Shown here: in pieces, positions 1-64,000 of the stretch
Numbering within the stretch: position 1 is the stretch's first letter
Layout of the letters: every line of letters starts with the position of its first letter
From: an uncultured delta proteobacterium
GTDB taxonomy: Bacteria; Desulfobacterota; Desulfobaccia; Desulfobaccales; 0-14-0-80-60-11
Reading direction: 5' to 3'
Assembly: GCA_963812015.1 (NCBI GenBank)
Contig: CAWETI010000003.1
Span: forward strand, 1,600,001-1,664,000
DNA: 64,000 nt
Notes under the pieces: generated by a model
Seen by the model: only the letters and a program-made list of their open reading frames with translations
What the model was told of the DNA's origin: nothing
Database searches by the model: none
Position numbers and translations under genes: made by a program

Positions 1-426
<426 letters not shown>

Positions 427-448
427 TCAGGTACTCCTAATGAAAAAC

Positions 449-540
449 CGTTTTTCGTTTTTGGATTTTCGTTTATCGCGCAGATAGGTTAGTGCGCCTT
501 CTTCATTTACCGAAAACCGAAAACCGGAAACCGCCAACCG
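449..540. repeat. Two inverted tracts of 7-bp short tandem repeats (CGTTTTT-like and ACCGAAA-like)
   Basis: cgttttt cgttttt ggatttt cgttt at ~449-474 and accgaaa accgaaa accggaa accgcca accg at ~509-540, between nuoA and nuoB. Confidence 0.7.
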
Positions 541-545
541 TCCTT

Positions 546-902
546 TTACTCCCACTCCAGGGCGCCCTTGCCCCACACATACACCAGGCCCACCGCGATG
601 ATGCCGATGAACACCAGCATCTCCACGAATCCGAACCAGCCCAGGGGCTTAAAGATCACCGCCCAGGGATAGAGGAAGATGGCTTCAATGTCGAACACGA
701 TGAAAAACATGGCGATGACATAGAAACGCACCGTGTAGCGGCTGCGGGCGTCGCCGATGGGGTCCATGCCGCACTCGTACGGAATGTCCTTGGCCGGGAA
801 GTGTTTCTTCTTGCCCAAAAACTCCGACAAGCCGACGATCACTGCCACCAGCCCGATGGCGACCACCATAAAAATCAAGACCGGCACATAGTTGATTAGC
901 AT
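546..902 (-). CDS. nuoA: NADH-quinone oxidoreductase subunit A
   Basis: PYECGMDP, FYVIAMFFIVFDIEAIFLYPWA and C-terminal KGALEWE motifs; 118 aa. Confidence 0.97.
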   Translation of the reverse strand: MLINYVPVLIFMVVAIGLVAVIVGLSEFLGKKKHFPAKDIPYECGMDPIGDARSRYTVRFYVIAMFFIVFDIEAIFLYPWAVIFKPLGWFGFVEMLVFIGIIAVGLVYVWGKGALEWE

Positions 903-927
903 AAGTCAATCCTTAAAATGCATTGGC

Positions 928-1143
928 CTACAATTCCAGCGAAATATACTCCGCCTGACTTTTCACCGCAGGGATGGGGAGATTGTCCTCTCGCATACCC
1001 TCCAAATGCATCTTGATAGCCTCAGCCATTCGCTGCTTTACTTCTTCAACAGTTTTCCCGGTGGCGATACAACCAGGAAGGTCTGGACAATAGGCGGAAT
1101 AATTGCCATTGGCCTGTTCAATTACTATCAGAAATTGTTCCAT
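928..1143 (-). CDS. hicB: HicB-family antitoxin
   Basis: MEQFLIVIEQANGNYSAYCPDLPGCIATGKTVEE...AIKMHLEGMREDNLPIP; start placed at ATG 1143, just after the hicA stop. Confidence 0.9.
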   Translation of the reverse strand: MEQFLIVIEQANGNYSAYCPDLPGCIATGKTVEEVKQRMAEAIKMHLEGMREDNLPIPAVKSQAEYISLEL

Positions 1144-1151
1144 AATTCCGC

Positions 1152-1349
1152 CTACTTCAATTTCAAGCCAGCCTGCTTTAATATACTGTTTAACGTCCCA
1201 GGGCTTCAATCGTCCCGCTGATGCCCGGCGATGGTAACGCGTCCGGTTTTTAAGGGATGTTTAAACTGTCTGTGGCTTTCCGTTCCCTTGCCGCTAATTT
1301 GATACCACCCGTCAGCTTCGATTAATCTTATCACATCCCGAATTTTCAA
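1152..1349 (-). pseudogene. hicA: HicA-family toxin with an in-frame TGA at codon 48
   Basis: Manual translation: MKIRDVIRLIEADGWYQISGKGTESHRQFKHPLKTGRVTIAGHQRDD*SPGTLNSILKQAGLKLK; the TGA is at 1206-1208. Confidence 0.88.
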
Positions 1350-1373
1350 ACTGTTTCAGCCTGCACGGGGTTT

Positions 1374-1401
1374 GTAAGGCGGGTTTCAAACCCGCCCCTA
1401 C
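1374..1401 (-). repeat. GTAG-type REP-like palindrome
   Basis: Reverse complement GTAGGGGCGGGTTTGAAACCCGCCTTAC; near-identical to the copy at 13660-13688. Confidence 0.8.
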
Positions 1402-1420
1402 CTTGATGCTCAAATCCCTG

Positions 1421-3268
1421 TTAATGGGAAGGTTCTTCAGCCTTGCACACCCCCAACGGGCAGTTTCCCGCCAGGTGCGCGTCGTATTCGTCCCGGAACC
1501 GCTCGATGGTGGTCTTGATGAAGAAATACGGGCTCATGCCCAGGGCGCAGTTGGAGGAGTCCACCATGATCTGGCCAATGGAAATCATCCGGTCCAGATC
1601 GGCGGCGCTGCCTTTGCCCGCGGCCACCTTGCTGATGAGCTCGTAGAGCACCCGGGTGCCCCGGCGGCAGGGCAGGCAGAAACCGCAGGACTCGTGCTGG
1701 AAGAAGTATAGAATGGATTTGACCACGTCCACCACGCAGGTGGTGTCGTCCATCACCAGCATGGTGCCGGAGCCCAAGGCGCCTTCGGCCTTGGCCATGG
1801 CGGCGTATTCCATGGGGGTGTCCAGGTGCTCGTCTTTGAAGAACCCGAAGCTGGAGCCCCCGGTCTGGCAGGTCTTGAACTTCCGGCCGTCTTTGATGCC
1901 CCCGCCGTGCTTGTCGATGAGCTCCCTGACGGTCATCCCCAGGTTGGCTTCCACGATGCCGGGCTTGCTCACCTGGCCCACCACCTGGAATATCTTGGTG
2001 CCCGCGGCGTCCGCGGTGCCCTTGGACTTATACCACTCCGAGCCGTTGAGGACGATGGACGGCACGCTGGCCAGGGATTCCACGTTGTTGACGATGGTGG
2101 GTTGGCCCCAGACGCCCACGACGCCAGGGAACGGCGGCTTGACCCGGGGGTTGCCCCGTTTGCCTTCGATGGACTCGATGAGCGCGGTTTCCTCGCCGCA
2201 GACATACGAGCCGCCGCCGGTCTGCACCTTGATATGGAAAGAGAAGCCGGTGCCTTGAATGTTGTCGCCCAGAAGATTCTTGGCGGTGGCAGCCTCGATG
2301 GCCTTATTAAGCCGGAACATGCTCAGGTAATATTCACCCCGGACATAGATGTAGCCGTAGTTAGCCCCCACCCCGTAACCGGCGATGGCCATGCCTTCCA
2401 GCACCCGGTGGGGATCGCCTTCCATGATGTAGCGGTCCTTGATGGTCCCCGGCTCGCCTTCGTCGGCGTTGCACACGATATACTTGGGCACATTGGGGTT
2501 GGGCCGGGTGAAGGACCACTTGAGACCGGTGGGGAAACCGGCGCCACCCCGGCCCCTGAGGCCGGAGTCTTTCACCGTGTTCACCACCTCTTCCTGGGAC
2601 AGGGACAGGGCCTTCTTCAGGCCTTCGTAGCCGCCCCGTTCCAGATAGGCGTCCAGGCTCAAGGGATCGATCTGATCCACGTTGGCCAGGAGGATGAGCT
2701 CATCGCCGCTGGCCACATAATCGCTCAAAGGATTGGTGGTGCGGGGGAGCGTCCGGTAGTCCACGGTCTTGCCGGCCCGATAATCGCTGATGATGTTCTT
2801 GATGCGCTCCGGAGTGAGGCGGCCGAAGACCACTTCGTTGATCTGCATGGCCGGGGAGACCTCGCAGACCCCCAAGCAGGCGGTATGCTCCAGGGTGAAG
2901 AGACCGTCGCTCGTGGTTTCCCCTGACTTGATGCCCAACTCGGCCTTGAGCACCTCCAAGAGGTTGTCGGCGCCCAGGATATGGCACGGGGGCGATTCGC
3001 ACATGCGGACGATGTATTTTCCGCGGGGCGTCGGCGAAAACATGGTGTAAAAGCTCATGACGCCGTAGAGATACGCGTAGGGAATATCCATGCCCTCGGA
3101 GATCATCTTGAGGGCTTCCAGGGGCAGCCAGTTGCCGCAGATGCTCTGGACGTCATGCAGGGCGGGCATCACCCCCCCCTTGACAGCTTTGTGGCGGCTG
3201 ACGGTTTCCTGGATGGCGGATATTTGCTCGGGGCTCAACGTGGCGCTGACGGGGCTCTTAATCTCCAT
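1421..3268 (-). CDS. nuoF: Fused NuoE-NuoF NADH-binding flavoprotein (complex I N-module type)
   Basis: N-terminal NuoE [2Fe-2S] motifs (CESPPC...CLGVC), then GLRGRGGAGFPTG, NADEGEPGT, YVCGEETAL and CGFCLPCRRG; start likely MEIKSP at 3268. Confidence 0.93.
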   Translation of the reverse strand: MEIKSPVSATLSPEQISAIQETVSRHKAVKGGVMPALHDVQSICGNWLPLEALKMISEGMDIPYAYLYGVMSFYTMFSPTPRGKYIVRMCESPPCHILGADNLLEVLKAELGIKSGETTSDGLFTLEHTACLGVCEVSPAMQINEVVFGRLTPERIKNIISDYRAGKTVDYRTLPRTTNPLSDYVASGDELILLANVDQIDPLSLDAYLERGGYEGLKKALSLSQEEVVNTVKDSGLRGRGGAGFPTGLKWSFTRPNPNVPKYIVCNADEGEPGTIKDRYIMEGDPHRVLEGMAIAGYGVGANYGYIYVRGEYYLSMFRLNKAIEAATAKNLLGDNIQGTGFSFHIKVQTGGGSYVCGEETALIESIEGKRGNPRVKPPFPGVVGVWGQPTIVNNVESLASVPSIVLNGSEWYKSKGTADAAGTKIFQVVGQVSKPGIVEANLGMTVRELIDKHGGGIKDGRKFKTCQTGGSSFGFFKDEHLDTPMEYAAMAKAEGALGSGTMLVMDDTTCVVDVVKSILYFFQHESCGFCLPCRRGTRVLYELISKVAAGKGSAADLDRMISIGQIMVDSSNCALGMSPYFFIKTTIERFRDEYDAHLAGNCPLGVCKAEEPSH

Positions 3269-3323
3269 CGTTATCGATCCATTGTGCTGGTTCTTTGTGA
3301 AAATTTTCTTTATTACTCTGGAG

Positions 3324-3352
3324 TTTTTATTATCAATCCCCCCTGGTGTCAA
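3324..3352 (-). promoter_or_regulatory. Putative sigma70 promoter for nuoEF
   Basis: TTGACA-17 bp-TAAAAA on the minus strand. Confidence 0.45.
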
Positions 3353-3778
3353 GCAAATTTTTCTTTTTTCTGAACGGGGCCGCGAGGGGGAAACCGAGGT
3401 CAGGAGTAATCACCGGGTTTTTCTTTTGTTCTCTCGTAAGTTAGCTGCGCCACTTCCGCCCGTCGCATGTTGCTGGGGCCGGAACTCACTGCCGCAGCCG
3501 ACCCCGCCGCCCCGGGCCGGGTCGAGTGCGCCCAGGTGAGCAAAATCCTTGGATTGTACGTAACTGCAATAAATTCGCCTTACCATTCTAGATGAGCGCT
3601 CATTGAGCCGAAGCGGGGAATTAAAACCCCATTGGAACTATCGCTCAATTACACCACCAAGTAATAGGTCTGCTTTGAAAAGTTCTTATAAACTGGTGGC
3701 ACAGGCGCCCCGCCTGTGCTTGATGCAGGGCGCGGCCGCCCCCCATCTTTGGCGGGAAATGCCCGCCCTCCCTGCTTA

Positions 3779-4414
3779 TTATCGGGGACGTCGCGGTTCC
3801 AGGAGCAGCCGCCCCAACACCTTGATCCAGGCCCCCCCTTCCCGGAGGGCCATCTTGGTCAGCCACCGGTAGCGGCGCTGCTGCCAGTAGTGGCGCACCA
3901 GGCCCCGGGCGGCCAAAGGCTGCACGGTGATACCCAGAGGGGCGAACTGGCGTCTAAAGAGGAAAGCCGCCCGGTGGATGTGCAGCGCGTCCGTCACCAG
4001 GGCCACGTTTCGGCTACCCAACCCCTGCACCAGGGGCAGGGTGTGGCGGGCCGAGGCCGCGGTGGACCGGCTGGCTTCCTCCAGGATCAGGCAGGCGGCC
4101 AGCGCCTCCCGGACCTCGGCGCCCCAGTGCGCGGCCGCCCAGGTGAGGGCCCAGTCGGCCATGGCCCGGGCTTCGGAGCAGCCGGCGTGGGGCCAGAAAC
4201 CGCCGGTGAGGATCAGGTAACTTTGAGGACCGCAATGGCGCCAGAGGTTAAGGGCGTGGGCCAGGCGCAGCCGGATCACCCGCCCCGGCCGGCCCTGGGG
4301 GTTGAGGCGGGCCCCCAACACGATGAACCCGTCCGGAAAAAGCTTGGGGGGAAAAGGCGAAAAGGGAAAACGGGGAAGAGGGGAGGAAGGCCCAACGGGA
4401 TAATCAGAGTGCAT
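3779..4414 (-). CDS. YdcF/DUF218-family protein
   Basis: IVLGA, LILTGG, SEARAM, LEEASRST and LVTDALHIHRA motifs. Confidence 0.88.
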   Translation of the reverse strand: MHSDYPVGPSSPLPRFPFSPFPPKLFPDGFIVLGARLNPQGRPGRVIRLRLAHALNLWRHCGPQSYLILTGGFWPHAGCSEARAMADWALTWAAAHWGAEVREALAACLILEEASRSTAASARHTLPLVQGLGSRNVALVTDALHIHRAAFLFRRQFAPLGITVQPLAARGLVRHYWQQRRYRWLTKMALREGGAWIKVLGRLLLEPRRPR

Positions 4415-4524
4415 GGTTGATCCTTACCCGCTTCTGCCCCTGGCGTGCTCAAGAATCCGGGTGAAGACGGCCGAATATAGAGAACCGCCTTGAAGCTTTA
4501 ACCTTTTCGCCTTTTCGCCCCAAG

Positions 4525-5319
4525 TCATTTCACCCTTTTCGCCTTTTTCCCCCTAATCTCTCCCCCTTTTCCCCCTTTTTTCCGCTTTTTCCGTAAAGCC
4601 CGGGTGCCGGCCTTCCAGGGGGGCTCTTCTTTTTTGCCTTTGGATCGCCGGGGTTTGGCCGCGGGCTGGAACATCCCGGGCAGGTCCAGGGTGAAGCTGC
4701 CGGGGGTGGGAGCCGGGGGCCGGGGCATCGAAGGTTTAGCTTTTTCCGGGACCTGGGGCGGGGGCGGTAGTTGCAGAAGATCCCGGGGCAGGGCCGGGGC
4801 CAGATACAGGCCATCGCCGTAGCCCGTAAAGCTGATGCCGCGCCGGGCCGCGGCCTGGGCTTGGACGGTGACCAGGATGGGCTCCGGGGCCCGGCGGCGC
4901 CCCAGTTTCATGGCCATCTCCGGCGTCGCGGCCAGCACCAGTTCCTGGTCCGGGGGCGGCTTGAGCCCTGCCTCCCACACTTTCCCGTGGGCCTTGGGAG
5001 GGATGGCGGCATAGAGCAGGGCAGGGGGGGGCTCCTCCAGAGGGCGGCGGAGCCGGGCCGGCTCCGGGCTCAGAGCGCGGATCTGCTCCCCGGCCACCTC
5101 GAAGGCCGGGGGCGACATCAGGCCCACCACCTGGTCCAGGTGATGGCGCCGGACGAAACCAAAGCCGGGATCCCTGGTTAAAATCTGGAGCAGGTGCTTG
5201 ATGGGGATGAACCCCGCGTCCGAGAGCACCAGCCCGAACTCGTCGGGCCGGTGGCTCAGGATGTAGGTGAGCATCCGGGCCAGGCCTTCCAGTTGCCGGG
5301 GCAGACGGTACATTTTCAC
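4525..5319 (-). CDS. KptA/Tpt1-like RNA 2'-phosphotransferase homolog with degenerate catalytic motifs
   Basis: LARMLTYILSHRPDEFGLVLSDAGFIPI resembles the KptA N-terminus; GRRR...PILVTV C-lobe; long Pro/Lys-rich tail. Confidence 0.75.
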   Translation of the reverse strand: MKMYRLPRQLEGLARMLTYILSHRPDEFGLVLSDAGFIPIKHLLQILTRDPGFGFVRRHHLDQVVGLMSPPAFEVAGEQIRALSPEPARLRRPLEEPPPALLYAAIPPKAHGKVWEAGLKPPPDQELVLAATPEMAMKLGRRRAPEPILVTVQAQAAARRGISFTGYGDGLYLAPALPRDLLQLPPPPQVPEKAKPSMPRPPAPTPGSFTLDLPGMFQPAAKPRRSKGKKEEPPWKAGTRALRKKRKKGGKGGEIRGKKAKRVK

Positions 5320-5333
5320 CTTCGCTTAACGCT

Positions 5334-5543
5334 TTACCTATCCTGAGCCGGTGCCCCGGCCGGCGGTTGGCCGGGACTGGTGGGGTTGTACGCTAAAGGT
5401 TCCGTCCTTTGAGATGCCAGGTTTATTCCTGCCGTTGTCTGGAAGGGCTGACTGCTGCTTGACCGCAGCGACTTGGCCCCCCCTCAACAGCCGCACACCC
5501 CCAAAAACATCACCAGAGACAATAAGAGGCCTGCTTTCTTCAC
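5334..5543 (-). CDS. Candidate selenocysteine-containing small lipoprotein (69 aa, UGA at codon 20)
   Basis: GGGAG RBS 8 nt before GTG; MKKAGLLLSLVMFLGVCGC-U-GGAKSLRSSSSQPFQTTAGINLASQRTEPLAYNPTSPGQPPAGAPAQDR; frame stays open for 49 codons after the TGA; SECIS-like hairpin follows. Confidence 0.65.
5441..5483 (-). promoter_or_regulatory. Putative bacterial SECIS element
   Basis: After the UGA: lower stem GGGGGGGC/GCCCUUCC, upper stem GCUGC/GCAGC, apical loop GGUCAA starting 19 nt after the UGA. Confidence 0.65.
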
Positions 5544-5785
5544 GTTTCACGCTCCCATCAGGATTTAGAGAAAATATATCCCCTGGGGGCGAATTTAGTC
5601 AAATCATAATGCCCAGGCCAAATCAGGTGACTGCTCATCGGGGCTGTCTGGACTCAAAGCAAAGAACCTTTTAACGCGGCTCGGAAACCTGACCGGGAAA
5701 AATAACCCCCCACCGGCTCACAACTACCAACCATTGTTGATGGCGGTTGACAAGCTGAGAAGAAATGATAATTATATTTGGATAA

Positions 5786-6325
5786 ATGGAACAGGCGCGA
5801 TATTTCCACCAGGATCAAAAGGAGCTTTTGAACGAGGCCGCGGTTATCGCCGAGGAGGTTACCTCCGACTTTTTTAAGCTGTCTGTCAGCCACTGGCGCC
5901 GCGCCCGCTATGACATCCTGACCCTGGAGGCCCTGCGGGCCGAGGAGATCAGCCCCCACGCCCTGGCCATGGTGGCCAAGTACAACGGCTGCCCGCAGGA
6001 TCGTTTGTTGCGTTCTGCGGCCTTTGATTTTTACCGGGTCTGCCTGCAAGACCACAACATCCTCAAGACCTTGAGGCAGTCTGCCGGCTTGAGTCTGTTC
6101 CCCCTGCTCCTTTACATCCTTACCCACGAACTGGTGCATATCGTGCGGTTCAGCCAGTTCCAGGCCCTCTTCGAGACCCCGGAGGAGCAGAAGCAGGAAG
6201 AAGAACGGCGGGTGCACCACCTGACGCAGAAAATCCTGGCGCCCTTGCAGGTTCGGGATTTACCGCCGGTGATGCGATATTATGATGACCAGGTTCAAGG
6301 AGATTGTCGGTATGCCAATTTATGA
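5786..6325 (+). CDS. Conserved hypothetical protein with an HExxH motif
   Basis: THELVH motif; 179 aa; overlaps the start of the next gene. Confidence 0.75.
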   Translation: MEQARYFHQDQKELLNEAAVIAEEVTSDFFKLSVSHWRRARYDILTLEALRAEEISPHALAMVAKYNGCPQDRLLRSAAFDFYRVCLQDHNILKTLRQSAGLSLFPLLLYILTHELVHIVRFSQFQALFETPEEQKQEEERRVHHLTQKILAPLQVRDLPPVMRYYDDQVQGDCRYANL

Positions 6326-6611
6326 GTATCAGTGCGCCGCGTGCGGCCAGGTGGTGGAACGGTGGCAGAAGGTTTCCGATTCCCCGCTGAAGGATTGTCC
6401 GGCCTGCGGCGGTAGTCTCAACAAAATCATCAGCTCCTGCGCCTTTCACCTCAAAGGCAGCGGGTGGTATGTAACGGATTACGCCGGCAAGAACCCTGCG
6501 GCCGGCGCCAGTGACAATGGCAACGGGGCCAAGCCCGCCGAAAGCGCCAAAGACGCCAAGTCGTCTGACACCTCCACGACTGAGGCATCTTCTACCCCCA
6601 GGATAAAATGA
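6312..6611 (+). CDS. FmdB-family zinc ribbon protein
   Basis: MPIYEYQCAACG...CPACGG...FHLKGSGWYVTDY. Confidence 0.92.
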   Translation: MPIYEYQCAACGQVVERWQKVSDSPLKDCPACGGSLNKIISSCAFHLKGSGWYVTDYAGKNPAAGASDNGNGAKPAESAKDAKSSDTSTTEASSTPRIK

Positions 6612-6655
6612 CGCACCTGTTGAACCTTCCGGGTGGGAGAGAAAGGGAGCGATAA

Positions 6656-7234
6656 GTGGCGGAAATTAAAAGTGCCTTAGAGTTGGCCCTGGAAAAGGCT
6701 GAGCAATATGGCCGAGCCAGCCGGGAAGAGATGGCGCTGGCCCAGCACCAGGACCAGGGCCGCCACCTGGCGGTGCAGTTTCTTAAAGGGGAGGGCGACC
6801 TGACGGTTGACCTGAAGAATCTCCCGGCTCCGGCCCAAGCCGCCGCCCGGCTGGCGATCAAAGAGGTCTTCCTGCGGAATCTTGGCCTGCCCCGGGACAA
6901 CACGGTGGACCCCCGCCAAAAGCGGGCCGTGGAAGGCCTGCTCCTGGTGGCCGATAACCCGAAGGCCATGGCGCAACTTCAGGCGGAATTGCAGCAGGTC
7001 CTGCAGCAATACCTCCAGATCCGCAGCAACGCCGTGCAGCAACTCAAGGCCCGGTTTGCCGCCGGGGTGGGGCAGATGCAGCAGGCCATGGAGGCCAAGT
7101 ATCGCCAGAAGATGGACCTGGATGTGGAGCACCTTCCCCAGTTTCAGGAAGAGTGGCGCCGGTTCGATGGGCAGCTCCAGGACCAGTTCGGGGCCATGCT
7201 GGAGAACCTCAAGGCCCGGATGCGGCTTGCCTGA
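6656..7234 (+). CDS. Conserved helical hypothetical protein
   Basis: MAEIKSALELALEK N-terminus; GGGAG RBS; followed by a terminator. Confidence 0.8.
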   Translation: MAEIKSALELALEKAEQYGRASREEMALAQHQDQGRHLAVQFLKGEGDLTVDLKNLPAPAQAAARLAIKEVFLRNLGLPRDNTVDPRQKRAVEGLLLVADNPKAMAQLQAELQQVLQQYLQIRSNAVQQLKARFAAGVGQMQQAMEAKYRQKMDLDVEHLPQFQEEWRRFDGQLQDQFGAMLENLKARMRLA

Positions 7235-7262
7235 GAAGCATCCCTGAAGACGATCAACGCGC

Positions 7263-7288
7263 AAGGGCGGCCCCGGGGCCGCCCTTTA
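7263..7288. terminator. Probable bidirectional terminator hairpin
   Basis: AAGGGCGGCC-CCGG-GGCCGCCCTT between convergent genes. Confidence 0.7.
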
Positions 7289-7372
7289 TAGTTTTTATGG
7301 GCAATTCTTAGGGGAATACACGGCTAAGAGCTGCTTACAAAAAAGCCCCTTTCCCCAACTATTCATGGTCCA

Positions 7373-8131
7373 TTATGCCGCCAAGTGGCATAACCGCCGG
7401 AAGTTGTCCCCCAGGATGGCCCGGGTTTGGGCCTCGGAGAGGTTGAGGCTGAGGATCTTGTCCAGCTCGGCGGCGGGGGTGCTGAAAGGGTAGTCGCTGC
7501 CGAACATCAGGCGGTCGGTGCCGAAGCGCCGGATGAAGTCCTTAATTTCCGGGAGCGCGGCCACCGAGGTGTCGGCATGCACCTGGGGGCGGCGCCACAC
7601 CCCGGCCCGGTCCAGGGCCACGTAGCCCCCGCTCAGTCCCCCCAAATGGGGGATGATCACCGGCAGGTCCGGAGCCAACTTCTCCAGGAAAAATGAGGTA
7701 TTCTCCAGCGACTCTTCCAGAAGGATGGGCAGTTGCCGGTCCCGCACTACCTCGAGGAACTCCCGGCAGCGGGGGTCATTGTAATGGTAGACGGGCTCAT
7801 CGGGGTGGCGGTGCCACTTGATGGCCACGTATTCCGGCCCCAGGTCTTCCCGGGCGAAGTCGTTCCACACGAAAAAATGTGGGTAAATGGCGATCTCCGG
7901 GTCCTTAAGGTCCAGGAGGTATTGGTGGGCCCGGCGGCGGCAGGCCTGCCAGGCGGGCGTGTCGGTGAAATCAGCATCAAAGCGGTTGTAGATGTCCTCC
8001 ACCGGCGGGATGGGCGCGGCCCCGGTGATGCCGGCCTCAAGCAAGAGCGGCCGGATACGGTCCCAGCCCCAGGAGACGTGCTGCACCCCGGTGTGGCAAT
8101 GGCTGTCGATGATCTCAACGTCAACTGGCAT
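7373..8131 (-). CDS. Amidohydrolase-family (TIM-barrel metallohydrolase) protein
   Basis: IIDSHCH, IIPHLGG, LMFGSDYPF and ILGDNFRRL motifs. Confidence 0.9.
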   Translation of the reverse strand: MPVDVEIIDSHCHTGVQHVSWGWDRIRPLLLEAGITGAAPIPPVEDIYNRFDADFTDTPAWQACRRRAHQYLLDLKDPEIAIYPHFFVWNDFAREDLGPEYVAIKWHRHPDEPVYHYNDPRCREFLEVVRDRQLPILLEESLENTSFFLEKLAPDLPVIIPHLGGLSGGYVALDRAGVWRRPQVHADTSVAALPEIKDFIRRFGTDRLMFGSDYPFSTPAAELDKILSLNLSEAQTRAILGDNFRRLCHLAA

Positions 8132-8236
8132 GATGAGCCTCCATCCGTTATAAGGGTCCTCCCCGGAAACACCTGAATAAATCGCCCCTGATATTTCCCT
8201 CCCCCGTGGCTGGGAGAGGGTCGCGGAAATCCAACA

Positions 8237-8578
8237 CTAACAGGTTAGGTGCAGGGCCGCGGCCAGGCGGCGCACCCCGCTCAAGTCGTTGATGATCCGA
8301 ACGGCCTCCCCGGTGGGGTGGGCCATCAGCTCCACCCCCCGGCCCTTAAGGTAAGCCGCCAGGGCCGGGTCCACCTGCATTTTTCCGGGCTCCCCCATGC
8401 CCACCACCAGCACCTGGGGGTTCGCGGCCAGGGCCTCGGCCACATCCTCCCGTTGCAGGAAATGGCTCTCCTGGCGCCACCAGTCGCGCTTGATCCGGCC
8501 CGGCCAGACCAGGACGTCGTTCTTGAAGGTCTCTCCGTCAATCACGATGAGCCCAAATTCGTAACGGTCTATATGCAT
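8237..8578 (-). CDS. Mth938/DUF498-family protein
   Basis: MHIDRYEFGLIVIDG...VVGMGEPG...AALHLTC. Confidence 0.9.
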   Translation of the reverse strand: MHIDRYEFGLIVIDGETFKNDVLVWPGRIKRDWWRQESHFLQREDVAEALAANPQVLVVGMGEPGKMQVDPALAAYLKGRGVELMAHPTGEAVRIINDLSGVRRLAAALHLTC

Positions 8579-8588
8579 ACGGGCCTCT

Positions 8589-9110
8589 CTAAAGGCGGCC
8601 GCCGCGGTAGGGATCAAAGTAGGGCGGCGTGTACCATTTCTCCATGCCGGGAGGGTACCACTCCCGGGGCACGGGATAAAAGAATTTTTCCCAGGTGGGG
8701 AGCGCCACCACCTTTACCTGCCTGGCCTTCAAAAGCAGCCGGCCATTCTTCTCTCCCGCCACTACCCCGGCCACCACCACCTTGCTTTTGGGGAGGAACT
8801 CGTTGGAGTTGAGCCACTGCTCACTCTCCACCAGAAAGGTGCCCCCGGAGGTGGCGCCGATGGGAAAGAGCTTATCGTCCAGTTGCCGCTGGTCCACGCT
8901 CAGCAGGCTGCCGTTGTTCCAGGGCGTCACCTCCATGACCTCGCCCCCCAAGATCTCCAGCCGACCTTGGTACCTTTCCGGATGGGCCGCCAATTCGGCG
9001 AAACTCACCGGCGGACCCGCTTCCTGTTGCAGGCTGGTGGAGATGGCCGGCCCGCATCCCGCCGCCAGGATCAGCCCGAAAATGAGCCCGAAGCTTCCTG
9101 ATAGCCGCAT
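8589..9110 (-). CDS. Slp-family outer-membrane lipoprotein
   Basis: Lipobox LAAGC; PERYQG...LGGEV; GGTFLV motifs. Confidence 0.8.
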   Translation of the reverse strand: MRLSGSFGLIFGLILAAGCGPAISTSLQQEAGPPVSFAELAAHPERYQGRLEILGGEVMEVTPWNNGSLLSVDQRQLDDKLFPIGATSGGTFLVESEQWLNSNEFLPKSKVVVAGVVAGEKNGRLLLKARQVKVVALPTWEKFFYPVPREWYPPGMEKWYTPPYFDPYRGGRL

Positions 9111-9356
9111 CCCGTTCTCCTTGCCGGCATGGCTGGTCCTCCTCTGCCGGTCTGAGGTCATTCATCATAATAGTAACTCACTGAGCACCGGATGGCCAGT
9201 AGTTGCCGCTTGTCCGGCTCGGACTTCAGGGACCAGGGGCTGGGGTTATGTGCCAGAACTATTTTTACCAAAATCTCAGGCGGATAATTTCCCCTTCCGG
9301 GCTGAGAGGGGGTGGGGAGAAGGAAAAACTCTTTTCCGAGACAGGGAAATCTCGGA

Positions 9357-9539
9357 TATAGCGTTTGTCACAAATTCATTCCGCTTGCTGATTTATAAAT
9401 CCTCCTAAAGTCCCCCTTTTGCAAAGGGGGACTTTAGAAGCAATTACTCATAATTCCCCCCTTTTCTAAAGAGGGGCAGGGGGAATTTTGGCTTTTGGAG
9501 CATTTCCACTAGCGGAAAAACTTTTTGGCATTAGCTATA
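9357..9539. mobile_element. MITE-like element containing CCCCCTTT...AAAGGGGG hairpins
   Basis: Imperfect terminal IR tatagcgtttgtcacaaa / tttttggcattagctata; internal perfect stem ctaaagtcccccttt-tgc-aaagggggactttag; related core at ~24625-24730. Confidence 0.55.
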
Positions 9540-9628
9540 ACTTTTGCATCCCCACCTCAATCAGTTTTACTGATTACTGGCCGCTGACTACTCTTTGCCG
9601 GCGGGGCGGGATATGCTAAAGTGCTCCC

Positions 9629-10399
9629 ATGCAAGAGAAACGGAGCAAGGTGGAGCAGGCCGCCCGGGCCTGCCTGGACCGGGTGGCCGTGGTCCTGTTT
9701 CGCCCCCGGCTGGCCGAGAACATCGGCGCCGCGGCTCGGGCCGCCTGTAACATGGGTCTGCGCCGCCTGGTGGTGGTGCAGGCCGAGGACCTGGACCGGC
9801 CCCGCATGGCCATGATGGCCACCGGCTCGGCCGCGGCGCTCCTGGAAACGATGGAGGTCCACGATGACCTGGCCAGGGCCCTCAGCCCCTTTCAGTATAT
9901 CGTAGGCACCACCGCCCGGCTGGGGGGTGTCCGCAACGACTATTTTTCCCCCCGGGAAATGGCCGCCCGCCTCGTGGAAGTCTCCGCCCACAACGATGTC
10001 GCCCTGCTCTTCGGGCCGGAGAACTGGGGCCTCACCAACGACGAGCTGCCCTTCTGCCACGCCCTGGTCACCATCCCCACCGCGGACTGCTCCTCCCTGA
10101 ACCTGGCCCAGGCCGTCATGGTCATGGCCTATGAGCTGTTCACCGCGGTGAGCGTCAAACCCCACTTCGTGCCCCGCCTGGCCAACTCCCGGGAGCTGGA
10201 ATCCATGTACGCCATGCTCCAGGAGACCCTCTTAAAGATCAACTTCATCAGCCACCAGAACCCGGAACACTGGATGTTCAACGTCCGCCGGCTCTTCGCC
10301 CGCCACGGCCTTAGGGCCCGGGAGGCCCAGGTGATCAAAGGCATCTGCCGCCAGATCGACTGGTACGTGGGAAAACGTTTGGAAGAAATGAAGAAATAG
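9629..10399 (+). CDS. TrmJ/LasT-family SPOUT RNA methyltransferase
   Basis: ENIGAAARAACNMG, VGTTAR, LFGPENWGLTNDEL and SSLNLAQAV motifs. Confidence 0.92.
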   Translation: MQEKRSKVEQAARACLDRVAVVLFRPRLAENIGAAARAACNMGLRRLVVVQAEDLDRPRMAMMATGSAAALLETMEVHDDLARALSPFQYIVGTTARLGGVRNDYFSPREMAARLVEVSAHNDVALLFGPENWGLTNDELPFCHALVTIPTADCSSLNLAQAVMVMAYELFTAVSVKPHFVPRLANSRELESMYAMLQETLLKINFISHQNPEHWMFNVRRLFARHGLRAREAQVIKGICRQIDWYVGKRLEEMKK

Positions 10400-10410
10400 A
10401 GACAAATTAT

Positions 10411-10545
10411 GAGAACCTATTTCAAAACCTCTTTTTGGGCCCGTTTGTCATTCTGAGCGAAGCGAAGAATCTTTTCTTTCCCATAACCTATACCCCTCGC
10501 GGGCGCTCAGGCTAACACAATCAACTGGTTTTGAAATAACTTCTC
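10411..10545. mobile_element. MITE-like element with a GTCATTCTGAGCGAAGCGAAGAATCT core
   Basis: Terminal IR gagaacctatttcaaaacc / ggttttgaaataacttctc; core shared with 35902-36036. Confidence 0.6.
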
Positions 10546-10725
10546 GGGTGTTCCCCAAACCTCAGAACTTTTGTGAAGTTTTCTTTTTCTCGAGGGAGAT
10601 TTAAGGGCATTATTAAGGAGTTATAGGTAATCTCTCCAGGCCCGCCTTTAATAAAAGGGGGAATTAACGCCTTAAACCCCTTCAAAAGTTTCAAATCAAA
10701 GTCTATGGAATTAGGCGACGCATCA

Positions 10726-11562
10726 CTAAGGCTTATAGTACATCAACTGCCGGGCAAACGGCTCTACGGCCGCTTCCAGGCGGCGCTGCTCCTCCGGGGT
10801 CATGGGCACGAAGTCCCGGACCGCCGCGGCCAGTTCCGCCACCTGTTTGGCGGAGTCGGCCCCCACCACCGCCAGGGTGACGGACTGGCTGAGGGCGTAG
10901 GCCAGCAGTTCCCCCACCAGCTTGCCGGGTTCATCCGACAGTTGGGGCAGCTGCCCCCGGCAGAGGGTTTTCATGGCGATGATCCCCATGCCCTTGGCCA
11001 TAGCCTCCTGGGCCACGGGCAGAAAACTGGCCAGATGCGGTTCCGCCGGGTTCACCGGCAGGAGCACCGTGTCAAACTCATATAATTCCAGGGCCCGGCG
11101 CAGGACTGCCGGGTCGTGGTGGCCGGTAATGCCGATGAACCGCACCCAGCCTCGTTCCCGGGCATGGTGCATCGCCTCCAGCACCCCGCTGGGAGCCCCG
11201 ATGGCCGCGACTTCGTCCATGGTCCGGATATCGTGCACCTGCCACAGGTCCAGATAATCCGTATTGAGATTCTTTAGGGTGATGCTGAGGTGGGCCATGG
11301 CCTCGTTGAAAGTCCGGCCATGAGATTTGCTGGTCAGGAAGATCCGGTCCCGGTGACCTTTGAGGCTGCGGCCCAGGTAGGCCTCGCTGCCGGAGTAGGC
11401 CCGGGCGGTTTCAAAATAATTGATCCCCGCTTCCAGGGCCGCCTGGATGACGGCCTCGGCCTGGTGGTCGTAACCGAAGGTCCGCAATATGCCTTCGCCT
11501 CCCAGGCCCAGCATGGTGGCGGCGTGGCCGGTGCGTCCCAGGGGCCTTTGGGGTAATGTCAT
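10726..11562 (-). CDS. Aldo/keto reductase
   Basis: RPLGRTG, INYFETARAY, FLTSK, YLDLWQVH and IGITGH motifs; GGAGGAG RBS before ATG 11562. Confidence 0.92.
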   Translation of the reverse strand: MTLPQRPLGRTGHAATMLGLGGEGILRTFGYDHQAEAVIQAALEAGINYFETARAYSGSEAYLGRSLKGHRDRIFLTSKSHGRTFNEAMAHLSITLKNLNTDYLDLWQVHDIRTMDEVAAIGAPSGVLEAMHHARERGWVRFIGITGHHDPAVLRRALELYEFDTVLLPVNPAEPHLASFLPVAQEAMAKGMGIIAMKTLCRGQLPQLSDEPGKLVGELLAYALSQSVTLAVVGADSAKQVAELAAAVRDFVPMTPEEQRRLEAAVEPFARQLMYYKP

Positions 11563-11812
11563 AAAACTCCTCCTTGCCAAAATATGCGACCGGGCTCAGA
11601 TTGAAGCCATCATTATTAAGATTAAGGTAAATTATCCGCCTCAGAACCGGCTGAGGCGAAGAAAGGTGATCCGCCCGGAAATCCCTCTGCGAGCGAAAAA
11701 TAAGCGGGGTGAGCAGAGTCTGGGCAGGGTTGCGGTCCTCCCCGGGGCATTTCGGCTCTGCCGCTCACGATCCGCCTTGACAAGGCAATACTGCCTGTTA
11801 TGGTAATATAAG

Positions 11813-13663
11813 ATGTCTGAACCCGATGTAAAGCCCGCTTCACCGTATCCAGCCCTGGCCGCGGCCATGCCCCGCATTCCCAAGGGTAGCGGGGTCTATC
11901 TGTTCAAGGAGGCCGGCGGCCGGGTGCTCTACGTGGGCAAGGCGGTGAACCTGAAGCATCGCCTGGCTTCCTATCTCAAGACGCCGGCCCGGCACGACCC
12001 CAAGACCGCCCTGATGTTGAGGAAAATGGCCCAGGTGGACGTGATCCTCACCCCCACGGGCCGGGAAGCCCTCATCCTGGAGCGCAACCTCATCAAGGCG
12101 CACCGTCCCCGGTACAACGTCATGCTTCGGGATGACAAGAATTATCTCTGCCTGCGCCTGGATCTCAAGGAAAGCTTCCCTGCCCTCCGGTTCGTGCGGC
12201 GCTTCCACCCGGACGGGGCCCTCTATTTCGGTCCCTATGCCTCCGCCGGCATGGCTCGGGAAACCCTGAAGGTGATGAAGCAGGCTTTTGGGGTGCGCAC
12301 TTGCAAGGAGCGCCGCCTGGCCCCCCGCTCCCGCCCCTGCCTGGAGTTCCAACTGGCCCATTGCCTGGGACCCTGCGCCGGACTGGTGACCGAGGCGGCT
12401 TACCGGCAAGCGGTCGCCGAAGCCATCCTCTTTCTCAAGGGCCGGGGCGGCAACCTCGTGAAACGGCTTAAGGCTCAGATGGCCCAGGCCGCCGCCGATC
12501 TGGATTTTGAGCGGGCCGCCAGCCTCCGGGACCGGATCAAGGCCATCACCGAGACCCTGGAGCGCCAGGACATGGCCCGGCCCAATTTCCGGGATCAGGA
12601 CGTCCTGGGCCTGGCGGAAGACGCCGGTCAAGCCCTCATCGCGGTGCTCCTGGTGCGGGCCGGCTTGGTCACCGGCGGCCGGGAATATTTTTTCCCGGAA
12701 CTCCCTCCCGACGGCGATCTGCTGGGGGCCTTCCTCAAACAGTATTATACCGAGGGCCGGCCCTTGCCCCATGAACTGCTGCTGCCCCATGACGTTCCGG
12801 ACCGCCGGCTCCTGGAGGCTTTGTTTAGCGACGAGAAGGGCTCACCGGTGCGCCTGTTGGTGGCCCCGGGGGGTGAGAAGGCCAGGCTCCTCGCCATGGC
12901 CGCGGACAATGCCCGGGATGCCCTGCGACGCCGCCGGAGTCCCCCGAAGCCCGAAACGGCCCTCTTGGACCTTAAAACCCGCCTCCAACTGGACCGCCTC
13001 CCCGCCCGGCTAGAGTGTCTGGACATCTCCACCCTCCAGGGGGAGCAACCGGTGGGAGCCCTGGTGGCCTTCACCGACGGGGTCCCGGATAAATCCCGCT
13101 ATCGCCGCTTTAAGATCAGGGAAGTGGCGGGCCAGGACGATTATGCCATGCTCCGGGAGGTGGTGGGGCGGCACTACGGCAAGAAAGACCAGGAATTGCC
13201 GGACCTGTTGGTGGTGGACGGCGGCCGGGGCCAGCTCAACGTAGTCCTGCAGACCCTCAAGGAACTGGCCCTTACCGAAATCCCGGTGGTGGGCCTGGCT
13301 AAAGCAACGGAGCAGGGCGGCCGCCCCATACGAGACCGCCTCTTCCTGCCGGGGCGGGTGAATCCCCTCCTGCCGCCGGCCAACGCCCCGGGCTGGCTGC
13401 TCCTCCTCCGGCTCCGGGACGAGACTCACCGCTTCGCCATCACCTACCACCGGAAAAGGGCGAGAAAAGAAATGCTGGCCTCGGCCTTACAAAAAGCCCC
13501 GGGCATCGGCCCCGTCAGGCGCCGGCGCTTGCTTTCGCATTTCCCCAACCTGGAGGCCGTCAAGGCCGCCAACGCTGTGGAACTGGCGGCCCTGCCGGGC
13601 TTTAATCAAAAAGTCGCGGAGAGCTTAAAAGAGTGCCTGGCGGAGGAAGGGGAGGGCATGTAG
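11813..13663 (+). CDS. uvrC: Excinuclease ABC subunit C
   Basis: GIY-YIG (GVYLFK...YVGKA), UVR domain, RNase H-like (ECLDIS, DDYAML, VVDGGRGQ) and C-terminal HhH domains. Confidence 0.97.
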   Translation: MSEPDVKPASPYPALAAAMPRIPKGSGVYLFKEAGGRVLYVGKAVNLKHRLASYLKTPARHDPKTALMLRKMAQVDVILTPTGREALILERNLIKAHRPRYNVMLRDDKNYLCLRLDLKESFPALRFVRRFHPDGALYFGPYASAGMARETLKVMKQAFGVRTCKERRLAPRSRPCLEFQLAHCLGPCAGLVTEAAYRQAVAEAILFLKGRGGNLVKRLKAQMAQAAADLDFERAASLRDRIKAITETLERQDMARPNFRDQDVLGLAEDAGQALIAVLLVRAGLVTGGREYFFPELPPDGDLLGAFLKQYYTEGRPLPHELLLPHDVPDRRLLEALFSDEKGSPVRLLVAPGGEKARLLAMAADNARDALRRRRSPPKPETALLDLKTRLQLDRLPARLECLDISTLQGEQPVGALVAFTDGVPDKSRYRRFKIREVAGQDDYAMLREVVGRHYGKKDQELPDLLVVDGGRGQLNVVLQTLKELALTEIPVVGLAKATEQGGRPIRDRLFLPGRVNPLLPPANAPGWLLLLRLRDETHRFAITYHRKRARKEMLASALQKAPGIGPVRRRRLLSHFPNLEAVKAANAVELAALPGFNQKVAESLKECLAEEGEGM

Positions 13664-13775
13664 GGGCGGGTTTAAAACCCGCCCCTACCGGTAAATCACG
13701 TGAGAAGGTGGTAAGGCCCACCAGATGTAGGGCGGGCACTGCCCGCCATCTTCACAGGCTGGAAGCCTGTGCCAC
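13660..13775. repeat. Cluster of REP-like palindromes
   Basis: GTAGGGGCGGGTTTAAAACCCGCCCCTAC (13660-13688, includes the uvrC stop), GTAGGGCGGGCACTGCCCGCC (13727-13747) and CACAGGCTGGAAGCCTGTGCCAC. Confidence 0.8.
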
Positions 13776-13868
13776 TGATGGATTTTTCCAGGGAAAAGGG
13801 CCGTGGCCCGCGCTGGTGACCTCCCCCGCCACGGGGCCGGGGGCAACCCTGGGATTTTGCCGCTTGCC

Positions 13869-13982
13869 TCACGGCTTCATGATATCGTTAAAAAGTTCTT
13901 CCGCCTGCTGCGGATCATATCGCCGCAACTCCTTGAGCGCCTCCAGGGCGCTAACGCGGTTAACTGATTTGGCATATGCAAA
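13869..13982 (-). pseudogene. Orphan 3' gene remnant resembling a TPR-protein C-terminus
   Basis: FAYAKSVNRVSALEALKELRRYDPQQAEELFNDIMKP*; no start codon; GC-rich, unlike the adjacent AT-rich segment. Confidence 0.5.
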
Positions 13983-14033
13983 TTAAATCTTTAGATTTGT
14001 CCTTTAGCCAATTTGGCCGAAAGATAATACTGG

Positions 14034-15064
14034 TCAAGGAGAAGTGAAATCCTCAGCTAATTTAAATCTCGCATAGCCCCTACGCCCTGCTTTATCAACC
14101 GAATATCCCTCCATAATATCATTGCGCAATTTCAGGAAAAAATCATCAGTGACCCACCATGAGGCGGTGGGATTGCTGCAGTGAATAACCACATTATTAT
14201 CCTTAATGGTTAACAAACCATCAAAGGATACGGTTCTTTGAATATTTTTTCATTCGAATATCTTATTGTAATCCTAGTAAGATACCGATTCTTTTCTAAT
14301 TCCTCTTGTATCTCTAATGTCCCCTGATAGTAATATTGTGACTTCCATTCAATTAGCCAGTGTCGCCCAATACCAAGCGGATCTAATGATTCCTTAGTTG
14401 GTTGAAAAGTTGGTATAGGGCGTTCCAGAATTTTTCCCATGGCGACCTGGCCGATCCACTCCACCGGCAGGGCGAAATTCAGACTTTGGCTATCCTTCAG
14501 GTAGAAGGTGGTGATTCCCACCAGCTCTCCTTCGGCGTTGAACAGGCCGCCGCCGCTGGAACCCTTGGAGATGGCCACCGTGGTTTGAATAATGGGCGGC
14601 GGGTCGCCGCGCAGTTGGGAAACGATGCCTTCGGACAGGGACAGTTCCAGCCCCTGGGGCGCGCCCACGGCATAGACCGGCTCCCCCACCTTGAGTTTCA
14701 CCGCTTGGCCCAGGCGGGCCGGTTTGGCCGTCAGCCCAGTTGCTTTAAGCAGACAGAGGTCCTTTTGGGGATCGCCCGCTTTCAAGGTGGCTGGCATGCC
14801 TTTCTTGCCCTGGCCCACCATATACCGCACCCCCGACTTGACCACATGGTAATTGGTGATGACGTCGCCGGACGGTAGCATGACCCCGCTGCCCAGCCCC
14901 ACCGGTTTACCCTGCTGGTCGTAGGCCTTGACCACCACCACCGAGTCTTTCACCTGCTCATAAACCTGGCTCGCGGTGAGCGCCAGCGCCGATTGCGGCA
15001 ACCCGGCCATCAAAGTAAGGAGGATGAACAACAATCTATAAGAGACCGCCAATCGTGACCACAT
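14034..15064 (-). CDS. Secreted trypsin-like (S1C) serine protease with an AT-rich C-terminal domain split by a frameshift
   Basis: Signal peptide; GSG, TNYHV, DLCLL and GSSGGGL motifs; frame ends at 14210 but continues in another frame to 14034 across a 6-nt A run (T6 at 14245-14250 on the plus strand). Confidence 0.8.
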
Positions 15065-15241
15065 GGCTCTCCTCCCTGGTCGCCGTTGCGAGCCGGTTTG
15101 CCGCAAATGATACCTTTGGCAGTATATGCACAAAAAAATAAGGTGGGCAATGGCCACCCTACAATTTCTTATGGGATTGGGGTGGGGGTTTGGGGGAGGG
15201 GAAAGGGCTCTCGCCCTTTGCCCCTTCCCCAAAATTTTTCC

Positions 15242-16012
15242 TCAGTGCCGCGACTCCGAGGCGGTCATCGTTTCGATCTGCTCTTGGGTCAGGCCGAAGC
15301 GCCGATCCCGCTGCTGGTAGGTTTCCAGGGCTTTAAGAAACGCTTCTTCCCGGAAGTCGGGCCACAGGGTCTCGGTGACGTACAGTTCGGTATAGGCCGA
15401 CTGCCAGAGGAGGAAGTTGCTCAGGCGATATTCGCCGCTGGTGCGGATCAGGAGGTCCGGGTCGGGCATCCCGGCAGTATAGAGGTAGCGGGAAAACAAG
15501 GCGGCGTCGATGTCCTCGGGTTTAAGCCGCCCCGCCGCAATATCCTGGGCCATGGTTTGAACGGCATGTACGATTTCGCTGCGCCCGCCATAGCTCAAGG
15601 CCAGGGTCAGGTCCATCCGGGTGCCTGCGGCAGTGGCCGCAATGGTATATTCCAGTTCCTGCAGCACCCTCTCGGGCAACAGCTTCAGGTTGCCGATGGC
15701 CTTGAGGGCAATCTGGTTGGCCTTCATCTCCGCCAAATCCCGGCGCAAATAACTCCGCATCAGGGCCATCAAGACCCGGATCTCCATGCGGGGCCGCCGC
15801 CAGTTCTCTTCGGAAAAGGCAAACAGGGTGAGGTGGGAGATGCCCAAGTCGTGGGCCAGGCGGGTCACCACCCGGACCGACTCAATCCCGGCCACGTGGC
15901 CCCGGACCCGCATCAGGCCTCGGCGCTGGGCCCAGCGCCCGTTGCCGTCCATGATGATGGCGACGTGGCGGGGAAGTTTTTTGGGGTCCAAAGGCATAGA
16001 ATATTCAGTCAA
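15242..16012 (-). CDS. uppS: Undecaprenyl diphosphate synthase
   Basis: HVAIIMDGNGRWA, FSEENWRRP and LLIRTSGEYRLSNFLLWQ motifs. Confidence 0.97.
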   Translation of the reverse strand: MTEYSMPLDPKKLPRHVAIIMDGNGRWAQRRGLMRVRGHVAGIESVRVVTRLAHDLGISHLTLFAFSEENWRRPRMEIRVLMALMRSYLRRDLAEMKANQIALKAIGNLKLLPERVLQELEYTIAATAAGTRMDLTLALSYGGRSEIVHAVQTMAQDIAAGRLKPEDIDAALFSRYLYTAGMPDPDLLIRTSGEYRLSNFLLWQSAYTELYVTETLWPDFREEAFLKALETYQQRDRRFGLTQEQIETMTASESRH

Positions 16013-16029
16013 CGCTGCCCTCCGGCCCC

Positions 16030-16587
16030 TTAAAAGGACATGATCTCCTTTTCTTTTTCGGCTCCCTGGGCTTCCACTTTCTTGATATATTCATCCGTGA
16101 CCTTCTGGACCTCATCCTGGCCCCGGTGGGCTTCGTCTTCGGGAAGGAGCTTCTCCTTCTTCATCTCCTTGAAATCCTCATTGGCTTCCCGGCGGACGTT
16201 GCGCAAGGCCACCTTGGCCTCTTCCTCCATTTTTTTCACCATCTTCGCCAGGTCCTTCCGGCGTTCGGTGGTGAGGGCCGGAATCGGCAGGCGGATGATC
16301 TTGCCGTCGTTGGCGGGATTCAACCCCAGGTCGGACTTGAGAATGGCCTTTTCGATATCCCCCATCACGGAGGAATCCCAGGGTTGGATGGTGAGCAGGC
16401 GGCTCTCCGGCGCCGCCAGGGAAGCCACCTGGTCCAGGGGCATGGAGGTGCCGTAACAGTCTACCTTGATGCCTTCCAGCAAGGCCACGGAGGCCCGTCC
16501 GGTGCGCACCCGGGAGAGGTCCTTGGCCATAGCCTCCAGGACCTTGTCCATCTTGCGTCTGGTTTCCTTGAGAACCTCATCTTTCAT
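16030..16587 (-). CDS. frr: Ribosome recycling factor
   Basis: [20 protein letters not shown] and RNVRR motifs; 185 aa. Confidence 0.98.
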
Positions 16588-17314
16588 CGCCGCGCTTCTC
16601 CACGATGGTGCCCACCGTTTCTCCGAGCACCACTTTCTTCATATTTCCCGGCTCCAGCAATTTGAAAACGATGATAGGGATATTCTGTTCCATGGCCATG
16701 GTGATGGCGGTGCTGTCCATGACCCGGAGGGATTTTTCCAGAACCTCGAAATAAGTCAGGCGGGGGATCATCTGGGCCCGGGCGTCTTTTTCCGGGTCGG
16801 CGTCATAGATGCCCGGCACCCTGGTGCCCTTGAGGATGGCGTCGGCCCCGATCTCGGTGGCCCGCAAGGCCGCGGCGGTATCCGTGGTGAAATAAGGGCT
16901 GCCGGTGCCGGCTCCGAACACCACGATCCGGCCCTTTTCCAGGTGGCGCATGGCCCGGCGGCGGATATAGGGCTCCGCCACTTCGTTCATGGTGATGGCG
17001 CTCATTACCCGGGTGGGCACCCCGGACTTTTCCAGGGCGTCCTGGAGGGCAAGGGCATTGATGACGGTGGCCAGCATCCCCATGTTGTCGGCCACGGCCC
17101 GGTCAATCCCCTGGGCGCTGGCTTCCAGCCCCCGGAAGATGTTGCCGCCGCCCACCACGATGCCGATCTCCACCTTCAGGTCCACCACGGTTTTGATTTC
17201 CCGGGCGATGGCTTGCAGAGTGGCCGGGTCCAGGCCGAATTTCTTCTCCCCGGCCAGGCTTTCGCCGCTGACCTTGAGGAGGAGGCGGCGGTATTTGACG
17301 GTCTCCGGCGCCAT
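16577..17314 (-). CDS. pyrH: UMP kinase
   Basis: [26 protein letters not shown] and VMDSTA motifs. Confidence 0.98.
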
Positions 17315-17324
17315 GGGGCCTCGC

Positions 17325-18185
17325 TTACGCTCCCACCTGGTAGCGGGTGAACCGCTGGACCTTGAGGTCCTTGTCTCCCAGCTTGGCGCCCACTTCTTTG
17401 AGGAATTGGCGCACGGTGATGTCCGAGTTCTTCACGAAGACCTGCTCCACCAGGCAGACTTCCTTATAAAATTTCTCCAGGCGGCCCACCACCATCTTCT
17501 CGATGATCTTTTCCGGCTTGCCGCTCTCCTTGGCCTGGGCCTCGTAGATGGCCTTTTCCTTGGCAATGAGTTCCGGAGAAATTGCTTCCCGGCCCACGGC
17601 CAGAGGCGAAGTGGCGGCCACCTGCATGGCCAGGTCTTTGGCCGCGGCCACCGCCTCCGGGGCGTCGTCGCCGCCGCTCAGTTCCAACATCACCCCGATC
17701 TTGCCGCCGTGGTGAATGTAGGCGGTCACCAGATCGCCGTGAAAACGGGTGAAGTGCCGGATGCGAATGGCTTCCCCGGTCTTGGCGATCACTTCATTGA
17801 GGTAATCGGTCACCGACAGTTTGGGCCGGTGGGGGCAGGGCTGGGTCAGCAATTCATCCACGCTTTCCAGGGCCACCGCGGCCAGATGTTCGGCCAACTT
17901 GGTGCCCAGGTCGAGGAAGGCCGGGGTCTTGGCCACAAAATCCGTTTCGCAATTGACTTCCAACAGGATGCCGGATTTTTGGTCCGGGGCGATGGACGCC
18001 CAGATGGCGCCCTCGGAGGTGGTTCGGTCGGCCCGTTTGCTGGCCACCGCCAGGCCCTTCTGGCGCAGGTAAGCCACCGCGGCCTCCAGGTCCCCGCCGG
18101 TTTCCTTCAAAGCTTTCTTGCAATCCATCATCCCGGCGTCGGTCTTGGCACGCAGGGTTTTTACCAGTTCTGCCGTAATTTCCAA
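17325..18185 (-). CDS. tsf: Translation elongation factor Ts
   Basis: TTG start at 18185 after [26 protein letters not shown] and GKPEKIIEK motifs. Confidence 0.97.
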
Positions 18186-18286
18186 CGTAAGCCTCCTTAT
18201 CGTGATGCGCGCCGCTTGACCTAAGACGATAAAAGCCCAGCCAAACCGGGACCGCGCCTTGGACGCGACCCCGCTCACCAGGCCCT

Positions 18287-18314
18287 GCAAGGGCGGTTCG
18301 CGAACCGCCCCTAC
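18287..18314 (-). repeat. GTAG-type REP-like palindrome
   Basis: Reverse complement GTAGGGGCGGTTCGCGAACCGCCCTTGC. Confidence 0.75.
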
Positions 18315-18382
18315 GCTTGGATACACTTTAGGTCAACTGCGCCGACCTGAAATCTTGCTCATGATGCGGCCCGTAACCGGCA

Positions 18383-19201
18383 TCAAGACTCGGGTTCCGG
18401 GGCCGCGGCTGCTTCCGGGGCGGGGGTCGCTTCCGGGGCCGGGGTCGAAACCTCCGGGAGCGCCTCTACCTCGGCCTCGGCCATCTCCTTGTCGGTGATG
18501 GCCTGGTGGCGTTCTTCGGCCAGCTTCTTGCCGTCCAACACCGCGTCGGCCACCCGGGAGGTGAGCAGGCGAATGGCGCGAATGGCGTCATCGTTGCCCG
18601 GAATGGGGTAAGTGATTTCCGTGGGGTCGCAGTTGCTGTCCACGATGGCCAACAGCGAAATGCCCGTCTTCTGGCCTTCGGCCACCGCGATGTCTTCCTT
18701 CCGGGGGTCGACGATGTAGACGATATCCGGCAGGCGGCCCATATTCTTGATGCCGCCCAGGGAGCGCTCCAGCTTGGCGGCCTTCTTTTCCATCATGAGG
18801 ATTTCTTTTTTGGGGAACCGTTTGATAGTGCCGTCTTCCTTCATGGCCTCGAACTCCTTGAGGCGCTGAATGGAGCGGCTGATGGTCTGATAGTTGGTGA
18901 GCATGCCCCCCAGCCACCGGTGGTTGACGTAGAACATGCCGCAACGCTTGGCTTCTTCGGCAATGGCGTCCTGGGCCTGCTTCTTGGTGCCCACGAACAA
19001 GACGATGCCGCCGTCCGCCACCTTCTGCACCACGTAATTGTAGGCGGTTTTGAAGAACTGCACGGTTTTTTGCAGGTCGATGATGTGGATGCCGTTTCTG
19101 GCCCCGAAGATATACGGCCCCATCTTGGGGTTCCAGCGGCGGGTCTGGTGGCCGAAGTGTACCCCGGCCTCCAGCAATTCCTTCATGGTGACATACGACA
19201 T
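18383..19201 (-). CDS. rpsB: 30S ribosomal protein S2
   Basis: [20 protein letters not shown] and IPGNDDAIR motifs; AGGAGG RBS before ATG 19201. Confidence 0.98.
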
Positions 19202-19212
19202 GGAACTTCCTC

Positions 19213-19293
19213 CTGGTTGGTCCGCCGCGCCACGGCCGGCGGGGCCACCGACCAACCACGGTCGGCACCAGCCCGCCCTAAATGGCGCGTGAG
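19213..19293 (-). promoter_or_regulatory. rpsB 5' leader (t44/S2-autoregulatory-like structured RNA)
   Basis: cac-gcgcca...GGTGCC...tggcgcg-gcgga-ccaacc stem immediately before the rpsB RBS, resembling the t44 leader layout. Confidence 0.6.
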
Positions 19294-19832
19294 AATTTTC
19301 AAATCATATTTTTATAACAAATTCAGCCGGGCATGACAAGATTTTTCGGAGCGGGCCGCTTGAGCTGTTTTCGGAGAGAGGGGCGCCGGGGCCCCCGATG
19401 GTGCTCAACCATGAGACCAGGGCTTTCCTCCCGGGGTTTTCCCAGGTCAGCCAGTTATGATAAGCATATCAAATAGTTTTTCAATGGAGTATAAACTATA
19501 TAGATAGTAGCAGTCATCACTTTTTTCCGGTGGCTTGGAATTCAACTTAAGTAGGTCAGATTAATGATGAGGTGAGGTTGTGTAACGACAGTTATCTCGT
19601 GCAGTTCTCTATGCGGGGGAAGGAGAAGCGGCCATTGATCGGCTGATAAACTATGTAATTATTAGGAATTATAATATATAATTCCCACGGAACGATTACA
19701 ACACGCAATAGCTGGCAGATGCAGAGGCTATATTGTAATGCTTAGGTTTGACTTAATCTAGGTCTAACCTTGCAACTGCATCTGCCAGCGTACTGGAAGT
19801 ATTCCTCATTGAAAGAAGTAGGGGTTTTGTTC

Positions 19833-20171
19833 TTAATTTGCGACCTTGTCGTTATGCTTCTTACGGTAGATGTTCCTGCTGGCGCGGTTTTGCTTCCGGG
19901 TCAGTTTGGCGCGTTCCTTCTGGGTCAGGTTGCCATCGGCCTTCATACGATCTTCCGTGGCTTTGATGCGTGACTGTTGGTTCTCCAAACGCGTGGCCTC
20001 GCCTGGTGTCAACTGCCCGGATTTTATTCCCTGCTGAATGCGTTCCTGCTGCTTGACCTCCCTTTCTTGAATCCCAGGATCGTTAACATTTTGCGCGGCT
20101 ACCGGTAGCCCGGTCAAGGTGAGCAAACCCAGAATCAAGCCAGTCTTTAAAAGATTAGTGCCTCTGCTCAT
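19833..20171 (-). CDS. Secreted helical hypothetical protein
   Basis: Signal peptide, then QQERIQQGIKSGQLTPGEATRL / ADGNLTQKERAKL repeats; AAGGAG RBS. Confidence 0.85.
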   Translation of the reverse strand: MSRGTNLLKTGLILGLLTLTGLPVAAQNVNDPGIQEREVKQQERIQQGIKSGQLTPGEATRLENQQSRIKATEDRMKADGNLTQKERAKLTRKQNRASRNIYRKKHNDKVAN

Positions 20172-20786
20172 TGGATCAATTCTCCTTTTTCATAGCTTTT
20201 ATCAGTTAGAATAAACTCCCGCCGAAATGTTAACCGGGAAATAGCCCTTGAGTGAGCAATCCCCAAGATCCATTGATGTTAAATATGTCTCAAGGGAAAA
20301 GGGGATAAAATAAGGAATCTTCGGAAAGCTCTCTTCTGATTTCCTTAAAATTGAGAAGGGGTAACCCCGAAGGAAACTGAGCAGCATAACTTACCACTAT
20401 CAAAATTACTAAAAAAACAAAGAGTTACTGGTATAATCCGCATAATATCGTCCTGAGCGCCTCGGCTCGGGGAGATTCAAGAAACCGGGAATTGAAGAAA
20501 ATCAGCAGGCTGGGAGGAGAAGAACTAAACAAATTTTCCCGGTTATTCAACTCTGGTGAAAATCTTCCAGGGCGTTTGACCAGTACCGGTAAATCGTTCC
20601 TGCCGTTCTGGCCATTTCTCCCCCATCCCTTAAAGTGAGACACCCGCGACCCGGACGTGTCACTGTCATGGCGATGGCCCTTTAGGGGCTCGAATAAACC
20701 CCCCAAAGGCTCATAAAATTGACGATACGGGGTGATGGTGGGCGGGATGGAGTCCGGGGGCCGCGGTGGGTGAGGCCCAACCACCC

Positions 20787-22436
20787 TTAGGGATGGTTGA
20801 CCAGCAGGCGCATGCCGGGCAGGGTCAAGGCCACCGGGGCGCCTTGCAGGAAAGGCTCGGGGGCCACCGCGTTATCCAGGAGCAAGAACACCTTCCCGGG
20901 CCCCTGCCATAACTCCTGGAGGCGTTCCGGGGTAATGATGTAGTGTGCGGCGGGGTCCACCGGATAGGGAAACTGCGGCAGGCCGTTACGTTGGACCATG
21001 AGGATGTGGCGCCGGGCGTAAAGCTCCAGGGAGGCCCCGTATTCAAACTCTTCAATGGGACCCATGATCAAGAGGTCCTGGGGGGATGCCACCCGCCGGA
21101 TATATTCCCCCACGGCCCGGTCGCACTGCCGGGGGGTGAGGACCATCATGGTCTGAAAGGTGACCCCGGCCAGGCCCAAAGCCAGGAGGCCGTATCCGGC
21201 CACCGCCAGACCGCGGCGACCGAGCCAGGCGGTCGCCACCCCCACCAGGGCTGTCGCCGGAATAAACCAGGTGGCCCGCCAGGCGATGGGGGAGATGAGG
21301 CCGGCCATGTCGATGAATTCCCGGCGGTTGGCCACGCAAACCGTTTGCAGGTAGGGCAGCAGCACCGACAGCAAGAGCCCTAACAGGCCCAGGGCCGCCA
21401 GGCTCCAGGGGATGACCCGGTCCCCCGGCGCGTCCAGATAGCGCTTGATGCGCCACCCGAGGATTAGGGCCAGGGCGGGCAGGGCGGGCAGGGAATAATA
21501 TTCGATGCGGTTGGACGACAGGGTGAAAAAGCCCAGGATGACCGCCACCCAAATGAGCAGCAGGCGTCCGGCGGTCCCCACCTCCCGGCCGGGGCGGCTG
21601 GCCTGCCAGAAACGGTAGAGGGCTGCCGGCAGGATGAAGGTCCAGGGCATCAGCCAGATGGCCAAAAACAGGTAGAAACCGGTGATGGTGAAGGAGTTGA
21701 CGTCCGGGGGCTGCCGGCGGCCCAGGAATCGCATGATCTGTTCATTGATGATCTGGAACTTGAGAAAACCGGGATTGGCCAGCTCCGTGGCCACACCCCA
21801 GAGAACCAGGAGCATCAGCATGACGGCGATGCCCCCAGGAGAGCATAACAGGGAGAGCAGGCGGCGCTCCCGCCGGTGCCAGGCATAGAGGAGACCGATA
21901 GACCCGGGAAAGACCACCCCGATAAAACCCTTGCTGAGAAACCCGGCCACCAGGGCCAGAAAGAACATAGCGGTCCAGCCGCGGCTGGGCTTCTCCTCCC
22001 AGCGCAGCAGCGCATATAAGGCCGCCAGCAGGGACAGGGTGATGAGGTGATCGGTGAGAATCTGCAAGTGGAGGACGAAAAAACCGATGCTGGTGAGCAG
22101 GATGAATCCCCCCAGCCAGGCGGCTTGCCGGCCCACCAGACGTTGGCCGATGAGGTAGGTGAGCCAAACCTCCCCCACGGTGATGGCCAGGGTGGGGACC
22201 CGGGCGCTCCATTCGGAGACCCCCAGGAGTTTGTAGCCCAAGAGTTGGAGCCAGTAAAGCAGGTGGGGTTTGTCCAGGTAGGGGGCCCCGTTGAGGGTCG
22301 GGGTCAGCCAGGAGCCCGCGGCCAGCATTTCCCGGGGGATCAGGGCGTACATGGATTCGGATCGCCAGAGGGGCAGCTGCCAGAAGAGGGGCAGGTATAA
22401 CCCCAGACACAGCAGCACCAGGGTAACGCCGTTCAT
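20787..22436 (-). CDS. ArnT-like (GT-C, family 39/83) membrane glycosyltransferase
   Basis: YALIPREML, PTLNGAPYLDKP, SEWSAR and GFLSKG motifs; multiple TM segments; start set at MNGVTL. Confidence 0.88.
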   Translation of the reverse strand: MNGVTLVLLCLGLYLPLFWQLPLWRSESMYALIPREMLAAGSWLTPTLNGAPYLDKPHLLYWLQLLGYKLLGVSEWSARVPTLAITVGEVWLTYLIGQRLVGRQAAWLGGFILLTSIGFFVLHLQILTDHLITLSLLAALYALLRWEEKPSRGWTAMFFLALVAGFLSKGFIGVVFPGSIGLLYAWHRRERRLLSLLCSPGGIAVMLMLLVLWGVATELANPGFLKFQIINEQIMRFLGRRQPPDVNSFTITGFYLFLAIWLMPWTFILPAALYRFWQASRPGREVGTAGRLLLIWVAVILGFFTLSSNRIEYYSLPALPALALILGWRIKRYLDAPGDRVIPWSLAALGLLGLLLSVLLPYLQTVCVANRREFIDMAGLISPIAWRATWFIPATALVGVATAWLGRRGLAVAGYGLLALGLAGVTFQTMMVLTPRQCDRAVGEYIRRVASPQDLLIMGPIEEFEYGASLELYARRHILMVQRNGLPQFPYPVDPAAHYIITPERLQELWQGPGKVFLLLDNAVAPEPFLQGAPVALTLPGMRLLVNHP

Positions 22437-22537
22437 CAGGCGGGCATCGGCGGCGGGTGGGCTTGGGGAGCGTTCCACAACGATAGTCTGGTTGAAGGAG
22501 GGGCCGGGCGGGTCTACGAGAGGCTCCGGCCCTCCCC

Positions 22538-23533
22538 TCAAGTGAGATTCCAGCGGAGCATGGTCCAGATATCCGCCAGGCTGTTCATCTGCCGGACCAC
22601 CGTGGGCTCGAACCCCGAATGCATCATACACTGGGCGCAGCGTGGGTCTCGGCCCACCCCGTAGTCCTCCCAGCGGGTCTTTTTCATCAGATCGGCAAAG
22701 GTGGGGTAGTGGGTGTCCACGATCTGGTAGCAGGGGGCCCGCCAGCCCATGGGATTGCGGGTGGGGTTGGCCCAGGGGGTGCACTCGTAGTCCCGCTCCC
22801 CCCGGAGGAAGCTCAGGTACAAAGGGGTGCTGAAGAACTTGAAATTGAGACCGTTCCCCGTCAGACGGGTGAACTTGTCTTTGATCTCCTCCCGGCTCAT
22901 GAATAGCTCATCGTCGACCCCGGCAAAGCTATAGGCCGGGGAGACCAGGAGGCCGTCCACGCCGATATGGCCCAGGTAAGCCAGGAGAATTTCGATCTCC
23001 AGGGGGTCGGTTTGCTTGTAGATGGAGGTGTTGGTGCACACCCGAATCCCCCGGGCCTTGGCGGCCTTGATGGCCTTGATGGCCAGGTTGAACAGCCCGG
23101 GGCGCCCCAGCAGCTTGTCATGGGAGGCGGCCAGGCCGTCCAGATGGATGCTCAGGGTCAGGTGGTCCGATTGGGGCAGCCGGGGCAGGGATTTTTCCAG
23201 TAAGATGCCGTTGGTGCACAGATAGATGTGCTTGCGGCGGTGCACCAATTCTTCCAACAGCTCAAAGACGGGTGGATAGATCAGGGGCTCGCCCCCGGTA
23301 ATGGTGACCACCGGGGCGTCGCATTCCTCCACGGCCCCGAGGCATTCCTCCAGGGTCAGGGCCTGAGCCAGGGTCTCCCGATACTCCTGGATGCGGCCGC
23401 AGCCCTGGCAGGCCAGATTGCACTGATGGGTGGGCTCCAGCATGAGGACCAGGGGAAATTTTTTCTCACCCTGGAGGCGCTTTTTTATGAGGTAGCGGGT
23501 TAAATCAAAACTCAAACTCATCGGGAAACGCAA
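22538..23533 (-). CDS. hpnH: Hopanoid radical SAM adenosyl-hopene transferase
   Basis: FPLVLMLEP, CNLACQGC, CTPWANPT and DPRCAQCMMHSGFEPT motifs; located next to shc. Confidence 0.93.
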   Translation of the reverse strand: MRFPMSLSFDLTRYLIKKRLQGEKKFPLVLMLEPTHQCNLACQGCGRIQEYRETLAQALTLEECLGAVEECDAPVVTITGGEPLIYPPVFELLEELVHRRKHIYLCTNGILLEKSLPRLPQSDHLTLSIHLDGLAASHDKLLGRPGLFNLAIKAIKAAKARGIRVCTNTSIYKQTDPLEIEILLAYLGHIGVDGLLVSPAYSFAGVDDELFMSREEIKDKFTRLTGNGLNFKFFSTPLYLSFLRGERDYECTPWANPTRNPMGWRAPCYQIVDTHYPTFADLMKKTRWEDYGVGRDPRCAQCMMHSGFEPTVVRQMNSLADIWTMLRWNLT

Positions 23534-23624
23534 GGTTTTACTCTCCTGGGTTCATGCAGCAATGGCTGGGGCATCAGGCCCACTGCCGCATCCCGGTTTC
23601 TCAGCAATCCACGCACATGATGGG

Positions 23625-24620
23625 TTAGGCATAGCCGTGCCGGCGGAACCATTCCACCGCGTCGGCCAGGGCCTGGCGTACCGGGGTGATGGTTAATCCT
23701 AGATATTGTACTGCTTTCCGGTTATCAAAGTACATATATTTCTTGGCCATGCGGATGGCGCTGACGGGCATGCGGGGCGGTCGCCGGCGGAGGTAGGTGG
23801 CGAAGAACTCGTCAACATAGGCCATCCCTAAGACCGGCCAGTAGGGCAGCCTCACCTTCGGGGCCGCCAGACCGGTAAGGTCGGCCAGTAATTGGAAGAT
23901 CCGGGAGAGGCTGAGGTTGTCGTTGCCCAGGATATATTTTTCTCCCACCCGGCCTTTGCCTTCGGCCAACAGGTGGCCCCGGGCCACATCCCGGACATGG
24001 ATGAGATTGAGGCCGGTCTCCAGGTACGCCGGCATGCGGCGCTTAAGAAAATCCACGATCATCTGGCCGGTGGGGGTGGGGCGAAAGTCCCAGGGGCCCA
24101 CGGGAGTGCTGGGATTGACCACCACCAACGGCAAGCCCTGACGGGCGTAGTCCAGGGCCACCGCCTCGGCCAGGAACTTGGAGCGCTTGTAGTGGCCTAC
24201 CATCTCCTTGAGGCTGACGGGGGTGTCCTCGGCGCCGGGGGTGCCGTCTCCCGGGTTGCCTAAAGTTCCTACCGTGCTGGTATAAACCACCCGATCCAGA
24301 CCCCGGGCCGCGGCCGCCTTGAGCAGGTGCCGGGTGCCGACCACGTTGATGGCGTACATGGTGGCCGGGTCCGGCACCCAGAGGCGGTAGTCCGCGGCCA
24401 CATGGAAGAGGCGGGTGCAGCCCGCCAGGGCGTGATCGAGGGAATCCGGGTCACGGAGGTCGCCCACGGCCACCTCCACCGCCAGACCGGCCAGGGCCGG
24501 ATGCTCCGGGTTGCGGGCCAGGACCCGGACTTCCCGGCCCGCGGCCAACAGTTCCTCCACCACGGCCCGGCCCACGAAGCCGGTGCCGCCCGTAACCAGG
24601 GTTTTACCGGAAGGCGTCAT
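23625..24620 (-). CDS. hpnA: Hopanoid-associated NAD-dependent epimerase/dehydratase
   Basis: TGGTGFVG, FHVAADYRLWVPDP, YKRSK, NPSTPVGP and PTPTG motifs. Confidence 0.92.
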   Translation of the reverse strand: MTPSGKTLVTGGTGFVGRAVVEELLAAGREVRVLARNPEHPALAGLAVEVAVGDLRDPDSLDHALAGCTRLFHVAADYRLWVPDPATMYAINVVGTRHLLKAAAARGLDRVVYTSTVGTLGNPGDGTPGAEDTPVSLKEMVGHYKRSKFLAEAVALDYARQGLPLVVVNPSTPVGPWDFRPTPTGQMIVDFLKRRMPAYLETGLNLIHVRDVARGHLLAEGKGRVGEKYILGNDNLSLSRIFQLLADLTGLAAPKVRLPYWPVLGMAYVDEFFATYLRRRPPRMPVSAIRMAKKYMYFDNRKAVQYLGLTITPVRQALADAVEWFRRHGYA

Positions 24621-24901
24621 TGCAAAAACCCCCCTCAAGCCCCCTTGAGAAAAAGGGGGACTTCTCTGGCGTTCCGTGGGTGCGCGGAGTTTTTCTTATG
24701 GGTTTCCCTCTCGCGAAAAGGGGGGGTAAGGACAGTGCGATTTACTGCGGTTCCCCGGTAGGGGTGAAGTCTTTCCGCCGTTGGTGGAACTGTGCTCATT
24801 TATTGGACAGGGAATCCCCGCCCTCCGACAAAAAGACATGCCGCCTTTTCAATGAACCGTATTGGGAATAAAGGAGATTTTGACCGGTGATCGCACCCGG
24901 G

Positions 24902-26873
24902 TCATGAGCCGAGAATGCCGCCCTCCGGCGTTTTAAGAGCCTGCAAATAAATCCCCAAGGCCATCAGAGGGAAACAGTCCCGATAGAGGTGATAGCGAAT
25001 CATGAAATGGTTAGGAAAACCGGTGCCGGTAAACTGCTCCTCGTCCCAGCGGCCCTGGGAGTTTTGGGTCTTGACCAGATATTCGACCCCGGTTTTTACT
25101 TCCGGGGCATGAACTTCCCCCGCCTCGATGAGAGCCAGGAGGGCCCAACCGGTCTGGGAGGCGGTGGACGGCCCCTGACCCATGAGTTCCGGGTGGCGAT
25201 AAGATTCGCAGCACTCACCCCAACCGCCGTCGGGGTTCTGGCAGGCTTTGACCCAGTCCACCGCTCGGCGGACGTAGGGTTGGCCCATGTCCTCGCCGAT
25301 GCGTTTCAGGGCCACCAGCACCGACCAGGTGCCGTAGAGGTAATTCACCCCCCAGCGTCCCCACCAGGGGCCGTCGGGGTGCTGGGTGTGGCGCAGGTAA
25401 GCCAGGGCCCGCCGGGCCGCCGGGTGGTCCAGGCCGTGGCCGAAGGCGCCCATCATCTCCAGGATGCGGGCCGTGATGTCCTCGGTGGGCGGGTCCACCA
25501 GGGCCTTGAGGTCCCCGAAGGGAATGGCATTGAGCCACTCCTTGGTATTATCCTTGTCAAAGGAGGCGAAGCCGCCGTTTTTCGACTGCATGCCCAGACA
25601 CCAGTTGATGCCCCGCTGCAAAGCCGCCTGGTGTTTGCCCGTATCCGCCAACCCTTCCTTTAAGGCCACCAGGACCATGGAGCTGTCGTCGACGTCGGGA
25701 TACCAGTTGTTGTGAAACTCGAAGGCCCAGCCCCCCGGCGGCAGCTCCGGGCATTTGATGCACCAGTCCCCGGGCTTGAAAATCTGTTGGGCCAGCAGCC
25801 AGGTAGTGGACTTGGCCAGGGCGGGATGCTCCGGCGGCAGTCCCGCCGCCGCCAGAGCCCGGATCGCCAGGGCGGTGTCCCACACCGGGGAGATACAGGA
25901 TTGCAGCCCGATATGGCCGTCTTTTTCCAGGGTAAAGAATTCCAGGGCCTGCAAGCCCCGCTGGATGACGTCGTGCTCCACGTCGTAGCCCAGGCAGTGC
26001 AGGGCCAGGAGGGAGTTGACCATGGGCGGCTGGATGCCGGCCCAGTCGCCGCTGTCTTCCTGGTGTTCCAGTATCCACTTTTCGGCTTGCTTGATGGCGA
26101 AGTTACGGGGCCAGGGGAGGCCCAGCCCGGCGTAGAGTTTCAAAATCCGGTCCAGGATGACGAAAAGGTTTTCCAGGAGGGAAGATTCAAGTTTCCAGGC
26201 CACCCGGTGCTGGGAAACCGGCTCGTCGGAGGACAGAAAAAGTTCCTGAATTCCCTGCTCCGGCGGCAAGGACTGGACCGGCCGCTTGGCCATGATGATC
26301 ATCAGGGGCACAACGGTGGCCCGGGTCCAGCTGGAGAATTCATAGATGCTCAGTCCGGACCAGGGCGGCAGCAACATGAACTCCACCGGTAACAGCGGGA
26401 TGCCGTCCCAACTGACCTGACCGAACAGGGCCAGGAAGATGCGGGTAAAGACCCGGGTTTTGAGGGCGCCCCCCCGGGCGAGGATAAACTCCCGGGCTTT
26501 GAGCATACGCGGGTCTTCCGCCGCCAGGCCCGCCATTTTCAGGGCCAGGTAAGCTTCCACCGCGGTGCTGATTTCGCCGCCATCCCCATGCCAGACGGAC
26601 CAGCCGCCGTTGGGGAGCTGCTTGTCCAGGATATCCGCAACCATCCGGGGCACTTTGCCTGCGTCCAGACCCAAAAACCGGTGGAGCATGATGTACTCCG
26701 CGGTGATGGTGACATTGGACTCAAGCTCGGCCCACCAGTACCCCGCCGGGTCTTGCATATTCAACATGGCGGTGGTGGCTCGCTGTCACGGCGCGTTCGA
26801 TGCGGTTGAGGTGTATCCTGGGAAGTGCGTCAATCACTGACTGACTGCGGACTGAAATGGTTTCCCCCCCCAC
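24902..26873 (-). CDS. shc: Squalene-hopene cyclase (apparent +1 frameshift near 26786, in the N-terminus)
   Basis: SPVWDT, YPDVDD and QW repeats (QxxxGGW); main ORF is 24902-26767; upstream ...IHLNRIERAV lies in another frame and would join QRATTAMLNMQ. Confidence 0.92.
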
Positions 26874-26965
26874 TTCTTTCCCCCCGAGTTGTTTTCTGAA
26901 TTTGCATACTATACCATAACCCCCAAAAAGACCAAATATTTTAGTCTTAACGTAAGTTCATATTT

Positions 26966-27379
26966 ATGAACTATCAAGACCCCGGGCGCCGGTGGCGAGA
27001 GTTTATATCCATGATTCAACTCCACGGGGTTGGTCTAGCCTATTTTCTGGGCTCCCAGAAAGAGTTAGGGCCTCGTCTCCTGGCCGGCGAAGACGTGATC
27101 GGGGCGCCGGACAGCGATCTCGATCTGGGGGTGGTGTTGCTGGAACATCCCCTGGATTATTGGGAAGGGCAAAAGCTGCGGCGCCGCCTGGAAGACGCCC
27201 TGGCGCCCCTCTTTGCCCCGGTGCGCCTCCATCTCCTGCTGCTGGAAGAAGAAAACGCCCATGTACAATATGCCGCCATCCGGGGTATTCAGGCCTATGC
27301 CGTGCATGAAGACTTTGCCCGCCAGTACCGCCGTCAGGTCCTGACCCTTTATGGTGACTGGCACTCCTGGTGGCCTTAA
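26966..27379 (+). CDS. Minimal nucleotidyltransferase (MNT)-domain protein
   Basis: YFLGSQ...DSDLDLGV motif; 137 aa. Confidence 0.75.
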   Translation: MNYQDPGRRWREFISMIQLHGVGLAYFLGSQKELGPRLLAGEDVIGAPDSDLDLGVVLLEHPLDYWEGQKLRRRLEDALAPLFAPVRLHLLLLEEENAHVQYAAIRGIQAYAVHEDFARQYRRQVLTLYGDWHSWWP

Positions 27380-27902
27380 GGATGAGCGCCTCAGCGTTGG
27401 TCTGGCCAGTCCCCTTCACGGTTAATCCCCAACCCGCCAACCTTGGGTGAACCTTAAATTATTTCCGTCAATCCCGAAAAGTGCCGGCCTGATTACCGGG
27501 AGGATTTAATAAACCGGACCAAAATGCCGTTGAAGATGATCAAGGCGCCGGATTTGCCCCCAAGCCCCAAAAGGACTGTGGCCCGGCAAAGGTGCGCCCC
27601 CCGGCTGCCGGGCGCCGAGATCAGGATGGATCTCTCCTCGCTTCTTCCCACCGTCCTCGGCAAAATGAGTTTCCCGGTGCAATTCCTCAACCTCGGGGGT
27701 GACAGGTTGCTCTCTGCAATATCGGTATTATTTTAATATATAATTAAATATGAGCCTGACGTTCCGGTTGACCCTCAGGGAAAATTCTGCTAAGGGAGAG
27801 GCATATTGAAGAAGATGGCTGCCACCCAACCCGGAATCCCTCCCCGCCAGCCCACCGGCGCACACTCACATATCGAACCATCCCTATCTCTCAGGAGATA
27901 AC

Positions 27903-30323
27903 ATGGCAACGACAGAAGAAGAACAACAACATATCGTCATTCCCACCCAACTGCCCATGTTGGCGGTTCGGGACGTAGTGGTTTTTCCCAATATGGTGCT
28001 CCCGCTGTTTGTGGGGCGGGAGACCTCGGTACTGGCCATCGAAGCGGCCCTGGCCCAGGACCGCCTGATCTTTCTGGCCACCCAAAAAGACCAATCCGTG
28101 GAAAATCCCGAACCCGAGGACATCTACTCCGTGGGCACGGTAAGCCTTATTTTGCGCATGCTGAAACTGCCGGACGGACGCCTGAAGATCCTGGTCCAGG
28201 GAAAGGCCAAGGCCATGGTCCAGGAATTTATCCAGGAGCGCCCCTACTTCCAGGTGGGGCTGGAAGTCTTACCCGAAACTACGGTCACCGAGATTTCCCC
28301 CGAGGCCGAGGCCCTGATGCGCAACGCCCGGGAGATGTCCGAGAAGATCCTCACCCTCAAGGGCATTTTGTCACCGGATCTTTTGGCCATCCTGGAGTCC
28401 ATCGAGGACCCCGGGCACCTGGCCGACCTGGTGGCCGCCAACTTGCGCCTGAAGATCGAAGAAGCCCAGTTGGTGCTGGATGAAATGGACCCCATCCGCA
28501 GTCTCATCAAGGTCAACGATTTTCTGCGCAAGGAAATGGAAGTCTCCGCCATCCAGGCCAAGATCCAGTCCCAGGCCCGGGAGGAAATGGACCGCACCCA
28601 GCGGGAATACTTCCTCCGGGAGCAGCTCCGGGCCATCAAGAAAGAACTGGGCGACATGGACGAGACCACCAAGGAGATGGAAGAATACCGTCTCAAGATC
28701 GCCCAGGCCCGGATGCCCAAACAGGCGGAAGAAGAAGCCGTCAAACAGTTGTCCCGCCTGGAGCAAATGCATCCCGACGCCGCCGAGGCCTCCATCGTCC
28801 GCACTTACCTGGACTGGCTGGTGTCCCTGCCCTGGAGCAAGGGCACCCGGGACAAGCTGGAGGTCAAAGAGGCCAAGGCGATCCTGGATGAAGACCATTT
28901 CGACCTGGAAAAGGTCAAGGACCGCATCCTGGAGTACCTGAGCGTCCGGAAACTCAACAAGAAGATGAAAGGCCCCATCCTCTGTTTCGTGGGCCCTCCG
29001 GGGGTAGGCAAGACCTCCCTGGGGCAGTCCATTGCCCGGGCCCTGGGCCGCAAGTTCGTGCGCATCTCCCTGGGGGGCATGCGGGACGAAGCCGAGATTC
29101 GGGGCCACCGGCGCACCTATATCGGCGCCCTGCCCGGCCGGATCATCCAGGGGGTCAAGAACGCCGGTTCCAACAACCCGGTCTTCATCCTGGATGAAGT
29201 GGATAAGATCGGCATGGATTTCCGGGGCGATCCCGCCGCCGCCCTCCTGGAGGTGCTGGACCCGGAGCAGAACCACTCCTTCAGCGACCACTACCTCAAT
29301 GTGCCCTTTGACCTGTCCAAGGTGATGTTCATCACCACCGCCAACCTGGTGGACCCCATTCCCTCGGCCCTCCGGGACCGCATGGAGGTCATCCGCCTGG
29401 CGGGCTACACCGAGGAAGAGAAGCTCCAGATCGTCCGCCGCTACCTTTTGCCTCGGCAGTTGCAGGAAAATGGCCTCCACTCCCAGGATTTCAAGATTTC
29501 CACCGAGGTGATCAAGCAGGTCATCACGTACTACACCCAGGAGGCGGGACTCCGCAATCTGGAGCGGGAGATCGGCTCCCTGTGCCGTAAGGTGGCCCGG
29601 CGCATCGCCGAAGGGGAAAAAGGCCCCTTTGCCATTACCCGGGGGAACCTGCACCTGTTCCTGGGGCCGCCCCGCTATCTGCCGGAAGGCGAATTGGAGA
29701 AAGACGAAGTGGGCGTGGCCACGGGGCTGGCCTGGACCGAGGTGGGGGGCGAGACCCTGAAGGTGGAAGCCAGCCTGATGAAAGGCAAAGGCCAGCTTAC
29801 CCTGACGGGCCAGTTGGGCGACGTGATGAAGGAGTCGGGCCACGCGGCCTTGAGTTACGCCCGGGCCCGGGCCGACCGCCTCAACCTGGCGCCGGATTTT
29901 TACGAGAAACTGGACATCCATATCCACGTGCCCGCGGGAGCCACTCCCAAGGACGGCCCTTCGGCGGGAGTCACCATGGCCACCGCCCTGATCTCAGCCC
30001 TTACCCATATTCCGGTCCGGCGGGACGTCGCCATGACCGGGGAAATCACCCTCCGGGGCAAGGTGCTGCCCATCGGCGGCCTCAAGGAAAAGGCCATTGC
30101 GGCCCTCAGGGCCCGGGTCAAGAAGGTTATCATCCCCGCGGCCAACAAGAAGGACCTGGTGGAAATTCCCAAGAACGTCAAGCGCCGCCTCAAGTTCGTG
30201 GCGGTGGCCGACATGGACGAGGTGCTGAACGAAGCCCTGCTGCAGTCGCCCTTCAAGGAGGGCAAAAAAGCCGGGGCCCCGATGGGACGGCTGACCACGC
30301 CGCCTTCCCGGCCGGTAGTCTGA
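27903..30323 (+). CDS. lon: ATP-dependent Lon protease
   Basis: LON N-domain, GPPGVGKTS, DEVDK, PKDGPSAG and GGLKEK motifs. Confidence 0.98.
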   Translation: MATTEEEQQHIVIPTQLPMLAVRDVVVFPNMVLPLFVGRETSVLAIEAALAQDRLIFLATQKDQSVENPEPEDIYSVGTVSLILRMLKLPDGRLKILVQGKAKAMVQEFIQERPYFQVGLEVLPETTVTEISPEAEALMRNAREMSEKILTLKGILSPDLLAILESIEDPGHLADLVAANLRLKIEEAQLVLDEMDPIRSLIKVNDFLRKEMEVSAIQAKIQSQAREEMDRTQREYFLREQLRAIKKELGDMDETTKEMEEYRLKIAQARMPKQAEEEAVKQLSRLEQMHPDAAEASIVRTYLDWLVSLPWSKGTRDKLEVKEAKAILDEDHFDLEKVKDRILEYLSVRKLNKKMKGPILCFVGPPGVGKTSLGQSIARALGRKFVRISLGGMRDEAEIRGHRRTYIGALPGRIIQGVKNAGSNNPVFILDEVDKIGMDFRGDPAAALLEVLDPEQNHSFSDHYLNVPFDLSKVMFITTANLVDPIPSALRDRMEVIRLAGYTEEEKLQIVRRYLLPRQLQENGLHSQDFKISTEVIKQVITYYTQEAGLRNLEREIGSLCRKVARRIAEGEKGPFAITRGNLHLFLGPPRYLPEGELEKDEVGVATGLAWTEVGGETLKVEASLMKGKGQLTLTGQLGDVMKESGHAALSYARARADRLNLAPDFYEKLDIHIHVPAGATPKDGPSAGVTMATALISALTHIPVRRDVAMTGEITLRGKVLPIGGLKEKAIAALRARVKKVIIPAANKKDLVEIPKNVKRRLKFVAVADMDEVLNEALLQSPFKEGKKAGAPMGRLTTPPSRPVV

Positions 30324-30339
30324 GGGGGGCTGCCCAACC

Positions 30340-30367
30340 GTAGGGGCGGTGAGCGCACCGTCCCGAC
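30340..30367 (+). repeat. GTAG-type REP-like palindrome
   Basis: GTAGGGGCGGTGAGCGCACCGTCCCGAC. Confidence 0.65.
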
Positions 30368-30387
30368 AACGACCTTAGGGATGCAGC

Positions 30388-30576
30388 ATGCAGAACAGAG
30401 GTGATACCCAAGTGCTTGCCCAATTTCTCGCTGCCGGTATAATACATGGTGACGCCTTGGACTTGCTTGCACGCCTTCCCCGAGGCAGCATCCACCTTTT
30501 CTTCACGAGTCCACCGTATGCCGATGCACGAGCATATAGCCGGATACATCCAGACCATGCTTTTATGTCAAGTTAA
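30388..30576 (+). pseudogene. N-terminal fragment of an N4/N6 DNA methyltransferase
   Basis: IIHGDALDLLARLPRGSIHLFFTSPPY; stops after 62 aa. Confidence 0.75.
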
Positions 30577-30647
30577 CTACGAAACACTACCATAGACCAT
30601 CATTAAAAACCTTTGGTGCAATCTCTCTAATACGCAACCCTAACGAA

Positions 30648-31928
30648 GTGGATTCCATCCTTGCAAATCCGTATCTGACTCGCTGGCTGGCCATGGGGGC
30701 CTTGGTGCTCCTGGTCGCCTTCTTCGCCATGTCCGAAACCTCCCTCTTTGCCCTGAGCCCCCTGGGTCGTTTGCGTCTGAAAGACAAACGCCCGGCCCGG
30801 GGAGCGCTGGTGGAAGCCCTCCTGGCCCGGCCCCGGCGTCTGTTGGTGACGGTGCTCATCGGGGTGGAAACCTCTAGCATCCTGTTTTCCGTCCTGGCCA
30901 CCTCCATGGTCCTGAGCCTCTGGGGACCCCATAAGGAATGGCTGGTGCTCCTGGTCATGGTCCCCACCTTTCAGTTCCTGGGGGAAATCATCCCCAAGTC
31001 TCTGGCCCTGGCGTACCCGGAGCGCCTGGCCGGCCGGATGGCTCCGTTGATCAGGCCGGCGATCCTTATTCTGTCACCTTTTCGGGTGGTTTTTTTGCAA
31101 ATCAGCCGGGGGATTCTGGTGGCCCTGGGATTCCGTCCGGACCTGCCGGTGCACTCGGTGCAGCAGGAAGATTTTGTCCGCATGGTGGAAGACAGCCACC
31201 GCCGTGGCCTGATCGCCCCCATAGAACGGGATTTTATTCAGAATCTCCTCAATTTTGGGGAGCTCCGGGTGGGACAGATCATGGTGCCCCGCCCCGATAT
31301 GTTCACTCTCCCGGTTGACTTGACTTTCGCCGAGATGGTCAAGGCCATCAAGCAGTCCCGGTTCACCCGGGTCCCCATCTATGAGGAGACCCCCGACCAG
31401 GTGCTGGGGGTCCTCCATGCCAAGGACATCCTGGAGATGTGCCATCAAGGACCCTGCGAGGGCGAGGTCCCCCGGCATCTTTTGCGGCCGGCCTACTATG
31501 TCCCTGAAAACAAGCGGGCCTTCGACCTGTTGACCGAGATCCAGGCCCATAACCAGCGCCTGGCCCTGGTGGTGGATGAATACGGCACCCTGGTGGGCCT
31601 GGTCACGGTGGAAGACCTCCTGGAGGAACTCTGCGGCGACATTCCCCAGGAGTTCAAGGAAGAGGAAGAGCCCCTGACGGAGGTGGCCCCTGGCGTCTGG
31701 CGGGTCAAAGGGAGCATGTCCCTGGCGGATTTTAACGAAGAGCTGGGCCTGAATCTGCCGGCGGAGGAATTCGACACCATCGGCGGGCTGGTTTTGAACC
31801 TCTTCGGCTCCCTGCCCCGGGAAGGGCGGACCATTGCTTATGACGCTTATGAAAAACTCACCTTTCGGGTGCTGCGTATGCAAGGCCCCCGCATCCTCGA
31901 AGTGGAGGTGCGGCGGGAAACCCTATGA
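30648..31928 (+). CDS. CNNM/CorC-HlyC hemolysin-family transporter
   Basis: FFAMSETSL, GEIIPKS, CBS pair (IMVPR, VVDEYG) and CorC domain. Confidence 0.93.
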   Translation: MDSILANPYLTRWLAMGALVLLVAFFAMSETSLFALSPLGRLRLKDKRPARGALVEALLARPRRLLVTVLIGVETSSILFSVLATSMVLSLWGPHKEWLVLLVMVPTFQFLGEIIPKSLALAYPERLAGRMAPLIRPAILILSPFRVVFLQISRGILVALGFRPDLPVHSVQQEDFVRMVEDSHRRGLIAPIERDFIQNLLNFGELRVGQIMVPRPDMFTLPVDLTFAEMVKAIKQSRFTRVPIYEETPDQVLGVLHAKDILEMCHQGPCEGEVPRHLLRPAYYVPENKRAFDLLTEIQAHNQRLALVVDEYGTLVGLVTVEDLLEELCGDIPQEFKEEEEPLTEVAPGVWRVKGSMSLADFNEELGLNLPAEEFDTIGGLVLNLFGSLPREGRTIAYDAYEKLTFRVLRMQGPRILEVEVRRETL

Positions 31929-33169
31929 TCTACGGGATTCTGATATTCTGCCTTCCCCTGGTGATCCTGGAAGGGTTTTTCGCGGCTTCGGAAATCTCCC
32001 TGGTCTCGGCCAACCGCCGCCGCCTGCAGCACCGCGCCGAAGAGGGCTACCGGGGCGCCAGAATGGCCCTGAAACTCCTCTCTCGGCCGGAATACCTGCT
32101 GGCCACCACTTTGCTGGGGGCTTACCTGTCCTCGGCGGCCAACACCATTCTGGTGACTATATTCCTCCTGGAAAAACTGGGGTCTATGGGAGAAGTGTCG
32201 GCCATGCTCATCCTGCCCCCCCTGCTCCTGATTATCGGAGAGATCATTCCTAAATCCATCGGCCGGCAGCAAGCCACGGTGCTGGCCGAAAAGCTGGCCC
32301 CGCCCCTCTGGGTAGCCTCCTGGGTCATTTATCCCATCACCCTGATATTCGGCAGCCTGAGCCGCCTGGTCCTCATCGCGGCCGGCGTCAGGAAGACCGG
32401 CCAGCTTCCCTTTATTACCCGGGAGGACCTGCGCCTGGTGGTGGCCAAGAGCGGCGCCGAAATGGACCTGGAGCGTAAGGAGCGGGTCTTTATCCATCGC
32501 ATCCTGCAATTTTCCCTGCGCACCGTCAAGGAAGTGATGGTGCCGCTGATTCGGGTGACGGCCATCCCGGACACCCTGACCGTGGGGCAAGCCCTGGAAG
32601 AATTCCGCACCTCCCGGTTTTCCCGGCTGCCGGTCTATCATCGCCGCATCGACAACCTCATCGGGGTGCTCCATGACTTCGACCTGTTGGGCGAAGAAGG
32701 CCCGGAGCGCCCCATGCGCAGCTTCATGCGTTCGGTCACCTACGTGCCGGAGCAAAAGAAAATCGACCGGCTGCTGGCGGAAATGCAGCGTCAGGGGATC
32801 CACCTGACGGTGGTGGTGGACGAATACGGCGGCGCCGTGGGTATAGTCACCATTGAAGACCTGCTGGAAGAAATCGTCGGAGAGATCACCGATGAATTTG
32901 ACCAGGAGGTGGCGCCCTTCAAGCAACTGGGCGAAGGCCATTACCTGATCAGCGGCAAGACCGAAATCAAGGCCTTGAACGAGACCCTGCACCTGGAACT
33001 GCCCCCGGGGGATTACGAAACCCTGGCCGGGTTCCTGATCTCCCAACTGGGGGATTTGCCCCGGGCCGGCGAGCATCTGCAATACCGCAATCTCAAGTTC
33101 ACCGTGCGCCAGGCTGAGGCCCGGGCCGTGAAGGAGGTGGAGCTTTTTGTCGACGTTGCCCCGAAGTGA
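31925..33169 (+). CDS. CNNM/CorC-HlyC hemolysin-family transporter (second paralog)
   Basis: [23 protein letters not shown] and YETLAGF motifs; ATGA overlap with the previous gene. Confidence 0.93.
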
Positions 33170-34325
33170 GCGCTGGGCCTTTTTTGACTGTTTCGCGGGC
33201 CTCAGCGGCGACATGACCCTGGGGGCCTTGATTGACCTGGGGCTCCCGGTGGAAGAGCTGCAGGGGCTGATTGCCGCCCTGGGTCTGGCCGAGGTCTCCC
33301 TGACCGCCAGCCGGGTGGCCAAACAACACCTCACCGGCATCAAGGTGGAGATTCGCTCCCGGGAGAGCCAGCCGGCCCGCACCTACAAAGAAATCACCGC
33401 CTTGATAGAGGGGGCGCCCCTGACCGAGGGGGTCAAGACCCGGAGCCTCGCAATGTTCCGCAGCCTGGGTGAGGTTGAAGCCCGGATTCATGGCCAGCCC
33501 CTGGAAACGGTGCACTTCCACGAACTGGGGGCCCTGGACACCATCGTCGACGTGGTGGGGGTGGCGCACGGCTTAGAGCGCCTGGGGATCACCCAAGTTT
33601 TCTGCAGCCCCCTGCCCATGGGGTGGGGGATGATCGCCGCGGGCCACGGCCGCCTCCCCAACCCGGCCCCCGCCACCCTGGAGCTGTTGAAAGGCCTGCC
33701 GGTTTACGGCACCGACCTGCCCGGGGAGCTGGTTACGCCCACCGGGGCCGTCATCTTGAAGGGCTGCGAGGCCCGGTGCGAGCCTTGCCCCTCCATGACC
33801 TTGGAGCGCGTCGGCTACGGCGCCGGCAGCCGGGACCTGCCGGGCCACCCCAATCTCCTGCGCCTCTACCTGGGGACCCCCCTGGCCGCCGACTTGGGCC
33901 TCCGGGAGAAAGTGCTGGTCCTGGAAACCCACCTGGACGATATGAACCCGGAGTGGTATGAGCCCCTGGTCGCCGCCCTTTTCACCGCCGGGGCCCTGGA
34001 CGTGGCCCTGGCCCCTATTCAGATGAAGAAGCACCGCCCCGGGGTGCGCCTCACCGTGGTGGCGCCCCCGGCGGCCAAAGAAGGACTCCTGGCCCATTTA
34101 TTCGCCGACTCCACCACCCTGGGGGTGAGGGTCATGGAGGTGGAGCGGGTCACGGCCCGGCGCTGGCCGGAGACCATCGAGACCGCATACGGCCCCCTCC
34201 AGGTGAAGGTGATGGAGTACGGTGGCCGCCGCCGCCTGCTGCCGGAATACGAGGCCTGCCGCCGGATGGCCGAAGACCAGGGCTTGCCCCTGATCGAGGT
34301 CTACCGGCTGGTCCCCCGGGAATGA
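33147..34325 (+). CDS. larC: Nickel pincer cofactor biosynthesis protein LarC
   Basis: DCFAGLSGDMTLGAL, VHFHELGALD, ELVTPTGA, MKKHRPG, TTLGVR and PEYE motifs. Confidence 0.95.
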   Translation: MSTLPRSERWAFFDCFAGLSGDMTLGALIDLGLPVEELQGLIAALGLAEVSLTASRVAKQHLTGIKVEIRSRESQPARTYKEITALIEGAPLTEGVKTRSLAMFRSLGEVEARIHGQPLETVHFHELGALDTIVDVVGVAHGLERLGITQVFCSPLPMGWGMIAAGHGRLPNPAPATLELLKGLPVYGTDLPGELVTPTGAVILKGCEARCEPCPSMTLERVGYGAGSRDLPGHPNLLRLYLGTPLAADLGLREKVLVLETHLDDMNPEWYEPLVAALFTAGALDVALAPIQMKKHRPGVRLTVVAPPAAKEGLLAHLFADSTTLGVRVMEVERVTARRWPETIETAYGPLQVKVMEYGGRRRLLPEYEACRRMAEDQGLPLIEVYRLVPRE

Positions 34326-35101
34326 TGCCCGGGGCTGCCCGGAAGCCGGGAACAATCTTGACACTCACCTTTTATCTGAGCCTCATCGTCATCCTCCTCA
34401 CTCAGGCGATCCCGGCTGCGGCCAAAGATTTCCTGGTGGCCATTGATATAGGCCACAGTTGCGACGTGCCAGGCGCGATCAGCGCCCGGGGGGTCGGGGA
34501 ATATTGGTTCAATAAGCGGATTGCTGAAGGAGTTAATGCCAGGATTGCGGCGCAAAAAGGCCCGATTAAATCTTTTTTGGTCAATAGTCCCATCAGCGAT
34601 CTGCCTCTGGCGGCCCGACCCCGGTTAGCCCAGGAAAAGCGGGCGGATTTATTGATTTCGATTCATCACGATTCCGTACAACCTGAATGCCTTTCTTATT
34701 GGTGTGTCCAGGGGCAAAAGCAACACTATTGTGATCTCTATCAAGGCTTTTCGCTGTATTATTCCGAGTTGAGTGGCGACCCCGATGACAGCCTGTGGTT
34801 TGCCATAGTTCTCGGCTCCGAAATGTTGAAAAATGGCTTGACGCCCAGTCTGCACCATGAGGCAAAGATGACCGGACCCGATAAGGGTTTGGTGGATAGG
34901 GAACGGGGAATTTTTAAATACAACAAACTGATCGTCTTGAAAAATGCACCTATGCCGGCAGTCTTGCTGGAATGCGGCATAATTGTTAATCGAGACGAAG
35001 AATTAGCCTTGAGCCGGGCGGAATACCAGGAGAAGATAATTACGTCTATCATTGCGGCGATTAAGAAATATTCTCAGTTTATCGGCGCTCACGCCCAATG
35101 A
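34322..35101 (+). CDS. N-acetylmuramoyl-L-alanine amidase (Amidase_3)
   Basis: AIDIGH, E, ISIHHDS and PAVLLECG motifs; signal peptide. Confidence 0.88.
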   Translation: MMPGAARKPGTILTLTFYLSLIVILLTQAIPAAAKDFLVAIDIGHSCDVPGAISARGVGEYWFNKRIAEGVNARIAAQKGPIKSFLVNSPISDLPLAARPRLAQEKRADLLISIHHDSVQPECLSYWCVQGQKQHYCDLYQGFSLYYSELSGDPDDSLWFAIVLGSEMLKNGLTPSLHHEAKMTGPDKGLVDRERGIFKYNKLIVLKNAPMPAVLLECGIIVNRDEELALSRAEYQEKIITSIIAAIKKYSQFIGAHAQ

Positions 35102-35197
35102 ACCGGACGGGGCGGCCAAGCTTGGCGCGCCGCGGCGCGCCCCTAAGCTCAGCCGCCACCAGGGCCGCCGGGTAATCGGCAGCCTGTCCTCTTCCCT

Positions 35198-35677
35198 TTA
35201 TAGTCCGGGCCCGGCTGCTTTTTGATCTTTTTCTTGGTCATACATCAAAGAGACGGTTTGAGAGACGCGCTTGACCCAGGTTGGATCATCTTTATTTAAA
35301 TCAACTTCATCATAGAAATCGCTAAAATCATGATCAACCAATTTGTAGGGATTATTAATACTATCTGAATCAAAAAATGTATGTCTCAATTCATGTCTTA
35401 TCACTCTTTCAATGTCGGTATCTTCACAATGCCCAAGTAATTTAATATCTAAAAGCATAATGTAATCATAACCATCTTCCGGAGCTTCATTTCGAGATAA
35501 AAACTTAACCAGGGCTGAAGGTTTTACCATTTTACCCAGAACTGTATTGCCTTTTCTCACCATCTTGCTTTTATTAACCAGGAAGAGTATTTTGGCATTA
35601 ACCAAATAAGGGAAATGTTGCGATCTGATTTTTTCACACATTTCCAGAATGTGATCAGAAACATGGTCATACTTCAT
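35198..35677 (-). CDS. Putative phage-type metallopeptidase (HExxH), AT-rich
   Basis: YDYIMLL...RHELRH...HDFSDF; AAGGAGG RBS before ATG 35677. Confidence 0.75.
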   Translation of the reverse strand: MKYDHVSDHILEMCEKIRSQHFPYLVNAKILFLVNKSKMVRKGNTVLGKMVKPSALVKFLSRNEAPEDGYDYIMLLDIKLLGHCEDTDIERVIRHELRHTFFDSDSINNPYKLVDHDFSDFYDEVDLNKDDPTWVKRVSQTVSLMYDQEKDQKAAGPGL

Positions 35678-35901
35678 GATAATCCTCCTTTTCATTTGGA
35701 AAAATCTAATCCATAAATATAAACGATAGATCCCCAAAGCCAAAGAGAATTTTTGGGAAACCCGGCATCGCCTCGGCTCTTTCACCACCGGTTGTCGGTC
35801 ATCCCAACCGCCGTCCGGGATTTCAACTCAATAAAAATACATGATATTTCGCTCCGCTCCGCCTGGGCATTAAGGGCAATGGCTAGTTTGCGCCAGGCCA
35901 C

Positions 35902-36036
35902 TAACAGGCTGTTGAAAAACCATAAGTTCCCCACTTTGTCATTCTGACCGAAGGGAAGAATCTCGTATTTTCAGGTAGATGAGATCATTCGCTGCGCTCA
36001 GGATGACAAAAAAGCCGTTTTCTTAACAGCCTGCTA
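35902..36036. mobile_element. MITE-like element with IS-like ends and a GTCATTCTGA...TCAGGATGACA core
   Basis: Terminal IR taacaggctgttgaaaaac / gttttcttaacagcctgcta. Confidence 0.65.
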
Positions 36037-36173
36037 AAGGACGGCAATGCGGCCGGAGTATCGGCGAAAGGGAGACATTGGCCGGGGGGCTCGAAATAAT
36101 CAATCTAAAGCTGGAACCGGAGGGCCGGCCGGGTATAATAGCCGGGAAGGGATATTTTTTGGAGGGGTCGCTT

Positions 36174-36623
36174 ATGAACCGGAAGGTGCTCCGACTTATC
36201 GCCATCCTGGCGGCACTGAGCTGCATCGGCCCGGGCCTGGGTTGGGCCCAGGGCCAGACTGACCTGGCCGCGCAAATGAACGCCGGCTACGATCTGTTGG
36301 AACAGGGCAAATTCGACCAGGCGCAAAAGGCCTATGCCGCGGTGCTCCAAAAAGACCCGGGCCACCCTCTGGCCCTGAATAACCTCGCCGCCATCCTGGT
36401 CAAGCAAGGCAAGTATGATCAGGCCCTGGCCTATCTCAAGCAGGCCCTGCCCCGGGCCAAGGGCTTCAAGGTGGACCTCAACCGGGTGTGCAACGTCGAC
36501 GGGGTGTGCGCCGCCAGCCGCATGGGCCAGGACCAGTTCGGGTCCGAAGACCTGGAAGGGGTGGTCAAAAGCAACCTCCTGATGGTGGAAATGGCCAGGT
36601 CCTCCCGCCGGGGCCCGAAATAA
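36174..36623 (+). CDS. Secreted TPR-repeat protein
   Basis: Signal peptide; ALNNLAAIL...KYDQALAYL; GGAGG RBS. Confidence 0.85.
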   Translation: MNRKVLRLIAILAALSCIGPGLGWAQGQTDLAAQMNAGYDLLEQGKFDQAQKAYAAVLQKDPGHPLALNNLAAILVKQGKYDQALAYLKQALPRAKGFKVDLNRVCNVDGVCAASRMGQDQFGSEDLEGVVKSNLLMVEMARSSRRGPK

Positions 36624-36838
36624 CCGGGACCGCCGGCGTTTCCGGCTCCGCCTCTGTTGTCTGCGGCGGCTGTCGCCAGCCCCTGGATCCCTGACTGGCC
36701 TGGGCTGCCCCGGGGCCGGCATGTCTAATGGTATCCTTTTTGCGGACCTGGGGTATAATGAAAACCTTGAGGGCGCGGCAATGGGCCGGACGTTATGCCG
36801 CGGCTCCCGGTTGATTCACTTCTTATCGGCATAACCTT

Positions 36839-38032
36839 ATGAACCGGCAATCTTTTATCACATTCCAGACCCTGGTCTTCGCCCTGGTGGCGGCGGCCCT
36901 TACCACGGTCTATATCACCCAGCCGGTGCTGCCCGTCATCCAGCATGAGTTCGGGGTCAATCCCTCCCAGGCCTCTTATACCGTCTCGGCGGTGATTTTG
37001 GGAATCGCCCTGGCCAACCTGCCCTTCGGTATGCTGGCGGATCGCTTCCCCATCCAGCGTCTCATCCTGGTGGGCGGCGCGGTGGTGGCGGCCTGCGGCT
37101 TATTTTGCGCCGTCACCTCCAGCCTGGCGCTCCTGGTGGGGGCTAGATTCATCCAGGGACTTTTTGTCCCCGCCCTGACCACCTGTCTGGCAGCCTACCT
37201 GTCCACCAATCTGCCCCTGGAGCGGTTGAACGTGGCCATGGGGTCTTATGTCTCGGCCACGGTGGCCGGCGGTTTAGGTGGACGCCTGCTGGGGGGCTGG
37301 ATTCACCCGCCCCTGCACTGGCGCTATGCCTTTATCACTGCTTCCCTGTTGGTGGTGGCCGCCACTCTGGCCGCGGTGCGCTGGCTGCCCCGGGGCAAAC
37401 TTTCCAGGGAGAGCGATGAGGCGGCCGAGGGGTTCCTGGCGCTCCTGGCCCAGCCGGAGCTGCGCCGGTCGTTTCAAGTGGCCTTTGGGGGATTTTTCAT
37501 CTTTTCCTCCATCTTCAATTACCTGCCGTTTTATCTCCATGGGCCGCCGTTCAACGCCTCCACCGAGTTCATCACGCTCTTGTACCTGTCCTATCTCATC
37601 GGGGTCGTCATCGGTCCCATGGCGGGCCAGCTCAGCAACCGCATCGGCAACGGCGGCACCATGGTCCTGGGCTCCCTGGTCCTGGCCCTGGCCATTGCCT
37701 TAACCCTCATCCAAGCAATCTTCGCCATCGTGGCGGCCCTGGTCCTGGTCTGTGCCGGTTTCTTCTCGGTGCACGCCGCGGCCGCGGGCTCCCTGAATCG
37801 TAACCTCACCTCCAGCCGCGGCCGGGCCAACTCCTTGTACGTGCTGGCCTACTACCTCGGGGGGGCGGTGGGCATCACCCTGAGCGGCTATGCCTACGGT
37901 CTGGCCGGCTGGCACGGGGTGGCCGCCCTGGGCCTCCTGATGCTGACGGTGCCCCTGGTTACGGGGTTGCGGGAAATGCGGCAGCCCGCGGCCGACGCCA
38001 ATTCGCGACAAAAGTTGAGTCCCGGCGTCTAA
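36839..38032 (+). CDS. MFS transporter (YnfM-like)
   Basis: YITQPVLP, GMLADRF and ANSLYVLAYYLGG motifs; pattern of about 12 hydrophobic segments. Confidence 0.92.
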   Translation: MNRQSFITFQTLVFALVAAALTTVYITQPVLPVIQHEFGVNPSQASYTVSAVILGIALANLPFGMLADRFPIQRLILVGGAVVAACGLFCAVTSSLALLVGARFIQGLFVPALTTCLAAYLSTNLPLERLNVAMGSYVSATVAGGLGGRLLGGWIHPPLHWRYAFITASLLVVAATLAAVRWLPRGKLSRESDEAAEGFLALLAQPELRRSFQVAFGGFFIFSSIFNYLPFYLHGPPFNASTEFITLLYLSYLIGVVIGPMAGQLSNRIGNGGTMVLGSLVLALAIALTLIQAIFAIVAALVLVCAGFFSVHAAAAGSLNRNLTSSRGRANSLYVLAYYLGGAVGITLSGYAYGLAGWHGVAALGLLMLTVPLVTGLREMRQPAADANSRQKLSPGV

Positions 38033-38188
38033 TCGGCGATAATAAGAACAGCGGGGCTCCTCTGAAGGGCGGCGGCGGGGATGCGGCGACCTCGGCAGAT
38101 TTAAAAACTTTATCAAAATGATAATCTTATGCTTAACATTTACAGGCTGGTTGGGGTCTATATCAATGAAAGCCGGTAATGAGACCCC

Positions 38189-38782
38189 ATGACTGATGAT
38201 CAGCTCGTGGCCCGGGCCCAGGCGGGAGAACTCCCGGCCTTCGAAGAACTGGTAGTCAAGTACCAGCGGGAGATTTACGGTCTGGCCTGCCGCATGGTAT
38301 CCGATGCGGAGGAGGCTAAGGACTTGGCCCAGCAGGCCTTTCTCCAGGCCTTTGTCCACATCAAAAGTTTTCGCCAGGATGCGCAGTTTCGCACCTGGTT
38401 GTTCAGGATTGCCATCAACCAGTGCTACAATTTTTTAAAGGGCCGTAAAAAGTTTGGCGATCCGATAGACTGTGACGAAATAAGTTTGGCGGGTGACGAG
38501 CCCTCCCCGGAAGCTGAGTTGATCACCCAGGACGACCGCCGGCGGCTCCACGAAGCGTTGGAGCTGCTTCCCGCCAAGCAGCGGGCGGTGATCACCCTGA
38601 AGGTGGAGCAGGGCCTGTCTTATCAGGAAATCAGCCAGGTCCTGGGAGGGACCGCCGGCGCCGCCCGGGTTAATTACTGCCAGGCTTTAAAGACTTTGAA
38701 GAAACATATACGGAGCGAGGACGACCATGAAGTGGCAATGCGCCCTTCTACAAAGGTGGCTACCAGAGTATCCGGACGGTGA
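38189..38782 (+). CDS. ECF RNA polymerase sigma factor
   Basis: AKDLAQQAF, FRTWLFRIAIN and LSYQEISQVLG motifs. Confidence 0.93.
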   Translation: MTDDQLVARAQAGELPAFEELVVKYQREIYGLACRMVSDAEEAKDLAQQAFLQAFVHIKSFRQDAQFRTWLFRIAINQCYNFLKGRKKFGDPIDCDEISLAGDEPSPEAELITQDDRRRLHEALELLPAKQRAVITLKVEQGLSYQEISQVLGGTAGAARVNYCQALKTLKKHIRSEDDHEVAMRPSTKVATRVSGR

Positions 38783-39395
38783 TCTCCCCACGCTGGGGAA
38801 ATGGTGGCTAAGATCCCATGTGCCGCACTGCGCCGCCTGCCGCCAGGAAGTGGCGGGGCTCAGGGAGGTAGTTGCCGCCCTTGAGGCCACCCCGGCGCCG
38901 GACCCCGGCCCGGAGTTTTGGCGCGAGTTTTCCCGGGAGATGCACCTTAAGTTAGCCCAGGCCGACCATGCGGGTCAGGCCGCCCCGGAGCCGGTTCGGT
39001 CCCGGTGGCTGCGGCTGCCCTATCTCGTGGGGGCGCCGGCCCTGGCGGTGCTGCTGGTGTGGGTGGCGGTGCAGCTGACGGGGCCTGGCCTCCCGGTTCA
39101 GAACCAGCCCATGGTGAAAAGTGAGGCGGCTCCCAAGATGGCTGCCGCCCCCAAACTGTCGGCCCCGCCGCACGGGGCGGTTGCCGAGCTTGAGGGGATG
39201 GAGCCGTTTGTCCCGGTTGCCCTGGAGGATGCCGAGGCTGCGCCGGTGGAGGAAGAGGAGATTACCGGCTGGGGTCTGGATGCGGAACTGGCGGGCATGT
39301 CCGACCATGAAAAAGAAGTATTTCTCAACAAGCTGGATCAACATAAGAAGGATGGGTCATGCATCGAAAGATTCTCCTATTACTCCTGGGGTTAA
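38727..39395 (+). CDS. Zinc-finger (ZAS-type) anti-sigma factor
   Basis: HVPHCAAC (HxxxCxxC) motif plus one TM helix; overlaps the sigma gene. Confidence 0.82.
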   Translation: MKWQCALLQRWLPEYPDGDLPTLGKWWLRSHVPHCAACRQEVAGLREVVAALEATPAPDPGPEFWREFSREMHLKLAQADHAGQAAPEPVRSRWLRLPYLVGAPALAVLLVWVAVQLTGPGLPVQNQPMVKSEAAPKMAAAPKLSAPPHGAVAELEGMEPFVPVALEDAEAAPVEEEEITGWGLDAELAGMSDHEKEVFLNKLDQHKKDGSCIERFSYYSWG

Positions 39396-39934
39396 CCCTG
39401 GCGGGGACGAGTTGGGCCTGGGCTCAGCAGCCGGGTCAGGATTTGGGCGGCGGCTTTCAGGACCGGCTCCTGGAGGTCAAGCGGACCCAGTTGGGCCCGA
39501 CCCTGGGAGTGAACCAGCAGACGGTGGACAGGCTGCTCGCCATTGACCAGCGCTATAAGCCGATCCGGAGCCAGCTGATCCTGGGGATGCAAGCCGATAT
39601 GCGGCATCTGCAACAGCTCATGTCCCAGGCCGCCCCGCCGGAGCAGGAAGTCAAGGCCCTTCTTGCCGACATGAAGCGCAAACGGTTGGAGATGCTTAAC
39701 CTGCAACAGCGCAAGGATGAAGAAGAGTCGGCCATTCTCACCCCCATGCAGCAAGCCCGCTATATCATGTACCTTATGACCCTTCTTAAGGAAGCCCGGA
39801 ATGTCAAGCAGGGTAGCGGGAGAAATGGGGGCATGGGATCGCCGGCCCTGCGCGCCCCCCGGGAGATCCCAGTTTCCCGTCCATCCCAGCCGGCAGACCA
39901 GCAGCCGGCCATGCCCCTCCCTGCGTTTCGCTAA
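39359..39934 (+). CDS. Periplasmic Spy/CpxP-like helical protein
   Basis: Signal peptide; ILTPMQQ (LTxxQ) motif; third gene of the ECF operon. Confidence 0.72.
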   Translation: MHRKILLLLLGLTLAGTSWAWAQQPGQDLGGGFQDRLLEVKRTQLGPTLGVNQQTVDRLLAIDQRYKPIRSQLILGMQADMRHLQQLMSQAAPPEQEVKALLADMKRKRLEMLNLQQRKDEEESAILTPMQQARYIMYLMTLLKEARNVKQGSGRNGGMGSPALRAPREIPVSRPSQPADQQPAMPLPAFR

Positions 39935-39982
39935 AACCGGCCCGTGGCCCTGTGATCATGCAGGGCTGCGGCCGGTTTTTTT
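39933..39982 (+). terminator. Rho-independent terminator
   Basis: aaaaccggcc...ggccggttttttt. Confidence 0.75.
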
Positions 39983-40031
39983 GTTTCCCTACTTGCCAAA
40001 TGCCGGTTAAGCGATTTACAATAGTCCTGCT

Positions 40032-40118
40032 GCCGGAGTGGTGGAATTGGTAGACGCAGGGGACTCAAAATCCCCCGAGGGCAAGCCTGTGCCGGTTCGA
40101 GTCCGGCCTCCGGCACCA
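40032..40118 (+). tRNA. tRNA-Leu(CAA)
   Basis: Acceptor stem GCCGGAG/CTCCGGC; anticodon arm GGGGA-CTCAAAA-TCCCC; long variable arm; GGTTCGAGTCC; encoded CCA. Confidence 0.97.
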
Positions 40119-40132
40119 TAAGGAAATCAATG

Positions 40133-40162
40133 GGTTAGGCTTCGATAGCCTGACCCTTTTTT
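40133..40162. terminator. Terminator hairpin downstream of the tRNA, overlapping the integrase 3' end
   Basis: gggttaggct-tcgat-agcctgaccc-ttttt. Confidence 0.7.
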
Positions 40163-41286
40163 GTGGCGCATTTTTGATAGGTGTCATTATAGGTGTCATT
40201 GACTCCCGGATTTTCCCCCACCAGGGCCTTTAATTCATCCCTGCTTACCGCATTATATCGCTTGAAAACGCTCATGGTCTTGTGGCCGGTTGCCGCCATG
40301 ATCCTGAAATAGTCATGTCCCTCAAGGCGCCGGTTGTTTATGAAGGTATGCCGCAAGTCGTGAAAGTTAAAACCGTCTAACCCGGCTTTCCGGCGTGCCG
40401 CTTGAAAGGCTTCTCGAATTGAGGTTATCGGCTTCCCCTCTCTCAAAAAGACCAACACTCCCGGCAAGCCCCTGGGCATGGTCTTGAACATCTCAACCAA
40501 CTCCCCAGCCAGAGGCACAAGCCGCCCCTCATTGGTCTTGCAATCTTCAGGGGCCAGCTTAATGAATCCTTCCTTTAAGTCCACTTGGCCCCATGTAAGC
40601 CCCAGGATTTCACCTAACCTCATGCCGGTATGATAGGCCAGCTTGATTATGGGCTTGAGGTAGGGTGCTGAATGAGTCAAGAGGAGGACATACTCATCTG
40701 AGGATAGCACCCGGTCTCTGACATTGTTTTCTTTCAAGAGTTTCACGCCGTGGGTAGGATTGCGCTCCGCTTTCCCGTTCTTCACGCCTTTTGAGAAGAT
40801 GGTTTTTAGGCAAGCCATTTCCCGGTTTACGGTGGCGGGTTTTGTGGTGCTCCCCTTGTAATTGGTATCGGCAAGGCGCTTTTGCTTATAGCTTTCAACC
40901 ATCGCCGGGGTAATATCCTTCAACAACCGTTCCCCAAAGTGAGGCAAGAGTAACCTCACGCTACGCTGATCCCGGTTGTAACTCCGCTTGGCCTTTACTT
41001 CCGGAAGATCCAAATACCATTTGGCCAGTTCCTTAAATCTGGTCTTGGTATCTGGACTTTTGCGGATATACCGGCCTTCAGTCCTATCCGATAGAACCTC
41101 CCTCAGCCTCTGCTCCGCAGCCGTTTTATTGGGTCCAATCCTCTCCCGCTTACGGTAGCCGCCTACCAGATAGTCAATCCAGTAAACCCTGCCAGCCACT
41201 TTGCTTAGGTTCACCCCGCAGCGGCAACTTTTGGCCTTAGGGCTATTCCGCTTCTTGCAATCGGGGCATTCTACCAGTAGTCCCAT
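40135..41286 (-). CDS. Tyrosine recombinase/integrase with an N-terminal Zn-ribbon
   Basis: TGMRLGEI, K, HDLRH, GH and Y catalytic residues; CPDC...CRC N-terminus. Confidence 0.95.
   Translation of the reverse strand: MGLLVECPDCKKRNSPKAKSCRCGVNLSKVAGRVYWIDYLVGGYRKRERIGPNKTAAEQRLREVLSDRTEGRYIRKSPDTKTRFKELAKWYLDLPEVKAKRSYNRDQRSVRLLLPHFGERLLKDITPAMVESYKQKRLADTNYKGSTTKPATVNREMACLKTIFSKGVKNGKAERNPTHGVKLLKENNVRDRVLSSDEYVLLLTHSAPYLKPIIKLAYHTGMRLGEILGLTWGQVDLKEGFIKLAPEDCKTNEGRLVPLAGELVEMFKTMPRGLPGVLVFLREGKPITSIREAFQAARRKAGLDGFNFHDLRHTFINNRRLEGHDYFRIMAATGHKTMSVFKRYNAVSRDELKALVGENPGVNDTYNDTYQKCATKKGQAIEA
40178..40200 (+). repeat. Putative integrase arm-type sites (left end)
   Basis: TAGGTGTCATT-A-TAGGTGTCATT; the same doublet recurs at 53063-53085. 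Confidence 0.7.
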
Positions 41287-41467
41287 ACTTACCTCCTTGC
41301 ATTCTATGTTCCAGGGCCTCCAGAGCCAGGGGAAGCAAGGCCGGTATACGAATGGTCCCCCACTCCCACCGGGACACCGTCATGCTCCGCACCCCTAACG
41401 CCTTGGCCAGCTTCCCTTGACTTAAACCCCTGCGTGTGCGCCAGTCTTTGAACTCCCGGTTCGTCAT
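41243..41467 (-). CDS. XRE-family HTH regulator
   Basis: FKDWRTRRGLSQGKLAKALGVRSMTVSRWE. Confidence 0.88.
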   Translation of the reverse strand: MTNREFKDWRTRRGLSQGKLAKALGVRSMTVSRWEWGTIRIPALLPLALEALEHRMQGGKYGTTGRMPRLQEAE

Positions 41468-41474
41468 GGTCATC

Positions 41475-41503
41475 TATATATACTATCAGTATATAGTAGT
41501 CAA
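41475..41503 (-). promoter_or_regulatory. Promoter with overlapping palindromic operator for the HTH-integrase unit
   Basis: TTGACT-17 bp-TATATA; perfect IR TATATACT-ATC-AGTATATA at 41477-41495. Confidence 0.65.
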
Positions 41504-42253
41504 GAAAAAAAGGGGTGAGGTTCCTGAGCCGCCCCGCCCCTTCCTCCACCATTCCTCAACCGCATGTCAGGTCCCGGTTCCGCTCCTGCTGGTCGGCCCT
41601 ATATATTTTCGCCCAGGGAAGCAAAACCGGGGGATGGGTCCCATACCCCCCCTCCAGTAGTTACTTACCTCCTCCGCACCCCAGAACGGTTTTTTCCGAT
41701 TGCCGAAACTGTCAAAGGCTTTCAACCCTGATTATTACCGACTCAACCTATTATTACGGGGTACTCAGGTCAACGGCTGGGGGGTGATTTTGGGAAGAGC
41801 CCCCCTGGTCCCCCCAATCCCCAAAATATTCAAAGCAAAAATCCGGCCGGGGAACGGGGTGTGGTGTTGAGGCTTTTGGGGCTGATTGGGTAATTGGTGA
41901 TCGCCGAGCTCCATTCCAACAGCACGCATCTTTTCCTGGAGATCTTCATACCAAGATCAGACAACCGCCACCTAATCCTCCACCACATCCACATATTGCT
42001 CCTTGGCACTTTCTATTGAAATATTCGCCTACCTGTGGGATAAGTTAGATCATCTGGATAAAACCCCAGGAGGGGTGCAATGATTCTTGTTGATGAAAGA
42101 GCCGGGATGCCCCGAGGGTGCAACTCGGTTTTTTGTTTTCCTGGCCTCTACACGCTCCATTCCGGGCCCGAACCGTTTATTCAGTTTTAGGGAACATTGT
42201 GGGGAGTGGCTTGAGAAAGATGTCGAAGCCCTAATGGTTGGAGAAGATTAACT

Positions 42254-43258
42254 ATGAAAAAACCTAAACTACCCCCCGGTTTTGAACCTGTCTATGACAA
42301 GCCCTTTGTCCCATGGTGGCAAAAAAAGGAGCAATGGGTCTGGATCATTTTTGTGGCGATCTATGTCACATTGCGTCCTTATTTCCCTGGTTGGGAATTC
42401 CTTCTGATTTACTGCTTGATAATAACGATAGGCCAGACTCTCTTGTCAAAGTTCGGCAAGGAAAAGAATTCGAGCAAGCAGGCTGAGCCATTAGCCAAAG
42501 AAATTCAGGATGAGGCGATTAAAAGTAAACATTATGGTGAGTGGTTGGAGAAGGAGGTAAAAGACCATCCTTCTCAAGTAGTTGAAGTAAAGAATATAGA
42601 GATTACTGGACCCAAAGATAAAGATACTGCCCTCACAGAATCCGATGAGGAGATCAAGAAAAAAATAGGAGCCGAACAAAGAAAGCAAATACCTATTGAG
42701 GAATCAAAAGATAATGTGACTACGATAATCGTTTGGTCGGTTATTATAGGATTGGTATTGATGCTTATTGCGGTAGTCATTAATAGCTCTCATACACCGC
42801 AAACAACAGGCCAATCTACAATACAGTTAGAACAGTTATTGAATAGAAATGGAATTGCTTTAATGGGAGAAGGCAATTATCATCAAGCAATCACCGAGTT
42901 TGATAAAATTATTGATTTAGAACCGTTGGATCATGCTGCATATAACAACCGGGGAGAGGTCTATCTAAGATTAAATAATCATAAACAAGCTATGGAAGAT
43001 TTTAATAGAGCAATAATTGCTATTAACCATGGACATGAACCTAATCCTAATGGTTTAGCAAGTTTTGCAGAAAGTAATAAAAGATTTGGTCTCTATATAC
43101 TAGAAGATTCTCTTCAAGCTAAGTATTATAGAAATCGTGGATTGGCTTACGAAAAATTGGGCAATAAGAACCAAGCAATCAAAGATTTGAAAATCGCTGC
43201 TAGGGTAGGCGATAAAGAGGCACAAAAGTATTTACTTTCAAAAGGGATGACTTGGTAG
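42254..43258 (+). CDS. Membrane protein with C-terminal TPR repeats (AT-rich cargo)
   Basis: Three hydrophobic segments; AYNNRGEVY and YYRNRGLAYEKLG TPRs. Confidence 0.85.
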   Translation: MKKPKLPPGFEPVYDKPFVPWWQKKEQWVWIIFVAIYVTLRPYFPGWEFLLIYCLIITIGQTLLSKFGKEKNSSKQAEPLAKEIQDEAIKSKHYGEWLEKEVKDHPSQVVEVKNIEITGPKDKDTALTESDEEIKKKIGAEQRKQIPIEESKDNVTTIIVWSVIIGLVLMLIAVVINSSHTPQTTGQSTIQLEQLLNRNGIALMGEGNYHQAITEFDKIIDLEPLDHAAYNNRGEVYLRLNNHKQAMEDFNRAIIAINHGHEPNPNGLASFAESNKRFGLYILEDSLQAKYYRNRGLAYEKLGNKNQAIKDLKIAARVGDKEAQKYLLSKGMTW

Positions 43259-43586
43259 ATTTATCCCTCTGATCGCCGGTCTAATAAGGCCCGGTTAGCC
43301 CGTCGCCATCGGAAGACTACCCCCCGCCCAGGAGTGGATCATCCCACCTTGGTTTTCTCAGCAACCTTTATTCTTGGTTTAGGGAGAAGATGGTCCAGAT
43401 GGACAACCTCGATTTCGCCGCCGCCACCACCGCCACCGCCGACCAACGCTCCAGGGTCCTGGCCCGACCCTCGCCACCACCATCGCCTCTACCACCGGCC
43501 GCCCCCTGCCTGGAGCGTTTTCGGCCCTATCGAGGGGACATTCGGCCTTGCCGCCTCGCCTGCTCAGGCTGGACTGATTCCCCTTC

Positions 43587-44666
43587 CTATACCAGGCTAC
43601 GCCCTACGCCTTGGCCTCGGCGATAGAGGATATCAAGGTTCTTCTGGGCATTCACATCTCCCTGGTCGGCGGCCTTGCGAAACCACCTGGCCGCCTCGAC
43701 ATAATCCTGGGGTACGCCTTTGCCATCGTAATACAGTCCTCCAAGATTGTTCTGGGCAGCCGCATAACCCTGGTCGGCAGCCTTACGATACCATCTGGCT
43801 GCCTCGGCATAATCCTGGGGTACGCCTTGACCATAGTCGTATAGGAGACCCAGGCCGTACTGGGCAGCCGCAATACCCTGGTCGGCGGCCTTGCGATACC
43901 ACCTGGCCGCCTCGGCATAATCTTGGGGTACGCCTTGGCCCTTTTCATACTGGACTCCCAGGTTCATTTGGGCATCCGCATTCCCCTGGTCGGCGGCCTT
44001 GCGAAACCACCTGGCCGCCTCGGCATAATCCTGGGGTACACCTTGGCCCTTGTAATAAAGTTCTCCCAGGTTAGCCTGGGCAGCCGCATATCCCTGGTCG
44101 GCAGCCTTTCGGTACCATCTGGCCGCCTCAGCATAATCCTGGGGTACGCCTTGGCCCTTTTTATGCAGGACACCAAGGTTTCTTTGGGCATTCACATCTC
44201 CCTGGTCGGCGGCCTTGCGAAACCACCTGGCCGCCTCAACATTATCCTGGGGTACGCCTTGGCCCAGGTAATACAGCGCTCCCAGGTTATTCTGGGCATC
44301 CGCATAACCTTGGGCCGCAGCCTTCCGATACCACCTGGCAGCCTCAGCATAATCCTGGGGCACGCCTTGGCCCTTGTCATATAGGTAACCAAGGTTCTTC
44401 TGGGCAACTGCATTCCCCTGGTCGGCGGCCTTGCGAAACCACCTGGCCGCCTCGGCATAATCCTGGGGTACGCCTTTGCCATCGTAATACAGCCTTCCCA
44501 GGTTCTTCTGAGCATCCGCATCCCCCTGGTCGGTGGCCTCCGTCAATGGCCCACCAGCAGTAGAGATTGCTGTAGATGGGATTTCAGTTGGACTTGTGGT
44601 TACACAACCAGCCCCAGATAAAATCAAGGATCCAATGAGAAGAAAAAATGTTAAATTCCGCAACAT
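43587..44666 (-). CDS. Sel1-like repeat lipoprotein (8 full plus 1 partial 36-aa repeats)
   Basis: Lipobox ...LSGAGC; AQxNLGxLYxxGxGVPQDYAEAARWxRKAADQG repeats with a 108-bp DNA period. Confidence 0.95.
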   Translation of the reverse strand: MLRNLTFFLLIGSLILSGAGCVTTSPTEIPSTAISTAGGPLTEATDQGDADAQKNLGRLYYDGKGVPQDYAEAARWFRKAADQGNAVAQKNLGYLYDKGQGVPQDYAEAARWYRKAAAQGYADAQNNLGALYYLGQGVPQDNVEAARWFRKAADQGDVNAQRNLGVLHKKGQGVPQDYAEAARWYRKAADQGYAAAQANLGELYYKGQGVPQDYAEAARWFRKAADQGNADAQMNLGVQYEKGQGVPQDYAEAARWYRKAADQGIAAAQYGLGLLYDYGQGVPQDYAEAARWYRKAADQGYAAAQNNLGGLYYDGKGVPQDYVEAARWFRKAADQGDVNAQKNLDILYRRGQGVGRSLV

Positions 44667-44681
44667 ATTGATCCTCAGCTA

Positions 44682-45008
44682 TCAATGATTTAATTGCCAA
44701 GAATTATGGGATTTCTGACCCTCTCGCATCTTTTTGACCTTTTTCTTATTGGCAACCTGTGATTGGCTGTAGGCCGATTCCCGGCGGCTATTTGCCGCAC
44801 TTTCTTCTGCCGCCTCTCTTTGCTGGCGAGCTGCTCTTTCCCCGGCTGCAGATTTCTCCTGGTCTCTCCTTTCCATCTGTTCCAACTTCTGTTTGACAAA
44901 AGGGTCATCAATATATTTCTCTGGATGTGGGGGGTGGTAATCTCCCGCAGAGGATATAGAAGTCCAACACCAAGAAATGACCAAAAGAACCCACACCATT
45001 TTCTTCAT
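44682..45008 (-). CDS. Small secreted hypothetical protein
   Basis: AAGGAG RBS; MKKMVWVLLVISWCWTSISSA signal peptide; charged helical body. Confidence 0.6.
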   Translation of the reverse strand: MKKMVWVLLVISWCWTSISSAGDYHPPHPEKYIDDPFVKQKLEQMERRDQEKSAAGERAARQQREAAEESAANSRRESAYSQSQVANKKKVKKMREGQKSHNSWQLNH

Positions 45009-45425
45009 AGCGGCCAACTCCTTTGCCAACCACCTTAAAAGATATAGGACCAAAAGATATAGGGGACTTTCTGAATAATACGGCTAAAAATTCTTATTTT
45101 AATTGGAGAAACCCCTGATGAGACTTAGCCCAAAGCGCCCCTTCCCTTATCATCCCCCGACTTTGAAGAAACCCAGCTCCATAAGTTCATAGGAAAAACT
45201 GACCGGATGACATGACCTTCAGGGGCGATTCCTGGACTTCTATGTGGGGCACCCTTACTTTACCCCCCTGGCCCACACCTGATCGTGCCTTTTTGGCTTT
45301 CAAAATGGGCCCTCAGCCCTGTGACCACCTCCAATCGATCCATCACTCTAATATAACCTGTGGATCAGTTTGCTGGGGAGGCAGATCAGGAGTCTCATCT
45401 CTGGGTTTGAAGACTCTAATAAGCC

Positions 45426-45455
45426 TTGTCAAAACCCCTTTTTTGAAGGTATGCT
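45426..45455 (+). promoter_or_regulatory. Putative sigma70 promoter of the HNH-HIT/NUDIX/SRA-HNH operon
   Basis: TTGTCA-18 bp-TATGCT. Confidence 0.5.
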
Positions 45456-45490
45456 GAATGAACTAAATAGATCAAAATGAGATCCACGCC

Positions 45491-46465
45491 ATGGAATTCG
45501 ATAGCTTATTGGAATTTATTGGGAAGCAGATGAGCATGAGCCATATTTATCAACCCCTCCTGATAAAATCTCTTGTAGAGGCAGGGGGGTCAGCAACTCT
45601 GAGGCAATTAGCTCAAGCCTTTCTTCTCCAGGATGAAAGTCAACTGATCTATTATGAAAACAAAATCAAACAAATGCCTTTGAGGGTTTTATTAAAACAT
45701 AATGTAATTAAGAGAGATGGTGAATTTATTTCACTAAACACTAAGAATCTAACTTACCAACAAAAAGCCCAAATAAAGATGATTTGTGGAAAGAGGTTGC
45801 AAGAATATATCCAGAAAAAGGGTCTGGGCATATGGGATTATCGAATACTTGATACTGAACCAGTTTCTGGGAGTTTGCGATCCATAGTTTTTAATGAAAG
45901 TGGAGGCCGTTGTGCCAAGTGCGGAATAACTAAAAGAGACCGACCATTAGATGTAGACCACATAAAACCTCGCTCAAAAAAAGGGAAGACTGTTTACGAA
46001 AATCTTCAAATTTTATGCTCAAAATGTAATCGTGAAAAAGGAAATAAAGAAGAAATTGATTACAGAAAAGACCTCCCCTCAGACTCTGATCCATCTTGTC
46101 TTTTTTGTTCTGCGGATATTCGGGACAGAAAAATTGAAGAGTATGAATCTGTTTTTGCCGTAAAAGATAACTTCCCAGTTTCTCAAGGGCATCTTCTTGT
46201 CATTCCTTTTAGGCACTCTCCCGATTTTTTCAGCATGACTTCAAGGGAAAAAATGGAAGCAGCGGATCTAATCCGCATCTTGCAAAAAAAAATATCTCAA
46301 GATGATCCATCAGTCACAGGATTCAATTTAGGGGTAAACTGCGGCATATCCGCTGGGCAAACCATTATGCACGCCCACATCCACTTAATTCCCCGGAGAG
46401 ATGGCGATACTCCTGACCCCAGAGGTGGGGTACGAGGGGTGATCCCAGAAAAGATGGCTTATTGA
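45491..46465 (+). CDS. HNH endonuclease-HIT hydrolase fusion with an unidentified helical N-terminal domain
   Basis: CAKCG...DVDHIKP...NLQILCSKCNREK (HNH); CLFC, FPVSQGHLLVIP, GFNLGVNCG and GQTIMHAHIHLIPR (HIT triad). Confidence 0.9.
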   Translation: MEFDSLLEFIGKQMSMSHIYQPLLIKSLVEAGGSATLRQLAQAFLLQDESQLIYYENKIKQMPLRVLLKHNVIKRDGEFISLNTKNLTYQQKAQIKMICGKRLQEYIQKKGLGIWDYRILDTEPVSGSLRSIVFNESGGRCAKCGITKRDRPLDVDHIKPRSKKGKTVYENLQILCSKCNREKGNKEEIDYRKDLPSDSDPSCLFCSADIRDRKIEEYESVFAVKDNFPVSQGHLLVIPFRHSPDFFSMTSREKMEAADLIRILQKKISQDDPSVTGFNLGVNCGISAGQTIMHAHIHLIPRRDGDTPDPRGGVRGVIPEKMAY

Positions 46466-46869
46466 TCGTGACTCCTATGAAAACTGTGACTGCGGCGATT
46501 TTGATTGTCGAAGGCAGGATATTGATTGCCAAAAGAAGGTTTGGGGACAGACTTGCGGAAAAATGGGAGTTTCCTGGGGGGAAGATAGAGCATGGAGAAA
46601 CCCCAGAGCAATGTTTGAGGAGAGAGATACTGGAAGAATTTCAGATCAAAGTTTCCATAGGCCAATTTTTTGGCGAAAGCATTTACCATTATGACCATGG
46701 CTCCATCAGGCTATTAGCCTATCGCACTTATTGGGAAAGTGGAGAATTAATTTCCAAGGCCCATGAGGAATATCAATGGATATCCCAGGATCAGCTAAAA
46801 GATTATGACTTTGCTCCTGCTGATATTCCATTCGTCGAGATGTTGAGGAGGGGTGAAATTGAGCTTTGA
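46462..46869 (+). CDS. NUDIX (MutT/NudG-like) (d)NTP pyrophosphohydrolase
   Basis: WEFPGGKIEHGETPEQCLRREILEE Nudix box; FAPADIP; start is TTG 46462 (overlapping the upstream stop) or ATG 46477. Confidence 0.93.
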   Translation: MIVTPMKTVTAAILIVEGRILIAKRRFGDRLAEKWEFPGGKIEHGETPEQCLRREILEEFQIKVSIGQFFGESIYHYDHGSIRLLAYRTYWESGELISKAHEEYQWISQDQLKDYDFAPADIPFVEMLRRGEIEL

Positions 46870-47677
46870 GCATGGCCTAAAGCCTGGAAATACCATCTCC
46901 AATAAGGAGCTCCAGGAGCTATTCAAATGCAGTTCGCAAGGGGGCATGCGTCGCTCTCATCAAACCAATACTCTGGTCATCGTCTCCGATCCTACCAAAG
47001 CCATTTATGAAGACCGCTGGATAGATGGCATGTTTCATTATACAGGCATGGGGTTGGAGGGTGATCAGAGTCTTAATTTTGCCCAAAACAAGACATTAGC
47101 AAGATCTCAAAGCTCTGTGATTGAAATCTTTCTGTTCGAGGTCTTCGAGCGGGGCAATTATACCTTCATCGGTAAGGTGGAATTGGCAGGCTCTCCTTAT
47201 CAAGAAGAGCAACTTGATAAAAATGAAAACCTGCGCAAGGTATGGGTATTCCCGCTAAAAACAGCAGCGGGGGAAGCCCATGTTTCTTTACCAGAAACCA
47301 CTTTTTTGAAAAAGGTGAAGCAAAAGGAGAGAGAGGCCAGAAGGCTTTCCAACAAAGAACTGGAAAAGCGAGCCACCTTCTCTAAGAAAGGAGTGGGAGT
47401 TAGGGAAGTTTTTTCGAAAGCCTTCGAGCGCAATCCTTATGTGGCTGAACTCGCCAAACGGAAGGCCAACGGTCTTTGCCAGCTTTGTGAGAACCCCGCC
47501 CCTTTTCAGGATGGGGCTGGAAAACCCTTCTTAGAGACTCACCACATCGAGTGGCTATCTATGGGTGGGGATGACAGTATTGTTAATACTGTTGCCCTTT
47601 GCCCCAATTGCCACAGGAAGATGCACATCCTAAACCTCAAGGCAGATATAGAGAAGTTGGAATCCAATGCTCCCTGA
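46853..47677 (+). CDS. SRA-like domain + McrA-type HNH endonuclease (putative type IV restriction enzyme)
   Basis: QGGM, YEDRW, HYTGMGLEGDQ and QNKTL (SRA-like); CQLCENPAPF...FLETHHIEWLSMGG...NTVALCPNCHRKMH (McrA-like HNH). Confidence 0.87.
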   Translation: MKLSFEHGLKPGNTISNKELQELFKCSSQGGMRRSHQTNTLVIVSDPTKAIYEDRWIDGMFHYTGMGLEGDQSLNFAQNKTLARSQSSVIEIFLFEVFERGNYTFIGKVELAGSPYQEEQLDKNENLRKVWVFPLKTAAGEAHVSLPETTFLKKVKQKEREARRLSNKELEKRATFSKKGVGVREVFSKAFERNPYVAELAKRKANGLCQLCENPAPFQDGAGKPFLETHHIEWLSMGGDDSIVNTVALCPNCHRKMHILNLKADIEKLESNAP

Positions 47678-48696
47678 GAGTTTCTGGCGGCAGTCCCAGG
47701 ATCCAGTTTGGAGCGTTGAGGGCAATCTGGGACTCTTGCCAGGGCTGCAGCCTTTCCTTCAATCTGCCGCATCTTATCGCTTCAATTTTTAGCATAAGGT
47801 CCTATCATGGCCGAAAAGCCCTAAAAAGCTCCAGAAGTCGATTTCAAAACGGCCATCACCGGCGCCACCACCACCGCTGCGGCCGCAGCCACGGCAGCCA
47901 CCGCCTCCATCTGGCCCAGCCTTGGTGTTGACCATCAAAAAAGAGGGCGGCGCCACCGGACAGGCTGCCCCCCCCGATCAGATCGCCCCGCCTGAGAACT
48001 CTCACGCAGTCAAATCCTGGCCAGGGAGGACAAAATGCCCAAAAAGCCCACCATCGAGCAGGATATCGACTGGGACGCTGCCGTCACGGGTCCCGCCATC
48101 CATGCCGTTACCCGGACAGATTAGTCTCCCGTAAAAAACGACTCCCGGCCAGAACCGATAAGCCCGCTAAGGCCCGGAATATGCATTTATTACATGAAAG
48201 TCATTCTGGCAATAATTCCAATAATGTTCTTATCTCAGAGAAGGTCGTTGATGGGAGAGATATGGAGAATGTAGGTATTGGAGATAAGAGCAGCCGGGAC
48301 TTCCAGTTCGCCCCGTAGGACCTCAGATTCCTGGTCCTATTCCTATCAGGAAAGTAAACCATAGATTCCGCAATGATTAAAGTAACTTATGCGGATCTTC
48401 CCAAAACCACCAGGTACGATAGGGCCCGGAAAGTCGTAAAAACCTTTTGCGTCTTCGGTGGAAGACAAGGCAAATATGTTTCTGGATGTGCGCCCGAGAG
48501 AGGTAGAAGTAGCCGCAAATATATAGAAATTAGTCGATAAGGGGAGGTGTTAACAGGTCAAGCTCAACGCCTTATCCCTGGCGGCCAAATGCCTCATGCT
48601 CACCCAGGAGCCCGGACAGACCCACTACGGGGTGCTGGCATCCTTTCTTAGGTTTGTTGCGCTTCATTAAGGCTGCATTGTCGGGGTCCCCCCCCT

Positions 48697-49002
48697 TCAC
48701 CCTTGACCTTCATCCTGGGCGTTTGACAATTTTTCTCTATTCTCTGATAGAGTTGAATCCGAAATCCGGCCCTTTTGACGGGCTTCTCTGGCCTTTCTGA
48801 GCCTCTCTATCTGGGCCGGGGTTGCTTCCCGTTTTACCGTCCCCGGCCGCTTGCCGGATCGGTACGGATGCAAGGAGCAGCTATGAACTGGACAAAGGCT
48901 CACCTCTTGGCTTGACCCGCAGCAACAATCCAAGCATCGGCGCCTGATTGCCCGCAGGGGGCTATAGATATGGATCTCACCATCTTTAGTTCCGCAAGAC
49001 AT
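48697..49002 (-). CDS. Cys-rich phage-type hypothetical protein
   Basis: PLRAIRRRCLDCCCGSSQEVSLCPVHSCSLHPYR; AGGAGG RBS. Confidence 0.75.
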   Translation of the reverse strand: MSCGTKDGEIHIYSPLRAIRRRCLDCCCGSSQEVSLCPVHSCSLHPYRSGKRPGTVKREATPAQIERLRKAREARQKGRISDSTLSENREKLSNAQDEGQG

Positions 49003-49043
49003 GGTTTTTCCCTCCTATCGGTCACCACAGGAATAGCTTGGCA

Positions 49044-49340
49044 TCAATGACGCACCCTCAAGCTGGGGTTGAACTCCTCCAACTCCCCCCAATAACAAGC
49101 CATGCACAGCGGCACCCCGTTGAAGGTCCCGAAAAATACGCCGCCGCATTGTGGGCAGAAGGAGCGTAGAAAATACAAGACGGCATCTTTATGCTGGCGC
49201 ACCAGGTCCAGGAGAGGGGACACCGCCGCTGGGTCTGGGGCATCCTGACCTTCGTACCTTAACCGGATACTCTCGCCTTCCAGGTGGGGCCGGTAGCCCA
49301 TGTGGGCCAGCTTCCGCACCGCCTCAATTCCAGGGTTCAT
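49044..49340 (-). CDS. Small hypothetical protein with CxxC...CxxC
   Basis: ATGA overlap with the primase stop; GGAGG RBS; CPQC and CMAC. Confidence 0.7.
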   Translation of the reverse strand: MNPGIEAVRKLAHMGYRPHLEGESIRLRYEGQDAPDPAAVSPLLDLVRQHKDAVLYFLRSFCPQCGGVFFGTFNGVPLCMACYWGELEEFNPSLRVRH

Positions 49341-51682
49341 CGGATCACCACCTCCTTGAGGTCTTTATCGGGATTCAGGGGCTGCCCCTCGACCTTAACA
49401 ACCTGGTCTATGGCCTCATCCCGCCCATCAATTATCGACAAACCGGGGTCCGGGGTAGCCGGGTCATTTGGCTCCGGGTCACGCATCTCAGAAGGAGGGG
49501 GATTAGATTCATCGGTATCCCCTGCAACAGTGCAACACCAGGAATCATCGTTAATGATTTCAGCATCTTGAGGTGTTGCACCAATTGATGCGCTATTGGG
49601 AGCAGGTGCACCAGCGCAACAGGCTTTCAGCCACTGAGGGTCAGGCAATCCCTGGATTTCTGGCAGTGGTTCACCCATTTGCAGGTCCCACGGTTGTCCC
49701 TTTTTGGTTTCCCGGTTGACTATCCAGCCCCGTTTAATGGCTGCGTTCACCCGGCGGGAGGCCGTACTGCGGTGGATGCCAAGTCGAGCCGCCAAAGTGG
49801 TGGCCGTGATGCTCTTGCCCCTATCGAGCATCTCCGTGACCGCCTGAACAGTGGCCCGCAGTTCTGTTGATGCCCCGGTCAAGGTGGCCTCATACATCGG
49901 CCCCACCAGTTCATAGACCGTGGCGTAATCCTCAATCTGGGCGATGACCTGTCCGTCCTTATTTCTTTGGCGCTGCCTATGACGGATGATTGCCACAGAT
50001 TTAATCAAGGAAGTGAGCCTGGCAAAGTCCCGCATGATCCGTGTCGCTGTGGCCCTGCGTGCAATCTCAGATGCAAGTTCCTTGATAAAGGGCACTACCG
50101 CCTCCCAAGGAACCAGGGATTGAAGGTAACTTTGAAAGGCGATAAGTGCGTCATCCGGGGCCGTGGCCCCGTTCAGTTCCAGTTCAGCCTGGGCAAGAAG
50201 GGCCGCCCCGATTTTGTCCGGGGTATCCATCACATCAAGGGAAAAAACTCTGGTATCAAGCTGGTATCCCAAGCGTCGGGTTGAGGTAGAGATCATCACG
50301 GTGGGGCCGGGCTTGTGGATCTCTTTGACGCCGTATTCCCCTGTCTCGGGGTTTTTGATGGTTACTTTGTAGCTTAAGCTATGCTCTTGCAGGAGTGTCC
50401 GCACCGCCGATGCCGCCGGATTGTCTTCGCCTGCTGGTAAGGAGTCAGCCTCCCCAAAAATCAGGACCCGGTGTTGGAGGTCGGCATCGTCATAAATCAG
50501 TACCCGTGGAGAACCGGCGTCAATGACATGGTAGGCTTCTTCTGGTAGGAGCCGGATAACGATCCCCAGGAGATAGGATTTCCCGGCACCGGCCTGAGCC
50601 ACCAGCAGTAGGTGGACCGGCATAGCCCCGGATCGCATCGCCAGCAACCGTGAGGTGGCGGCAAGATAGGTAATCATCGGCTGCCCCACATCGCCGCCAT
50701 ACCCCTGGGAAAGAATGGCCTGGCGCACGAGGGCCAGAGGGTCAGGGGTCAATAGGACTGCCTCAGCAGCCTTTTCCAGTTCTTTTAGCCTGGCTGCACG
50801 CTCCGTCTGGCGAAGCGTCTCAGCCGGGATTGCTGCCGATTTGAGTTTGTCCAGCAGGGCCGGAATATCTTCACCTTTGAGGTGGGCTTCATTCAGGTCT
50901 TTGAAGCCATCCGGGGCCGGAATGACCTTCAGAGCAGGGATGTGTTTGAGAATCTTTCCGGGTAGTTCCGGTGCGTCGGGCTCCTGCCAGAGATAGACCG
51001 TCAATCCTTTCAGGAGTTCAACCCACGCAGGCTTTAATGTGGATTTTCCCGGCAACCCCAGGGCGGGGATACCATGAGGCCAGCATGTCCAGCAGTCGGT
51101 TTCTCCTTCCACCAGCAGAACCCAACCGGCCTCCCGAATATGCCGAAGCCGCCAGAGCCCATAGAGCAGAACCTTATCGCCTTTACGCCAGGTAAAGCGT
51201 TGGGCTCCGGTGAGGCAATGCCGGAAACGCACCCCCACAACTTCGCCAGCTTCATTCATGTATGGAATTCGTACGACTATTGCACCACGCTGTTTAGCCT
51301 GCAATACCCCCCAGGCTTTCAACCCTGTTGGGCCATCTACTTGAAAACCCTTGGCCTTCGCCAGTTCTTCAAGGGTCAAACCGGGAGGTGTTGCGGTGTT
51401 GCACCCCTTACCGGCAGATTTATCACCCCCTCCCTTCCTCTTCCCGTTGCCGGAAGTCCATAAACCCCGTTCCTTCAGGGAGGCAATCACCCGATCTTGG
51501 GGGCAGCCGCCGAAACATTTAACCAAGATTTTCCCGTCTTTCTCGGTCACCGATAGGGAAGGGGTAGAATCGTCGTGAGCCGGACAATGCACCAAGCCAC
51601 CGGGTTTGTGGCAACCACAGGCAGGATCATCGCATTGCAGGGCCTGCCGGATGGTTTCGACGGTAGGCGTCTGGGGGTTCAT
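49337..51682 (-). CDS. Primase-helicase replication protein (Zn finger, TOPRIM, P-loop ATPase, HTH)
   Basis: CPAHDDSTPSL...KCFGGC; LLVEGETD; KDLNEA; AQAGAGKS; C-terminal TLAARLGIHRSTASRRV. Confidence 0.85.
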   Translation of the reverse strand: MNPQTPTVETIRQALQCDDPACGCHKPGGLVHCPAHDDSTPSLSVTEKDGKILVKCFGGCPQDRVIASLKERGLWTSGNGKRKGGGDKSAGKGCNTATPPGLTLEELAKAKGFQVDGPTGLKAWGVLQAKQRGAIVVRIPYMNEAGEVVGVRFRHCLTGAQRFTWRKGDKVLLYGLWRLRHIREAGWVLLVEGETDCWTCWPHGIPALGLPGKSTLKPAWVELLKGLTVYLWQEPDAPELPGKILKHIPALKVIPAPDGFKDLNEAHLKGEDIPALLDKLKSAAIPAETLRQTERAARLKELEKAAEAVLLTPDPLALVRQAILSQGYGGDVGQPMITYLAATSRLLAMRSGAMPVHLLLVAQAGAGKSYLLGIVIRLLPEEAYHVIDAGSPRVLIYDDADLQHRVLIFGEADSLPAGEDNPAASAVRTLLQEHSLSYKVTIKNPETGEYGVKEIHKPGPTVMISTSTRRLGYQLDTRVFSLDVMDTPDKIGAALLAQAELELNGATAPDDALIAFQSYLQSLVPWEAVVPFIKELASEIARRATATRIMRDFARLTSLIKSVAIIRHRQRQRNKDGQVIAQIEDYATVYELVGPMYEATLTGASTELRATVQAVTEMLDRGKSITATTLAARLGIHRSTASRRVNAAIKRGWIVNRETKKGQPWDLQMGEPLPEIQGLPDPQWLKACCAGAPAPNSASIGATPQDAEIINDDSWCCTVAGDTDESNPPPSEMRDPEPNDPATPDPGLSIIDGRDEAIDQVVKVEGQPLNPDKDLKEVVIR

Positions 51683-51885
51683 TCTCCCGCTCCCCGCCGG
51701 GTCCGGGGTTCAACGACGGCATTATTTATGAATTCTTGAATGTCTTCGACATGAAGCATTGTACGCCTCCCGATCTTCCGATAACGGATACGCCGCTGAC
51801 TGATCCAGCCACGCAAAGTAAAGACTGAAATGTTCAATCGTTCGGCTGCCTCTCCCACACTAAGAAGTTGATGAACTCGATTCAT
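51679..51885 (-). CDS. Excisionase-like HTH protein
   Basis: LLSVGEAAERLNISVFTLRGWISQRRIRYRKIG. Confidence 0.88.
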   Translation of the reverse strand: MNRVHQLLSVGEAAERLNISVFTLRGWISQRRIRYRKIGRRTMLHVEDIQEFINNAVVEPRTRRGAGE

Positions 51886-52174
51886 TTGCTTCCCCTTTCT
51901 GAATAATTAATAAGATCCATAGGCATTATTATCAGGGAAACAAAACCAATGTACAACAACCAACATTATATGTTGTTCATTATTGCTTGGCAAAGAACAT
52001 CAAGATTTCTGGGAAACACTTATTTTCTGCCAAATTGAATAAAAGTGGCGTAATTAAGATGGCAAAAATTAATCAGAAATCAGAAAATAAGCGATTTATT
52101 GCCAAGTAACTTTATGGGGGTATGAATTTTTCGGGGCAGGGGTATTAGTGAGGCGGTGTGATTATTATATCAAG

Positions 52175-52867
52175 CTAATATCCGCTATTTTCAATATCTT
52201 CTTTCAATTTCTTTACTTCTTTTCGAAATGTCTCAATATTAACATCTACATCAAAAGAAATAGTATGCAATAACACACTTACACATTTAGCAATTCTCAA
52301 TGGTCGAGCTTCTGGAACATGTATTATGAATAACTTTGCAAGATAATTTTTTATGTTATCTTCATCGATCCTGGGCTTAATGTTTTTTAATGCCGTTACT
52401 TTCCATCCTTCAATTATTTTTCTAATATTTGAAATAGTAGTTTTCTTAATTTTGGTTCCCTGAACTAATCTCATAAAGGAAACTCCCTCGGCCATTGCGT
52501 CATAAGACTGAAATAATCGATCAAACAAGGCTGTAACCCATTTAGTGGGACCTTCGCTATCTGTCCACTTCTCCTCCTTGAACAGCAGCCACATAAAGAG
52601 CGCCAAGGCGGCTTCTCTTACCAAGTTTTCCAAATCCTTAATTGGGTGGGAGTTATATTGAGGTCTGCCTGCAGTCGCCTTCTTACTACCCTTCAGTCTT
52701 CCTTCATGGAAGATTTCTTTTGACTCCTTTGATTCCATTATCCAAATCGCAATGTCAAGGTCAGTCAAACGATTGGCGGGCGTTTCGGTAACTGCGTTGG
52801 GGGGATAAGGGCTGGAGTTCTTCAGCCGGGATAGAAGTTCACTAAAACACTCTTCTTCTGGGGTCAT
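52175..52867 (-). CDS. Hypothetical protein (AT-rich)
   Basis: 230-aa ORF with a GGAGGT RBS; no motif recognised. Confidence 0.7.
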   Translation of the reverse strand: MTPEEECFSELLSRLKNSSPYPPNAVTETPANRLTDLDIAIWIMESKESKEIFHEGRLKGSKKATAGRPQYNSHPIKDLENLVREAALALFMWLLFKEEKWTDSEGPTKWVTALFDRLFQSYDAMAEGVSFMRLVQGTKIKKTTISNIRKIIEGWKVTALKNIKPRIDEDNIKNYLAKLFIIHVPEARPLRIAKCVSVLLHTISFDVDVNIETFRKEVKKLKEDIENSGY

Positions 52868-52986
52868 GGGCCACCTCCTCTTGTGATCCAGCGGTTCCTG
52901 AGAAAAACTCCCCCCAGGGTGGTGAGGAAGCCACCTTGTCCTCCCGGGGATCAGCCAGGGGTTAGGGGGGTGAGGCCAGTTTAGCA

Positions 52987-53085
52987 GAGTGTCATTTTGG
53001 TGTCCATCGGCAGTCTCCTCCCTTAGTCTACCTATGAATAATCAAAAAGATAGCGCAGGCGGTAGGTGTCACCATAGGTGTCATT
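52987..53085 (+). repeat. Putative integrase arm-type sites (right end)
   Basis: TAGGTGTCACC-A-TAGGTGTCATT (53063-53085) and a degenerate GAGTGTCATTTTGGTGTCC (52987-53005). Confidence 0.65.
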
Positions 53086-53203
53086 CATTCCGGCAAATCG
53101 GCCCTAATCAGGATCACTCCATACCAATATGATTTTGGCTAACACATTGATTAAACTGTATAGAAACCACTTAGCGCCAATCCAGCCAATAGGATAAAAT
53201 CGC

Positions 53204-53259
53204 ACTCAAAATCCCCCGGGTGAAAGCCTGTGCCGGTTCGAGTCCGGCCTCCGGCACCA
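53204..53259 (+). repeat. att repeat: displaced 3' half of tRNA-Leu
   Basis: ACTCAAAATCCCCCGGGTGAAAGCCTGTGCCGGTTCGAGTCCGGCCTCCGGCACCA, compared with 40063-40118. Confidence 0.95.
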
Positions 53260-53363
53260 CCTGATAATCCAAAGAGATCTTGTAAGTTCTAAAAGCCCAC
53301 ATCTAGTAAGAGATTGTGGGCTTTTCTTTGTCTATTGCCGTCCTGTACTTTCTATGGACAGCC

Positions 53364-53423
53364 GGGGTAAATGGGGGTAGAATAAGGGGTATATCGGCGC
53401 TGGGGGTATATAAAATACCCCCA
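53364..53423. repeat. GGGGTA repeats (putative arm sites of the P4-type integrase)
   Basis: Four direct GGGGTA copies and one inverted TACCCCCA upstream of the integrase. Confidence 0.6.
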
Positions 53424-53514
53424 ATTAACCCTGTCTCTTTGTATAGAGCGGGTTACAAGGCGAATGGGATAGACACCGGAATAAGTGTGATTCCCACGCT
53501 CGAGGAGGTACCCT

Positions 53515-54738
53515 ATGCGCACCGATAAGCTGACCGATCCAAAGATCCGGCAAGCTAAGCCGGCAGACAAACCCTACAAACTCTTCGACGGCGGCGGCCT
53601 GTTTCTGCTGGTTCAGCCAAGTGGTTCGAAGCTCTGGCGGCTAAAGTACCGCTTCGGCGGAAAGGAAAAGCTCCTTGCCATCGGCAGCTATGACAAGCGC
53701 GTCTCGCTAAAGAAGGCTCGAGAGGAGCGCGACAAGGCCAGGGATCAATTGGTGGAGGGCATTGACCCAGCCGCCTCAAGAAGAAAGGAAAAGTATGCCG
53801 AGCGGGAGCAGGCTGAGAACACCTTCCGGGCTATTGCTCTAAATTGGGCCGAGACATACGGTGCCCGCTGGACTGAATCGCACCGTGCCCGGGTGGTGGC
53901 CTCCCTGGAGGCTGACGCCTTCCCTTCCCTTGGCGACCTTACCATCAAGGAAATTAGCCCACCGATGGTCCTGGAGGTCATCCGGGCAGTCGAGTCCCGC
54001 GGCGCGCTCGATGTCGCATCCCGGGTTTTACAGCGGACCAATGCCATTTTTCGATATGCCATCCAGACCGGCCGGGCGATTTATAACCCGGCGTCAGACA
54101 TGAAGGGGGTCCTGAAAACCCGCAAGGTAGAGCATCGTTCCACAATCTCCCGAGGTGAGCTGCCGCACTTCCTCATGAAGCTCGATTCTTATTCCGGCAA
54201 CCCTATCACCAAACTGGCCCTGAGGCTCATCATATTGACCTTCGTACGGACTGGAGAGCTTCGCGGCGCACGCTGGGAGGAATTCGATGTCGGACAGGGG
54301 GAATGGCGCATTCCGGCAGAGCGCATGAAGATGCGGTCGCCGCACATTGTCCCCTTGTCGCCTCAAGCCCTGGCCGTCATCGAAGTATTGAGGCCGCTAA
54401 CCGGTCAATTCGATTTACTCTTTCCGTCTCAGCGAGACCAACAAAGGCCTATCTCCGAAAATACTCTCCTTTATGCCCTCTACCGCCTCGGCTATCATAA
54501 GCGCGCTACTGTGCACGGGTTCCGGGCATTGGCGAGCACGATCCTAAACGAGACCGGATTTCGGCCGGATGTCATTGAGCGCCAGCTTGCCCATGTTGAG
54601 CGGAACAAAGTCCGGGCAGCATATCATAGATCTGAATACTTGGAAGAGCGCCAAAAGATGATGGACTGGTGGGGAGAATGGATTGAATCTATGGCGAATG
54701 AGCAGAAAGTTGTTCTCCTCCGGAGACAGCCGACATGA
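53515..54738 (+). CDS. P4-family tyrosine integrase
   Basis: KLTDPKIRQAKP...DGGGLFL...KLWRLKYRF; VRTGELR, HGFR, QLAH and AAY motifs. Confidence 0.96.
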   Translation: MRTDKLTDPKIRQAKPADKPYKLFDGGGLFLLVQPSGSKLWRLKYRFGGKEKLLAIGSYDKRVSLKKAREERDKARDQLVEGIDPAASRRKEKYAEREQAENTFRAIALNWAETYGARWTESHRARVVASLEADAFPSLGDLTIKEISPPMVLEVIRAVESRGALDVASRVLQRTNAIFRYAIQTGRAIYNPASDMKGVLKTRKVEHRSTISRGELPHFLMKLDSYSGNPITKLALRLIILTFVRTGELRGARWEEFDVGQGEWRIPAERMKMRSPHIVPLSPQALAVIEVLRPLTGQFDLLFPSQRDQQRPISENTLLYALYRLGYHKRATVHGFRALASTILNETGFRPDVIERQLAHVERNKVRAAYHRSEYLEERQKMMDWWGEWIESMANEQKVVLLRRQPT

Positions 54739-55042
54739 TCAGATGAAAGCATCTAAGGGAACTGTGGCGGATGATGCAGGGCTGGAGCCGACTACCTGGA
54801 AGGGATCAAGTCCAGGGCCAAAATCATTCCGATACGGGCTACGGGCTGAAAAAGTGGCCACTCAAAAGAAAATCACTTGTAATGACCAAAATGTGAGCTG
54901 ACAACCATCAAGCCGAGATCAAATCAGACCTGACTGTTCACCTGGCACTTGGTATTAAAACTTTACATGCCGCCGGAGTTTTTTAGATATAGCTATCATA
55001 TCCATATCAAAACGCTTTAATGAATTTTCAACCTGCGGAGAT

Positions 55043-55173
55043 ATAGCAGATAGCGAAAGCCCTGAAGTCGGGGTTCCTCTTAGATGGTAGACCGCTTCCC
55101 GCTCATCTCCCTGCCTCCCTTCGATCCATTACTCTAAACATAGCTCGTAGATCAGTTTTCAGGGGGTATGTCA
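55043..55173 (-). mobile_element. IS3-like left-end remnant (copy 1)
   Basis: Minus strand TGACATACCCCCTGAAAACTGATC...GGGAGATGAGCGGGAAGCGG; diverged direct repeat of 60697-60827. Confidence 0.55.
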
Positions 55174-55264
55174 CCTTCGATACAGTCCCTAACAACTCGG
55201 ACCTGATGGGTGGGGTGCAACTTGCCGATAAGGCTTTGAACCTTGCCGGGCACGCTGACCCCCC

Positions 55265-55879
55265 TCAGTGCTTCCCAGCCCCTTGAATCGCCTCGGCAAT
55301 CTCCTGGCTGAGCTGGGCCAGCGCCCGGCTCTGTGCCGCAACCAACGCGGCATAATCCGCACCCGTCACCGGCTCGCGAATACTGGACCGATTCATTTTG
55401 AGCAGCTTTTTCTCCGGTCCCCCGAAGATGCTCCAGCGCGCCTCCAGCCAGGCGGCGTCGCCCAACCGGCCATCACAACGCACGATATCCACTACCACTT
55501 GGTAGTCGATGGGCACGGACATGCGCCAGGGATAGAGATAAATCCGTTCGGTCAACAGGAGAACACCAATATTGTCGGCCAGAACATTAATGAAGTTATC
55601 CTTGAAGGAGCCCACCCAGCGATCGAACTGGGCTTTTACCGCCTGATTGTCGCTGGTGCGGGTGACCAGCATAGACTGGTCGAGGTAATCGGCCAGCTTG
55701 ACGGGGCCGATGCCGATAACCGCGTTCTGGGCCGGGCTTTGCCTCTTTGAAATCACCTGGTCTTCCTGTATGGAGTTCAAGGTGTAAAAACGCGGCGATT
55801 GACTCCTACAGCCGCCTAAAAAGAGGGCCGCGGTCGCCAGGATGACCGCTAAGCCGCGAGAAAAAGGCACTACTCTCAT
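55265..55879 (-). CDS. PqiC-family ABC auxiliary lipoprotein
   Basis: Lipobox LGGC; RFYTL, IGIGPVKLADYLD, DRW and LEARW motifs. Confidence 0.9.
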   Translation of the reverse strand: MRVVPFSRGLAVILATAALFLGGCRSQSPRFYTLNSIQEDQVISKRQSPAQNAVIGIGPVKLADYLDQSMLVTRTSDNQAVKAQFDRWVGSFKDNFINVLADNIGVLLLTERIYLYPWRMSVPIDYQVVVDIVRCDGRLGDAAWLEARWSIFGGPEKKLLKMNRSSIREPVTGADYAALVAAQSRALAQLSQEIAEAIQGAGKH

Positions 55880-55880
55880 G

Positions 55881-56831
55881 TTATTTCCCTCCAGGCTTCC
55901 CTTTGCCGCGAATCAGGGCTTCGGGATGCTGGTCAAGATAATTGGTCAACTGCCGAATTGACCTACTCATGGCAGAAATCTCCTGCAGCGTGTTCTCCAA
56001 ATCTACTATCAGCGGTGAGTCTTGGGAGAGGATACCTCTGGCCGTGGACATGGTTTTATCCAAACCGGTCGCCACCCCTCCCACCTGGCCGTCAATATTG
56101 CGGGCCAGCTTGCCGAAATCTTTGACGGTTTTTTTCACGTCGTCCACCAGCGGGTCCACCTGGCGGTCCACCCTGGTGAGGAGCTTGCGGGCGTCCTCAA
56201 GAGTATCATGCAGGGCACGAATGCTGGCGGCCAGGTCCGGGTTGTTAACGAGTTTAGAGATGCCTTCCAGGGTCGATTCCAAATGCTTTTCCAGGGCCGT
56301 GAGATCCAGCTTCCCCAGGGCATTGGCCAGCTTTTCGGAGGTGGACGGGCAGGTTGGAATCACCACATAGTCCTTATAGTCTTTGTCGATTTGGGCTGGA
56401 GCATAGCAGAGACCTGACCCGGGAGCAAAATCAAGCTGGATCATTAACTGACCGGTAATAAAACTCTGCGTAATCAGCTGGGCCCGCAGGCCCCTTTCGA
56501 TGAGCTTCGTCGCAACTTCCCGGTAATTTCTTTTTCCAGCTCGCACCTTCCATCGGTCCGGATCGATTTCGATGAGGATGGGGATTTGTGTTGTCATCTT
56601 AGCCAGGTCGGCTTGGAGAGTAATGCTGGTCACAGACCCGACCTGAACGCCCTGGAACAGCACCGGTGCGCCCACATTCAATCCGGTGATGGATTCATTA
56701 AAGTACAAAATGTATTTGTTGGTTTTCTGGAAGAATTTGCCCGAACCGAATACGACCAGGCTGGCGGCCATAAGGATCACTGCGAGGACCACGAAACCGC
56801 CGATCATCATTCTGTTTGCTTGCTTAGCCAT
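55881..56831 (-). CDS. MlaD/MCE-domain protein
   Basis: IGGFV, GLNVGAPVLFQGVQVGSV, GLRAQL and HPEALIRG motifs. Confidence 0.93.
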   Translation of the reverse strand: MAKQANRMMIGGFVVLAVILMAASLVVFGSGKFFQKTNKYILYFNESITGLNVGAPVLFQGVQVGSVTSITLQADLAKMTTQIPILIEIDPDRWKVRAGKRNYREVATKLIERGLRAQLITQSFITGQLMIQLDFAPGSGLCYAPAQIDKDYKDYVVIPTCPSTSEKLANALGKLDLTALEKHLESTLEGISKLVNNPDLAASIRALHDTLEDARKLLTRVDRQVDPLVDDVKKTVKDFGKLARNIDGQVGGVATGLDKTMSTARGILSQDSPLIVDLENTLQEISAMSRSIRQLTNYLDQHPEALIRGKGKPGGK

Positions 56832-56849
56832 CTCTGCCCATCCTATCGG

Positions 56850-57638
56850 TTAAGATTTCTCGCCCCGGGTTAAAAACAGGCGCAAATCGGGATCCCGGGT
56901 TTCGGCCAAAAGCTGGTTCGGGTTGCCCATGGCCGTCATGGTTCGTTTGGATACATCCAAGAATACGGAATTGCTGCCAATCGCAAATATGCTGGCCAAC
57001 TCATGGGTCACTACCACCATGGTGGTGCCCAGGCTGTCACGCAGTTCCAGGATCAGGTCATCCAGACGGCGGGCGCTCACCGGATCCAACCCGGCGGAAG
57101 GCTCATCGAAAAACAGGATCTCCGGATCGAGGGCCATGGCCCGGGCGATACCGGCCCGTTTCTGCATCCCGCCGCTGATCTCCGAGGGATAAAACTCTTC
57201 GAATCCGGCCATCCCCACCAGGGCCAGTTTCAGTTTGACAACCTCACGAATCTGGCCCGGGCTTAAATCCGTATAGAGCTCCAGGGGCAGGGCGATATTC
57301 TCGGCCAGGGTCATGGAGCTCCAGAGCGCCCCGCTCTGGTACATCACCCCGGCCCGGCGAATGATCCGGTCGCGGGTCTGTTGATCGGCTCCCCAGAAAT
57401 CGACATCTCCATAAAAGACCTTGCCCTTGGCCGGGGCCTTCAAGCCGATTAAAATGGTCATCATGGTGCTCTTGCCGCAGCCGCTGCCGCCCATGATGAT
57501 GAAGATGTCCCCCCGGTTTATGGTAAAAGTCAGGTCCCTCATAAGGACAAAGTCGCCATAAGCCATGGTGAGATCGCGCACCGTTATGTGGGCTTCTTTT
57601 TCCGTCATTGTCACTTTATCCTGAGGCGCTGTTGGCAT
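56850..57638 (-). CDS. MlaF-like ABC ATPase
   Basis: GGSGCGKST, ISGGMQKRAG, FDEPSAGLDP and VTHE motifs. Confidence 0.95.
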   Translation of the reverse strand: MPTAPQDKVTMTEKEAHITVRDLTMAYGDFVLMRDLTFTINRGDIFIIMGGSGCGKSTMMTILIGLKAPAKGKVFYGDVDFWGADQQTRDRIIRRAGVMYQSGALWSSMTLAENIALPLELYTDLSPGQIREVVKLKLALVGMAGFEEFYPSEISGGMQKRAGIARAMALDPEILFFDEPSAGLDPVSARRLDDLILELRDSLGTTMVVVTHELASIFAIGSNSVFLDVSKRTMTAMGNPNQLLAETRDPDLRLFLTRGEKS

Positions 57639-57642
57639 TCCC

Positions 57643-58776
57643 TCATATCCCCAGCATGTTGCACAAAATGGTGATCACGGCGGTGGAGAGGATAATCCCG
57701 ACAATGGCGGTGACCACCGCGGATGTGGCCGCGTCACCCACCGCCGAGGCGCTGCGGCCGCACTGCATGCCCCGCATGCAGCCGGCCAGCGCCACAATGA
57801 CGCCGAACACGAGGCCGGAAAACAGGCCGATGCCCAGATTCCAGAGACCCACCGCCTTCGCCGTCTCGTTATAGTATTCTATAAAGCCGATATTGAGCAG
57901 CCCTACCCCCACCACCATGCCCCCCAGTATGCCCATGATATTGGCGTAAAGACACAGCAAGGGCATCATCACCGCCAGGGCCAGCATACGCGGCAGCACC
58001 AGAAACTCCATGGGTGATATGCCCAGGGTTTTCAGGGCATCGATCTCCTGGTTCACCTGCATGGTCCCCAGCTGAGCGGCAAAGGCGCCCCCCGTGCGGC
58101 CGGCCATGACGATGCCGGTCATAATCGCCGCCATCAGGCGAACCATGGCAATGCCCACCAAATCGGCCACATAAATCTGGGCCCCGAAGAGCTTCAACTG
58201 GATGGCGCCGATAAACGCTAGGATCAACCCCACCAAAAAACAGATGAGGGAGACGATGGGCAACGCCTGGGCGCTAACGGCCTGCGTGATTAAGCCCAGG
58301 TCGGAGCGGCGGTACTGGGCCTTGCCCCGCAGCAGATTCAGGACGGCAATGACCGTATCGCCGAGGAATTCCAGCATTTCACCTGCAGATCGGAAGAGCT
58401 CGACGGTTTGGTTACCCAAATGGGTGAGAAACGACACCCGCCCCTCAGCCTGGCGGGCATCTTTCTTTTCCGGTACCGCCAAGGCCAATTCCAACAGTCT
58501 CTTCGCTCCTGGGGGCAGTCCGTCGCGGTTCAAGAGAATTTTTTGCTGGGAGCAGAGCGTGCCTAAGTTCATCAGGAAGGTCAACAGCCCGGAGTCCCAC
58601 TGGGTCAGCTCCCGGGTGTCGAAGACCAAGTTACGGACCCCGGCCCTGCCTGCGAGCCTTTGTTGAACCTTATCGGCCCCGGGCAGTTCACCCCCCAGCT
58701 TCCACTCTCCGGAAAGAATCACCTTCAGCGTGTCTGCTGAGGGTTGCTCCAGGATCATTTCACCACGGGCCGTCAT
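57643..58776 (-). CDS. MlaE-like ABC permease with an N-terminal STAS-like domain
   Basis: AGRTGGAFAAQLGTMQVNQEIDAL, LVLPR and VGDAATSAVV motifs. Confidence 0.93.
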   Translation of the reverse strand: MTARGEMILEQPSADTLKVILSGEWKLGGELPGADKVQQRLAGRAGVRNLVFDTRELTQWDSGLLTFLMNLGTLCSQQKILLNRDGLPPGAKRLLELALAVPEKKDARQAEGRVSFLTHLGNQTVELFRSAGEMLEFLGDTVIAVLNLLRGKAQYRRSDLGLITQAVSAQALPIVSLICFLVGLILAFIGAIQLKLFGAQIYVADLVGIAMVRLMAAIMTGIVMAGRTGGAFAAQLGTMQVNQEIDALKTLGISPMEFLVLPRMLALAVMMPLLCLYANIMGILGGMVVGVGLLNIGFIEYYNETAKAVGLWNLGIGLFSGLVFGVIVALAGCMRGMQCGRSASAVGDAATSAVVTAIVGIILSTAVITILCNMLGI

Positions 58777-58821
58777 GTGCCATTTTCTCCATGGTAGCTC
58801 TTGAGCTAATAATTGGGGGCT

Positions 58822-60162
58822 TCATCCTTCCTCTGACCCAGTCCGAAGCATTGCTTCAGGAATAGATTTGAGGTGCACATCCCGTTGGGGATAGGGCATT
58901 TCTATACCATGCTCCTGGAACCGCTGCAAGATGCCCCTGAAGAGATCGCTCTTGACAGAGGCGATGCCGTTCTGCGGGTCGTTAATCCACACCCGTACTT
59001 CCAGGTTGACGGCATTATCTCCCAAACCTGTTATAAGGTAGGCAGGTTTAGGATCTTTGAGTACCCGGTGGGTATCCGTAGCCGCCGCCAACATCAGTTC
59101 CCTGGCTTTCTCCAGATCAGAACCGTAGGCAACGCCAACGGGAACTCTTAACCGGACGAGGTTCTGACTGTAAGACCAGTTGATCACTTCTTCGGTTATC
59201 AGGTTTTCATTGGGGATAAGATGCTCGATGCCGTCCCGGGTGACCACGGAGACATAGCGGCTTCCCAGAAAATTGATCCAGCCGTAGGTGTCCTTTAACT
59301 GTATCACATCGCCGGGCTTGATGGATTTGTCCCCCAGAAGGATGAAACCGCTCACCAGGTTGGCAAAGATTTTTTGCAGGCCGAAACCCAGCCCCAATCC
59401 CAGGGCGCCGCCGAAGAGGGCGAAGACGGTGAGATCGAGCCCCAGGTAATGTAAGACTATGACGCCACAGGCGGAAACGAGCAGAATGCTGCCGAGCCTA
59501 TACAATAGGATTTGGACTGCAGAAGTTAAACCTGATTTTATTGTCAGCCAGAAATGAAAAAATATCCGCAGGTTTTTAGATACCCAGTAAAGCGCTAACA
59601 CCAGGAAAAAGGCCCGATTAACCTGTAAGAGGGAAAAGTGCACTTGCCCGAGATGAAAATCAACACCCTGCAAAAAACGGAACCATAAGTCGATGTAATT
59701 GAAAAGACCGAGAGAGGACAAGAGAACGGCGTAAACCCAAATAGCCATGGCCAGAATTTTGGCCCCAAAGCGGTTTTTCATCCTGTCGGTGAATAATCGC
59801 ACCAGGGTCAGGCCAACCAGCAACATGCCTGCGGCGTACAATTCATTGTGGCGCCACTGGAAATGGTCGGCGATATTATAGGCAATCGCCAATAGAATAA
59901 AGGCGAGAAAGGCATCAATAACCTTGACGAAATGCACGAGTATCGCCAGGTCGGCACCAGCTTCTGGATTTGTTGCGTGTTGCTCCTGTTGGCGGCGCAA
60001 CCAGGCGCGCATACCCCCGCTTATTTTGTAGGCTAACAGAAGAGCGCAGCCGATAACCACGATCTGGGCCGCCAGGGCCCAGGAAAGCACGTGCTGAAAG
60101 AAATATTCCCGGGCCTGGGACCCGATTTTGTCCAACTGGGCCAGATCAAAAAGACTACCCAT
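58822..60162 (-). CDS. MscS-family mechanosensitive channel
   Basis: GALGLGLGFGLQKIFANLVSG, IKPGDVI, LIPNE, VGVAYGSD and PYPQRDVH motifs. Confidence 0.93.
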   Translation of the reverse strand: MGSLFDLAQLDKIGSQAREYFFQHVLSWALAAQIVVIGCALLLAYKISGGMRAWLRRQQEQHATNPEAGADLAILVHFVKVIDAFLAFILLAIAYNIADHFQWRHNELYAAGMLLVGLTLVRLFTDRMKNRFGAKILAMAIWVYAVLLSSLGLFNYIDLWFRFLQGVDFHLGQVHFSLLQVNRAFFLVLALYWVSKNLRIFFHFWLTIKSGLTSAVQILLYRLGSILLVSACGVIVLHYLGLDLTVFALFGGALGLGLGFGLQKIFANLVSGFILLGDKSIKPGDVIQLKDTYGWINFLGSRYVSVVTRDGIEHLIPNENLITEEVINWSYSQNLVRLRVPVGVAYGSDLEKARELMLAAATDTHRVLKDPKPAYLITGLGDNAVNLEVRVWINDPQNGIASVKSDLFRGILQRFQEHGIEMPYPQRDVHLKSIPEAMLRTGSEEG

Positions 60163-60696
60163 GATGCCTCTCCCTGTGGAAATCAACCGATCTCGGCGAA
60201 ATCAAGCTCCGGTGTGCTTGTAGCCTTTCCTTTCAGCTCTCCGCAAGAACCGATAATCTTATCAACGGCAAGATAGCATAAGTTTCCTCGCAAAAATATC
60301 TTTTCCCTGAATTTTGGGCAAACCAATCCCTTGGCAACCAGATGCTATCTGGCTCTGGTTAGCCTGAGGACTCCAGGCCAGCACTGATCGGCAATGGTGC
60401 GGCAGGAGAAAGGCGGAGGCTACATACATGGAAATACCATCTCCGGGCTTGGTAAGAAATCCTGGTGCCCCTGACTGCAAGATATCTTGCCAAACCCTTC
60501 ACTTATCACCGAACCGGCAAAAACTGCAGATATGATCTTCTTATCTTGCACCGGCATCTGTGGAGAGGAAGATTTCAGATGTCGTCGATAGGAGAACGCC
60601 AGGTTATCGGTGGAAACTGCAGGCGGCCATCAGTTTGAAAAGAGTCGATATGGTCTGAATATAGAAGGTTTTTGGCTTCGTGATAAGTGTCGGAGC

Positions 60697-60827
60697 ATAG
60701 CAGATAGCGAAAGACTTAAAGTCGGGCTTTCTCCTGGTGGGCAAACCGCTTCCTGCTCATCTCCCGGCCTCTCTTTGACCCACTACTCGAACATAACTGG
60801 TGGATCAGTTTTCGGGGGGGCAGGTCA
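60697..60827 (-). mobile_element. IS3-like left-end remnant (copy 2)
   Basis: Minus strand TGACCTGCCCCCCCGAAAACTGATCCA, then an RBS and a short ORF beginning MSRKRF. Confidence 0.6.
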
Positions 60828-60854
60828 GTTGCTTTTTATCCCTTCCGAAAACGA

Positions 60855-62765
60855 TCAGCCAATTTTGATCGCCCGGACCTCTCTGGCGCGTTCATCGACC
60901 GGGATCACGGGCAGTTCGCCCTTGTTCTTGACCGGCAGGCTGCGGAGGTGGTCCATGATCGCCTGCCATTCCTTGATCTCCCGGGAGGCTTTCTTCTTCC
61001 CCCCAGTGGCGACACTGCGCTTGTCCAACGTACCCTTCGGCGGTAGCAGGTCGGGCGTGCTGCTGCGGGGGTCGTCGAGTGCCTCGACCTTCGACTTGAG
61101 GGGCTGTCCCTTCTTGTCCTTGGGAACAAGAGCCAGTTTACCCTTGGTGTACTTCGGGATGGCCATGACAATCATGCCGAGCATCAGGGGGCAGGTGAGG
61201 CTGTACAACCGCTCGTCCTTCCCGATGATGTCGATCGCGCGGTAGCCGCGATCGAGGTCTCCCATCTCGATGGCCGTCACGACGTCGAACTTGGGCCGCG
61301 ACTGGTCGTAGCGGAACCTCATGCCGGAGGTGCGGGGGAAATACTCGCCGGGGTGGGCCGGGCTGTCAACGAGGAAAAACTCGAGCAGATTCTTCAGCTC
61401 TTGGCCGGTGAAGTAGCCAGTCACGAGTGCGCTGCCGGCCGTGGTATCCACGACACCGGCGCCGAGGGGCGCCACGGCGAACACATCATAGACGGTTTGC
61501 ACGCCTGATTTTCCCCGGGTCAAGCCGGCGCGCATCAGCCCGTTGGCGGTGAATGCGATGTCCGCTTTCGTGGCCTTTCTGAAGGCGTCGGTACAGAGGT
61601 TGGCGAGGAGGGTGCTGGCGGCGATGTCGGTGAAGGTGTTGGGCAGGTCCCGCGGCGCCACCGCCAGCGGCTGATCGATGCTGTAACCACGGGATGCGAA
61701 CACGACCCCGGTGACACTCTTCTTGAGCTTGTCGATCTCGTCGGCAATGGCCCGATCGCCGGCAATAGTGTCGTCTATCGGGTAGAGCCGGTAGGACTCG
61801 ACCGTCAGCTTGCCACCGTCCATTGTGACCACCAGCTCGCCAAGGTTCTCTCCATACTTCCCGGTCTGGACCACTGGGGTGCGGCCGTTGACGATGATCG
61901 CCTCCTGCAGCTCGGTGTGGCTGTGGCCGCCGATCACCACGTCGATGCCCGGCACAGCCTTGGCCAGACTCACGTCGTCGCCCTCGCTGAAGCGCCCGTC
62001 CTTCCCTTTCTGCACGCCGCCATGGCTGAGACAGATGACCACATCCACCTTCTCTGTACCGCGGAGAAGCGTCACCATCTCCCTGGCGGTCTCGATGGCG
62101 TCGGTGAACGCAACGGCACCTGCACCACTGGTGTAGAACTGGGCCTCCTTGCCGAGCACCCCGAAGATGCCGAAACGAATGCCGCCGCGCTCGATCACGA
62201 GGTGGCGGCGGATCACCCCGGCCTCGGCCAGACGCTGGAGATCGGCCAGCGCTGCGTCTTGCTGCGCGAAGCCGCTATTCGAGGCAAGCACCGCCGGAAC
62301 CCGGCCGGCTTTCGAGGCCACGCCGATGGACCTGCCCAGGCCGTCAGGCCCGAGGTCGAATTCATGGTTTCCGAAGGTGGTGGCGTCATAGCCCATCAGG
62401 GACATGAGCTGCAATTCGCCACCGGTCTCGCGGGTAGCGGCGCCGAACGCAGTCCCCATGCTGTAGTCACCCGCGTCAAGCACCAGCACCGGACCCTGAT
62501 CTTTGCGCGCCTCCTTCCTCTTAGCAATCAACGCGGCCAGACGCGCGTACCCGCCCCGGGTCGTGTCGTCGTTGAGCGCGAATGGGGTGTAGTCCTGGGC
62601 TGGCCCCATGCCTATGAAGTTCGAGTGCATGTCGTTGGTGTGCAGGATGGTGAAGGTCTTCTTCCCGTTCGGGGCCGCGGATAGTACTCCAGGCAGGAAG
62701 ATCGTCACGCCGAATGCCGCTGAGAGAACCAGGAACTCGCGACGGGAGATCGTTTCGCGTGACAT
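60855..62765 (-). CDS. Tat-exported 5'-nucleotidase / metallophosphoesterase
   Basis: SRREFL twin-arginine signal; LHTNDMH, DAGD, GNHEFD, LSH and GGHSH motifs; start could be as far upstream as 62837. Confidence 0.92.
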   Translation of the reverse strand: MSRETISRREFLVLSAAFGVTIFLPGVLSAAPNGKKTFTILHTNDMHSNFIGMGPAQDYTPFALNDDTTRGGYARLAALIAKRKEARKDQGPVLVLDAGDYSMGTAFGAATRETGGELQLMSLMGYDATTFGNHEFDLGPDGLGRSIGVASKAGRVPAVLASNSGFAQQDAALADLQRLAEAGVIRRHLVIERGGIRFGIFGVLGKEAQFYTSGAGAVAFTDAIETAREMVTLLRGTEKVDVVICLSHGGVQKGKDGRFSEGDDVSLAKAVPGIDVVIGGHSHTELQEAIIVNGRTPVVQTGKYGENLGELVVTMDGGKLTVESYRLYPIDDTIAGDRAIADEIDKLKKSVTGVVFASRGYSIDQPLAVAPRDLPNTFTDIAASTLLANLCTDAFRKATKADIAFTANGLMRAGLTRGKSGVQTVYDVFAVAPLGAGVVDTTAGSALVTGYFTGQELKNLLEFFLVDSPAHPGEYFPRTSGMRFRYDQSRPKFDVVTAIEMGDLDRGYRAIDIIGKDERLYSLTCPLMLGMIVMAIPKYTKGKLALVPKDKKGQPLKSKVEALDDPRSSTPDLLPPKGTLDKRSVATGGKKKASREIKEWQAIMDHLRSLPVKNKGELPVIPVDERAREVRAIKIG

Positions 62766-63004
62766 GAGAGTGAAGGTCTCCTTCCCGTCTGCTATTGAGG
62801 GCGGATCTTTGTCTGTGGTTTTCATTGTTGTGGCCACCGCTTAAAAATAGGTTTTGGAGATCTCTTTCCCGAGTACGTGGCGGGAATTCCTGGAAGCTCT
62901 GCAGCCAGTTACCCATTTCATTTGTTCCTCTCGCCTCGACCGAGAATTCGCGGGCCACCCCGTGGAGGCAGCGGCCCGTGTGGTTCACAAACGAACCAAT
63001 CGGA

Positions 63005-64000
63005 TTACTTCGATCCAGCGCCCTCCTGCAGCTTTTGCATGACCTGATCAATGCTGAAGCTGGCTGGCTTCTGGCTCGGCGGGAAATCCTTGAACGTCTT
63101 CAGGAACTTCCCAACGTAGGCCTGCGCCGGCACCAGCAGGAACGCATGATCGAGCAACCAATCGTAGTAGGTGTTCGAGGTGATTTCCGCGCGTTCATAG
63201 GGATCGGTGCGAAGGTTGAAAATTAGGGGCACACGCAGATCCGTGAACGGTTCGGCCCAGATTCGCATGGTGCCCGGTGCCCGCTGCTCAGCAAACACGA
63301 GTTTCCAGTTGTCATAGCGGAGAGCTATCAGTCCGCCTTCGTCGCTGAAATAGAAGAACTCGGTTCGCGGACCCTTCTTTTCCTGACCAGTCAGGTAGGG
63401 CACGAAGTTGTAGCCGTCCAGATGCACTTTGTAGGTCGTTTTGCCAATATGGTAGCCCTTGAGGAGTTGCTCTTTAATATCCGGTACGCCCGCGGCCGCG
63501 AGCAACGTTGGGGCCCAGTCCAAGTGCGACATGATGTCATTAGAGACCGTGCCGGGTTTGATCTTGCCAGGCCAGCGAACCATGGCGGGGACGCGATACG
63601 CGCCTTCCCAATTCGAGTTCTTCTCGCTGCGGAAGGGCGTCATCGCCGCATCCGGCCAGGAGTTCATGTGCGGACCGTTGTCGGTGCTGTAAAAGACGAT
63701 GGTGTTGTCGGCGATCTTTAATTCGTCAAGCTTGTTGAGTACCGTGCCGACGTTTTTGTCATGGTCGATCATCGTGTCGTGGTAGGGACTCTGCCAGCGG
63801 CCGGACTGGCCGAGGCTTTCCGGCTTGGTATGGGTGCGGAAGTGCATGTGTGTGAAATTGACCCACACAAACACCGGCTTGCCAGCCTCGGTCTGCTTCT
63901 CGATGAACTCAGCCGCGCGAGCCGCGATGTCGTCGTCGATGGTTTCCATGCGTTTCTTGGTCAGCGGGCCGGTGTCCTCGATCTTCTGCGTGCCATCAGG
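63005..64000 (-). CDS. Arylsulfatase (5' end lies outside the window)
   Basis: THMH, STDNG, FRSEKNSNWEGAYRVP and HLDW motifs; frame is open to the window edge. Confidence 0.93.
   Translation of the reverse strand, partial: PDGTQKIEDTGPLTKKRMETIDDDIAARAAEFIEKQTEAGKPVFVWVNFTHMHFRTHTKPESLGQSGRWQSPYHDTMIDHDKNVGTVLNKLDELKIADNTIVFYSTDNGPHMNSWPDAAMTPFRSEKNSNWEGAYRVPAMVRWPGKIKPGTVSNDIMSHLDWAPTLLAAAGVPDIKEQLLKGYHIGKTTYKVHLDGYNFVPYLTGQEKKGPRTEFFYFSDEGGLIALRYDNWKLVFAEQRAPGTMRIWAEPFTDLRVPLIFNLRTDPYERAEITSNTYYDWLLDHAFLLVPAQAYVGKFLKTFKDFPPSQKPASFSIDQVMQKLQEGAGSK

Follow-up and report, generated by a model that had tools for sequence, protein, structure and literature searches.

A small gene with a conserved in-frame UGA in Desulfobaccales, predicted to encode a lipopeptide with selenocysteine beside its lipid-anchor cysteine

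The window analyzed in this study is a stretch of 64,000 nucleotides from an uncultured delta proteobacterium of the order Desulfobaccales (contig CAWETI010000003.1, positions 1,600,001 to 1,664,000). On its minus strand, positions 5334..5543 hold a 69-codon gene predicted to encode a seleno-lipopeptide (precursor, 69 aa; predicted mature form, 51 aa), and the elements that follow lie on the same strand. A predicted sigma-70-like promoter (TTGACT, 18 nt, TATATT; 10/12 matches) is located at 5573..5602, and a Shine-Dalgarno-like GGGAG (5552..5556) stands 8 nt 5′ of the GTG start. Codons 1 to 18 (5490..5543) encode a lipoprotein-type signal peptide with a basic n-region, a hydrophobic helix, and a Gly at −1 that is invariant among the relatives described below. 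Cys19 (5487..5489), a Cys in all members, is the predicted lipidated +1 residue, and the in-frame TGA at 5484..5486 would place selenocysteine (Sec) at +2 of the mature lipopeptide. The upper stem-loop of the candidate SECIS element (5454..5469) has a 5-bp stem and a GGUCAA loop (5464-5459) that begins 19 nt after the UGA; in this copy, it is enclosed by a lower stem at 5441..5483 (arms 5483-5476 and 5448-5441). The 49-codon tail (5337..5483) is predicted to be disordered and is weakly constrained; it ends in a TAA (5336-5334) that lies 14 nt before the GTG (5319) of a Tpt1/KptA-family gene (4525..5319). The layout described in the first-pass annotation of this DNA (GGGAG, 8 nt, GTG, 19 codons ending in Val-Cys-Gly-Cys, TGA, 49 codons, TAA, and 14 nt) was found in the sequence in every detail, and the gene is indeed missing from the standard list of open reading frames.

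Promoter sites were found twice in the region, compared with 0.4 in shuffled sequences, and the same hexamers recur ahead of the gene in L013 and L014, the two relatives in which it also precedes kptA. A Shine-Dalgarno-like 4-mer with a start codon is present in 99 of 103 family members. No terminator was found in the region of the gene, the hairpin having no U-tract, and the gene is probably cotranscribed with its KptA-like neighbor. The product of the latter scores 63 bits against an NCBIfam equivalog cutoff of 231 and has a Pro/Lys-rich C-terminal extension; by its sequence, it is a divergent Tpt1/KptA member. It lies outside the conserved context of the family, and the closeness of the two genes, to which the first-pass annotation had drawn attention, turned out to be incidental (3/52 genomic copies). 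On the other side of the gene and divergent from it, positions 5786-6325 of the plus strand encode a conserved 179-aa protein with an H-E-x-x-H-like motif and no match in Pfam or NCBIfam, which is syntenic in genomes G005 and G012. Contigs from RNA libraries of relatives (∼90% identity) cover 5447-5609 in two of four runs, a coverage that cannot show transcription, and none of the RNA runs contains this strain (best share, 0.07).

Within the 3.96-Mb host genome (G000), this is the only site at which a Shine-Dalgarno sequence, a start codon, a lipoprotein signal, a Cys, and a stop codon follow one another (1 TGA, 0 TAA, 0 TAG), while the same scan returned 74 ordinary lipoprotein candidates. 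The two-tier hairpin folds exactly as had been claimed, with its GGUCAA loop 19 nt from the UGA, and is the minimum-energy fold of its stretch (−24.3 kcal/mol; z, −2.16; 4 of 200 shuffles equally good). Since this z value is modest on its own, it is the uniqueness in the genome together with the conservation in relatives that lifts the gene above chance. The read-through protein found no match better than an E value of 0.07 in NCBIfam 20.0 and no Pfam family, and the search of Rfam gave a single chance match (E value, 2.1).

When the read-through peptide was used as a query, TGA-interrupted relatives were returned immediately. The family now comprises 105 distinct TGA copies, nearly all in one Desulfobaccales family; the copies are related to each other, so that counts over them are not independent, and their hosts are known only from metagenome assemblies in the records examined. 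An exact pattern run over all GTDB genomes found 40 loci, 35 of them with a signal peptide and with record titles mostly naming Desulfobaccales or unclassified deltaproteobacteria; the five loci without a signal peptide were dropped as chance. A profile search of the 83 genomes of the order, which does not favor TGA, gave 53 matches, 51 of which have the in-frame TGA and are distributed over 44 genomes; the other two (in G463 and G047) are unrelated, and a second match in L114 is false. The carriers are the host genome and 43 of the 68 other genomes of its family. The gene is absent from the remaining 25 and from all 14 genomes of the sister family, most of which have selA. Outside the order, a near-identical copy was found only in G323 among 401 genomes of the phylum searched by profile and by a looser pattern; weaker phylum-wide matches (11 loci examined) were generic lipoproteins or chance, and the looser pattern added two chance matches. 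No copy was found on viral contigs or plasmids, nor was a longer fused form of the peptide found, which is weak evidence. Several genomes carry two to four copies. Conservation of the gene, its TGA, and its hairpin is shown across these relatives, and on this comparison, 5334..5543 (−) is a genuine small gene, unannotated, and a member of a conserved family.

The in-frame UGA is very likely read as Sec, and the codons found at the site support this reading. TGA occupies it in 51 of 51 true profile matches of the order. A metagenome pattern that left this codon free and required the core of the hairpin (it catches 43 of the 52 genomic members and is blind to hairpin-less Cys forms) returned 81 stretches, of which 80 were fetched: 78 have TGA, one has CGA, and one is a chance match with no signal peptide. 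None of these 80 loci has TAA, TAG, TGC, or TGT at the site. For comparison, TGA ends only 653 of 1,778 long genes of this genome, and 49 family tails end in TAA (31), TGA (11), or TAG (7). Homologs with TAA or TAG in place of the TGA, which the first-pass annotation had named as evidence against its reading, are thus lacking in both sets.

The TGA/Cys-codon pairs that it had proposed to look for were also not found, and the replacements that do occur are Gly and Arg. No Cys homolog was detected among 1.84 billion protein representatives (5 matches), in word-indexed searches, or in the genomes, with a sensitivity limited by the short, low-complexity queries. Of the five matches of the profile search, P0002 and P0005 are gene-calling artifacts over family loci, in which the TGA was translated as Trp or the start was misplaced; the others are the CGA (Arg) variant, a chance match, and P0004. 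The last is a 55-residue lipoprotein in which Gly replaces Sec and Pro-Arg-Ser-Ser-Gly replaces the peptide encoded by the hairpin; it has two cluster mates, and P0010 is related to it at 78% identity. P0004, P0008, P0009, and P0010 form a Sec-less sister lineage with Gly at +2, in which the hairpin-encoded peptide has decayed and the full-length lipopeptide is kept. The Atlas neighbors of P0004 are only generic small lipoproteins, and distant ones (0.82 to 0.84, below the lead threshold). In the protein tree, the Gly pair has a long branch and is placed inside the Sec forms (enclosing support, 91/94, from few columns), and this nested position makes a loss of Sec likelier than a Gly ancestry. 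The Gly form is not among the 83 genomes of the order. Replacement by Trp, Ser, or Gly, as a simple nonsense mutation would predict, was accordingly not seen broadly, and what exists of it is rare: Sec-less forms with Gly (two protein clusters) or Arg (one). The Gly lineage supports read-through, in that a full-length peptide exists, as well as an RNA origin of the hairpin-encoded peptide as far as protein alignment can tell, and it shows that the peptide can persist without selenium or sulfur at +2. Two single copies, L202 with CGA for TGA and L176 with a TAG three codons after the UGA, represent decay or sequencing error.

In the bSECIS model, the element is a hairpin within the open reading frame, with a 3- to 9-nt loop that starts with GG, lies 16 to 37 nt from the UGA, and has a minimum free energy of −7.5 or lower (as restated in PMC13188914). 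Coded anew in this analysis from that restatement, the model is matched by the query, by 87 of 103 members, by 7 of the 9 other Sec sites of the genome, and by 53 of 653 ordinary TGA gene ends. The distance from the UGA to the loop is 19 nt in 103 of 105 members (17 and 22 nt in the remaining two), and the hairpin reaches −7.5 or lower in all 105. Hairpins at the other Sec sites of the genome have loops starting with GGAC, GGUC, or GGA at similar distances, so that the GGUCAA loop is of the genome's own type. Within the hairpin, Leu and Arg are encoded without exception by CTG and CGG (genome use, 0.49 and 0.46), and the free loop position varies; because the codons never vary and the unpaired position does, the conserved peptide "LRSSS" is, on this codon evidence, an imprint of the RNA hairpin. 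Conservation and covariation of the hairpin had been named as a check, and the outcome is a conserved core with limited covariation: the four core pairs are invariant or wobble, and compensatory changes are confined to the four outer of the eight pairs (13 cells; 1 of 500 shuffles as high, in a control that ignores kinship).

The lower stem, in the exact form seen in the window copy, has no fixed register among relatives. One register is present in 42 of 103 members, and any lower stem in 69 of 105, compared with 473 of 1,030 shuffled 3′ parts. In the RNAalifold consensus, the SECIS stem is replaced by a pairing of its 3′ arm with the Gly-Cys-UGA codons, and this alternative pairing is the minimum-energy fold in 65 of 105 members. 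This UGA-hiding alternative (alignment A3, columns 73-81 with 103-112; window ∼5452-5492, minus strand) could be chance or a folding switch; no function was assigned to it, since it would be melted by ribosomes during elongation and is disrupted by GGA codons in 13 of 105 members. A loose pattern search for SECIS elements across the genome gave too much noise to be of use.

Coding constraint downstream of the TGA is present, weak, and fading beyond codon +29. Two out-of-frame rows of alignment A4 were left out of consideration. Complete tails run to 20 to 67 codons in 100 of 101 members, the exception being L176, which stops after three. A stop within 27 codons occurs in frame in 1 of 49 genomic members versus 18 and 14 in the other two frames; in the metagenome set (60), early stops number 4 in frame versus 13 and 16. 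Over 69 spanning-tree pairs, pN/pS is 0.38 in the signal peptide and 0.62 in tail codons +11..+28, against 0.92 and 1.13 in the shifted frames; it is 0.63 at +18..+28 (0.79 in one shifted frame) and 1.03 beyond +29. All five well-aligned tail indels are of 3 nt (∼3 events), while 13 of 16 after the stop codon are not multiples of 3. In L014, a 2-nt deletion before the hairpin shifts the frame of the tail. AlphaFold2 predicts one helix (residues 2-19) and no further structure (pLDDT, 61; pTM, 0.27), and the tails differ widely among clades. A spacer under loose constraint, carrying the SECIS, is the best reading of the tail, and the mature form that had been proposed, lipid-Cys-Sec followed by a disordered tail (here rich in Ser, Gly, Gln, and Pro), is supported as a prediction from sequence and structural modeling.

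The conserved part of the peptide consists of a Lys-rich start, the hydrophobic core, Gly-Cys-UGA, and the CTG CGG of the hairpin. Cys19 is encoded by TGC or TGT across the members, with no replacement change. The prolipoprotein features of a basic n-region, an uncharged h-region, and a lipobox that ends in [GAS]-Cys within ∼30 residues are present, a PROSITE-style lipobox pattern being matched in 97 of 103 members. The residue after Sec is Gly in 81, Ser in 11, Pro in 7, Asn in 5, and His in 1 of 105 members. The signal region has at least one extra Cys in 78 of 103 members and at least two in 47, versus 17 of 74 other lipoprotein signals of the genome; Cys residues of the h-region at −13 and −11 from the Sec codon are seen in 52 and 49 of 105 members. 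Among the 74 lipoprotein candidates of the genome, the +2 residue is Gly, Ala, or Ser in 52. On contig C3 of the same genome, two small Ala-rich lipoprotein candidates with no visible likeness to the family start with Cys-Cys (+1, +2), which indicates that Cys at +2 is tolerated there.

A host genome lacking selA, selB, or selC would have spoken against Sec insertion. G000 encodes selA, selB, selD, and tRNA-Sec, all scoring over the curated cutoffs, and selD itself contains a TGA. selA is present in 41 of the 44 carrier genomes and was not found in the other three, two of which are 96 to 97% complete. The genes lgt, lspA, and lnt are likewise present in G000. A codon-model scan of this genome revealed further in-frame TGA sites, which we take to be the Sec sites of formate dehydrogenase, HdrA, MvhA, MvhD, and rhodanese.

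The surroundings of the gene vary. Under context labels assigned in this analysis, the most frequent and most widely distributed setting is a polysaccharide deacetylase and a DUF4015 gene, with the copy lying between the two or next to them (29 of the 52 genomic copies). A further 16 copies are found in an ArsR-DGC-USP-MauE/rhodanese region, 3 precede kptA, and 4 have other surroundings. The deacetylase-DUF4015 pair is adjacent without the gene in all 15 other loci that have both, that of G000 included (24 loci examined), and an obligate link to either this pair or kptA is rejected on these counts. No link to sel genes was seen in the loci examined. The window copy is part of a divergent clade that has a promoter of its own and neighbors that vary. 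From such varied contexts across the genomic copies, we infer that the gene moves as a self-contained unit with no fixed partner.

The copies in the ArsR region make up 15 of 51 rows of the tree, forming a shallow group nested among the deacetylase copies (89/72), with members in several genera and also in G323, which belongs to another family; the TGA and SECIS are kept. This clade looks like the product of one transfer event and so counts as one observation, not 15. Its neighborhood is an island with ArsR, DGC-domain, USP, and MauE/rhodanese genes, an SBF-family transporter, CDF and RND exporters, and a heavy-metal-resistance protein; the SBF-family transporter is presumably Acr3-like. In 2 of 3 loci tested, the island copy is flanked by a direct repeat of 23 to 25 nt, resembling the outcome of an insertion that duplicates its ends. 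These repeats are imperfect (L095:1454-1478 and 1682-1706; L106:1457-1479 and 1679-1701) and overlap the 3′ end of a small upstream gene. Small proteins without a Pfam match, recurring in several genomes, flank the island gene (L265:6151-6477 and L260:7182-7415). Two further TGA-containing genes were seen beside family members. At L271:6455-7183 (+), the same gene as that upstream of L014, an AhpC/TSA-family gene inserted on the opposite strand, next to the family member with the frame-shifted tail, is split by an in-frame TGA in a W-U-P-Y-C motif and looks like a known Prx-like UxxC selenoprotein. At L038:1670-2070 (+), directly downstream of a family member, a gene for a rhodanese-like lipoprotein has an in-frame TGA (V-L-Y-U) with the frame open beyond it and is a probable selenoprotein.

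With the fdhF-type genes decoded by SelB and a SECIS, the family shares the in-frame UGA, the GG-loop hairpin within the open reading frame, and a host with selA, selB, selC, and selD; it differs from them in having no catalytic or binding domain and no Cys homolog that could be found. It shows the testable features of SelB/SECIS selenoproteins and of prolipoproteins, Cys homologs excepted. Small prolipoproteins processed by Lgt, LspA, and Lnt include lipopeptides of the size of entericidins, colicin lysis proteins, and Rz1. These share with the family a type II signal peptide, a lipobox ending in Gly-Cys, and a short low-complexity mature part; the family differs in the predicted Sec at +2 from a recoded UGA, and no sequence relationship was detected. 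A Gly-Cys-Sec-Gly redox center is known from the C terminus of mammalian thioredoxin reductase, and 81 of 105 members share these letters. The enzyme carries its motif at the C-terminal end of a flavoprotein, while that of the family is N-terminal, spans the signal-peptidase site, and comes with no flavoprotein domain. Only 15 of the 105 members have the upstream Cys that a CxxU reading needs. Cleavage would remove the first Gly of the motif, and the Cys shared by all members occupies lipobox position +1, where its thiol would be blocked and no pair of the thioredoxin reductase type could form. The likeness is a coincidence with the common lipoprotein start G-C-x-G-G. The hidden Sec-recoded lipoprotein with a genuine-looking SECIS that the first-pass annotation proposed is supported, and the CxxU and thioredoxin reductase reading falls.

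Closer in appearance are the CU families SaoC (NF040734), SaoB (NF040727), SaoL (NF040728), KCU-star/DUF466 (NF033934), and selenobacteriocin (TIGR04081), which share the Cys-Sec dipeptide and whose genes, like those of the family, are truncated or missed at the UGA; SaoC is also exported, mostly with a lipoprotein signal peptide. In the exported CU proteins described by Haft and Gwadz, CU is at the C terminus or in a domain (bioRxiv 10.1101/2022.07.06.499078). In SaoC, SaoB, SaoL, KCU-star, and selenobacteriocin, the CU is C-terminal or domain-borne, its Cys thiol is free, and homologs with Cys-Cys occur commonly, whereas the Cys of the present family is the lipobox +1 residue and its Sec is +2. 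The models for these five families and for UXX-star gave no match better than an E value of 0.07 (NCBIfam 20.0). The 2026 list of 119 prokaryotic families given as Table 1 of PMC13188914, judged by names and motifs and not by sequences, contains no entry presented as a signal-Cys-Sec lipopeptide. The full-text literature searched, which excludes most subscription papers, yielded no description of this architecture, and the family is apparently uncatalogued. According to the deep-Sep report, Cys homologs now seem to exist for all known selenoproteins, deep-Sep may miss selenoproteins that lack them, and current discovery tools retain candidates only with a known Sec homolog or with Cys homologs (PMC12013277); BSepDB is described as searching known families only (PMC13326102).

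For the pathway, SelB would very probably insert Sec at the UGA by way of the downstream hairpin. Lgt would then likely lipidate Cys19, LspA remove residues 1-18, and Lnt acylate the product, giving acyl-Cys(+1)-Sec(+2)-Gly-Gly with a floppy tail. In a lipidated lipoprotein, the sulfur of the anchor Cys becomes a thioether. A Cys-Sec redox pair would thus be excluded, and the selenol would be the sole conserved reactive group of a lipid-Cys-Sec peptide that would sit on the periplasmic face of a membrane. So tethered, the selenol would trap soft metal(loid)s or oxidants, such as As(III), Hg, Cu, Ag, or lipid and sulfur oxidants, and diselenide dimers would be recycled by periplasmic reductants. 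A role as a membrane-anchored selenol trap for soft metal(loid)s or oxidants is a tentative proposal drawn from motif and context, to which we give somewhat less than an even chance. Stoichiometric capture suits a peptide that lacks a fold, a partner gene, and a second conserved residue better than catalysis does. The move of one clade into the ArsR/DGC metal-resistance island is the sole contextual hint of function; the commonest context, deacetylase-DUF4015 (29/52), says nothing on metals and counts against the trap.

That context is also an argument for an envelope lipoprotein with a structural or cell wall role in the deacetylase-DUF4015 operon, in which Sec would be inserted but accessory. 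Being the commonest and widest setting, it favors this reading, as do the retention of the whole peptide by the Gly lineage, at 78% identity between its two clusters, and the fact that Gly, Ala, and Ser are usual at +2 in lipoproteins of the genome (52/74). We nevertheless regard it as unlikely: a UGA and an invariant SECIS in ∼100 copies cost read-through efficiency, while the single-base changes to Gly, Ser, or Cys are almost never seen, and the tail has no fold and varies widely among clades in an operon that elsewhere lacks the gene.

An equally small chance falls to a selenium sink or buffer, in which Sec is parked in a cheap exported peptide for storage, for disposal, or as a decoy for SelB and Sec-tRNA, with selection acting only on export and Sec insertion. 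Strong conservation is indeed restricted to the export signal, the anchor Cys, the UGA, and the SECIS; the lack of a Cys homolog among 1.84 billion representatives is expected if selenium itself matters; and the host has many Sec sites. One selenium per 69 residues is, however, a poor store, the loci examined show no link to sel genes, and the Gly lineage would have no reason to persist.

The first-pass annotation had offered a further alternative, an uncleaved peptide. In this reading, a single membrane helix would be retained, and adjacent Cys and Sec residues at the surface of the membrane would serve in redox chemistry or metal relay. Its appeal lies in the Cys-rich signal regions (at least one extra Cys in 78/103 and at least two in 47, versus 17/74) and in the CU motifs of SaoL, SaoB, and HgcA, which are described as metal-handling selenoproteins (10.1101/2022.07.06.499078; PMC13188914). 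We consider its chance to be slightly smaller, since 97 of 103 members have a lipobox with an invariant Gly at −1 like the other lipoproteins of the genome, the extra Cys positions vary across clades and are absent from the h-region of the window copy, and the hydrophobic run of ∼14 to 15 residues is short for a stable transmembrane helix.

Very unlikely is a sorting switch, in which a selenolate or its oxidized form at +2 mimics the Lol avoidance of Asp at +2 and redox state or selenium supply sets the membrane of residence. Sec does sit exactly at the position whose negative charge is described as controlling Lol sorting in E. coli (PMC5727369; see also PMC11005994 for the +2 rule). The rule was shown for E. 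coli and not for this lineage, in which Asp occupies +2 in 1 of 74 candidates, and there is no cargo domain whose location would matter. Hara and colleagues reportedly found in 2003 that an oxidized Cys at +2 also blocks release. Finally, an ordinary stop codon ending a hydrophobic peptide of 19 to 20 residues (type I toxin-like or a signal-peptide remnant), with another job for the hairpin, would agree with the length and hydrophobicity of small membrane peptides, the two to four copies in several genomes, and the loss of the normal tail in L014 and L176, but is highly improbable given 0 TAA or TAG among the 80 free-codon loci and 51 profile matches, a GG-loop hairpin at SECIS distance with neither U-tract nor terminator, the in-frame constraint on the tail, and the existence of full-length Gly and Arg forms.

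Almost all catalogued bacterial selenoproteins are folded proteins of redox or metal chemistry that have Cys homologs. The family described here departs from that pattern, with no domain, no Cys homolog found, and a predicted Sec at the +2 position of a lipoprotein. We lean toward the view that it is the first family of ribosomal seleno-lipopeptides, domain-less and with no sulfur version, in which Sec directly behind the lipid-anchor Cys would decorate a membrane with a free selenol. The narrow taxonomic range limits the significance of the family itself. If the reading is true, it would add a new architecture, the lipid-anchored selenol, and expose a blind spot in selenoproteome catalogues, namely, a class of selenoproteins invisible to screens based on Cys homology; other lineages may hide analogous mini-genes made of a signal peptide, a Cys, and a UGA. 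The cassette of 150 nt would also offer a means to ask whether Lgt, LspA, and Lol handle Sec and what role a lone selenol plays at a membrane.

Follow-up and report, generated by a model that had tools for sequence, protein, structure and literature searches.

A NUDIX and SRA-HNH gene pair behind an HNH-HIT gene on a tRNA-Leu integrative element: a candidate restriction cassette for modified cytosine

Three adjoining genes in the window (the whole stretch of 64,000 nt that was analysed) raise the question of whether an HNH-HIT fusion (gene 1), a NUDIX hydrolase (gene 2) and an SRA-HNH nuclease (gene 3) act as one defence system. The initial annotation took them for a single candidate anti-phage operon, and the features that it described, namely three same-strand open reading frames with coupled ends, low GC content and intact motifs, are present (Table 1). 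The GC content is 0.40, 0.43 and 0.47 for genes 1, 2 and 3, respectively, compared with 0.60 for positions 1-40031 of the window. Our analysis indicates that the conserved unit is likely the NUDIX gene together with the SRA-HNH gene, with the HNH-HIT gene as a fellow traveller, and not a new three-part system.

Table 1. Features of the integrative element and its three-gene locus (positions within the window)
Feature	Position	Strand	Remarks
tRNA-Leu(CAA)	40032..40118	+	integration target; 3' 56 nt (40063-40118) = attL
tyrosine integrase, 383 aa	40135..41286	-	PF00589 4e-23; phrog_1 2e-62
sigma-70-like site TTGTCA-18-TATGCT	45426..45455	+	score 9/12; well placed, chance level
gene 1, N-terminal domain + HNH + HIT, 324 aa	45491..46465	+	Pfam HNH 141-186, HIT 210-304
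gene 2, MutT/NudG-like NUDIX hydrolase	46462..46869	+	Pfam NUDIX; 135 aa from TTG
gene 3, SRA (~3-145) + McrA-type HNH (~175-270)	46853..47677	+	Pfam HNH 209-258; 274 aa from GTG
primase-like replication protein, 781 aa	49337..51682	-	phrog_239 2e-15
attR, tRNA-Leu 3' end copy, right element border	53204..53259	+	95% identical to 40063-40118

The element and its three genes

We confirmed that all three genes are housed in a 13.1-kb integrative element at tRNA-Leu, bounded by a 56-nt repeat of the tRNA 3' end. Its integrase and primase-like gene are present as well, and the earlier proposal that the genes are defence cargo of an integrative element is supported. The combination typical of PICI/P4-type phage satellites (att-bounded, 10-15 kb, with integrase and primase and without virion genes) is present, and no small terminase, capsid-size or Psu/Sid genes were recognised in the open reading frames scanned with Pfam and PHROGs, three of which had no family. 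A methyltransferase was likewise absent from the scanned open reading frames of the element, in agreement with the annotation that none lies alongside. The host genome does carry a C5 methyltransferase homolog approximately 175 kb away, a point against the reading of gene 3 as an active 5mC nuclease, since such an enzyme must avoid it. The promoter proposed upstream of gene 1 exists as a sequence, but its claim to be one is not borne out by frequency, as promoter-type sites occur at chance level (5 found versus 5.1 +/- 2.3 in shuffled sequence). The genome has a second HNH-HIT copy, whose DNA likeness to the locus begins only at 45481.

For gene 3, a start at TTG 46859 (272 aa), 7 nt after an AGGAGG within the NUDIX gene, fits the consensus MSFxHGL better than the GTG does. 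The N-terminal part of its structural model (pLDDT 85) has an SRA fold, matching the SRA domains of SUVH5 (Z 14.2, rmsd 2.8, 133 residues aligned) and ScoMcrA (Z 14.0, rmsd 3.1, 134 aligned), and this SRA domain is of the PF26348 type (SRA_ScoMcrA). The model also matched TagI, with Z 12.7 and an rmsd of 16.6 across both domains, and the HNH domain of EcoKMcrA (Z 11.7, rmsd 2.4, 91 aligned), which is also the closest sequence match of the gene 3 HNH domain (E 3e-17). Residues H230-H231, N245 and H254 and the cysteines C209/212/250/253 are kept in 66-69 of 69 sequences. The excerpted text of PMC6212794 gives Y55/D58/Y67 as the flipped-base pocket of TagI; gene 3 has the pocket-like residues Y52 (69/69), D54 (60/69) and Y63 (61/69, with F in 8), at a spacing one residue shorter and in a register set by eye. 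The SRA fold matches and the conserved HNH and zinc residues support the earlier assignment of gene 3 as a candidate SRA-HNH type IV endonuclease, predicted from sequence and model to cut modified-cytosine DNA. We found no assayed member of its SRA-HNH subfamily, and a search of 50,697 phage records (threshold E 1e-25) gave no gene 3 match. Homologs number 2123 for gene 1 and 2321 for gene 3. Neither gene turned up in any of 68 further genomes from the family, and each occurs in 2 of 400 other genomes of the phylum, in different genomes.

The start of gene 2 that agrees best with its homologs is ATG 46477 (130 aa) rather than the TTG. Its Nudix box is intact, with G34-G35, E41, R49-E50 and E53-E54 invariant in 17 aligned sequences, and it matches 2RRK (E 1.4e-16) and MutT (E 5e-14). 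E. coli NudG outscores MutT for the window NUDIX and for 36 of 36 linked NUDIX proteins; the same likeness was seen in all 21 homologs taken from other contexts, and it was rejected as a mark of the linked proteins. The NCBIfam scores lie below the cut-offs of both equivalog models (MutT 93.4 bits, cut-off 97.9; NudG 92.5 bits, cut-off 156), so that NCBIfam cannot decide between the two. Gene 2 also matches the PADLOC model PDC-S07 over its full length (E 1e-46), a model that its source preprint does not mention by name in the main text. Since PDC-S07 matches near-universal genes too, including 99% of Enterobacter genomes (PMC12851794), we rejected the label as proof of defence. Viral sequences searched with gene 2 by itself gave no match.

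Gene 1 comprises an N-terminal domain of no known family (residues ~1-120), an HNH domain (141-186) and a HIT domain (200-324). The 120-residue domain ahead of the HNH domain was absent from the initial description. Of 120 family members, 118-120 retain the HIT histidines H294/H296/H298, the HNH residues D156-H157/N171/N180 and the zinc cysteines, and the HIT domain of gene 1 matches PDB HIT proteins (to E 4e-16) and the PADLOC ThsC2 model (E 9e-10). The AlphaFold model (pLDDT 86) gave no VIA match at Z of at least 5, in a comparison that in effect covered only the long C-terminal helix. The N-terminal domain had no PDB sequence match and no named ESM Atlas cluster, and appears weakly winged-helix-like by Foldseek. 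No gene 1 match was found in 72,556 plasmids and two loci were found in viral contigs; literature searches found no paper on an HNH-HIT fusion. Independently of the other two genes, the HNH-HIT family is a defence candidate still to be characterised, with more than 2000 sequences and near-invariant catalytic residues.

Which genes belong together

Of 40 close viral loci with gene 3 homologs, 23 have a NUDIX gene that either adjoins the homolog (upstream in 21, downstream in 1) or is fused to it (1), compared with none of 40 distant loci. Counted by non-redundant clusters, the association is seen in 14 of 31 at 90% identity and 12 of 26 at 70%. The same pair is found in one further genome (G264) and on Priestia plasmids, with a 4-nt overlap. 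Among 103 longer NUDIX proteins, 23 are fused to SRA and/or McrA-type HNH domains, as NUDIX-SRA-HNH (2), NUDIX-SRA (8), SRA-NUDIX-NOV_C (2) and X-HNH-NUDIX (11); in one of the fusions, L145, the glutamates of the Nudix box are lost. In a quick tree (133 columns, 30 of 71 forks open) the linked NUDIX proteins are scattered over several branches, as expected from repeated recruitment. Other close NUDIX homologs lie beside an SRA-HNH gene in only 1 of 23 cases in the phylum sample. Adjacency and fusion tie NUDIX to SRA-HNH, consistent with the previously suggested removal of non-canonical dNTPs.

The proposal of one conserved three-gene system fared differently. Among 94 further HNH-HIT loci none carries the trio, with downstream sequence of at least 1.3 kb available for 50 of the first 92; NUDIX lies near HNH-HIT at only 4 of the 94, HNH-HIT is found at none of 45 close SRA-HNH loci, and the second HNH-HIT copy of this genome has neither partner alongside. 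HNH-HIT is a widespread wanderer that moves independently and is probably accessory to the pair. The trio also has no printed description that we could find, which agrees with its not having been recognised as a named system. Against these counts, and with a gene order that is not kept, it is quite unlikely that the three genes are one integrated system against modified-base phages, joining two nucleases and two nucleotide hydrolases with perhaps HIT/NUDIX gating, although several observations favour it. The gene ends are coupled (46462-46465 and 46853-46869), and the window NUDIX falls in a seven-row clade (SH-aLRT 95) with three HNH-HIT-linked NUDIX proteins (L056, L069 and L079), of which L079 combines these kinds of gene in a different arrangement, with NUDIX first, then a DUF3427-NOV_C nuclease and then HNH-HIT. 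One NUDIX-HIT fusion (P0410) was found. In two cases a gene 1 homolog and a gene 3 homolog lie on contigs of equal length (8246 and 34548 nt; chance expectation 0.05 and 0.005), a hint of co-location, and a sequencing run from another study (X2) contains fragments with 93-98% identity to each of the three genes, including one across the HIT-NUDIX junction; run X1, a possible source sample, was left out of the count, and no RNA run was listed as containing the locus. A restriction- or defence-type neighbour lies within 1.5 kb at 22 of 46 non-redundant HNH-HIT loci, as labelled by the analyst and with no background rate. Shorter equal-sized contigs (1141, 1340, 2140 and 4723 nt) were within or near chance and were discarded. 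We also consider rather improbable a combined reading, in which modification-dependent nucleases have repeatedly recruited a NudG-like arm for the destruction of dCTP in methylated or hydroxymethylated form, guarding the host from self-marking and starving the phage, and in which HNH-HIT, as a new nuclease family, extends this arm in the present lineage to one cut-and-clean system, its N-terminal domain reading DNA modification and its HIT domain disposing of or sensing the modified nucleotides released.

HINT-type enzymes are able to desulfurate nucleotides, and gene 1 could be seen as a sulfur-directed nuclease, with an SBD-like sensor as its N-terminal domain, phosphorothioate DNA as its target and a HIT domain that strips sulfur from the released nucleotides, the locus being a split ScoMcrA-like sensor set for phosphorothioate and 5mC. 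The invariant H18-x-Y-Q-P-L-L and M62-P63 of the domain resemble the SBD motifs KPzzLL and YP (excerpt of PMC7461809), its fusion to SRA, AspBHI_N or Mrr_N+HNH (P0333, P0283 and P0315) places it among restriction modules, and the host has no dndC. Nevertheless, a profile-profile comparison with six SBD sequences (hhalign) gave a probability of 1.4% over 23 columns, gene 1 had no NF045808 match at E 0.001, and the top Foldseek rows were nonspecific winged helices with E values no better than 0.5, leaving this reading highly improbable. That gene 3 does all the work as a plain type IV enzyme, with the NUDIX protein a general pool-cleaning enzyme, for oxidised dNTPs or housekeeping of the pyrophosphate type, that has no defence role, is unlikely. 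NUDIX is missing from 17 of the 40 close SRA-HNH loci and is therefore dispensable, close gene 2 homologs also occur in housekeeping contexts (e.g., beside MutY or MoaC), and the PDC-S07 label is unspecific. In addition, SauUSI restricts without its NUDIX: according to the excerpt of PMC3312211, deletion of the NUDIX gene upstream of sauUSI did not render S. aureus transformable, and that excerpt mentions no harm from the deletion. The contrast between close and distant loci, the four fusion architectures and the several NUDIX branches are, however, hard to account for by hitch-hiking.

Proposed function and relation to known systems

On balance we lean towards a two-gene NUDIX and SRA-HNH cassette, predicted to restrict 5-methyl-/5-hydroxymethyl-cytosine DNA, with a separately mobile HNH-HIT gene in front. 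By analogy with TagI, ScoA3IV and ScoMcrA, gene 3 would probably flip the modified cytosine into its SRA pocket, with the HNH domain cutting nearby. NudG appears in excerpts of PMC5389931 and PMC10742078 as a pyrophosphatase for 5-methyl-dCTP, and the NudG-like NUDIX may, more tentatively, hydrolyse 5-methyl- or 5-hydroxymethyl-dCTP, keeping salvaged or phage-made modified cytosine out of the host chromosome and leaving a modifying phage short of a building block. Modified cytosine from either source, salvage from cut DNA or phage synthesis, would mark a host chromosome containing it for the host's own nuclease. The HNH-HIT protein might act by itself as a defence nuclease, with a HIT domain that could turn over an adenylated nucleotide and an N-terminal domain that could bind DNA; it might add a layer that the pair would not need. 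The question of why type IV restriction genes have NUDIX neighbours has stood since SauUSI (2011-2012); the NUDIX could protect against autoimmunity, act as a dNTP sink against phages or be a bystander. The present pair, with 130 + 272 aa and no need for ATP, is small and also has natural fused forms, which makes this question directly testable.

Compared with known HIT hydrolases (Hint, Fhit and Ap4A phosphorylase) and with PADLOC ThsC, gene 1 has the same intact HxHxH triad but carries its HIT domain behind an HNH nuclease and an N-terminal domain, and in contrast to Thoeris there are no TIR or Thoeris genes in this element. Gene 2 shares with E. coli NudG (Orf135) and MutT the Nudix box and, at the position of MutT Asn119, has Asp as in NudG, whereas it lacks NudG Arg72 and MutT His28 and falls under the curated cut-offs. 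PDC-S07 is a single-gene phage defence candidate, for which the pair, if our reading is true, would supply a mechanism. Gene 3 resembles TagI, ScoA3IV (Sco5333) and the SRA-HNH part of ScoMcrA in its N-terminal SRA fold, C-terminal HNH domain with zinc cysteines and lack of a methyltransferase alongside, and perhaps in its pocket-like Tyr/Asp/Tyr. It differs from TagI in its weak sequence match (E 0.08) and from ScoMcrA in having no SBD, its SRA domain beginning at residue 3 and its match to 5zmm at 5zmm residue 254. Unlike these enzymes, the gene 3 family is usually NUDIX-paired or NUDIX-fused, and the terms "Nudix" and "MutT" do not occur in PMC6765204 and PMC7461809. The nearest parallel for the arrangement is SauUSI of Staphylococcus, a nuclease that depends on 5mC/5hmC, has an SRA-like domain (matched by the gene 3 model at Z 10.4) and is encoded immediately downstream of a MutT/NUDIX gene. 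For SauUSI-like type IV enzymes, PMC3141236 gives at least 60 cases of a link to a NUDIX gene. SauUSI, however, has a PLD nuclease and an SF2 helicase and needs ATP, whereas no such domains occur in the three genes and gene 3 is a 272-aa SRA-HNH protein without an ATPase. This rules out for gene 2 the removal of pyrophosphate that was suggested as the task of the SauUSI NUDIX. A NUDIX gene beside a type IV enzyme is already known from SauUSI, and the locus described here is a variant of that link.

The three genes and their integrative element

The three ORFs that the initial annotation placed on one strand were found at the positions it reported, and the catalytic residues of all three, claimed to be intact, are so and are near-invariant within their families. 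Judging from spacing and family consensus, gene 2 likely starts at ATG 46477 and gene 3 at TTG 46859, with AGGAGG 7 nt ahead within the NUDIX gene. The trio is indeed AT-rich (GC 0.43 compared with 0.60 in the left part of the window), and the promoter-like site is present, although its match is only at chance level. The proposed integrative-element setting also held: the trio lies in a 13.1-kb element bordered by the 3' 56 nt of tRNA-Leu and a copy of them, together with an integrase, a small HTH and a primase-like gene. A search of 68 genomes of the host family, in which relatives of the integrase and primase are present, turned up neither gene 1 nor gene 3; these two genes constitute variable cargo. 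The element's cargo also includes a membrane TPR protein and a Sel1-repeat protein whose gene contains 108-nt repeats. A second, P4-type integrase, in a region 81-88% identical in family genomes, lies immediately past attR and thus points to another element, or what is left of one, stacked at this tRNA-Leu.

Features of the element and of related loci (window positions unless a genome and contig are named; G000 is the host genome)
Feature	Position	Description
Gene 1	45491-46465	324 aa; N-terminal domain of ~120 residues (without a Pfam family), HNH and HIT
Gene 2	46462-46869	NUDIX
Gene 3	46853-47677	C-terminal McrA-type HNH
Border repeat copy	53204-53259	
Sel1-repeat protein	43587-44666	
Membrane TPR protein	42254-43258	
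P4-type integrase	53515-54738	
Second HNH-HIT copy (L128)	G000:C2:669827-670798	After tRNA-Thr, low-GC island
queD/queE/queC/folE2-like genes	G000:C2:683753-687028	
C5 methyltransferase locus (L265)	G000:C3:1462548-1472272	
SBD-like domain (L258)	G021:C1:2383230-2383646	

The HNH-HIT family and its neighbors

Gene 1 has 2123 homologs, the best 120 of which are full-length and at least 59% identical. We surveyed 92 other HNH-HIT loci, made up of the 80 best among 454 metagenome matches, seven from genomes, two viral and three others. Fifty of these 92 had enough downstream room to reveal the trio, and two more loci were added later. None of the 94 loci carried a gene 3 homolog, which does not support the view of the trio as one conserved system, and a NUDIX gene lay within 1.5 kb at four, in varying order. 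HNH-HIT is a separate wanderer, whose varied neighbors (149 scanned of ~170 candidates) include McrC, Mrr, GmrSD, type I R, Vsr, DpnI, EVE-HNH, TagI-type SRA-HNH, SIR2-STAND, HamA and Cas9. By labels assigned here, 22 of the 46 non-redundant loci whose flanks were long enough have a defense- or restriction-type neighbor, a raw share without a background rate. At L051, L057, L072, L082 and L088, which represent one lineage, HNH-HIT is directly followed downstream by a 237-aa SAD_SRA-HNH gene from a different family, often with an HNH_2 gene upstream. The second host copy of HNH-HIT (69-71% identical) has neither NUDIX nor SRA-HNH in its island; this island also holds queD/queE/queC/folE2-like genes that adjoin a helicase (read by eye) and may be a 7-deazaguanine DNA modification set.

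Several observations hint at a looser link. Gene 2 groups with three HNH-HIT-linked NUDIXes in a quick tree; the L069 NUDIX has the same SD-bearing tail as gene 2, yet is coupled to HNH-HIT; NUDIX, DUF3427-NOV_C nuclease and HNH-HIT genes are consecutive at L079; and one NUDIX-HIT fusion was found. Two pairs of gene 1 and gene 3 homologs lie on contigs of equal size, which hints at co-location, and sequencing run X2, from another study, contains pieces of all three genes (93-98% identical), including one of 146 nt that spans the HIT-NUDIX junction. Thus, the trio is probably stable within a narrow lineage, and the association of gene 1 with genes 2 and 3 is a loose partnership that does not amount to a conserved system.

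Among 50%-identity representatives, 1521 relatives of the gene 1 N-terminal domain were counted. Because this domain is elsewhere fused to SRA, AspBHI_N and Mrr_N+HNH, we class it with the modules of restriction systems. The invariant H18..P22 and M62-P63 of the domain are reminiscent of sulfur-binding domain motifs (PMC7461809). Profile comparison with the sulfur-binding domain gave no support, and fold searches returned no clear family. At L258, an SBD-like domain lies within a 1918-aa open frame. Desulfuration by HINT is known.

Linkage of NUDIX to SRA-HNH

The conserved unit is NUDIX plus SRA-HNH, rather than the trio. In viral contigs, the 40 best loci with full-length gene 3 homologs have NUDIX directly upstream in 21 cases, directly downstream in one and fused in one (L145, a NUDIX-SRA-HNH protein with a decayed Nudix box); the next 40, remoter loci had none, likewise with a broader profile. 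After redundancy was removed from the close loci plus five more, a NUDIX was present in 14 of the 31 clusters formed at 90% and in 12 of the 26 formed at 70%. An annotated MutT/NudG gene was overlapped in 3 of 19 plasmid matches of gene 3, all Priestia, and of four plasmid loci inspected, two had a 4-nt NUDIX overlap and two had no NUDIX. Furthermore, of 103 longer gene 2-like proteins, 23 are fusions of NUDIX with SRA, McrA-type HNH or both; they fall into four architectures, and their Nudix-box glutamates are present. The remainder are mostly MutY, methyltransferase and other fusions. In a control of 400 phylum genomes, just one of the 23 other close NUDIX homologs lay beside SRA-HNH, indicating that the NUDIX family is not defense-specific. 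In a quick tree that is resolved only in part, the SRA-HNH-linked NUDIXes are scattered over several branches.

Eight NUDIX-SRA proteins of ~265 aa (P0450, P0453, P0455, P0457, P0460, P0464, P0473 and P0484) have no nuclease domain and may combine a methylcytosine reader with a nucleotide hydrolase, although some may be fragments. Eleven Bacillales proteins of ~485 aa (among P0400-P0444), which form one well-supported clade, consist of an N-terminal part of unknown type, a McrA-type HNH and a C-terminal NUDIX.

Predicted activities and comparison with known systems

By sequence, the likeness of gene 3 to EcoKMcrA and ScoMcrA is confined to the HNH. Its structure model (69-sequence alignment) matches the SRA domains of SUVH5, ScoMcrA, KRYPTONITE and TagI with Z of 12.7-14.2, far over unrelated rows, and this predicted fold, together with the McrA-type HNH, agrees with its assignment as SRA-HNH. 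The SRA is of type PF26348, a family named SRA_ScoMcrA. Y52/D54/Y63 are similar to Y55/D58/Y67 of the TagI pocket, and their spacing is shorter by one residue. Assayed SRA-HNH enzymes cut 5mC/5hmC DNA, act against T4gt but leave T4 unrestricted, and often prove toxic to dcm+ cells (PMC6212794; PMC6765204). By this likeness gene 3 would be a 5mC/5hmC-dependent nuclease; a literature search found no assay of its subfamily. The host encodes a C5 methyltransferase homolog with adjoining Vsr ~175 kb from gene 3 (neighbors read by eye), so gene 3 must differ in context, favor 5hmC, or stay low. At L265, a C5 methyltransferase, Vsr, MutL-like ATPase, Z1-like and more genes appear Mza-like by eye; this locus is a possible source of host 5mC.

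Gene 2 is closer to NudG than to MutT (72.8 vs 66.6 bits), as are all 36 linked and all 21 unlinked NUDIX homologs, and it has Asp in place of MutT Asn119. This Asn binds 8-oxo-G (PMC11194108), and NudG hydrolyzes 5-methyl-dCTP (PMC10742078, PMC5389931). Most likely, SRA-HNH would cut incoming 5mC/5hmC DNA, as the modeled fold and family knowledge suggest, and NUDIX, from its genomic linkage and NudG-likeness, would clear methylated or hydroxymethylated dCTP, preventing self-marking and leaving a modifying phage short of it. HNH-HIT, judging from its context, may be an independent added nuclease layer.

In agreement with the initial annotation, which recognized no named system, we found no published description of the trio, of HNH-HIT or of NUDIX with SRA-HNH in a search whose coverage largely excluded subscription journals. 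A link between NUDIX and SauUSI-like enzymes is on record for at least 60 cases, in a report that did not examine the function (PMC3141236), and deletion of a SauUSI-linked NUDIX left the restriction barrier in place (PMC3312211). A NUDIX adjoining a type IV enzyme is a principle already in print that genes 2 and 3 share with SauUSI.
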